64,000 nt of DNA from Tubulanus polymorphus (taxonomy: Eukaryota; Animalia; Nemertea): positions 10,652,275 to 10,716,274 of the forward strand of contig NC_134032.1 in assembly GCF_964204645.1 (NCBI RefSeq), written 5' to 3'. Both the position numbers and the translations under genes were made by a program. Each line of letters begins with the position of its first letter. Position 1 is the first letter of the stretch. This document shows positions 1 to 64,000 of this stretch, piece after piece. The notes beneath the pieces are model-generated. The model was not told where the DNA came from, ran no database searches, and worked only from the letters and a program-made list of their open reading frames with translations.

Positions 1-295
1 TATAGGAAAAGGTTATTAGGAAATAAGAATGACACGGAATGTTCAAAATATCTTTCTGAATAGTTTTTGTTATCTCACAGAAAATTGATTTTCTATGAGG
101 AATATCTTTACAGAGAATTTTCTGGCTCAACCATCATCAATCAATAAATTGTTCAAACTGAATACTTATCTTGCATTTGTGAATAGTTTATAGTTCTACG
201 GTCGATTGCTCAGTTTTTTACTGCATTTTCTTGTGACTTTTGAAGATGAAGATGTAACTGTAATTAATTCGTTTGTAATACTCTGGCTTTTTAAG

Positions 296-1653
296 GTGGT
301 GATGTAACGAAATATGACGGAGTTTACTCCAGATATTTTACGGATGTTACTGGTACGGGTCGTTACGGAGTTAGTATCAAGGCAATGCCGCCGCCTAACG
401 GAACTGTCGTTATGAAAACGACTAAATTCTACCCTTCAGCGCCGGAGAAGGTCGACCCCGATAACCCGGGTATGTAGGCCTAACAGTATATTGGGATATG
501 TTAAAAAGTTTAAAATCTGCTGAAAAGTTTAAGAGTACAATTCAGGTTGCTTTTTGTAGTTAAAGGTAGATGACCTATTTCATAGATTTTCAGCAATTAC
601 TTCAAGATACCTATTCATTTGAATCAATATGCAAATAAATAAGAGATTTTATTCCAGTGCTGCCGCCTATCATCAAAATAGAAAGGTACGAGTTAGTTCA
701 AATGAACGCCAGTAGGGTGGTGACCCCGGGGGCGTTTGAAGTAAAGGACGGAACTTCGAGGAAAGTAACCAAACCGCTATCGTTGGACAAATGGCTGGAA
801 CGGATGCCCGACGGGCATAAAGACAAAATGTCGCCGGCCAGAATAACGGATTTGATGGCGATAAAGACGTCGGAGAAAAACAGTACAGTCAGACTACAGT
901 GGACGGCTACAGGCGATGACTTCGATCAGGGAACAGGTAACTATCCGGTGCTCACTTCTTAAAACTTTCGTGAGAATTAGCTGATAAGAGCTAGTAGACG
1001 GAGAAACGAGGTATCATTTCTTTAGCCCAATTATTTGAATAGAATTATTTGTTTTTCTTTTCTAATTTCTAGCCACAAAGTACGAGATTTACACCGGAAA
1101 CTCGTTCCAACATTTATACAAAAACTCTTCACGCGCGAACTTAGTGTCGCCAGAACAAATCCTCGAAGGGAACCTCAGCGCGCCCTCTATCGCCGGCGAA
1201 ATGGAACACGTGACTATACAGGTACGACGCGTAGGCGGCGTCAAGTCGACGCACGCGTTCAAAGTTCGTGCGGTCGACGACGCCGGAAACGTCGGTGAAT
1301 TTTCGAACATCGTCTCGGTCGGTTTGGGTTCGGTTCCCGATTTATATCGCCATATCCGGGCCGTGTTCGACATGGCCGAGAACAGCACATCGATCGAGGC
1401 CAGCTACCAGGCGTTAGAGTCGAAAATCGCTGAACAAAATACTCACAAATTCCGCGGATTGGAATTCTACCCATACAATCCGGCCGGGTTACTGCTCGGA
1501 TTGTTCTTTCCGATTATCGTACTCGTGGTGTTAGTCGCTATATTCCACTACCGCAAAACCGGAAGTTTGACGGCGTCGTGTAGTTACATTTATCAGCAGA
1601 CGAACACTAGCGACCTTGACCCGGTTACGCCTGACGTTGCGAATACCGTCTGA
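296..1653 (+). CDS. 3' part of a CLCA-family (calcium-activated chloride channel regulator-like) gene; exons 296-469, 658-936, 1073-1653; 5' exons lie outside the window
   Basis: AG/GT-bounded, phase-1 compatible exons translate to GDVTKYDGVYSRYFTDVTGTGRYGVSIKA, SPARITDLMAIK..VRLQWTATGDDFDQGTATKYEI and FKVRAVDDAGNVGEFSNIV. These match the CLCA C-terminal DGVYSRYFT and FN3-like (PP.RITDL..WTAPGDD.D.G) signatures. A hydrophobic TM segment (LLLGLFFPIIVLVVLVAIF) precedes the stop at 1651-1653. Confidence 0.88.
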
Positions 1654-2521
1654 TCGACAGAAGCAATAGTGATTTCCGCGTTGTTGTTGTTTTTTTGGTA
1701 TATGAAAACGTAATTGTGACGAAAGCTGTGATATGTAAATTTGACTGGTGGGGCCGCCTCGAATTCAGATAACCTGTAGTGCCCTCTGATGGGCATTACA
1801 TTAACACTAGGGGAAGTATGAATGGAGCTCTGTACAACGTAATTGTTCGTGTGGATGGCGTTTAGATTGAATGTTGAAAAAGTCAGATGGTTTGCATAAG
1901 CTTACAATATGAGGCGCTGACCTAGTTGAGGAGCCATATATCGAACGAGTTACCAGTGACAGTAAGATCGAGGCATTATGACAAGGATTAATCGATTAAT
2001 ACTTGACCCAACCGTGAACTGAGATCATTGCCCAATTTGGTCAAATGTCATTCTTTTTTAATCGTGAAAACATTATCCACAAATGGCGAGATTACTTAAG
2101 CCCTGTAACACATGCCCGTGACGTCATATCGGAAGCGTTTTTGCGTCGTTGTGTGGCGCAGATGAAATTATTTTACTCAAGATTTACAGGGTATCTTCAC
2201 TTACATGAGACATAGAATGTGAACAATTTGTACGTCTTTAACTTATAGCGGGCTTAAAATCGTATTGCGAGTTGGACTTTCAGAATAATACATACATTCG
2301 ATTAAAGTTTAGTGTAATATGTATAATTAGTGCCAAACTGTTCGTCTGTCTGTCTGTCATCGCTGTCTACAAGAATAACGAAATGGCGCATCGTGAACCT
2401 ATAACACTATAATTTTGAAAAAGATGTTTCTCGAATATCTTATTAACTGTATGAAATTATGTTTTATGTAGCAAAATCGTTTCGGTTTTATTTGTTTTTA
2501 TCATCGGGACAGCGAAAGGTG

Positions 2522-3903
2522 TTCCCCATCTTCCGTGTCTCAGTCTTCGCCGGGCGCAAGAGTTCCGCCTTCTGTATTTTCTTTTTTCCGCGTGCCAGGG
2601 ATCTTGGTCCCTAATGACTGACTCTTGTAAATTTCACCCAGTCCTGGCAGTGGTTGCCTCCGTCGCTCTACGATCCGAGAGTTCCCACGAAGGCAAAGTC
2701 AGATTTCTCTCGGCGGGCCTTTTAACAAGTTTTTTCGACCACACCTTTCACGGCGTCCTTAACACCACTATTCCGGATGACAGATCCTCGTCTCACGGGA
2801 GGGGTGCATAAATCAAAAAGGTATTCTGGCCTGTACGCCCCAGAAATCCATTGAAATCAGCGATCTCGCGTACAGCTCTCACTTCCGCTGACCACCAAAT
2901 CTGACTACCAGGGGCGCCTCAATTACTTTTTCAGACTTGAAAATAAAAATAAAGATATAGATTCGTTTGTCATAGTGAGCGACACAAATGTGGTACTTGC
3001 CATGATTTTGCAAACGTCTGTGAGGACTTTAGGAGATGTATATGGTGTTACCAATGTAGCCTCTTGGAGCCAGTGCAATGCATACATTCTTTGCGGAACC
3101 GAAATAAGAACCTACGAAGCAGTACAAGGCAGATCTTTACAAGGATTCAATTGGTCAATTTTGGTAGAAACACTATTTACAAATGACTTCGAAAGTTTAT
3201 ATCAGAAAATCAAGAGAGTCAATTTTTTATTGGATCTTAAAATCTCAAAAATTTTAAAAATCTCAACGATGCAGGGACATTTATGGTGGCTGAATAGGGC
3301 CAAGTAAGAAAACTTCGTGCAATACGCCACGCCACGTATCGTTTACGGTTTTTATGTCGCACAAAAGCGAAAATCACCAAGCAGAAGCGAACCTTCGTTC
3401 CTGCGTCTGTTTCGAAGGGAACTCGACTGTCAAAATGTTCGTTTCATCGTTCGGAAAATGTTTCTTACATGGCCCTAATTAGCCACCATATCCAATGCAT
3501 GAAATACAAGAGCAGCGCGAGGATTTTTGGCAGGGCACAAAAGTAATCGCGAAGGGCATCCCGACGTGGCGAAGTTTTAGCTTGTTGGGTTCTCTTTGCT
3601 TTCACGCCTGCCGAGGTGGTGGCTCAGACGTATTCCCCATCTTCCGTGTCTCAGTCTTCGCCGGCCAAAGAGACTCCGCCTTCTGTATTTTCTTTTTCCT
3701 CGTGCCAGGGATCTTGGTCCCTAATGACTGACTCTTGTAAATTTCACCCAGTCCTTGCAGTGGTTGCCTCCGTCGCTCTACGATCCGAGAGTTCCCACGA
3801 AGGCAAAGTCAGATTTCTCTCGGCGGGCCTTTTAACGGAAGTTTTTTCGACCACACCTTTCACGGCGTCCTTAACACCACTATTCCGGATTATAGATCCT
3901 CGT
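2522..3903. repeat. ~270-bp direct repeat pair (2522-2791 and 3633-3903)
   Basis: Both copies run from ttccccatcttccgtgtctcagtc to agatcctcgt with few substitutions or indels; the ORF track gives near-identical peptides at 2614 and within 3616. Confidence 0.9.
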
Positions 3904-4991
3904 TAGAAGGTCTCTGTAACGATTTATTAGAATTGATTGAATCTAGCTGGAAATAAGCTTTGTTTCCATCGAAAAATGAATGAAGTTCGCCCCCAAATTA
4001 TTGGGTTGAACGGTGACAGTCTGCGGAGTTCCTCCTAATTAACCGGAGACATCCCTCACCGCATCCGTATTAAATAAACGGATAAACACCGGATGGTGGT
4101 GCCCTCTGCGGATGGTGCCCTGGTAAGCGAATTATGCGGAAATGAATGACGGGGAAAACCGCTATCGAAAACAATGAATTAATTCGCCTGAAATTACTCG
4201 GATTAGACTTAAAACATTAACTGAAATTGATGAGGATTAAATGGTTAGTAGATTAGCGTTAAAAGTTCTTTTAATTATCGTTTGAATTGTCGACAATTTC
4301 TGGGTTTGCTTCGAAATTCGAATTGACATTTTTATTGGGGGCTTGCGTTGCGGCCGCGGGTATTGCGTAATGCTTGTTTTTGCGTAAATCATGAGTCCAT
4401 TGATTTAAATTCTAACGATAAATGTCATCATTTATATCAACATATGTAGAAAACTGGAACTATATAGGGACCATTTATTTATTACGTAAATTCCGATTTT
4501 TATCGTCGCATTGCTGGATCGGTAGTTTGTGGTTTCACTTTCTTTCAGGAATTCCTGGTACAATAGACATATTAGCGATCTTACGTGTCTTGGATGCCTC
4601 TGCTTCTTAGCGTTGCAGATGTTGGGCAACAGGTCTTTCAAATCGAGATAGTACCTACAATCATTCGACGACCCCCTCCTCCGGTAAAGACTTACTTATA
4701 TGCATCAGACATAACCCACCTCCCGCAAACAAATGATCCCATTGAGACAAAAAATCTCTTAAGAAATAGATTTCGTCAGTGTTTTGTTGTGGACATATTC
4801 TTGATGTTTTCATTTTTGTTGCTTCCAGTTTTTGACGGGTATCGAATTTGGTTAAATGAATCGAGCAGAACATAAAGGAGTCTGATGCCTCCGAAGTAAG
4901 GTAAGATATACCGCTACATGACACAAGAGTCTTTGTAGCAACGATAATCCCAAATTCACAGATGACCCCTTGCACTCGCGCTCCCGGTTTT

Positions 4992-5263
4992 CAGGCGCGG
5001 ATCCAGATGCCTTTTTTTCTGGGCCAATTTTTTTGAAACATTTTTTATATAGTTTCACAGTTGCCATAATGTAGGAAAGAAGTCCAAGGATGCCCTGAAA
5101 AGTCACTAAAATCAGTAGATTTTCCAAAATTTCTTGGTGGAGGGCCCAGACCGCTGTAGTACAGTCTTTCCACCTTCAGTGCTCGCACAGTCCTGTTTAT
5201 GAAAAGTAGTTGCCCTTTTTCCCACACCCCGTCCCCCTTTGAAGAAATCCTAGATCCGCCCTG
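4992..5263. mobile_element. MITE with CAGG(G/C)GCGGATCC...GATCCGCCC(C)TG termini; related copies at 46341-46581 and 56514-56774
   Basis: Short inverted termini caggcgcggatccag / ctagatccgccctg; similar termini recur twice inside the MULE. Confidence 0.65.
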
Positions 5264-6689
5264 GTTTTTTTCACAGGTTCACAGTAGAAATATCTTTAAG
5301 GCTTTTTACTGAGGTGAAAACTGTTCTAGTTGTTTAGGTTTTCTCATGATAATTTGCTCTCATCTGATTCGAACCATATTTTCTCGAATCTAAAAAACCA
5401 CATCGGATATTTTCCGACAGTCCGACAACCGACCACAAAATAGGATGAGAGTAAAAATGTTTGTCTGCGGTAAGTAGGAAGGTAAAACCGTCACCGCGCT
5501 GCTGTGTGGTCACCTTTTGTCTGTTATCTACACGTACTTCCTATATTTCTCATGTTATGTTCGCTCATAAATCAGGCATCTGTTATAAGAGTATTTCTCT
5601 TCTGGTTGAGCTTAGAAATAACGCTAGTTTTTCCATTATGAGTACAGCCTCCTGGCTAGCCCATTGTCCTTTCCCCATTTTAAAAATTATCTGATGCTGT
5701 ATTTATAAAATTGTAAAAATCTTATTGTAAAAAGAAATAAAGAAATATCATTATTATTCTACTACTGCCTGTCATCACCTGCTCTCCGCGCGATGTGTCT
5801 TCCGTAATTTCCTAAATAATTAGAGCATCTGAGTGTATTATGCATGAATGTGTCTGGTGAGGATTTTGCCTCGCGAAATGAATTATGAATTCAAATAAAA
5901 AACATTCGCTCATTAACTCTGAAATACTGAGATCAACGTTAGTCAGAGATAGATTCCCCCCTGAAATTGTACCATTTTTTGTAAACAAAGCGCCTTTAAA
6001 TGATCGGGTACTTAAAATTTTGGATTATAAGTTCTTTTTGTCGATAGAATTTTGGGATTTCATTATTTCACAATCAGTGAGAATTCGTACAATCTGTCAG
6101 CGTTTTCGATATGAATATTTTTCTACGAAAACGTGAATTTTTTGCGGTATTTATCGTTCGTAATAACCATAACGGACGAAATTTCATCGACATCGACCCG
6201 ATTGTTATTGAATCGAAGACGAACCCGTTAGGCCTATCATTCATGATTATGAATTCACGCGCAGTAGGTGGGCGGGCAGGCGGTCGTCTATAGAACGAAA
6301 TTCTACGTACGTATTACAGCCCGATAAAATTCAAGCGCGCGGCTTTATTTATAAACATACCAGTACACTGACAGTACAAGCGGTGATTGTTGTTTTCAGC
6401 GCGTCTGCTGCTAGGAAAATATGACTGTGCGATCTCATTATCAACGCGGCCACATTACACCCTGTATCTATTAATGCGTTAGACGACTGAGCTTCGCCTG
6501 GCTGCGGCGAGTGAGTTCTCCATTCATTCAGACACGACGCGACGAGATCCATTCAGAACGTCGAACGTCTAAGCAGTAAGAGTCGACTCTCACTACTCTC
6601 TCTCTCCGTCTGACGAAGAAGACTTGTTACTAGTTGATCGGACTATAGGACTAAATCGATTCATTTTAGATTACGTTTTAATTACGGTT

Positions 6690-33975
<27,286 letters not shown>

Positions 33976-36900
33976 TCATCAGCGCCGGCGACAGACGGAC
34001 GATAGAATATCATAAACGAAACGAAAAAAAAAAAAATGACCGCGGCATCGGTCGGAATCGAGGAGAAAATGTTTTAGGAAAATTAAAGATAAAGCAATTT
34101 CTACTGTAAACAGAAGGTTTTCCGACCGCTAAATCGCGACATATCAACCCAGAAAAAAGGACGGCCGCTTTTTCCGTGTAAAAAGCTTCGCGCTGGCGGA
34201 TTGACAAGCTTTCTTCGAGCTGAAACTTCAATGGTGCTTTTAATAAACTATACTTGTGTCTCATTCGATGTGCATTGACAAAAGACATTGACGATTATAT
34301 TTGTTGCCTCGCACTTGTAAATTATGCGATCCAGCCTCCCGGACTCGGAAGTAGAATAATCAACTGAGGCGCCATCCTTTGGCGATATTACCGATACCGA
34401 AATACGCGCCAGGCCTCTTGTTCTGAGAATAAATTCTCGGTGGACTGGGAAAAGTTATTCGCCTGTTACAGGATGTGTAGGATTAAGCCCATCCTTCCTT
34501 GGCAGGGATTGGAACCTGATGGCATAGCTACACTCAGCCACGGCACGAAACCCTGCCACACTAGACCGGGTGCGCAGGTTTGCTGCAAATATCTTGTGGT
34601 ACCAATCAGATTGCCAGTTTTACAATCGCTGAGGCAATAAAGTAAACTATAAATGAAAAAGAAGGGCTAGAATAAAACGGGTTTTCTCATTGGCTCAAAT
34701 TACACTCGGTTTAGTGTGGCAGGGTTTCGCACTGTGGTCAGTCTCGACGCCATCAGGTTTGAATCCCTACCAGAGGGGGGATGGATTAAGCCAAGCGCAC
34801 AGTCGTGACAGTGTGTTGAATTTTGCGAGTAAAATTATGGATGGCTCTGCGAAAGACTTAGTGCGCTAAAAGTACTGGGTACATGTTCTTGCCGAAATAA
34901 CTGCAACCAGGTTGAAAACTTTGCGCGAAATCGGTATTTCAGAGATCAAATTGGTCTGTGCTAAAGCGCGTACGAGTTGCGCGAAGTGTAGCGTTGAAAG
35001 GTTTCAATTTTGAGAAATCGTTCAGATCCCATTGTTCGTATCTTCCACTGTAAACGTCTGCTTTAAACGTGAATATATTATGCTAATTAAGATCTCTCTC
35101 CGTGTGTGTACGTGTGCGTGTGTTACGCGATTAGAAATTTGGTCCGCGGCTAAAGAAAAATCTTCGAGAAAACGATAACGAAATGCGCTTTCATTCCAAA
35201 CTTTTCGTACGCGTGCGATCGCTGCGACTCCGTGAAAGGGTTGCGTGTGTGTCGAATTTCAGTTTGCTTAGACACAAGCTTAGAAATATATTGAAATATA
35301 TCGAATACGAACTAGAGCAGAAGGTACTTTCCAAGAAAGAAATTCTTTTTTATTAAATACTGCGATCATGACTTATGCTCGTGAACGTTGAATACTTGCC
35401 GTCAGTCGTACATAGAAGTTTCTACGACGTTTAAAAAGTGTGATGTTCTAATATTTCTAGTCAATTCGACTTTAATAATGTTTTTTGCCTCTTTAAAAAC
35501 CAGGACCCCGGCTTCTCAGGAAGTTTATAAGAATTCGGTAGAGTGGATTTTTACTCCGAACTCATGAAACGGATCCTGGTTAAACGGATCGTCGAAATTG
35601 TCATTTCCGCACCTGTAAAAATGCATTTCTCTTATGAACTATGTGTCAAATTTTTCTTTGAAATCGACTTTTTCAGAAAAGATTTCAGCTGCTATTAAAT
35701 CCCTAGATGACACCAAATCAAAATTAGCGTAGTCACTTTATGGCTACAAATGATAGACGGCACTTGATGATGTCATAGGGGGATCTATGGTGCTTTCATG
35801 ACGAATGTATGCATGGGGGTTGGGGGTTGACTGTGTGGCAAAAATTAGCCTCGATATTTGAATCCCTGCAGGGAAGGAATGTGTTTCTAACCATGACTTT
35901 AATGAGCTCAGGAAATCGATGTAGTTTGATTCGTGTAATATTGTTTGCTTGGCTTTTTCAATGTGACCGGCTATATTTTAGGCGTCTACGTCAATCCAGA
36001 GGTAATTTATCTGGCACAGCTTAATCAAGATAACCGACGAGTTCGAAGTCGGAACATACACAAAGTCGTGGAAGTCAAAACGCTTCGTCTGTTTTTCTCT
36101 AAAAAATCATGGATTCTCGAAAAATCGCTAGATTATGTTTTTGCTCTATATCTTGATGTACATGAAAAAGAAACCAAACATTTCTATCACATAAAAAGCA
36201 CCGAACGTTATCAGATCTCGGGGTAATGATTCTGAAAGGCTGCTACAGTCGTTAAAGAGTTGGACATTTTCGATCATAGAGTCGAAATTCCCAATATTGG
36301 TTTCAACTTTGCAGTCAAATTCACCTGGCAACTGTGAGTCAATAACTGTGAAGAAAATACTAACTAGTTCATCCCTACTGCGGTAATGATTGTAACCTTT
36401 ATAAGTCAAATCTAACTTGCAACAGGGGAACTGGGTCCCGACCCCTTGATATATATCTCCTATTAATATATTTATAATAATAATTATTATTATAATTATT
36501 ATCAATATCGTTATTCAAAGCTTTTATATGTAATTTTATAAGATGTTTGCTACATTAACCTCGCTGATTTTCAAACATACTGAGAATTCCGTGCCATTTT
36601 TTCGTTTCTATTGATGACGCAGCATTTTTTCGTACCCGAATTAGAACCGCCATGTTCGGCAATTTTTCTACGCAAAAAAAATAAATGAAACGTATTTCTG
36701 AATTTCGAGGTGATTAGAAAAAGCGATATTTCCTGACCGAGTGACTGCAGCAAAAATCTTTTTCTGTCCCCGAAAAAACTGAAGTTCCACTGTGAGATGA
36801 TATTTTGGGAAATCGTGATCAGAAATATATGGCTTACCTTTCATATGATCATCGTAGTTAGATTAGATTTTGATCAGAAAATGATTCCATTTTGTAAATG

Positions 36901-39101
36901 CGACAAGAGTCTTGTGTGATCGGGTGATGAATGTTTTGATGACGAATGTAAAGATCTTTTTCTTTATTGTATGTTTTTTCTTCTTTTTTTTATTATCATT
37001 GCATTTATGCATTTTTGTTGTTGTGATATTAGTGTGCGTAGATGTTATACCGCAGTGTACTGTTAAAGTTGCGGTTAGGTACAATTCTGAGATATTTCGT
37101 ACTTCTGATGCTATGCTAATAGGCACCATTTTGAGATATCTCTGATCTATGTAAGGCATCACTGTGAGAATATGTATAGTTTCAATGCTATGTCAGGTTT
37201 TGTTTTGATAAAAATAAACAAATGAATCCTTTAAATGGAAATCAATGTACACACAAAATGAATACATACCGTACTTAGGAGATGATTAGCAATAGATTCG
37301 TGTTGGGTACCGTTTTGAGGTATATAGAGCTGATATCTCATAGTTCTGATATATTGTACAAGCAATTGATGTTACATTGACTTATATGGTAACTAGCATA
37401 ACTAGAAGTATAGCCGCGATCGCACGGGCGTTTTTGGCCTCGAACAACTGTTCACACGGGTGCCAAATGTGCCCGTGCCTGTCTGCAGGGACCAATCTAA
37501 GCACTTGTCTGATTGCCCGGGACAAGTATATTCTCATTAGGGCGTGTAGGTTATCATTATCACTTGTCCACCGGGCTAGTGCAATCTAATGTCTCAAAGC
37601 TTTTTTCCCCAATCGATGATTGTGCCACCAATCCCATTGCCTGTGTAGGGCAAGTTTATTTTTGAGAGGGCAAGTGAAATTTCAGACATGCTTGCCTCCG
37701 GGCAAGTGGCTTTATTCCTTAGATCGGACCCTGTGTTTGGCCCAGGCCAAATTTTGCAACTGATATAGCGCTTGAACTATGAGATAATCCAAAATGGCAA
37801 CTGGTAATAACACTGGAACTAGATATCTAGATAACTTGGACTGATAAATACATGATATAAGTTTGTGCAATAGAAAATCCACCCTATATATACATATAAT
37901 ATAGCCCTGAAATCTGCCATCTTTCAATTATATGTTTTGTATTGGTACTTGATGAATAAAATGCTTATTTGTATTGATAAAATGAATGATCCTGGAATGT
38001 GGTGAATGCAGATGATTAGTTATCTTGAATGTTATGAATTGTTATCGATATATAAAAGAAGTATTTTACACAGCGAAATAGCTGTCAATCATGTAAACTG
38101 TAATCAATTTAGCTTTTTGCTTGCTTATCGTTTTAAATAGTAAGATTGCGCAAGGAGCGAATCTTAATCATCTATCGGTGTAATCAGTTTTTAGATAATT
38201 TGATTCAAGAATTTGGATTGTTTAGTTTGCTTTCATTAAGCTGTTGATTGATTTCTCGAGAAAATAATGCAAATGAAGAAGCTGGGGACGCATGTGGCTC
38301 CCCCTCCCGATAGGTTGTTGAACAAATAATATCATTGTATTTTTCTCTTAGACATGAGAAACCCCTACGTCTCGGCACCCGCCCCCACACTGTGAACAAA
38401 ATGGTTTGATTAACTTCAGTTGATTTTTTAATTAAGCTGTGTGAGTAATTCTTGAATGCGTTTTCTTTTTTTTTAAAGTTATGTTATGTGTTTTATTGAT
38501 ACAGCTCTGTATAAAATGCAGGTTAATAAAGATAATAATTATCATTATGGTAATCGTCATACTGAATTTTGATTTAGGTTTTCTTCTATGTAGTTCTCAT
38601 ATATCAGGATCACTCATCAACACCGATACTGGACTTGAACCATTGACTTCCCTTGTTTAGCAGAATTTGAAAAATCATTATCAAATATAGCCACAAAGCA
38701 GCGAATGTGAGTTTTTTCCTGCACAGCCATGCATTGCACATTCAAAAAGATGGGTTTATAGAATTTGTACTGATGGGATTCGAACCTGATGTGGTGACTG
38801 GTCCAACTACGTCAACATATTATGTCCTCCTGAAAATAACTGGCTGTAAGCTGTTGCCGCAGTCGATCAAGAGTCCGAGTCGGCAGTATTCAAGTGGTTC
38901 TGACTGACGCGCGTAGTTGGCACTTCATTTCGGTCGGTTTTCACGGAAAACTGACGCATGCTAACGGTTGTTTTTGTCAGCGTTGAACATAAATTGGGAA
39001 CACTCCTAATTATTCTGGCTTAAAAAAGATTTACGATTTTGAATTTTTTGATATATTACAAAAAACATCGTTTAAATGAATATACACGTATTGATAACTT
39101 T

Positions 39102-39438
39102 CTAATGTCTATTTATTAATTGATGAGACCTGTTTTTCTGGGATATTTTGCTTACTTTTTGGGGTACATACCTCATTTATGTCTTAACAGAATGCCAAAA
39201 ATCGCGGACAACAACTGAATATCCGATATATTTCCAGTTCTGTACCAATTAGATGGATTGGCAAAAAGACTCCTTAAGTCCAATTGAATGAGAGAGAAAA
39301 TCCTCCATTTTGTGAAATTTCTTGAATTTTTACATTGTCACCATGCCTACGAAATGAAGTTATTTTTCTTGTGGGGTCTCAACAACTAAATCAGGGTGGC
39401 GTAGGCATGGTAACAATGTTCAAATCATTATTAGACAT
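39102..39438. mobile_element. Internally deleted copy of the palindromic element at 57078-57624
   Basis: One arm and the centre are near-identical to the reverse complement of 57300-57623, followed by a terminal remnant tagacatt. Confidence 0.85.
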
Positions 39439-39586
39439 TTCATTAGTAAGTACATCATCTACGTTTAACTAACTTACCCAAGCCCTCGACTGCCAGATAA
39501 AGAATCCCTCGACTGCCACAGGAGCATTCTCAACTCACCATATTGATATATGGAAATCGAATTGAATTCTTTACTAAGGATCTAAT

Positions 39587-40049
39587 GATTTTAGTTCAGT
39601 GAAAATCCGCCAGAGGGGTAGAGCATTGAAATGCACTCTAGACCCCAGACATATCTACAAAAACCTTCAGAAATGAAAATACAAGTGTTTTGAAAACGAA
39701 AACATCTCTGAATCCAAAATCTGTACCAATTACTCTTGAATTAAGTAATTTGGCAACGTATAATCTAATCTATAGAGAAACGACTGTATTATCATCTGAT
39801 ACCAGTTTTACCGTTTTCTGGCGTAGAATTTCTATAATTCAGTCGTTTCTAAATAACTTCAAATACGTTACGAAAATAATTACGTTGCCTTAATGATAAA
39901 TTTACGAGTAATATGAATAAGTTTTGAATTCATCGATGCATTCAAAACACTGTTTATTTTCATTTCGGGGGTTTTTCCAATTTTCTCTTGGGTCTAAAGG
40001 GTATTTTGATGCTCTACCCCCTCTGTCGGATTTTCACTGAACTAAAATC
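39587..40049. mobile_element. MITE with long imperfect TIRs
   Basis: gattttagttcagtgaaaatccgccagaggggtagagcat ... atgctctacccctctgtcggattttcactgaactaaaatc. Confidence 0.75.
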
Positions 40050-41532
40050 ACAATACATGCTTTGTGTAGATTCTATACGCAGTTTGATATACGCTATTGA
40101 TTGATCCGAGAGTCCATCCCATAAGCTGAAGAGGATAATCAGGGGTGTCTTGGGTTCAAATCCAGCCTATATATATTGATTCCATCTAGTCCTGATACTA
40201 AAAATGAAAAATGAGGATAGCCAAATGGCCAGGCACGGTCTCTCGCTACTAGATCACAGTTATTTGCTGTCAGAAAAAGTCCAAAATTAGTTAAGGTTCG
40301 AATCGTAATTATTACAGCTTAAAAGAAACCAATTCGATTTGTCTAGTTTATATAGCAGATAATGATAATTTGTTTATTTTCCTTTTTCAACTGATTACAA
40401 ATGATAATATGTATACATTTGTTATTTTCTAAAAGATGTCTTCATGCATAGGTAGAAAAATATACATTTACGTTAATCGAAGAAGTCCCGCAATTCGAAC
40501 GCAAAATAACGCAAAATAAAATATGAATAAATAAGCAAATAAATAAGCAAATATAAGTCGGTTTACCAACCCCGAATATCCATTTGATGTCTTCGCAGCG
40601 TATAGCTGTTTAACAATTCATTTGCGATTCAATGGGGTACTCGTGCCGCTACTGTGGCAATCGAGGTTCGCGAGCGGTTACTCGCGGTCTTCCGCATTCG
40701 ATTTCTTCTACATTTTAATTAAAACCGAATTAACTTTTCTTGAATCAATCAATTATTAATGAAAACTGTACCTATATCTTATTAGAGAAATGAATCCATT
40801 GTATATTTGGAGGGTGCTGTGATGATATACGGATTTGGAAGTCTAAAGATTCGGTTCAAAGTTAATTGAAATAGAACGAATTTTGACAACGTAAGGCCGA
40901 GTGCTATCTGGTGGGATAGCTGGTGTTGTGAGTTCCCCATTTACAACATTACCGTAGTCACAAACGATACTGTACGGCAGCAAGCGGGGGATAGGTTTTT
41001 TTTCATCGAGGATCAAATCTACTTATACACAATGCAAAATCAGAGAAATACCGAAGCGTCCTGGAGACATGAAAAAAGATCTAGATCCAATTCCACAGTT
41101 GTGAGTTAGAGTTAACTCTGAGCTAAAATTAGTTCATTTTCAATTAGTTAAAGTTAAATCTTAACTCACAGTTGTGAAACTGGGTCCTATAGTATTATCT
41201 ATGAATTGGAAAAACGAATTCAGTTTTTTTGATGAGATATAACTTGTAAGAAACTCGATTTTACACTTGAAGTACAGATCTTAAATATGATCATTTGGGC
41301 ACGATGAAAATTTTAGGGGCGGTTCGGTCGCTCTGTCTGCCATTGGGAAAAATATTATATACTGCAATTGCTTTATCGAGTTTCTGACGAGTTATATCTC
41401 ATTAAAAAATTAAAACATGAATTCGATTTTTTAAATTGATAACTCATTTATTCATTTTTCTTTCCGCACGTCCCCAGGACGCATGCGTAGATGAATATAT
41501 TATCATCGAATGTGTTACCCAATAAGATTGGT

Positions 41533-44500
41533 TTACACGACGAACACGCCGATCAACAAGCTAATCATCACTGTGCTGCCACCAGCAGCCACCTTGCCAA
41601 CTAAAATGGAAAGAATATGTATAAATCAGTTTCTAAACAATATACCGTACGTACCGTTTGGTGGAAAATTACGCACGTAGCAATTTAGCCAGCAAAACCT
41701 TCAAAGTTTCGTTACAACGTGCAAATTCACACGTTAAAACAACGTACAAATTACTCGTAGTGGAATGGCGCCAACTACAACCGCGGCCATCCATATTCTA
41801 TAAATGGCGGCGCGTAGTCAGGTTATTAAACAAAGCCCGCATGCGATATGCCAGTAGATAAATTCGCACGCTTATATATAGCTAATGATTCGAAACGAAC
41901 ATTTGATAAATAATGTACAAACCTCAGCATTTATCCGCAATTCGTCCTGTAAAATCAATTTTCAACAAATTACATATTTTCGCCCATCTTATTCCAATTA
42001 AACCCATCGTGATGAAATAACGGCCGTAGTATCTTAAATGGCAAGATACGAGACCACGCAAAAATCAGCTTGTTTCCCATCAGTTTCATTTTCACGTGCG
42101 TCACTTAAAAGTGAAGATATAAACGCGCAACCCCGCACGCCAGAAATCTGTTCTCGTTTCCTCTTTGTTCAAGTACAACACTCTCGAGCGCATCCCGAAA
42201 AACAAACATGATCGTTGTTTTTCACGTTTTCTCTCGCGGTCGCTACTTTTGAATTGGTACTGTGGCAGGTGAGAATTTCGGCAACGAAGTGCTTTGGCTA
42301 TCCTGATTCGAGGTCGTTGACGCCTATATCCACATTTGAAAAATAAAAGATAGTCGCCCTTCGTCACTTTTGGAATTTAGAATGAGGCTTTTTATATTAT
42401 TATTTTTTTAATAAGGTAAAAGCAAAAACCTGTCTCCATCGTCACCTTTCTAAAAATGAGTGATGAGAAACAAGGATAATTTTTGCGTGGGCTTAGATGA
42501 AGAATGATGAATACAATGGTTTATGAGTAAAACTGTAAATTTTCTACTTACCCGAAAGGTACGCAGTGTTTGGGCATCCTTTCGCAAATTGCGAAATACC
42601 AGAGGAGATGCCATTCTTAATTTGTTCGATGTTTGTATCTTTCGGTACGGTTATTCCCAACACGGAAACGATACCGTTGAACAAACGGCAGCTACCTTTC
42701 TTCGCCGACAGAGTACACGGTATTATGTTCCCGATAAAAGGCGAGCGTCCTCTGAAAATTGAAAACAAAAGCATAAGCCCTAATTTCACCGTAGACTCTG
42801 AACACCACGCAATCTAAAGCATCGCACACACAGCGGAACACAAATTCAAACATGTTCTCTCGATATTTTTTGGCTGTGTGCGCGGTGCTCCTGAAACTAA
42901 CGATGTTGGTTTCGCGAAAAAAGAAACGTCATTTCAGGAAACGAAGTTTTTTCCCGAAACAATGTTTCTTGATTCGGGGTACCACGCACATAGTCGTTAA
43001 ACATGTGAAAAAGTTTCTTTTTCGTGTTTATATCGTGCTAGGCATCCAGTCCTCGTTGGCTTAAGAAGCCTTTTAGTCAATGTACCCACAGCCCTACTGT
43101 GGCAATAGAGGATTCTACTTATGGCAGGCGAGGATCCGAGGTGTCGCTAGTAGATAGTTGGACTTCAGCATTCTATTTTGTCTATTTCAATAAAAATTTA
43201 ATGAATTTTCTCTAAAATGAATCAATTATTCATGAAAACTTTACCGATATATTGAGCAGAAGAGAAAATTCATTTTATATTCGGTAGGTCCTGTGATGAT
43301 ACATGGATTCGGGAGTCTAGAAATTCAGTTCACAGTTCATTAAAAACTTCATTTCATGAACTAATCTTGACAGCGGAAGATTACGATTACGATTACGATT
43401 ACGATTTATTTACACTCCAACCATTTCCATGGTATATGGAGGAAAACTATTACACATGTATATATACACATATTTACAAAACAACACTGAAGTGATTAAA
43501 ATTTAGAGAATGAAAACGTAACAAAATATATATACATCAATAATTTACAATACTATATATACTATTGGAGGGATCTATATACATCTAAGCCGGTCTTAAT
43601 GAATTTGGCTAAGTTGACCGTTGGGTTTTTCAGAATATCAAGGAAGACCTACTGCTCGTCACGCCACCTGGTGGGATAGCTGGTGTTGTGGGTTCCCCCC
43701 ATTTTATTTCCTAGAAGGCAATCCACCCTTGGGGCGCTATTCAGCTGATCAAGGATCGCGTTTGATCCTGCATGCTTCATCTCTCTTGCTACGACCAACA
43801 TTTTTACTCACAGCTGTCTCATTACTGGGCACATCGTCGATGTAAGAGCTCGAGCGACCGAATCCTTTTGTTCTAGCGAGGTCGCTGTAGTCAAACGTTC
43901 TACCAATTGGACCAATTCGGGCATAACCTTCGCTAGTGCGTGCACCAGGTTATAAATATCATCGGGACCAGAGCTCTGAGGCAAAGCGCACTTCATTATT
44001 TTCGCGATTTCGTTTGCGAAACACATATCAAAATCTAAAATAGAGAATTCGATTGCAGAAGTTCATAAATTTTATTGAGAACGTATTTCTAGCTAGGGAA
44101 GTTCAATTCACATGTAATACCAGCGTCAGATCTCATTTCTAAGAAACGTTATTTTGTAATATGGGACTTATTTTGTTACCGCTGATGAAAAACTTTTTTG
44201 GGTGGAATACAAGTAACTATGGATCGAAATCACTATTTGATAACTGGTGTCTTCCTATTTTGCCCCATTCAATTTCACCCCAATCCATTGCCATTTGAAG
44301 GGGTGGATAAACCTTGGTAACTTACTGAGGTCCGAATTGCTGCACATATTGTTCGTTACCATTGAGTTGAAATTGAAAGTAGATGAAATCAGTTGACACT
44401 GACCACTGTTCATTTGTTTCATACACAAGTCAACCGCATCGTATATCGGTTTCATTTTTGCAGCCCTACATTAATAACGCTAAAACTTAGGCTCTGCATT

Positions 44501-47500
44501 TTCAAATATCAAATTATGCCATACCGATAAGTTATGCAGAAATATCTGAATGGGATAGTAATTCAATTTCTATAACGCCCATTTCACTGTGAAACATTAT
44601 ATTCAACGGCAATCAATTTTCAATTGGTAATATTACCCCCAGCCTGATAGTGAATTAAGCAGCAGGCATACAATCCTACTTAACTACCATCCCCCGGCAG
44701 GGATTCGAACCTGATTGGCATCGAGACTGCAACCAACAACACGAGACCCTGGCACTTAAGCCCGAGTGCGCATGTACAGCTCATACGATGTCACTATGAG
44801 CCAATCAGAAGTCGAGTTTTATTTCAGCCCGGGTTTTTACATCTACAGTTTTGCCGTGAAATTTGCCTCAGCCATTAGACAACGAGCAAACTGATTGGTG
44901 GCGCAAGTTAATGGGCGGCAAACCTGCGCATCTACATACGTGCGCCCCGGTCTAGCGTGGCAAGTTTCTCTCCGTGGCCGAGTCTAGTATGCCATCAGTT
45001 TCGAATCCATGTCGATGAGGGATGCAAAACTACTCAGGTGAGCCGCAGAATGAAAAAAAAAGAACCAAAACGTACTTGTTACAGAAAACCCCTTGGCTTG
45101 AACTCGGGTCTTTGATCATATTCCCGGCGACGCACGCAATGGTGTTCAGATTGGTCCCACTCATTACAGAAGTTGCCAAACACGACATCATTTTCATGCT
45201 TCCTTTCATTGCACAATTCGGATCTTGCACTAATTGATGAACTGAAAACATTTCCGGTAATCAATTTATTTCAATCTATTCTTAAATTCCGTGGAAATGA
45301 ACAATAAAATGACGAATTCCAAGTTGTTAATGCTCTTTCTCAACAATGGGGAACCCGAAACGCCGGCTATCCCACCAGGCGCGACGTCAAAATTATTTCA
45401 TTTTCAATTAACTTTGAACTGGAATTTTAGACTCACTAACCCATATATCATCACAGCACCCACCAACCATACAATACTTTCATTCTTCTACTGATATATA
45501 TCGGTATAGGTTTCATTGATAATTGATACATTTTAAGAGAAAAGTTCATTCAGTTTTGATCGAAATATAGAAGAAAATCGAACGCGGAAGACCCACTATC
45601 TACTAGCGACACCTGTTGGATCCTCGCCTGCCATACGGCAAAAGGTTGAAAGCCTGTTTTGGTCGATGGCGAGTGACGTCACTAGTACAAATTCCGAGCG
45701 GTTCGAATCCCACAATACGCCAAAATCACTACGGCCGCTCTGAGCGCACATCGCATTTCAACGTTGCCGTTTAATAATTGTAAAATAACTAATAATAGTT
45801 TAAGTTTTATAAGGGTTAGAAGTACATTGTATTTACTGCTAGTGTATGTATATATCATGTACGGTTGCGAGAAATCCCTGCCCTAGTTAAACAGTAAGTC
45901 CACTAAATCTTTAAATTTTAAGTTGTTTAATGAAACTATTATTGTTTTAAATTGTTAAAACTGCAAACTATGGTTGTCGAAGATGCACCTTCTTCACATC
46001 CTTTGAAATCCTGGATAGCATCGCTGTCGGCAAAGACCTTCAGGTCTGTCTTCAACGGCACATCGCTTTGGAACAAGCGACTACTGTGTTATCAAATCTG
46101 AACTAGGTAAAAAAATGTTCCCCAAAAATAAAGACAAGTAAACGGATTAATTTAAGGTTTGAATGTTTTTGTTTATTTGTTGGTTCAAATCGAACCCTCG
46201 TCATCCTGATCTCCATAAATCTAAGAAAAGTATTCGCACACTTAAAACAATAAAATACGAGCAATAAGCAATAACATCAGACTGGAGTAAGTAACTTTAC
46301 TTAATTCACAGATACAATCCTACACAAAACAATAGCTATTCAGTGGCGGATCCACCCCTCTATTTTTACCGATGTAGCCGCAAATCTATGCGTTACTGAG
46401 TAAAAACCGAATGAAATCTTTCTATTAAGTAATGCTCAGAATGCACCTGCTTGCATCTATTTTTCCAAAAAATTTTTAGGAAGGGTCTTCGCGTTATCGG
46501 TGCTTGCTCTGGAATGGCTTACAGCCATCTGTTGTTGCTTTCATTTGCCCCCCCCCCTTCAAAATGCTGGATCCGCCCCTGAGTGCAGACAAAATGATCG
46601 ACAAAGACATACAGAACTCTAAAACAACAGTTAACAATTTAAGCAACGATAGACAAAACAGATAGCTGATTACTTTACAAACCTGTTGTCAGAACCTTAA
46701 TTATTTTTACATGATATACAGAGGACTGTTAACAATTCAACCAATGAAATTGCGATAGAGATACAGAACATACAGCTTTAACAGTAAACAATGCAACCAA
46801 TGAAATTGCGATAGAGATACAGAACATACAGCTTTAACAGTAAACCATGCAACCAATGAATTGCGATTAACTAAGACCTACGAGCAATTATCAAGTTTGA
46901 TAATTGCTCGTAGCTAAGACATACAGGACAAACAGGACTAACTTAATTGCGATAGACATACAGGACATACAGGATTAACAGTAGACAATTCAACCAACGA
47001 ATTGCGATTAACTAAGACATACAGGACTAAACCACAGGACATACAGGACTAACAGTAGACAATTCAACAACCAATGAATTGCGATTAACTAAGACATACA
47101 GGACATACAGGACTAACTTAATTGCGATAGACATACAGGACTAACAGTAAACAATGCAACCAATGAATTGCGATCGCGATCACAAAGACATACAGGACAA
47201 AACCACAGGACATACAGGACTAACAGTAGACAATTCATTAACCAATGAATTGCGATTATTTAAGAAATACAGGACTAACTTAATTGCGATAGACATACAG
47301 GACATACAGGATTAACAGTAGACAATTCAACCAACGAATTGCGATTAACTAAGACATACAGGACTAAACCACAGGACATACAGGACTAACAGTAGACAAT
47401 TCAACAACCAATGAATTGCGATTAACTAAGACATACAGGACATACAGGACTAACTTAATTGCGATAGACATACAGGACTAACAGTAAACAATGCAACCAA

Positions 47501-50500
47501 TGAATTGCGATCGCGATCACAAAGACATACAGGACAAACAGGAATAAACCACAGTAAATTGCGATAAAAAAGACATACAGGACTAACTGCAGTAAATATA
47601 TAGGGCCTTAGGAATGCAAAATTCATTCATTTTGTCATTTGTAAACATTCCACAACTTATTTCATTATGTCATTTCCAGTTTTCAAAGGGAATTTTCTTA
47701 ACTTCAGATGCCTCGAGGACATAAACATATAGAAAGATCTGTCCCAAAAAAATGTCAAGTGTCTTTCATAGTGCAATGGGCCCTGGTTTCCACGTTTATA
47801 TATCACATATAAAATTCTACAGAAACAATCAATGAATAAGTGAAAATTTACGAATAACAAACAAGACATTCAAGCAGTTGAGTAAGTTAAAATGGGACCA
47901 ATCTATATATATTATATATGGATTATACAATTTAATCAGGGACAGCCTTGAACCGAGGTTGATGTGTCCATACACTCTCTTCATACACTCTCTGAACATG
48001 CATGTATGTATACTGCTGCCAATTGATGATAAGTCAAGGATGTTGAAGTTCTAGACATGGTCAGAATCATCCAGAGACATCGGCACGCATCACAATAACT
48101 GATGATTTTGCAGTAACCTGTAACATAAAAAATCAAGCGGTAATCTATTCACAAAATATATTTTCCTGAAAGAAAAAACCTGAAATAGAGCACTATAAAC
48201 ACCAGTGCATATACATCGCTTCTTAACCTTATATATAATCGAGTAAATATATAGGTGACTAAGTGACGGTCATTATAGGCTTCTACGTTCACCATGGGAA
48301 ATGAAAATATTTCTAACGTCAGGGATTCATTCGAAACCCGATCAATAATATTCTATACAAACTATTTAGGAAATCGGGTCACAATGAAAACAAAACCACC
48401 TGATATGTTCAGGAGGAGCCTCATTGATTGGAGCACATTTCCAATGATACCATCTATGGCAATTATCACATTCAATTGAGAATGTGGACTTTTTCTTAGG
48501 ATTAGCATTGCAGTTTTTGTGGCAGACAGGGCAGGTTTCAGCAACTAACCGAGAAGGGGTTTTTTCAACTTTTGATGACAAAAGATTATCTAGTTTCAAT
48601 TTTGCTAGGTTTTGGAGGCCTGCATTTCCAGGTTGATCTATAAGAATTTCTAATTCTTTTTCAGAATTGGAATTATTGATTTCTGTAATAGGAGAACTGT
48701 TGAGATAATCATCTCTATTATTATAATCGATTACAATAGATTTTTTCTTATGATGATTATGTTCAATACGAATGTGCTTTTGAAGGAATGTTTCACTTGC
48801 ATATGAATTAATAACCCCATCTGCCCAACAAATAGCACATGAGATAGGTTTCAAAGATGAATGAGAAGTGGATATGTGCCTATCTAGTTCCCTGCGACAT
48901 GAACAAAGATATGGAGGATTTATTTTGTCTTTAATACAAAAGGAACAGACAATACTTTTTTCAAATAAAACAGACTTCGAGTCATTTTTAACAACTGGTA
49001 TTGACTTAATATCTTTTGGTTTGGTATCTTTTGATTTTTTTGGTAAGGATGATTTATTCTGACTTAAAATATCTGCTGAAAATTCGATATCATTGCCAGG
49101 ATCTGGATCAGTGGAGTCTATGGTTTCAATTTCTGATATTTTAGCTTTTTTACCTAGTTTGATAGCAGCATTTTCAACCATAGCAGAAAAGGATACACCT
49201 CTGTTAGCAGGTCTAATTATCTTTCGCCCTCCGTGTCTTGCATTCTCAGCATCTTTAGGCATTGTAACCTTAGGACAGTAAGGGTCTATCACTTCAAGTT
49301 CAGGAAGGTTTATGGCAACCTGATTGTCCTTGATTGGACCCTCAGCACGCCTATGAGCCATATTGTGAGGTTGTCGTTTGGCAGGTCGTCCGCTTATTAA
49401 CTTAATTCCACAGTGGCTTTCATTATGTAAAATACTTAGAATGTGCCCTTTCCGAGCAGCATTGATATCATTCGAGCTAGCAATGTGGGAATGATCTTTT
49501 AACTTATCAATGAGGGTAGATGAAACAGAAATATTTTGTCGAGTAAAATTGTAAGTTGGCAGAGGCTCCACAATGTGGAATTTATATGCATCAATTAAAG
49601 CCTTCGTTGTGGTTATATTGTTTTTTTGGGCAAAACAGGCAAAAAGATGTTTGCAAAAATATGGTTGTCCAATCATTATAAAAGCTTCACAAGTACATAT
49701 ACCTAGTTTCAAATTGATTAAATGGCAATTACCATCTACGTATGAAAGACAATTTTCAGGAACGATTGTAATAACGTAATTGAATAAGATACGACTGGAT
49801 ATTGAATCTAAATTTCCTATGTACCTTCGGCATTTTTTTGAAATGTCATATGAATGTTCCTCGGATATTGATACTTTATCGGGGAATCTTTCTTCTAAAA
49901 CATCAAGCTGATTGAATGTATATTGAGTATCACCATTGAAAAAATTATCATTATCTTCTAACCTATTTAAGTTCTTTCGTGAAGAACTCTTCACAACAAA
50001 CCAATTAGTTTCTTCATCATATTTTAAAATCTCATTATTCTGTAATAAATCAAAGGCTCTTTTGCAACACTTTTCTATCTTTTCAAGGTGACGTATATTC
50101 TTAACTCGTTGGTCAAGTTGCTTAAATTGGAGATTGTTCATATTTGTCGCTTTGATCTCATCATTAAAAACATTTTCAAACAGTAATCGTACAAAAGATG
50201 ATATCAGTTTATTTAGGTGTCCACTTAAGTAGACATCATCTATTTGTTTGAATTTGCGCTCAGTAATATTATCAGTTAATAGCAAAGGGTTATTTCTGTT
50301 AGATTGGTCTGACTGATAAATTGATTCAGCATTGAATGCATCAGACCAAATTTGGGAATTAAACCAATTCTTCTTTAGGTAATCAATAAATAATGTTTTT
50401 GTATCTTGCGACATAAGGTCTAAAGAAATATCATTCTCAATAAAACTAATAAATGAATTGGCTATATCAGTTCTAGAGGAAGCATCCCATGATCTCATAA

Positions 50501-53500
50501 TGCATTTGAAACCAGTTTCTAGAGGCTTGCAAAATAAGCGAAGTTCTTGATTTTCATTCATGAAGCGACGAATACACTGCAGGACATGAAAATTACATAG
50601 TACTGATTTAAGATTATTGTCAGATGCTCCTTGCTTTAGACTTGCATCTTTATCATGTTGTACAAAAGGACAAAATCTAGATGTTGATGAACATGGCTTG
50701 ATTCTGAAAAAACCATTGCCATCATTAAATATATAGAATTCAGATGGATGATTACATTTTTCGTCTTTACATGGTGTATTGGCTAGAACTAACTGGATGG
50801 TAGTTGCATGAGTAGCCCCCCCTTCATCACTACTAATTGATGCAGCAGCAATACGTCCTTCATTTTTGTTGTCTGCAAAAGTTACAAATGAAGTTTTGAA
50901 TTTCCACGAATTGAAATCATGTTTCACGTCAATACCAATGACAGATTGTCCAAAGTTGGATAAATGTTCCAGAGAACGAGGATCAGAGAGAATAATGTGA
51001 TAATTACGTTTGAGTGTGGCATCCCCTCGTTGAAATAAAAGGACAGATTCATAGTTACCCTCTAATAATTTTTCAGTATTTCTCCAATCAGAACTTAGAA
51101 TAGGTATTTCGTCTTGAGATTTCATATGTAATTTTATCGAAGATTTATCAATATATTTCAATCTATTTGAAATTTGATCTAGGGTATGGTCATGACCGGC
51201 GCCATCATTTACATTTGATACATGAAGGTTATTGTGAGCATTGGTGGCAGAAAGAACCTTCATTGCTGTGGCTTTCATCATGACTCTATTTTCATCCCAT
51301 CTATCTCTAGTAGATAAATTAGGTCGCTTTTTAATTTGTAAAGGAATATTGTCATGATATTGACCATTAAGTGGTTTGCTGAAGATTCTCCACTTGGATA
51401 AATCAGTACTAAATAATACAAGTTTTGTTGCCCAATAACACATAAAATGAGGGTGAATTAATTTTTTTGGCTCAAACTGCTGCCTTAACTTCACAGGACG
51501 ATCACGTTTATTCTTCAGCTTATAGTTGTAACAGTTGGAACAAAGTGTTTCACCATCAGCATTTTTCCTCCATTTGTTAGACATGGTAATGGAGCAATGA
51601 ATACATTGTTTATCATTTAAAACAACGTCAATTTGACATGAGGGACAATTAGTGATGTTACTGGACATATTCAACTTTGAAAGATAATATCCACATGATG
51701 ATTTACAAACTGAAGACTTTGACGAACATTTTATGAGCATTTCTGCAGCCACAAATTGAGAAGTATCCTCAACAATTGGCTCAATAAATTCAAATTTATT
51801 ATCTAATCTATGGGTTTGCCAATTCTTTTTTAATGTTAAGGAAGCTTTCATCGTTGTCTGGTTACCAACAAATGAAGGCCGCACATTCTTATGCAGACGA
51901 ACTGTTTTTGTAAAATCAAAAGTGAATCTATCGAAATAATTTTTTGTGTCAGCACCAGTCATTACTTCCCCATTTTCAACCCATTCATCACTAAGTGGAT
52001 TCTGGTTGTTGAGGTATTTCTTGATAGTGTCAATGGCTACCTGGTCATTTGTACCTTGGTCTGTACAATGAAAACTTTTATACTTCGTCTTACTGCCAGT
52101 TGAATGAAAAGCAACTTCAAGATAATGCTTTCCTCTCCTGATGCGATGGGAGATAGTAGTTTTAGAACCATTAATATGGGAAGTTAATGGTTCAGCTGAA
52201 TTTAGAGTTAATGAGGATTGAGGATTCAAAATTGAGGATGTAGATTCAGGTGTAGATTCATTATTCGAAATTGGTGTAGATTCAGGTGTAGATTTAATAG
52301 TCAAAATTGGTGCAGATTCACTATTCGAAATTGGTGTAGATTCATTAGTCAAAATTGGTGCAGATTCACTATTCGAAATTGGTGTTGATTCAGGTGTTGA
52401 TTCATTAGTCAAAATTGGTGCAGATTCACTATTCGAAATTGGTGTTGATTCATTAGTCAAAATTGCTGCAGATTCATAATTCGAAATTGGTGTAGATTCA
52501 AGTGTTGATTCATTATTCAAAATTGGTGTAGATTTAGATTTGGCTGTAGTTAAGACTGATTTGCTTTTTTTAGGGGCAATATAAGAGTCTGACATCTTTA
52601 ATTCAGAACTAGCTAGTGTATTATTTGACTCAGTTGATCGTTTATGTCTCTGTCTGCGAGATAATCGTGATATCTTAGAGAAAGTAGTACTATTAGCAGT
52701 AGGTTGAGATGACTTTGAGAAGAGTTGAGTAATATCAATTAGATGTTTCATAAGCCAATTAATCAATATCAATCTAACAAAATCAGAATAGTTAGAAATG
52801 TTCTTAAGATAAGATAATTCATTGGGAGATGAAAATACACTTGAAATATCCTTTTCATAATAGGTTGCAATGCAAGCACCAATTAATGTAGCAGGGCCAC
52901 AGACAGATGAACATGATTGGAGTGGGTAATAACTAGTACAATTATTACTACATACATGCACTGAATTTTCAGTAACAAAATGAGGATCATGGAGGTGGAT
53001 ATAAACAGGATCAGGGCAATTCAAACCTTTCAAAACAGATCTTAAATGATTTTTAAATTCCCTTGGACAATCCCATGCTAGTGTATCAGCATAACACAGT
53101 TTGTTACTTTTTGGGTAAAAAACTGCTAGTGCATAATGATTGGCAACAACATGTCCATAAGAATTTAGAAATACGAAATCGTTTTGGGTGCCAACATGCA
53201 GGAAAAAAATTAGTTTATCACAACTTATGAGTGGATTAGGACCGAATCTTTTATATAAATTTGAAACATATTTCTTAGCATCAAATGTAAGTGGCATCAT
53301 AAATGCATGAATATTACAGTACTGTTCATTTATCATAGATGCAAAAGCATTTAACACAGATCCTTCAAACCATTTTTGATTAGTCATCGTCTGAAGTTCT
53401 GATACAGATACGCTATTATTATTACCAACTGGAAATTGTTGAGAGGGTTTTAAGGAAAAGAGCATATTTGAAAATGCTTGAATCTGTTCCCAATCGACTG

Positions 53501-56500
53501 AATCAGTGGGGCTTAAAGGCTTACTATTTACCCAAAGATTCATGGCAAAAAGATCTTGTTGTTTGGTTTTAGCATAATGTAAGAAAAGAAACCTATTAAT
53601 CTGATCAATAGAATAGCAGCCTGTATCGAGTCTCACATGGATATTAATGGAAGGGTCACGGACAATCCTTGACTGCATCTGTGCTTTTATGTCCTCCAAC
53701 TGATTTTTGTGGGGCATAGTGGGGGCATCATCAGCCAAATGACATGAATTAGACATGTCACAAATTCTGAATGACGTGACCTTTGATGGCATAACAGGAG
53801 GAATTTTCAAAAACTGATAGTCATTGAGGCACATTTCTGTTGGATTGTAACTAAAATTTCTTCTACATACATGTTCATCATCAGAATCATTCTCATCACT
53901 ATCATCAATTATGATTGGTTCGATACCTCCACCACCTGTGATACTTAGCTGTTTTTTGTTTTCCATCCAGCTATCTTCCTGCATCTTTAATCTTTCTATC
54001 CTTTCTTTCGAACTATCTTCCTGCATCTTTTCTGCTTCCTCTATCGTTCCTTCCGAGAAATTGTCACAAGCCGCGTCCTTTCCTTCTTCCTCCATTGTCC
54101 GCCTGAAATACACATTATCAACTCACTTTTTTTAGACATATGAATAGATAGAGTATGAAATTACCCATATAGGCCTAACATAAAACATGGGTATCTCTGA
54201 GTCATTTGCATTAAGTCATTTAGATTTGTAGGTACTAAATTAATTGAATTATGTTGTACTTACATTTCAGTATGGTTTAAACTAACATGGTCTAGAAGAT
54301 CTTTCCAATTGGTGAATTCAACTCCGCAAAAACATGTCGAGTCAGCAGGATCCGTCTGTGGATGAATAACCTAATGTGGAAGAGCACATTAATCTGTTTT
54401 TGCTTCAACATCTAAGCAAAAATAACAAAAATGAACCCGCATCTCGCAGAAAGGGCATCAAACTTACATGTTCCACTGACTTCCTTTTTCTGTTAAATCT
54501 TTTAGTATTGTGACAACTTCTATTGTAGCATCCCTGAATATGAAAACAAAGCTTTACAGCATAAATCATACCAATACCAATGAATTTCTATAATTTCATT
54601 TCGAGAAACATATTACTCACGTTCTTAGTCTGATAAAAAGGAGTAAATAATTGAGGCTTTAAACAAATAGCAACACCAGCCACATCAATTTTAGTCATGT
54701 ACTGGAAAAAAAAGACAGATTTGTGCATGCACAGCCTTTAGGTAATTGTGAAATAAAAGTGACCAAACTAATATTAAATCATAAGTTCTTGAGATGATAT
54801 GTACCTGGTCGAATGTGAAAAAGGCTCTTTGATCTTCACAACAGAATTGTTTCCTTGTATGATGCGCAACGTCAAAACTGCTATACTGGATTGAAGGATA
54901 CAAAAAACTGTTAAAATATATCTAACTTTATAAAGATAAATCACGTACAAATCACTTAGGAAAACAACTTTACCACTATTGTTGAATCATCCCATGCTCT
55001 TGCTTGATCATCCTTCAATTTGTTTTTTGCTATCAGCTATCAATATGATTCATTAATTCAATGCAAGGATTTTGAATAAAGTGGTTTCGTATTCAAGTTA
55101 TAAAAACTAATTGCAAATCATTCATTTTCTAGGATATCAATGCTAAATGATTACCTTTCGTCGATGGACTGCTCTACTTCTTTGCATCTTTTCAATCTCA
55201 TATGGAAAGTATTGAGGGCACCTGATTAAGAATCATTCATTATTTCCAGTACAATCATAAAATTTATGTAGTTTGCATACCTGGTAATTGGATAAAATAA
55301 TGCAATTCTACGTACATTTCATCTTCATTTTTCAATAGCAGTAGTTCCATTATCCTGTTATTTATGAACTGATTTCCCTTACGGCTGGGGTGTAACAAGT
55401 CAGTCCTAGATCACAAAATTTAGAAAAAAACAAGTTAGTTTAAATCGCGAAAAAATGCACATAACCTACTGGGCTTATTAAAATTAAACGATTACTTACG
55501 GTGAAAGGAGATCTCTTGAGAAGTGAAAATCAACGAACTTTACACCAAGTGTAAAGCATTCGCGGTGCAGCATTTCATTGTAATGAAATATTTTTGTGTC
55601 AGCATCGAAACTTTAAAAAAGAAAGAAATTTAAAAATCATTACATCGATCATAAATATAGTACTTCAAGAAAAATCTATTCTTGATACTTACTCATCACA
55701 TCGAGGAAAAAGAGCTGGTACAATGATGGTCCCAGTACATTTATAGAGCAACAATCGAATTAATTCAACGTGTCTTCGCAGAACAATCTCAAGCGGGACA
55801 TCACGCGTCATATCATTTGTTCCAACATGGACGATTAGTTGTTCCACATTCAGCATCTTCACCTTTTTCAATTCTGTAATATACAACTAATCAGTAACCC
55901 AATGAAAATGAACAATATAAATCAGTACTGAACCGAGAAATTACCTTCCATCAATGTTTCAATGGTTCCTCCGGGGCACACGATCCTTGTCCATTCAAAT
56001 AAGCCTACACCATCTAGCCCAGCATACTTTAAAATGCTGTCTGCTACGAGACCAATATGCTACAAAAAAGATTATTTGTCAGTCTCAGGCCAATATCACA
56101 GGGAGGTGTGAGAGAGCACACTGGTTACTGTAAGACCCTACTACATGCAAAAGAAGTGACACATATATGTATATCAATGTGATAGAATTGATTGAAAAAA
56201 TTGTGCATAATAGTAGCTAGTGCCCAAAAATAGAACACAGTGTTATTGAAGTGAAAATTTCTAAAATCCTCTGAAGCGGTGCTTATTTGGTAGCTACATG
56301 GGTATTCTAATTGAATAAGCATAAAGATAAGCGTGCACACACAGTAGCCTATGCATAAACAAGGGCCAGTTTCACCTTCACCTAAAAGTCCTGCAGTGTG
56401 AAGACTAACTTGTTCACCTAAACCACCTCTACCAGGCTGTGGAAGGCCTAACATCAGGCACTAAATTAAAAGATTCCTCTAAATCAAATTATCTATAAAC

Positions 56501-59500
56501 ATCCTCTTAATTGCAGGCAGACTGATTCAGGGAGGGGTGCAGCCCAAAATAGGGCATACATATCAGTATCATATATAATTAAAAATCAAAAGGGCACCAG
56601 ATCATCAGAAAACATAATACCTATATTTTGGAAGTAGGCCTACAGAGAACATGTTTTGGAATATAAGCTTTTTAAAAATACTTGTTGATATTTTTAATTT
56701 TTCCTTTAAATTTCATTGCGACTTAAAAGTTTTAAGGGGTCTACACCCCTGTATACTCTCCTGATCTGCCCCTGAATTGCCACTTAACAAAATTTCTCAG
56801 CTTAATTGTTGGCTAACTAGCTCAGTGAAACTGGGACCAGACCTAATGCATACACCCTCAGTGGCCAGGGCCAGGATTAAACAGTTAGGCTACGTATATA
56901 AATAAAGGAATGAAAAGTACTTATCCTGAAATTGGTTAGGCTATCTATCTGCAACAAGAAATACATTTTCATTGACTCTGAATACAGGGAACTACCATTC
57001 TTCTGTTTCGAGGCCTTAAAATTTATTGTTTATTTTTTGTTGCTGGATTTGGAATGGTTGTTGGAATATTTAAGGCCTAATGTCTATTTATTAATTGATG
57101 AGACCTGTTTTTCTGGGATATTTTGCTTACTTTTTGGGGTACATACCTCATTTATGTCTTAACAGAATGCCAAAAATCGCGGACAACAACTGAATATCTG
57201 ATATATTTCCAGTTCTGTACCAATTAGATGGATTGGCAAAAAGACTCCTTAAGTCCAGTTTAATGAGAGAGAAAATCCTCCATTTTGTCAAATTTCTTGG
57301 ATTTGAACATTGTTACCATGCCTACGCCACCCTGATTTAGTTGTTGAGACCCCACAAGAAAAATAACTTCATTTCGTAGGCATGGTGACAATGTAAAAAT
57401 TCAAGAAATTTCACAAAATGGAGGATTTTCTCTCTCATTCAATTGGACTTAAGGAGTCTTTTTGCCAATCCATCTAATTGGTACAGAACTGGAAATATAT
57501 CGGATATTCAGTTGTTGTCCGCGATTTTTGGCATTCTGTTAAGACATAAATGAGGTATGTACCCCAAAAAGTAAGCAAAATATCCAAGAAAAACAGGTCT
57601 CATCAATTAATAAATAGACATTAGTAGGTGGTAACTGTGTACGGGCAACATAGGCCTATACCCAGTGGCATGGCAATGGCATGCCACTGGGTACCCACTA
57701 CTGCACTATAGTATACTGCCTACGGCTACTGCGACTGGTGGTTCGGTTGGCAGAAATTACTTGTTAACATGGGGGGGGGGGGGAGGGGGGAAGTAAGCGT
57801 GGATGAAGACAAATTAATTTAGCCGAGTAAGTAGCAAGCAAGTAAAGTAGTGGCAGTACAGTAGGCCTAGCGACAATGTGAGTGTGGTGGTAACGTGGCC
57901 GTGGTGGCAATAACAAGACTCCAAAACTGGCAAAAGCCAAAATTAAAAAGCCCTGCCGCCGCGCGGTCGCGACGCCTCGCCTGCACCACCGTGTACGATC
58001 CTCGCGGCGTTCACCAGTGTTACCCAGTGAGTTTTTTATAATCTTGCAATCTACCTCTTTTTTCAAACCAATATTCCCACCAACTGGTCCGGAGACAAGC
58101 TTAACACGTTCGGAAAACATGATTCACAATCTTTTAATCAACAGCCAGCAAGAATACACTTGACAGAAAATTCAAATTCAGCGGTTAACCGTTAAAAGTG
58201 AGTTGTTTAGCTGTGGGAGTAACAAAAAGGCGATCTTGATGACGTCACTAGCCATCGACCAAAACAGGCTTTCAACCTTTTGCTGCCATACGTGTAAAGA
58301 TCGAGTACCCATTATATAATTCATTATTCGAGTACATATCGATGCTTAATGAAAAAAATTATCTTTTGAATCTATCGATTCCAAAATGATTTCTCACGTG
58401 GATCGATCGCCCTGAATTGTTTTGTTCCCAATCCCAATCGAAATGTACTTACGTTGGGCCACATCGGGTAACATTTTACAATTGACGTCGATGAGCGGCG
58501 GTAGGCTAGGCGCAAATTCACTCTCAATTGTCAAATATGGACGGATTGTGGGTTGGGATAATTGCCGTAAGAGGCAGTAAGCGTGCTCGTTTGAGCAGAC
58601 AGTCCGGTATCTTCGAAACCATGACCATCAGTTTATTCCTAAAGAACAGTTATCATCGAATGGAAATTACAAATACAAATGATAATGATGATGCGACGAT
58701 GACGATAATGAAAATGCTAATAATGATAATAACAATAATAATAACGAATAAAACGATAAAGAATATTGATGATAATGATGACGATGATGATAATGTCACT
58801 TATGATGATACATCCTCCCCCGGCAGGGATTCGAACCTTGCCACGGTAAGAAACCCTGCCACACTAGACCGAGTGCGCAGCTACATGCGCAGCTTAGATG
58901 ATGTCATTGTTATGCAATGTTCAAAGTTGTCTGACAATAGAAAAACTCTTCTTGAAGTATTATATAGAAATTTTCCGGAATGCAGGAGGTCCTCAAGTGA
59001 GTGTAAATTCAGAATCATTATGTCAACTGTACAGATGGCGTATAGCCTTGGGAAATTTATAAAGGCTTCTTGCTAGATTCAGCTATGTGTATGTATATGA
59101 CATGATATGACGTTGTTTACTGAATCAGATTTTTTACTTGTACATAGCCTACTCATATGAACCGTCTCGGACTATTGAATCCTAGTCATAGTATAGAGAA
59201 ACGAGTGTATCTGCCTATCTTATCATGTTTGTACATAGTGCTATAAATTTTATCTGGTTTTGATATATACTATACATGTATTCTTCTTTGTTTTCCTCTT
59301 TATTGTAAAAAGCCAATAATGTCATTTGTATATTACGGTGCAATAAAGATTAAATTGAATTGAATTGAATTGAATTATTAGCCAATCACATATCCCGTTT
59401 TATTAAAGCCCGGGTTTCCCATTTACAGTTCTTCTGTGAAATGAAATTCACCTCAGCGATTATACAACGAGCAATCTGATTGGTGTCGCAGGTTTTCGCG

Positions 59501-61866
59501 CGGCAAAGCTGCGCATGTACCTGCGCACCCGGTCTAGTGTGGCAGGGGTTCGTGCCGTGGCTGAGTGTAGCGATGCCATCTGGTTCGAATCGCTGTCGAG
59601 GGAGGATGATAGGCCTATAGATCGATTAATAGTTATGTAATAATATTTTCCTCAGTGGGAAGTGATAAGATTACTTTAAACTTTCTGATCGTCTACAACA
59701 CGCCTGGTTACCTCCAAATAGCATCGCAGAAGGATTTCACGAGGCCGAAAGTTTCTTTTATAGCCGTCTGCATGTGTTGGCTACCCGCTGCAAACTTATT
59801 CGCTAACGGCACACCTTTTGCAATCGCGAGGGCTAAACCGGCGTTTAAGGCGTCCAATCCTGATTGGTTCGCATCATCGGCGCATTTCAGAACACGAGGC
59901 ACTCCACTCCACATACACAGGAAACGTTCCTCGTGCGCTTGAGCTCCTCCTAATGGCAAAAAATAGAACACGAATTGGTACAATAAAAACAAGTCGAACG
60001 AATGCGGATCATTTTTGAGATTTCATATTAGGTCAGCTCTTGATTGTCGCGTGGGAAGTCGTACCATTCTACCTGGTTATGGTGCATCCATGTGATTATG
60101 GATACACCACCGTGAAAACCGGGTTAAAGCAATTCATTTTGGCTCTATCGGGAATTTCAAAAATACGTGGTTTCAGGTCTTCTTTTTCAGATAATGAGAG
60201 TGATATAAAAAAAGCTTTACGGGTTCCAAATTTTAAACAAATTTTAAAGGGATGATATTTTTGCCTTAATAGATACACACGATTTCCACGCAGGCGAAAA
60301 TTTTCGAAAGATCTTCTATTACGATCAAAGCTTTTACCCGCGCAGAATCCCTGCAATGTCGATATAATGGTTGTTTCTATGTTCGTAGCGTTGAAATCAG
60401 CTGAACACAATCATCCACACGCCACTCCTTTTTTGATGTCATCTTCCAGGGTTCGTCTGTCAAAAAAGATTTTGCGATGCAATGACTTATTGTTATTCGT
60501 CAATCAAATTCTGTTATTCAAATTACTCACCCGGGGTCGAACACAGGTCTCGTGCGTAGAAAGCAAGCGTGCTAGCCAGTAGACCAAAAAGCCCCGTCCA
60601 CTCGGCCAGTGGTTATATACAGCTGTTCATGCGTAACACTGTGATCATTTTATCACAGATTCAAAAGAATTTAGCCCAAACACAAAAATGGTGTTCATTT
60701 CAAGAAGCTAAGCAGCTATTATCAGAATCATGGCTTGTCAATAAGCGACAAATAGAGTTCTGTATCTTTTTTCTTTTCATACGTTTAGTATCAGCATCAG
60801 TATCAGTATCAGTATCTTTTTTCATACGTTCATTATGTTTAGATACAGATACATCGAATACATTTCAAGCATCAATCAATGAGACCAGATTCTAATGCAT
60901 TGATATTCTTTGTTTATAATATACCTGTGGTCGACACAAAGTGCTTTGCGTAGTTGAGCAGAATCATCAGCATTTGCCGATACCTTCTTCAGGGTATCGA
61001 TCCAACCGCTCAACTTATTACCGATACAAGGTATCAAACTATCCATGATGCACATAGCTGGAATAGACGCATATAAACGTACATGTAATAACATGTCTGA
61101 CTTGAGGAAATTGGATCTAAATTTACGAATCATACCCAAATAAGCACGACAAAATGGCAGCACGAAATAACATAGATAGCGCGGTAAATAAAATAAAAAT
61201 AATTGTCTTGTCGCCCAAAAAAGACGTGAAAAAATGTTTTATTTCGTTGCCCTCAGATTCAGAACCCTGTCGGGAAGGATGAGGTAAACTAATACTGCTA
61301 ATGCTGCCATTTTACCCTTCCAGTGCGTCTATTTAAGTCAGCACCGAAAGGGTTTATGTTTTTCACGAATATTGCGAAAAACAGAAATTTCCTGAAACAT
61401 GTTCTACTATCGTTGGAACTAAAAACTAAAATGGCTCGGTTTCACCCACAGGGCATTTTATAGTTTCGACAAGATTGATGATTCAGTTATTCATGAATCC
61501 TATGTGCGAGCCGGAACCGAAAGCTACGTTTTTCTATATCTAAAGTATAATTCGGTTGGGCTAATCTATCACTTTTGTTTCTCTATTTACCTTGCATTGC
61601 TGGGCTTTGAGTCGTCATCGATTCATTTTCTAGCAAAATAAGATATCCTCACGAAGTTTAAAAAGCAGGAATTAAGGCATGTTCTGTGTCGTTTTGAAAC
61701 GGGAAATGATATCGCTGCAAATTCAGCTTAGCAAAAAGAGCGAAAACCGAATAACGGCCATGACTAACCGCATTCCATGCATTCATTCAACGATTCAAAT
61801 CTTACCTCGAGCGAACAAAACCACCAGAATAAAGACGTAAACTTTGAATGGCTCGTGAAACTTCAT
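41533..61866 (-). CDS. Secreted, probably GPI-anchored protein of four 6-Cys modules (~514 codons, one in-frame TGA); exons 61866-61806, 61629-61591, 61057-60925, 60456-60338, 59949-59712, 58610-58453, 45241-45076, 44465-44326, 44034-43812, 42751-42552, 41600-41533
   Basis: All introns are GT-AG with compatible phases (1,1,2,1,2,1,2,1,2,1). Signal peptide MKFHEPFKVYVFILVVLFAR; repeated C-x10-C..C..C-x6/8-C..C pattern; C-terminal small residues plus a hydrophobic tail (AAGGSTVMISLLIGVFVV*). In-frame TGA at 60411-60413. The acceptor at 58610 (ttcgaag) is weak. Family not recognised. Confidence 0.78.
43381..43641 (-). mobile_element. 5'-truncated retroposon with (ATCGTA)n tail and 6-bp TSD GGAAGA
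   Basis: GGAAGA at 43375-43380 and 43642-43647; AATAAA immediately precedes the microsatellite tail on the - strand. Confidence 0.7.
46715..47590 (+). repeat. Complex subterminal minisatellite within the MULE (gacatacagga / ctaacagtagacaattcaaccaatgaattgcga units) with a ~337-bp-period higher-order duplication
   Basis: The block starting at 46932 recurs almost exactly at 47269. Confidence 0.9.
48366..56059 (-). CDS. Spliced multidomain transposase of at least 2232 aa (SGNH hydrolase-C2H2-Ulp1-like protease-GATA ZnF-MULE DDE-SWIM-2xC2H2-PHD); exons 56059-55945, 55873-55693, 55610-55500, 55405-55316, 55221-55155, 55036-54974, 54885-54805, 54701-54621, 54533-54468, 54370-54264, 54102-48366; tentative first coding exon 56454-56410
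   Basis: Ten GT-AG introns of 71-161 bp give a stop-free 6699-nt frame. Motifs: ADS / PGG / HVGTND / DLLHP (SGNH); NHY / YADT / LQ..SVCG (C48); CIHC-x17-CSNC (GATA); IDVKH / HDKD / CNFH / TDNITE (MULE D-D-CxxH-E); CTC..CKH (SWIM); CPVC..CDNC..H..C..CFHC (PHD). Confidence 0.85.
52240..52535 (-). repeat. Coding tandem repeat encoding (PISNSESAPILTNEST)n linker
   Basis: In-frame repeated tgaatct(a/g)caccaattt units between the protease and GATA/transposase regions. Confidence 0.9.
57078..57624. mobile_element. Palindromic (foldback) MITE, ~545 bp with ~240-bp arms, nested in the MULE 5' region
   Basis: ctaatgtctatttattaattgatgagacc... is the reverse complement of ...ggtctcatcaattaataaatagacattag; the arms differ at few positions around a short central spacer. 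Confidence 0.9.
58909..59376 (+). mobile_element. 5'-truncated LINE (C-terminal end of ORF2, 3' UTR and (TTGAA)n tail) inserted into the MITE 58811-59608
   Basis: Peptide VMQCSKLSDNRKTLL..KFRIIMS..LGKFIKASC* resembles LINE ORF2 termini; AATAAA is followed by (ttgaa)n. The empty site tgtcattattag is seen in the MITE copy at ~20470 (- strand). Confidence 0.7.
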
Positions 61867-63381
61867 TCTTCCTAGATTTTTTATCTGGAATGTTAAGAAT
61901 GGGACTTCCTTAGAATATGAAAACAACTCTGCTAAACGTTTCGCGGTACCTGGTACTCGAATTATTTTATTTCGTTTCTTAAGTAAAAAACTGTCATTTT
62001 TGCGATACAAGACGCTGGAAATTCTAACGAACTGAGGAGTACTAGAAATGGCACCCATCGAGACGCAAAAGTGAAAAATCATAGGGCAAGAAATTTTTTC
62101 GTTTTTGTTCTGTATTTTTTTTTCGTGCGGTAGCGAAAACGAAAGTTGATTTTTTTAAAATCATGTCGTAAATATGGAAAGTCATAAAGCCAAAACAAAT
62201 ATTCTCGTTTTTACTCGGTAGAAAAAATGAAAGGATTCTGCGCCCAAGCAAAAACGTATTAGCATTGTAAGTTTCGTTTTGGTCAAAAGGAGCGAATGAA
62301 TCTACTAAATCTATTGAAAGAAAACGAAAGTGATGAGAAAAAGGAAAGAAAATCGAAAGATTATCATGAAAAAAAAGCTGGACGAAAAGGTTTTTTCGTT
62401 TAAATTAATTTTTCTCTGTTATGGTCCATTTATAAATGCATCGTTTATTAGTTAGGGAGGAATTCTAAAAAAGTGAAAAATCGAAAGCGAAAATGAAACG
62501 GAAAGAAATCGAAAAATTATCACGTATTACAATCATAGATATAATATGTATGCAATTTATCGATCAACAATGATCGTCTGCCATTCAAAACTAGCTGATC
62601 TCGAAGCTGTGCGTACATACCTTGCGCGCGATGATAGCTTCAAGGGAGTCCTTTCCTTCTACACTTTAGGAACGAAATTGTAAACAGGTTGCGCAGATTA
62701 TGAATCAATGTTGCAAAGCGCATTCATCAGAAAACCAGTTTTATTATTTCGTTTTATTATGTTAATGCTGAAATCCATTGCTTCTTTCATTGCAAATACA
62801 TTTGTTTGCGACTTAACGGTGAATATATCGTTACAATGCTGTTTATGTACATTGATTGATAGCCAGGGAGTAGCCCGTTGGATAACAATAATATTGAAAG
62901 GTTGTTTGTAACAAAGCAGTTGGTAGCAGTTTGTGTGTTTTTTTTGGCCAGCACACAGATCACATCGATCATTGTCAACAATCGAAGAAGTCCCACAATT
63001 CGAATTTTTCGTATCGATATAATTCATTGAAACGAAACCACAGCGTTTCGGTTGTTGACTAGCAGCCATCATCAGGTGGAATAACCAGAAACAGAAGAAA
63101 CAAGCAAAATAACTCACAGTAGGCCTACCTTGTTGCTTCTGATTGATATTTCAATGATATTCGGTATATGTATTCGATATTTCGAACGGCGCAACAGGTG
63201 GAACGGGCGATATGGGGAGCGTGTATTGACGAGGACCGTTGTGTTACTATACTATAAAATACTGCCACTACAGATTAGCCAACAATCTTACCACTTTCAC
63301 TGATACTACGATTCGTCGGTTATTTTCCAGACTGCATGAAATATTTCAAAATCAATTATGCCCCGAAACTTAAGTAATAAC

Positions 63382-63506
63382 TCAAACTCGGTTGTGTCGG
63401 CTCGTTTGGGTGTCGAGGTGTCGACGCTGCCGCAAACTGTCGAACATCAGGTGGTCGACATTGCTGTCATCCGTCAACCATGCCCCGTTCCTCAATGGGT
63501 TTGATC
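63382..63506 (-). CDS. Possible terminal coding exon of a neighbouring minus-strand gene
   Basis: Pyrimidine-rich acceptor (ctaccttatcgtccag) and a CpG-rich open frame SNPLRNGAWLTDDSNVDHLMFDSLRQRRHLDTQTSRHNRV*. No upstream exon or domain identified. Confidence 0.3.
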
Positions 63507-64000
63507 CTGGACGATAAGGTAGAAAACGGCTTCCACCTTTTTGTTAAATTTGTTTCACGACTTAAACACGAGCGCACGCATAACCCCCTTATTCACTGGA
63601 GCACCACTCATGAGAGCACATGTTTAAATCTTATTTGCTTCTCAAATTCATTTCATTATTTTGTGAGTACTTTTTCTTACATTACGGACTGCACGTTTTT
63701 TTCCAGATCAATAGCCGGCACCGATTTTGAATTTTAAAGCATTCGCTACATTATTTTTGAATATTCTCCCTTTGAATATTTTTTTTTTCATTTCTAGTAA
63801 ATCTTGTCCTTTTTCTTTTCTTCAGAAAGGTAATTGCTCAGTGATGCTCGTACAATATCGCCGTCCACAATGGAGAAAGAGGCAATAACTCACCACAGCA
63901 GATTGAAACAAGAAAATTAATTTTAGAAAATTATTTGACGCCTGCGAAAAAAATGTAGAATTTCTGGGCTAAGCTAATGTGGAATTGCAAATTCGAAATC

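Follow-up and report, generated by a model that had tools for sequence, protein, structure and literature searches.

A structurally intact Mutator-like element with a giant, multi-exon transposase gene in the nemertean Tubulanus polymorphus

We analyzed a window of 64,000 nucleotides from the nemertean Tubulanus polymorphus (contig NC_134032.1, positions 10,652,275 to 10,716,274) and found that positions 45638–58283 of the window are a single, structurally intact copy of a Mutator-like element (MULE). Its span of 12,646 bp includes a nested MITE. Very probably, this is a copy of a young and autonomous MULE family whose transposase is encoded by a giant, multi-exon gene. The kind of element (the Mutator superfamily) is known; what sets this one apart is its unusual size and the unusual set of domains in its transposase. 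The features of the window copy are listed in Table 1.

[quoted passage not shown] We confirmed the perfect 9-bp TSD and the 44-bp TIRs that the first-pass annotation had reported: the sequence TGCCATACG is exact on both sides, and the TIR arms pair at 43 of 44 positions (98% complementary). The lone mismatch (G/T at position 34) recurs unchanged in all 11 of the copies that we read; it thus characterizes the family and does not gauge the age of the window copy. The reported length of 12.6 kb is right for the span, of which 542 bp are the MITE. The MITE is missing from most sister copies (C2a, C2b, C2c, C6a, C6b, and others), so the ancestral element did not include it, and the element proper is ~12.1 kb. 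At least 340 candidate copies of this MITE are present genome-wide. In the window copy it lies 5' of the coding exons. The identical MITE is found at the identical position in two other full-size copies (C1a and C5a), whose frames are broken, and in derivatives of 5.94 and 7.57 kb; going by the sequences, this shared position reflects movement after the MITE had inserted. Near the other end of the element, the subterminal minisatellite contains the recurrent motifs GACATACAGGAC and TGCGAT[AT][AG], and its repeat number varies among copies.

The 268-Mb genome of T. polymorphus contains ~26 TIR-paired copies of the element on 11 contigs. The 32-nt TIR end has 65 genomic matches, 58 of them exact, while the reversed control had 0. 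Among 19 pairs that we read, 15 have perfect 9-bp TSDs, each of them different. The whole core DNA is retained at 14 loci, and the frame of 1918 codons is whole in 6 of 11 large copies. Across these six intact copies, 11 of 5,754 coding bases are variable, and the substitutions (3 synonymous and 7 non-synonymous) look neutral. Young copies are 99.7–99.9% identical to sister copies. There are also derivatives with internal deletions (2.1–7.6 kb), each with its own TSD. For instance, a derivative of 2,094 bp consists of positions 1–1150, 11161–11442, and 11985–12646 of the element, with a perfect TSD. Derivatives of recurring size are found at different loci: three are 6,864–6,865 bp and four are ~4.77–4.79 kb. 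The first-pass annotation had proposed such a genome-wide TIR search. The family is evidently young and, by all appearances, moved very recently in T. polymorphus. The suggestion that the window element is recent holds up on the identity of the copies and the few variable sites, but the argument from the TIR mismatch does not, as the mismatch is ancestral.

The open reading frame at 48366–54113 on the reverse strand has 1918 open codons and no stops, so the reported 5.7-kb exon is indeed uninterrupted. Counted from a GTG codon it has 1915 amino acids. We ruled out GTG as the start codon; the open frame is the terminal exon of a multi-exon gene. The evidence for this gene comes from RefSeq models of sister copies, which NCBI annotates as multi-exon "uncharacterized protein" genes with isoforms. 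The gene has at least 10 coding exons, and the annotated protein of the sister copies is 2,196 amino acids. All nine upstream coding exons of the sister models map onto the window copy (by exon-by-exon tblastn), and these models and mappings support the earlier description of the element as intron-rich. The coding exons of the window copy are all open and match the RefSeq model except at two residues, one of them a D/N change. The window copy may itself be autonomous and active. Some upstream exons are similar to SGNH/GDSL hydrolases: block III (GTND) is at 55692–55880, block V (DLLHP) is at 55315–55410, a middle exon is at 55499–55609, and a block I/II-like frame (ADS..PGG; 55925–56059) contains the annotated start Met. 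The Pfam model Lipase_GDSL_2 matched one exon with E = 0.019 and RefSeq isoform X1 with E = 2.5e-6 (its 28.6 bits fall short of the 32.9-bit cut-off).

Table 1. Features of the element copy in the window, with positions in the window.
Feature	Positions	Strand	Evidence or remarks
Target-site duplication, left copy, 9 bp, TGCCATACG	45629–45637		Direct reading; same as 58284–58292
TIR, gene's 3' side, 44 nt; inner end TGACGTCA	45638–45681	+	Outer 32 nt exact at 58 genomic ends
Subterminal minisatellite, between stop codon and 3' TIR	46596–47600	+	Units of ~56, 77, and 166–171 bp
Last coding exon of transposase gene, 5.7 kb, stop codon 48366–48368	48366–54101	-	Open frame extends to 54113; RefSeq sister models enter at ~54101 (RTMEEEGK...)
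PHD finger, C-terminal, ORF 1861–1911	48381–48533	-	Pfam PF00628, E = 3e-5, 24.2 bits (cut-off 24)
Two C2H2-like zinc-finger motifs, ORF 1723–1785	48759–48947	-	Read in translation; sole Pfam match weak (zf-H2C2_2, E = 1.5)
SWIM zinc finger, CTCEAFIMIGQPYFCKH, CxC..CxH, ORF 1473–1489	49647–49697	-	C, C, C, and H columns nearly invariant in family
RNase H-like DDE catalytic region with alpha-helical insertion	50109–51089	-	Family alignment; AF2 pLDDT 85–97
GATA-type zinc finger, just upstream of core, ORF 837–861	51531–51605	-	Single-protein match to Pfam GATA weak (E = 0.002)
Coding tandem repeat, units of 24, 48, and 108 nt; Ser/Thr/Pro-rich linker	52249–52534	-	Read in translation
Ulp1/SENP-like cysteine protease domain (clan CE, C48)	52713–53726	-	Family profile versus PDB 1euv, E = 1.4e-5
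Upstream coding exon with C2H2-like motif	54263–54370	-	100% identical to RefSeq isoform X1 residues 250–285
Five short upstream coding exons	54465–55220 (~55149–55220, 54974–55036, 54805–54885, 54621–54701, 54468–54533)	-	Exon-by-exon tblastn, RefSeq protein P0142 versus window
SGNH/GDSL-hydrolase-like exons	55315–56059	-	Pfam Lipase_GDSL_2 matches (isoform X1 below cut-off); tblastn mapping
Nested foldback MITE, 542 bp, arms ~250 nt, TA target duplication	57080–57621		Junctions read
TIR, gene's 5' side, 44 nt	58240–58283	-	Direct reading; pairs with 45638–45681
Target-site duplication, right copy, 9 bp, TGCCATACG	58284–58292		Direct reading

The catalytic residues are D1062 (50928–50930), D1154 (50652–50654), CNFH at 1173–1176 (50586–50597), W1256, and E1285 (50259–50261), in the numbering of the open reading frame. 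The first-pass annotation had picked out the D, D, CNFH, and E, as well as a SWIM finger downstream, and both hold: in an alignment of 29 proteins from the family, D1062, D1154, C1173, H1176, and W1256 are nearly invariant, E1285 is within a conserved TNNxTER motif, and the SWIM finger is at residues 1473–1489. The second D and the E are 131 residues apart. The MULE motif is defined by (C/D)(2)H following the second D, along with a conserved Trp (PMC5499845), and the transposase has the DDE triad with both C(2)H and the Trp.

The Pfam models for MULE (PF10551) and SWIM do not match the window protein, even at E = 10, so the assignment to a superfamily relies on transitive and profile evidence. 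Using phmmer against 1.84 billion proteins, we found a hit with E = 1.5e-19 to P0029, which ties the core to a fungal (Glomeromycotina) family with PF10551-positive members; the relatives P0192 (36.5 bits) and P0182 (27.9 bits) exceed the PF10551 cut-off of 27.6 bits. Also, hhalign to this fungal family gave 99.9% probability (E = 5e-34 over 505 columns), and the neighbors in the ESM Atlas are MULE/SWIM clusters, including ZSWIM1/3-like ones. Together, these demonstrate that the core is homologous to accepted MULE transposases. When the 29 family members were compared to Pfam (E ≤ 0.1), 12 matched ZSWIM1-3_RNaseH-like, 9 matched MULE, 5 matched SWIM, and none matched other transposase families (KDZ, CxC, hAT, or P). 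A structural search with the catalytic region had ISCth4 as the first match (Z = 11.8) and Hermes, from the hAT superfamily, as the second (Z = 10.1). These two are weakly separated, and no eukaryotic MULE structures were among the PDB matches. The sequence hits and the Pfam matches of the relatives support the placement in the Mutator superfamily that the first-pass annotation had proposed, and the top structural match agrees with it.

For a Mutator transposase, the other domains (Ulp1-like, GATA, SWIM, C2H2, and PHD) are an unusual set. With a family profile, the GATA finger matches GATA-3 from PDB (E = 1.1e-13). Pfam's PF02902 had no match to the window protein, but in the family alignment of the Ulp1-like domain H326 and D343 are invariant, Q399 is conserved, and C401/C405 is a nearly invariant cysteine. 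An AF2 model of this domain (pLDDT 78.6) resembles Ulp1 and SENP2 (Foldseek E = 6e-8, probability 1.00, TM 0.65–0.70). With its predicted papain-like CE fold and its His-Asp-(Gln)-Cys set, as in Ulp1/SENP, the domain is a putative protease.

Could the element come from a different DDE superfamily whose TSDs are long, such as hAT, P, or KDZ/Zisupton? KDZ/Zisupton elements have a KDZ transposase domain, CxC domains, and an 8-bp TSD. We rejected them, as none of the 29 family members has a KDZ or CxC match in Pfam (E ≤ 0.1) and the TSD is 9 bp; the first-pass annotation had raised this alternative, and the core instead groups with Mutator. Hermes is the second structural match, and hAT and MULE have both C(2)H and the Trp in common (PMC5499845). 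On the other hand, a TSD of 9 bp instead of 8, a spacing of 131 residues between the second D and the E that leaves out hAT's long insertion, a SWIM finger after the core, Pfam matches limited to MULE, ZSWIM1-3_RNaseH-like, and SWIM, and the hhalign match to a PF10551-positive family make another superfamily highly improbable. A closer call is the Rehavkus group, known in Repbase from Arthropoda and Annelida, which would place the element outside the canonical MULE radiation. The listed hallmarks of Rehavkus are a 9-bp TSD, TIRs of 26–400 bp, a single gene, PHD, a minisatellite preceding the 3' TIR, and a length of ~10–18 kb (Dupeyron 2019, Table 1 and Table S1), and the Tubulanus element has every one of them (its minisatellite, for instance, follows the stop codon and precedes the 3' TIR). 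However, the DDE segments differ when compared by eye: the published Rehavkus alignment has hhhDATGS, VVTDFSxA, C(A/C)AHF, and (N/S)xxxExxF, with ~220 residues from the second D to the E, versus GIDxKxDF, HDK, LCNFH, and TNNxTERKF with 131 residues here. Also, the nearest sequence relatives are PF10551-positive MULEs, and the named relatives include no protein from Tribolium, Helobdella, Nasonia, or Drosophila. We therefore doubt that this is a member of Rehavkus proper.

Host genes such as FAR1/FHY3 and the ZSWIM genes derive from Mutator transposases, and NCBI does annotate the copies as ordinary multi-exon genes with isoforms; ZSWIM1/3-like clusters are among the ESM Atlas neighbors as well. 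Nevertheless, the chance that this is a domesticated gene sitting between old repeats is negligible. It is contradicted by the copy number and the TSDs: near-identical copies sit at unrelated loci with shared TIRs, their own 9-bp TSDs, and unshared flanks. Deletion derivatives exist, and substitutions between copies look neutral. The single fixed, orthologous copy that the first-pass annotation had put forward as contrary evidence is not what the genome contains, given ~26 pairs on 11 contigs and 6 of 11 frames intact. A subtler alternative, which we consider possible but less likely, is that the family is active and the window copy is a passenger, silenced by the MITE or by another regulatory lesion and moved by transposase from MITE-free copies. 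The MITE is missing from 5 of the 6 intact copies, and, among the copies that we read, the other two full-size ones that carry it (C1a and C5a) have broken frames. But the coding exons of the window copy are open and agree with the RefSeq model (two residue differences), and MITE-bearing copies or derivatives, flanked by TSDs of their own, occur at no fewer than five loci; a MITE in cis is thus no barrier to mobility.

If the element moves as Muta1 does (PMC5499845), then the transposase would bind the 44-bp TIRs, the element would be excised by double-strand breaks that leave hairpins on the flanking DNA, and the 3'-OH ends would be joined to target DNA whose two strands are cleaved 9 bp apart; repair of this stagger would give the 9-bp TSD. 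Incomplete gap repair might give rise to the internal-deletion derivatives, which intact copies could mobilize in trans. The Ulp1-like protease may remove SUMO or a ubiquitin-like protein from its conjugates, the PHD finger may recognize histone tails, and the repeats of the subterminal minisatellite may provide an array of sites to which the transposase binds.

More tentatively, the element may be the founding and still mobile member of an unnamed clade of giant animal MULEs, from Nemertea, Mollusca, and Crustacea, that combine Ulp1-like, GATA, and DDE-SWIM regions in one polypeptide (with PHD in at least Tubulanus and Patella), and onto which an SGNH esterase module was spliced in Tubulanus. 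We see this as possible rather than probable. Otherwise, SGNH esterase modules are known from ORF1 proteins of retrotransposons and in one Helitron capture, and CR1-like LINEs have the esterase-plus-PHD combination. If this proposal is true, then no Mutator transposase described so far is larger, and the combination seen in the CR1-like LINEs was put together independently in a cut-and-paste element.

Among known systems, the best structural match to the catalytic region is ISCth4 of the IS256 family (PDB 6xgx and 6xg8; 249 residues aligned, Foldseek probability 1.00), and IS256 elements are recognized as prokaryotic kin of MULEs (PMC7780238). Unlike the Tubulanus element, ISCth4 moves by copy-out/paste-in and is without accessory eukaryotic domains, and the sequence identity is 12%. 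Like Muta1 from Aedes aegypti and other MULEs, the Tubulanus element has a 9-bp TSD, TIRs, the DDE triad with C(2)H and Trp, TNNxxE, a downstream SWIM finger, and non-autonomous derivatives with internal deletions. The Muta1 transposase has 504 amino acids, so the Tubulanus protein (2,196) is about four times longer. In a 2026 survey of arthropod MULEs, no element exceeded 9,972 bp and no ORF exceeded 1,136 amino acids (PMC13359780); at ~12.1 kb, the element is indeed large for an animal DNA transposon, as previously noted. The usual DNA-binding domains of MULEs are of WRKY or FLYWCH type (PMC1702500), and Muta1 has a FLYWCH finger (PMC5499845). In the Tubulanus element, a GATA-type finger occupies this place. 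Also, PF10551 does not pick up the Tubulanus core.

MULEs with Ulp1 domains include the plant KI-MULEs and MuDR families in Repbase from hydra and lancelet. Set beside the Repbase families by description, the Tubulanus element is alike in having an Ulp1 (C48) protease domain within a Mutator element. What distinguishes it from other Ulp1-MULEs is an N-terminal Ulp1-like domain that shares one polypeptide with the DDE core. Bao et al. 2010 (PMC2836005) show Mutator and Ginger1 transposases in which Ulp1 and PHD are combined. There are giant homologs (1,630–1,870 amino acids) from Patella caerulea, which has several copies, and from Oratosquilla oratoria, Scylla paramamosain, and Portunus trituberculatus. 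We did not detect the SGNH-like N-terminal exons in the homologs from these four genera, and among them we detected a PHD finger in the Patella proteins only. Over the 620-amino-acid core they are 31–44% identical to the Tubulanus protein, with the same order of Ulp1-like, GATA, DDE, and SWIM, and the Ulp1-like domain is conserved together with the DDE core across Nemertea, Mollusca, and Crustacea.

The window contains an apparently intact, new member of a family of giant Mutator-like elements (MULEs) that was recently active in a nemertean. It is of an ordinary kind with an unusual architecture, and routine domain annotation overlooked it.

The first-pass annotation had described a pair of TIRs with an exact 9-bp TSD, and this was confirmed by reading both ends directly and by an inverted-repeat search. 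The arms are 44 nt long and 98% complementary, and the nine bases beyond either arm are TGCCATACG on both sides. The uninterrupted 5.7-kb exon (1915 aa from GTG; 1918 codons from stop to stop) and the catalytic residues D, D, CNFH, and E all translate where they had been placed. The reported size of 12.6 kb is right for the span between the ends, but 542 bp of this is a nested MITE, and the element without it is about 12.1 kb. On the inner side, each TIR ends with a CRE/ATF-like palindrome.

Features of the window copy and of related loci in the T. polymorphus assembly (bare numbers are window positions; C followed by a number is a contig)
Feature	Position	Strand	Remark
Window	C8:10652275-10716274
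Insertion including TSDs	C8:10697903-10710566
TIR arms	45638-45681 / 58240-58283
Palindrome TGACGTCA	45674-45681, 58240-58247		inner end of each TIR
Minisatellite	46596-47600		between stop codon and 3' TIR
TGCGAT[AT][AG] motifs	46751-47567		within minisatellite
Open frame	48366-54113	-	last exon
E1285	50259-50261	-	translation of ORF
CNFH, residues 1173-1176	50586-50597	-	translation of ORF
D1154	50652-50654	-	translation of ORF
D1062	50928-50930	-	translation of ORF
SWIM pattern CTCEAFIMIGQPYFCKH	ORF residues 1473-1489	-	motif in translation
Ser/Thr/Pro-rich tandem repeat	52249-52534	-	joins Ulp1-like block to rest
Upstream coding exons (nine)	54263-55880
SGNH/GDSL-like DLLHP block	55315-55410	-	upstream exon
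SGNH/GDSL-like GTND block	55692-55880	-	upstream exon
Frame with ADS...PGG	55925-56059	-	SGNH block I/II-like
Foldback MITE	57080-57621
2,094-bp copy	C4:1004860-1006953
17,251-bp copy	C2:19705419-19722669 (L035-L037)
Copy at contig start	C13:7-12109		copy starts at base 7
Diverged relatives of the core	C39:51974-53109; C6:15725024-15726254; C7:10435013-10436244; C6:15287386-15288057

To find other copies, we searched the assembly (268 Mb, 77 contigs) with the outer 32 nt of the TIR, as the first-pass annotation had proposed. We found 65 matches, of which 58 were exact; the reversed control had none. Position and orientation sort these ends into about 26 pairs. About 13 span 9.7-17 kb, four are about 4.77-4.79 kb and three 6,864-6,865 bp; a single pair is 2,094 bp long, and several more measure 5.5-7.6 kb. 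Eleven large copies (the window copy and ten others) were read whole. For the copies on C12 and C13 and the 13 shorter copies, we read the terminal 1.5 kb at each end of eight of the shorter ones and relied on coordinates and a search with the core DNA for the rest. Among 19 pairs with readable flanks, 15 have a perfect 9-bp TSD, and all 15 TSDs differ in sequence. The other four include one TSD that is offset by one base, two that are degraded (7/9 and 6/9), and one copy with a decayed end.

The claim that the insertion is recent holds, on other evidence than was first offered for it. The 43/44 identity of the TIRs had been taken as a sign of recency, but the mismatch (GGCGAG vs. GGCTAG) is found in every copy that we read, so it is ancestral and uninformative about the age of the window copy. 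Instead, over 8-11 kb the young copies share 99.7-99.9% identity with the window copy, while three older copies are at 94-98%. The entire 1918-codon frame is kept in 6 of the 11 large copies. Across the 5,754 coding positions, these six intact copies differ at just 11, amounting to 7 non-synonymous and 3 synonymous codons; the coding sequences of three of them are identical. The whole 1.86 kb of core DNA is retained at 14 loci, and is at least 99% identical at 13 of them. Also, the 2,094-bp copy joins element positions 1-1150, 11161-11442, and 11985-12646 at 99% identity and is flanked by a perfect TSD, which makes it a classic internal-deletion derivative. The copy number, the TSDs, the intact frames, and the derivatives imply that both full-length and defective members transposed in the recent past. 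The alternative that this is a single fixed, domesticated copy is refuted by the roughly 26 pairs, their differing 9-bp TSDs, and the deletion derivatives. We did not find the empty site (expected junction CCTCGCCTGCCATACG/TGTAAAG, searched as a 29-mer with up to 3 mismatches) in the T. polymorphus assembly, which is a single haplotype, where absence carries no information.

Other loci are worth mentioning. The 17,251-bp copy has an intact frame and a perfect TSD; close to the 5' end of its gene (element position ~12,358) it contains about 5.5 kb of additional DNA, presumably another nested element. Contig C13 begins with a full-length copy whose core DNA is 100% identical; this contig may be an unplaced haplotig bearing an insertion allele. 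The assembly also contains another relative of the transposase core, one that has diverged to 64-66% DNA identity over about 1.2 kb.

The nested MITE is a separate foldback element with arms of about 250 nt. The filled site reads GGCCTA/ATGTC...GACAT/TAGTAGG, and the sister copies read GGCCTAGTAGG, which implies a TA target duplication. Across the genome this MITE has at least 340 candidate copies, and most of the 40 that we scored are 99-100% identical, which suggests a Tc1/mariner-type (Stowaway-like) MITE that multiplied in a very recent burst. The same insertion is found at the same position in the window copy, in two sister copies with broken frames (C1a and C5a), and in the 5.94-kb and 7.57-kb derivatives, so the MITE-bearing lineage must have kept transposing.

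Which superfamily does the transposase belong to? Pfam searches with the window protein (the whole ORF and four pieces, E up to 10) found PHD (E 3e-5) and a weak GATA match and nothing else: no MULE, no SWIM, and nothing in the core. Because the core is silent in Pfam, we tested homology via relatives and profiles. Using phmmer with ORF residues 880-1500, we found giant proteins from Patella caerulea (44% identity, 1,863 aa), Oratosquilla oratoria, Scylla, and Portunus, as well as unnamed metagenomic proteins. The search also reached P0029, a member of a Glomeromycotina family, at E 1.5e-19. Two other proteins of this fungal family exceed the Pfam cut-off for MULE of 27.6 bits (P0192, 36.5; P0182, 27.9), and the profiles of the animal and Glomeromycotina families align over 505 columns (hhalign probability 99.9%, E 5e-34). 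Among 29 relatives, the nearly invariant residues are G181/D183 (D1062 in the window copy), D275/K276 (D1154), L293/C294/H297 (the C(2)H motif), and W377 (W1256), along with all four SWIM ligands. A conserved TNNxTER(K/R)F motif contains the third acidic residue. When these 29 proteins were scanned singly (E <= 0.1), 12 matched ZSWIM1-3_RNaseH-like, 9 matched MULE, and 5 matched SWIM. No other transposase families were found among them at this threshold, with no KDZ, hAT, or P signal, and we rejected those three readings.

The neighbors of the core in the ESM Atlas are MULE/SWIM clusters. In the AlphaFold model of the core (mean pLDDT 77.6; 85-97 in the catalytic region), the best structural match is ISCth4, of the IS256 family (Foldseek probability 1.00; VIA Z 11.8 over 249 residues). 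Hermes follows at Z 10.1; because the margin over hAT is small, the structural match is supportive rather than decisive. IS256 is accepted as bacterial kin of MULEs (PMC7780238). Overall, the 9-bp TSD, the TIRs, the DDE residues with C(2)H and Trp, the SWIM pattern, and homology to accepted MULE transposases are all present, and the only expected feature that is missing is a direct match to PF10551. Phmmer, hhalign, and the family's Pfam matches agree on the original Mutator assignment, with ISCth4 as the top structural match.

Searching 1.84 billion proteins, we found a 1,995-aa protein with 100% identity. Its cluster includes RefSeq “uncharacterized protein LOC141914437” isoforms X1 (2,196 aa) and X2 (1,995 aa) of T. 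polymorphus, and the identical products of LOC141906750 and LOC141900736. The RefSeq model adds 281 residues in nine coding exons upstream of the 5.7-kb ORF. We searched these exons singly, with RefSeq protein P0142 (from the sister copies) standing for the whole gene model rather than a joined, spliced protein from the window copy. All nine map to the window copy, exon by exon, with one D/N change, which bears out its description as intron-rich. The upstream exons include SGNH/GDSL-like blocks; Lipase_GDSL_2 matches isoform X1 at E 2.5e-6 and 28.6 bits, under the cut-off of 32.9. The annotated start Met of the sister-copy models lies inside the ADS...PGG frame, so the modelled esterase has no nucleophile block, unless the frame continues into an exon farther upstream that the annotation lacks.

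The rest of the protein also carries accessory domains. The Patella, stomatopod, crab, and metagenomic relatives share a conserved N-terminal block (ORF about 130-470), in which one His and one Asp are invariant and QxCxSxCG is conserved. Its model (pLDDT 78.6) matches Ulp1/SENP2 (Foldseek E 6e-8, probability 1.00, TM 0.65-0.70). Against PDB sequences, the family profile matches yeast Ulp1 (1euv) at E 1.4e-5 and GATA fingers at E 1.1e-13 (ORF 837-861, directly upstream of the core). At the C-terminal end are two C2H2-like motifs and a PHD finger. The minisatellite beyond the stop codon is about 1 kb long, and its repeat number varies among copies. It contains 13 same-strand TGCGAT[AT][AG] motifs with GATA/GATT cores; we hypothesize that the transposase binds them through its GATA-type finger.

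What we observed directly are the ends and TSDs, a conserved set of catalytic residues, and the copy pattern. By analogy with Muta1 (PMC5499845), the transposase would bind the element ends and make double-strand breaks, with hairpins forming on the flanking DNA; the excised ends would then be joined to a target whose strands are cut 9 bp apart, and defective derivatives would be mobilized in trans. What the Ulp1-like, PHD, GATA, and esterase modules do is a matter of conjecture.

This family supplies several apparently intact autonomous copies and, as a natural non-autonomous partner, a 2.1-kb copy whose ends are perfect. To our knowledge, animals rarely carry active MULEs, biochemical work is limited to Muta1, and almost no mobile elements have been described from Nemertea. 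The Ulp1, GATA, and PHD set, with a possible esterase, offers a testable system for accessory enzymatic or chromatin-reading domains in DNA transposons. Because the transposase escapes Pfam's MULE model, the genes are annotated as “uncharacterized protein,” and such elements are probably undercounted in spiralian and crustacean genomes. For annotation, about 26 loci can be flagged as transposon copies; at least three (LOC141914437, LOC141906750, and LOC141900736) are full-length RefSeq “gene” models.

The Tubulanus element matches point for point the layout described for Rehavkus elements, in which a PHD finger and a minisatellite preceding the 3' TIR accompany a 9-bp TSD and TIRs of 26-400 bp (Dupeyron 2019). 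In the same source, Rehavkus-1_HR has a length of 10,679 bp and TIRs of 26 bp. However, the segments of the Rehavkus DDE region published there read DATGS, VVTDFS, and CAAHF, and the second D stands ~220 residues before the E, whereas the Tubulanus element has GIDVKHDF, HDK, and CNFH, with 131 residues, a distinction made by eye on short motifs. Mutator elements with Ulp1 are on record in hydra, lancelet, and plants, and Ulp1 together with PHD occurs in Mutator and Ginger1 transposases (PMC2836005). SGNH esterases are known from the ORF1 proteins of non-LTR elements (PMC3905857) and as a Helitron capture (PMC4021074); we found no report in the literature of one in a MULE gene. In a 2026 survey of arthropods, MULEs reached at most 9,972 bp and ORFs at most 1,136 aa (PMC13359780), so the Tubulanus family is indeed large by that measure, as first described, though shorter than Rehavkus-3_TC at 18.5 kb.

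Follow-up and report, generated by a model that had tools for sequence, protein, structure and literature searches.

An SGNH hydrolase domain spliced in frame onto the transposase of a Rehavkus-type Mutator-like element in the nemertean Tubulanus polymorphus

In the nemertean Tubulanus polymorphus an SGNH hydrolase domain is joined by splicing to a giant transposase. The fusion is real, it is in frame, and it resides in a young, multi-copy element of the Mutator/Rehavkus type. We analysed a window of 64,000 nucleotides (GCF_964204645.1 NC_134032.1:10652275-10716274); all positions are counted from its first letter and the features are collected in Table 1. We consider it probable, with some reserve, that the main product of this Rehavkus-type transposon carries a non-catalytic SGNH remnant and that the complete domain is present in minor isoforms only.

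Table 1. Features of the transposon and its gene in the window
Feature	Position	Strand	Evidence or remark
Target-site duplication, left copy TGCCATACG	45629-45637		Identical 9-mer directly outside both TIRs
Target-site duplication, right copy TGCCATACG	58284-58292		Identical 9-mer
Terminal inverted repeat (TIR), gene's 3' end	45638-45681		44 nt, 98% complementary to 58240-58283
Terminal inverted repeat, gene's 5' end	58240-58283		44 nt, 98% complementary to 45638-45681
Subterminal minisatellites, stop codon to 3' TIR	46731-47511		Tandem Repeats Finder: 56-bp x2.5, 166-171-bp x3.2-3.5
Foldback (MITE-like) insertion, private to window copy, not part of the family	57078-57621		250-nt inverted arms, 96% complementary
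First 5' exon, untranslated, split by the foldback insertion in window copy	56921-58197	-	X4 contig to 58197, skipping 57078-57621
5' exon E-1, ATG 56454-56452, TAG 56384-56382	56382-56460	-	X4 joints 56059/56382, 56460/56921
Exons E1-E4, SGNH domain	55316-56059	-	Pfam, alignment with 34 relatives, HMM
Exon E1	56059-55945	-	Read joints, GT/AG check
Exon E2	55873-55693	-	Read joints, GT/AG check
Exon E3	55610-55500	-	Read joints, GT/AG check
Exon E4	55405-55316	-	Read joints, GT/AG check
Exons E5-E10, linker	54264-55221	-	GT-AG joints in X4 and NCBI models
Exon E5	55221-55155	-	Read joints, GT/AG check
Exon E6	55036-54974	-	Read joints, GT/AG check
Exon E7	54885-54805	-	Read joints, GT/AG check
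Exon E8	54701-54621	-	Read joints, GT/AG check
Exon E9	54533-54468	-	Read joints, GT/AG check
Exon E10	54370-54264	-	Read joints, GT/AG check
First in-frame ATG of observed transcript form, start of NCBI isoform X1 (2196 aa)	55949-55951	-	P0005 begins MEELKK
Large last exon, 1911 codons + stop, multi-domain transposase	48366-54102	-	ORF; 5' boundary is the X4 joint
ULP/C48-like cysteine protease, W/H/D/Q/C motifs	52893-53378	-	Homologue profile
Coding minisatellite, ESTPISN-type Ser/Thr/Pro repeats in linker	52249-52534	-	Tandem repeats 24/48/108 nt; visible in translation
GATA-like zinc finger, CX2C-X17-CX2C	51531-51605	-	Pfam GATA and invariant Cys
MULE-type DDE core: D in GIDVKHD, D in QHDKD, CNFH, E in NITERK	50250-50936	-	hhalign
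SWIM-like zinc finger, CxC...CxH	49647-49697	-	Cys/His invariant in 9 homologues
C-terminal PHD finger	48381-48533	-	PF00628 24.2 bits vs cut-off 24

The transposon

The SGNH-transposase region belongs to a DNA transposon which is autonomous and was active recently, and makes up its 5' two-thirds. The element extends from 45638 to 58283, i.e., 12.6 kb at this locus and about 12.1 kb when the private foldback insertion is subtracted. This insertion is absent from the other copies, and contig depth there exceeds the element's by a factor of about 30-45. The original prediction, made from the sequence of the window, had assigned the SGNH exons to a cut-and-paste element; the 44-nt TIRs and the 9-bp target-site duplication bear this out. 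A search for further TIR-bounded copies, which it had proposed, yielded at least 20 with 95-100% identity, intact TIRs and different 9-bp duplications. The transposase core is found in about 21 copies and the 5' end in about 30, at 95-100% identity; the terminus at 45638-45681 bounds other copies as well. The 9-bp duplications of four further copies are perfect and all different, and the 9-bp repeat of a fifth is offset by one base. In about 22 copies at different sites the SGNH exons lie inside the TIRs. Internal-deletion derivatives exist, one of which has lost the SGNH exons yet possesses the transposase.

That the ORF is long and intact, and that the locus has introns, is expressed and carries an NCBI gene model, would also suit a domesticated transposase gene which was co-opted by the host and is no longer a mobile element. 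Against the near-identical copies with intact TIRs and distinct duplications at different sites, and against the internal-deletion derivatives, which are typical of active DNA transposons, this notion is scarcely credible.

The transposase had been predicted to be of the Mutator type. This holds for the Mutator-like (MULE) superfamily; within it the match is to the Rehavkus branch, not to canonical MuDR, and the Pfam MULE model does not recognize the element. Judged by its sequence features the element fits Rehavkus: a 9-bp target-site duplication, TIRs in the range of 26-400 bp, a minisatellite before the 3' TIR and a PHD finger are all present. The minisatellite ahead of the 3' TIR is a hallmark of Rehavkus (PMC6446971). 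The comparison was with the published description of Rehavkus (Repbase; MULE superfamily; Kapitonov and Jurka, 2008, via PMC6446971). The descriptions consulted mention neither an SGNH nor a ULP domain, whereas the Tubulanus element has both. A survey from 2019 lists Rehavkus in Arthropoda and Annelida only; the present host is a nemertean.

Gene structure and splicing

A minus-strand ORF of 1915 codons is present at 48366-54113, as the original prediction had it. Upstream, ten small exons had been proposed which are joined at GT-AG sites across introns of 71-161 nt and read without a stop into the large exon. All ten junctions, including the one claimed at 54264/54102, are seen in contigs of run X4 as CT..AC joints, which correspond to GT..AG on the minus strand. 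When runs X1, X2 and X4 are compared, altogether 12 GT-AG joints with exact splice sites are present in the RNA-like X4 only; the ten junctions are absent from the DNA-like runs X1 and X2, where the contigs continue through the introns. The X4 evidence consists of assembled contigs, not of raw reads, and leaves room for minor isoforms. E1 through E10 add up to 962 nt, leaving a split codon at/g, and the frame from 56059 is free of stops over 321 + 1911 = 2232 codons. NCBI models P0005 and P0002 (2196 aa) are built on the same exons as the X4 joints, and the large exon is 99.9-100% identical to NCBI proteins P0001 and P0005. The fusion had been called hidden, but the NCBI annotation already models it, as an uncharacterized protein.

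The locus is one minus-strand gene of 13 exons, two untranslated, ten small and one of 5.7 kb, and transcription starts near the 5' TIR. The original prediction overlooked that E1 has no ATG, that two more exons precede it and that, in the observed splice form, a TAG closes the SGNH frame.

The SGNH domain

The four SGNH blocks are located in the first four small exons where they had been predicted: blocks I and II in E1, block III in E2, the middle of the domain in E3 and block V in E4. Block I reads ADS (Ser codon 56038-56036), block II PGG, block III GTND and block V DLLH; when aligned with 34 relatives, the catalytic Ser (I), Gly (II), Asn (III) and His (V) are all present in the exon translations. 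Most copies have GTNN instead of GTND in block III. In the NCBI protein P0004 from the same locus the Pfam profile Lipase_GDSL_2 scores above its curated cut-off (39.2 vs 32.9 bits, E=1.4e-9); in P0005, the full-length isoform without blocks I and II, it scores 28.6 bits, which is under the cut-off. An HMM made without the window protein matches E1-E4 colinearly (E=0.011, 6e-9, 0.0015 and 0.3, respectively).

A domain type resembling the esterase of LINE ORF1 proteins had been proposed, and the relatives agree. The nearest are LINE ORF1 proteins after which an ORF2 with APE and RT follows in the element, and a profile built from the domain together with its relatives has the ZfL2-1 ORF1p esterase structure (4c1b) as top PDB match with E=4e-36. 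The domain is of the same SGNH subtype as the LINE ORF1p esterases of the CR1/L2/RTEX clades (PMC3905857). It differs in that it is fused to a class II DDE transposase, is split by introns, has ADS in place of GDS in block I and is probably truncated at translation. With the single sequence, the best PDB match is the OSK domain of Oskar (5a4a, E=0.002), and a weak match to Pfam OSK (PF17182) exists, too. OSK has an SGNH-like fold without catalysis and lacks the catalytic residues, whereas the Tubulanus exons retain them at the DNA level. Two AlphaFold models are poor (pLDDT 50-51; 51 for the single-sequence SGNH model) and give no support for the fold. The proposed dN/dS check disclosed a synonymous bias of E1-E4 against older copies, 0.19 (p=0.0017) and 0.47 (p=0.06), at small counts.

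The T. polymorphus genome contains about 90 intronless LINE-type SGNH ORFs, and the window copy also forms a chimera that includes a host exon from beyond the element (MWPN, 58464-58453). The SGNH exons might then be no functional part of the transposon, but a piece of some LINE ORF1 or host gene, situated upstream of the transposase and joined to it only by incidental or read-through splicing. This is very unlikely: the exons are enclosed by the TIRs in copy after copy, are split by GT-AG introns unlike the LINE ORFs, share only 21-26% identity with the six LINE-type ORFs tested from the same genome and run in a continuous frame into the transposase; the arrangement recurs in distant relatives, partly inside a single ORF.

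Start codon and fate of the SGNH domain

E1 starts at an acceptor site and carries no ATG. In the observed splice form the TAG of E-1, directly ahead of E1, shuts the SGNH frame, and 56382/56059 is the sole E-1/E1 joint in the transcript contigs. The ATG of E-1 is located 73 nt before the donor, and is thus out of frame with E1. The first in-frame ATG lies after block II; hence the main product probably lacks the Ser nucleophile. A protein of about 2250 aa with three catalytic modules, as originally predicted, finds no in-frame start before block I in the observed form, and the annotated start is ATG 55951. Three active enzymes in one protein are unproven.

According to the reading which we favour, translation of the observed transcript form would start only at ATG 55951, past blocks I and II. 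The main product of 2196 aa would then most likely carry an SGNH remnant, i.e., blocks III to V without the Ser nucleophile. By analogy with the catalytically dead OSK this remnant may serve as a binding or structural module rather than as an esterase, and a complete domain would arise only from minor isoforms. A partial SGNH fold without its central first strand may not fold. In every young copy E1 has an open frame, with the Ser, Gly and Asn motifs intact; this is unexpected if E1 was untranslated for long, though in so young a family decay would not yet be visible.

The opposite reading is that the transposase begins with a complete, competent SGNH esterase, translated from ATG 56454 and an acceptor at 56043 or from another start, so that esterase, cysteine protease and DDE transposase are combined in one protein, and that the esterase aids transposition by interacting with lipids or membranes, a role suggested for its counterparts in LINE ORF1p. 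No catalytic position is lost, as Ser, Gly and Asn and the Asp/His of DLLH are all present, and the synonymous bias of E1-E4 points in this direction. An alternative AG 16 nt inside E1 (exon start 56043) places ATG 56454 in frame and yields the complete domain; this acceptor is used by NCBI model P0010. In the older copy L041, E-1 is 4 nt shorter, AAG replaces the TAG, and the ATG reads directly into block I. We nevertheless regard a competent esterase as possible but unlikely. The only joint in the transcript contigs closes the frame, the full-length NCBI isoform begins after block II, block III is altered to GTNN in most copies, and related elements (see below) have lost the catalytic His/Asp, with no block I/II exon found in them. 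The complete esterase is read from sequence and its activity is putative.

The transposase exon

From the N-terminus the order of modules is SGNH (E1-E4), a linker with a C2H2-like motif, a ULP/C48-like protease, Ser/Thr/Pro repeats, a GATA-like finger, a MULE-type DDE core with CxxH, a SWIM finger, two C2H2-like fingers and a PHD finger. The C2H2-like motif of the linker is in E10, and its C...H....H pattern is also present in the consensus of the homologue alignment. The ULP/C48, GATA-like, DDE, SWIM and PHD modules had all been predicted; each is supported, most at the profile level only.

A Pfam search with the single protein gave no Peptidase C48 match. A profile of eight homologues matches Ulp1 (1euv, E=1.7e-5), followed by SENP1, SENP2 and SENP5, and none of the homologues deviates at the catalytic H, D, Q and C. 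The four Cys of the GATA-like finger are invariant; Pfam GATA scores 17.7 bits in the window protein, which is under the cut-off, and the Patella homologue reaches 26.1 bits. Pfam MULE (PF10551) has no match in the protein at E<=1, and a genome-wide search with PF10551 lists no copies of the SGNH-carrying element. When aligned by hhalign with seven canonical MULE ORFs from the same genome the core is recognized with P=2.8e-5, both D and the CxxH being aligned, compared with P=0.35-0.4 in two controls. D, D and E are invariant in nine homologues. PF21056 has weak matches in six of the nine members (best E=0.0095) and Pfam SWIM in four of them. The ten best named ESM Atlas matches (top 0.96) belong to MULE, ZSWIM1-3 RNaseH-like or SWIM families or bear the name MULE transposase.

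The element shares with canonical MULE/MuDR transposases a DDE core in which CxxH follows the second D, along with a C-terminal SWIM finger and the 9-bp duplication. Its protein differs by a Cys-rich segment inserted between the two D residues, by two to four times the length and by extra enzymatic domains. In plant MULEs of the KI-MULE/Kaonashi type a ULP1-like, C48-like protease is likewise tied to a MULE, in an arrangement which differs from that of the Tubulanus element; these plant elements are not known to contain an SGNH or PHD module. The DDE core presumably cuts and pastes the element, the zinc fingers may bind the termini and subterminal repeats, the PHD finger may read chromatin, and the ULP domain might act on SUMO-like conjugates or process the protein itself.

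Related elements

Homologues were found in Patella, Nymphon and further assemblies only. Four related elements, from the ENA assembly ERZ25767047, carry a degenerate SGNH remnant, and upstream they possess an exon for block III; a block I/II exon was not found in these four, and the catalytic Asp/His are replaced in most of them. The remnant aligns with LINE-type SGNH domains by hhalign with P=1.2e-6 (controls 0.036 and 0.63). In P0016 and P0019 the C-terminal SGNH half and the transposase form one uninterrupted ORF. By sequence, these elements fit a conserved, non-catalytic SGNH remnant.

Implications

SGNH esterases are accessory modules of retroelements: they are part of LINE ORF1p, of some LTR and Penelope-like elements, and of Terminons (PMC3905857, PMC5408684, PMC6431247). 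Among the papers searched there was no report of an SGNH esterase fused to a DDE transposase. As the module is here part of a cut-and-paste element, its usefulness does not depend on reverse transcription or on RNP formation. This young, expressed family includes natural internal-deletion copies; the function of the SGNH module is therefore testable by a transposition assay. The findings extend Rehavkus-like elements to Nemertea and Mollusca, and with about 2200 aa the protein is among the largest single-gene transposases.

A farther-reaching proposal, which we consider rather doubtful, is that a class II transposase took over a LINE ORF1 esterase module and that the SGNH fusion is an old functional trait of a Rehavkus-like clade across several animal phyla. 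Tubulanus would then make a complete, active esterase, either from a minor splice form or from an alternative start, and this esterase would be needed for efficient transposition, e.g., for membrane or lipid interaction or for deacylation of a host factor. If true, this would be the first DNA transposase to unite esterase, protease and DDE activities in one polypeptide.

Exon structure and transcripts

The original prediction joined ten small exons, E1 to E10, in frame to the large transposase exon. We compared contigs from four public sequencing runs with window positions 52600-58290. The contigs of run X4 display twelve joints, all of which read CT..AC on the plus strand, i.e., GT..AG for a gene on the minus strand. 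The ten predicted junctions match ten of these twelve exactly. The joints are absent from the DNA-like runs X1 and X2, whose contigs read through the same places. Because of its joints X4 is taken as RNA; the run type is not recorded. A further run, X5 (2015, possibly RNA), has no part of the element in its contigs. After GT/AG adjustment E1 to E10 are delimited with introns of 71-161 nt, and the large exon starts at 54102. The same exons make up the 2196-aa isoform X1 of NCBI (protein models P0005 and P0002). X4 joints and NCBI models thus both confirm the in-frame splicing, although the two lines may share the same RNA data. The SGNH-transposase architecture is real and expressed.

Coordinates and profile matches of the features discussed (window positions unless a locus is named)
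Feature	Position	Strand	Evidence or remark
DNA transposon enclosing the SGNH-transposase gene	45638-58283		44-nt terminal inverted repeats, 98% complementary
Host exon	58453-58464	minus	ATG TGG CCC AAC, then GTAAGT donor; NCBI model P0004
First 5' exon	56921 to at least 58197	minus	X4 joint
Exon E-1	56460-56382	minus	two further 5' introns in X4
E1			HMM positions 10-45, E=0.011
E2			HMM positions 47-107, E=6e-9
E3			HMM positions 110-139, E=0.0015
E4			HMM positions 147-166, E=0.3
ULP/C48-like protease			eight-homologue profile: yeast Ulp1 E=1.7e-5, then SENP1, SENP2, SENP5
GATA-like finger			17.7 bits, under cut-off; 26.1 bits in Patella homologue; CX2C-X17-CX2C invariant
PHD finger			Pfam 24.2 bits, above cut-off of 24
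Minisatellites	between stop codon and 3' TIR		units of 56 bp and 166-171 bp
NADAR-match gene	L013:1-91; L016:1-716; L017:2218-3192 (minus strand)

Identity of the SGNH domain

The exons were searched singly, and the stored NCBI proteins P0004 and P0005 were used for searches with the whole domain. In Pfam, E2 is the only single exon with a match, a weak one. P0004, the 215-aa NCBI protein of the window locus, matches Lipase_GDSL_2 with 39.2 bits, above the cut-off of 32.9. HMMER, run in full over 1.84 billion representatives, yielded 61 relatives of the domain. Among those longer than the domain itself it is mostly located at or near the C-terminus of proteins of 300-600 aa. Two relatives were looked up; they are LINE ORF1 proteins because each precedes an ORF2 with APE endonuclease and reverse transcriptase. 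In an alignment of 35 sequences Ser12 and Asn62 are invariant, and Gly34, His145 and Gly150 nearly so; the predicted motifs ADS, PGG, GTND and DLLH align with SGNH blocks I, II, III and V, respectively. Further, an independent HMM built without the Tubulanus protein matches E1 to E4 in colinear order.

Against solved structures the family profile finds the esterase of ZfL2-1 ORF1p (4c1b) with E=4e-36, and the next SGNH hydrolase follows at 1e-16. The single sequence finds the OSK domain of Oskar (E=0.002) and 4c1b (E=0.013). The LINE ORF1 relatives, together with 4c1b as best structural match of the family profile, bear out the proposed likeness to CR1/L2-type ORF1p esterases. The structure prediction suggested at the outset was carried out, yielding a model of P0004 (no alignment) and one of the DDE core (9 sequences), both with a pLDDT of about 50 and too poor for use.

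The window copy carries two private or minority variants. At 55814 block III reads GTND in the window copy and GTNN in the DNA contigs and the full-length NCBI isoform. At 56058 the first codon of E1 encodes His; the other 21 aligned copies have a G at this site (Arg in young copies).

Literature searches in full text, on Rehavkus and on SGNH, GDSL or esterase in connection with transposases or DNA transposons, returned no account of a DNA transposase with an SGNH domain. GDSL esterases are described as accessory modules which LINEs, LTR elements and Terminons have in common (PMC5408684, PMC6431247).

Start codon and extent of the translated domain

E1 opens at an acceptor site and is without an ATG. 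The last codon of exon E-1, read in the frame of E1, is TAG. The sole ATG of E-1 (56454) lies 73 nt ahead of the donor and starts an upstream ORF of 46 codons that is in a different frame. With E-1 skipped, the first exon would close with TAA in the E1 frame. Since TAG closes the E1 frame and the ATG at 56454 is out of frame, the first in-frame ATG is at 55951, after block II, and exactly there the NCBI isoform X1 begins. The product from this ATG is devoid of the serine nucleophile and of the block II glycine. Because the observed transcript form cannot translate the serine block, the original prediction of three enzymes active in a single protein is not established.

Three routes lead to a complete domain. 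First, an AG located 16 nt inside E1 (exon start 56043) brings the ATG at 56454 in frame. This acceptor is used by NCBI model P0010 on another copy and is seen in no X4 contig. Second, in NCBI model P0004 a host exon outside of the transposon is spliced to E1 of the window copy. The junction reads MWPN-HIGLVADS, and the modelled 215-aa protein is a host-transposon chimera. Because an alternative acceptor in E7 ends the model early, this protein would consist of the SGNH part on its own. Third, in an older copy of about 90% identity (L041, G000:C3:14584864-14588468, approximately 1530-2080 therein) E-1 is shorter by 4 nt and ends with AAG instead of TAG, and the upstream ATG is in frame into block I. 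The rest of L041 is degenerate; E5 and E9 contain stops. These observations suggest an ancestral gene with the SGNH domain encoded in full and, in the subfamily that is amplifying at present, a shifted start. A minor isoform with a complete SGNH domain may go unseen in data at the level of contigs.

The transposon and its copies

An NCBI protein from the nemertean Tubulanus polymorphus, called no more than 'uncharacterized protein', agrees with the large ORF at 100% identity. Immediately outside both ends of the window copy the 9-mer TGCCATACG is present as a target-site duplication. Both ends were examined in five further copies: four show perfect 9-bp duplications, all of different sequence, and in the fifth the 9-bp repeat is shifted by one base. 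The 268-Mb assembly contains about 30 copies of the 5' end of the element, about 22 of the SGNH region and about 21 of the transposase core. Identity among copies is mostly 98-100%, and several have internal deletions. The element family is young, with seemingly ongoing mobility.

One copy (L001/L009, G000:C4:12475797-12484031) is a natural SGNH-less derivative: a deletion equivalent to window 54517-56325 takes out E1 to E8 and part of E9, and the transposase exon is retained with 98% identity. Private to the window copy is a foldback, MITE-like insertion at 57078-57621 in the 5' untranslated exon (250-nt arms, 96% complementary). Contigs at the insertion have about 30-45 times the depth of the element; therefore, the insertion belongs to a very abundant family. 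Just outside the element a 56-nt inverted repeat pair (58840-58895 and 59506-59561, 91% complementary, 610 nt apart) may be another small TIR element.

Rehavkus transposons are characterized by a 9-bp target-site duplication, TIRs, a single ORF with a PHD finger and a minisatellite ahead of the 3' TIR; they have been placed beside or within the MULEs and are reported from arthropods and annelids (PMC6446971). All four features are present in the Tubulanus element. By these described features the carrier is assigned to the Rehavkus-type MULEs.

Other modules of the transposase

Against Pfam the large ORF has neither a MULE nor a C48 match; therefore, profiles were used. In the ULP/C48-like region W, H, D, Q and C are invariant. 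Between the ULP and GATA regions a coding minisatellite (window 52249-52534; units of 24, 48 and 108 nt) encodes ESTPISN-type repeats.

The Pfam MULE model has 56 canonical matches elsewhere in the genome and none on the DDE core. A core profile of nine homologues compared by hhalign with seven canonical MULE ORFs of the same genome gives P=2.8e-5 (controls 0.35-0.4), and the alignment pairs the first D (GIDVKHD), the second D (QHDKD) and CxxH with those of canonical MULEs. ZSWIM1-3_RNaseH-like is matched weakly by six of the nine homologues and SWIM, also weakly, by four. The ten best named ESM Atlas matches belong to MULE, ZSWIM1-3 RNaseH-like or SWIM families or carry a MULE transposase name; the best has a score of 0.96 and 185 shared features. 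The core profile has no match in the PDB, and a word-based homologue search with it returned close family members only and no canonical MULE. The hhalign comparison, the weak Pfam matches of homologues and the ESM Atlas matches do link the DDE core to MULEs.

Relatives and origin of the fusion

Homologous giant proteins with a core identity of 34-43% exist in the limpet Patella caerulea, the sea spider Nymphon striatum and in ENA and JGI assemblies. In the four related elements of ENA assembly ERZ25767047 an upstream exon reads IIHVGLNDL, i.e., block III; the segment that comes next is homologous to the SGNH domain's C-terminal half. This segment and the transposase share one uninterrupted ORF in homologues P0016 and P0019. 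The segment profile matches LINE-type SGNH with P=1.2e-6 (controls 0.036 and 0.63). The Asp and His positions of block V are replaced in the consensus, the His being kept in P0019 only, and no blocks I and II were found upstream of the four elements. A literal ADSILK at locus L014 falls within an AT-rich intron that follows block III; it is attributed to chance. In the 10 kb upstream of each of the two Patella loci and of the Nymphon locus no SGNH exon was detected, nor was any on the short L018 contig, which carries homologue P0014 and extends for just about 2.2 kb ahead of the transposase gene.

The ERZ25767047 relatives have two additional peculiarities. Pro-rich repeats lie between the SGNH remnant and a C2H2-like motif upstream of ULP. 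In three of the four loci a gene in divergent orientation with NADAR matches (323-371 aa) is positioned 7-10 kb upstream of the transposase; Lipase_GDSL_2 matches are on record for two of these genes and the third matches the LINE-type SGNH profile. The elements may carry it as a second gene.

The original prediction proposed capture of an SGNH hydrolase by the transposon. A recent capture from a Tubulanus LINE is ruled out as far as the six best LINE-type ORFs of the same genome are concerned, since these are only 21-26% identical. When E1 to E4 are compared with two older copies, dN/dS is 0.19 (p=0.0017) and 0.47 (p=0.06); substitutions lean to the synonymous side in the proposed check, in counts too small for a firm result. 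In a midpoint-rooted tree of the cores, the root of which is not secure, the ERZ25767047 clade is sister to all others, and Tubulanus and Patella group together (support 87/90). From this topology, with its insecure root, the SGNH-transposase fusion would be either old with later losses or would have arisen twice. The Tubulanus genome contains about 90 intronless LINE-type SGNH ORFs as well as the 56 canonical MULE-domain matches; either possible parent of such a fusion is abundant in it.
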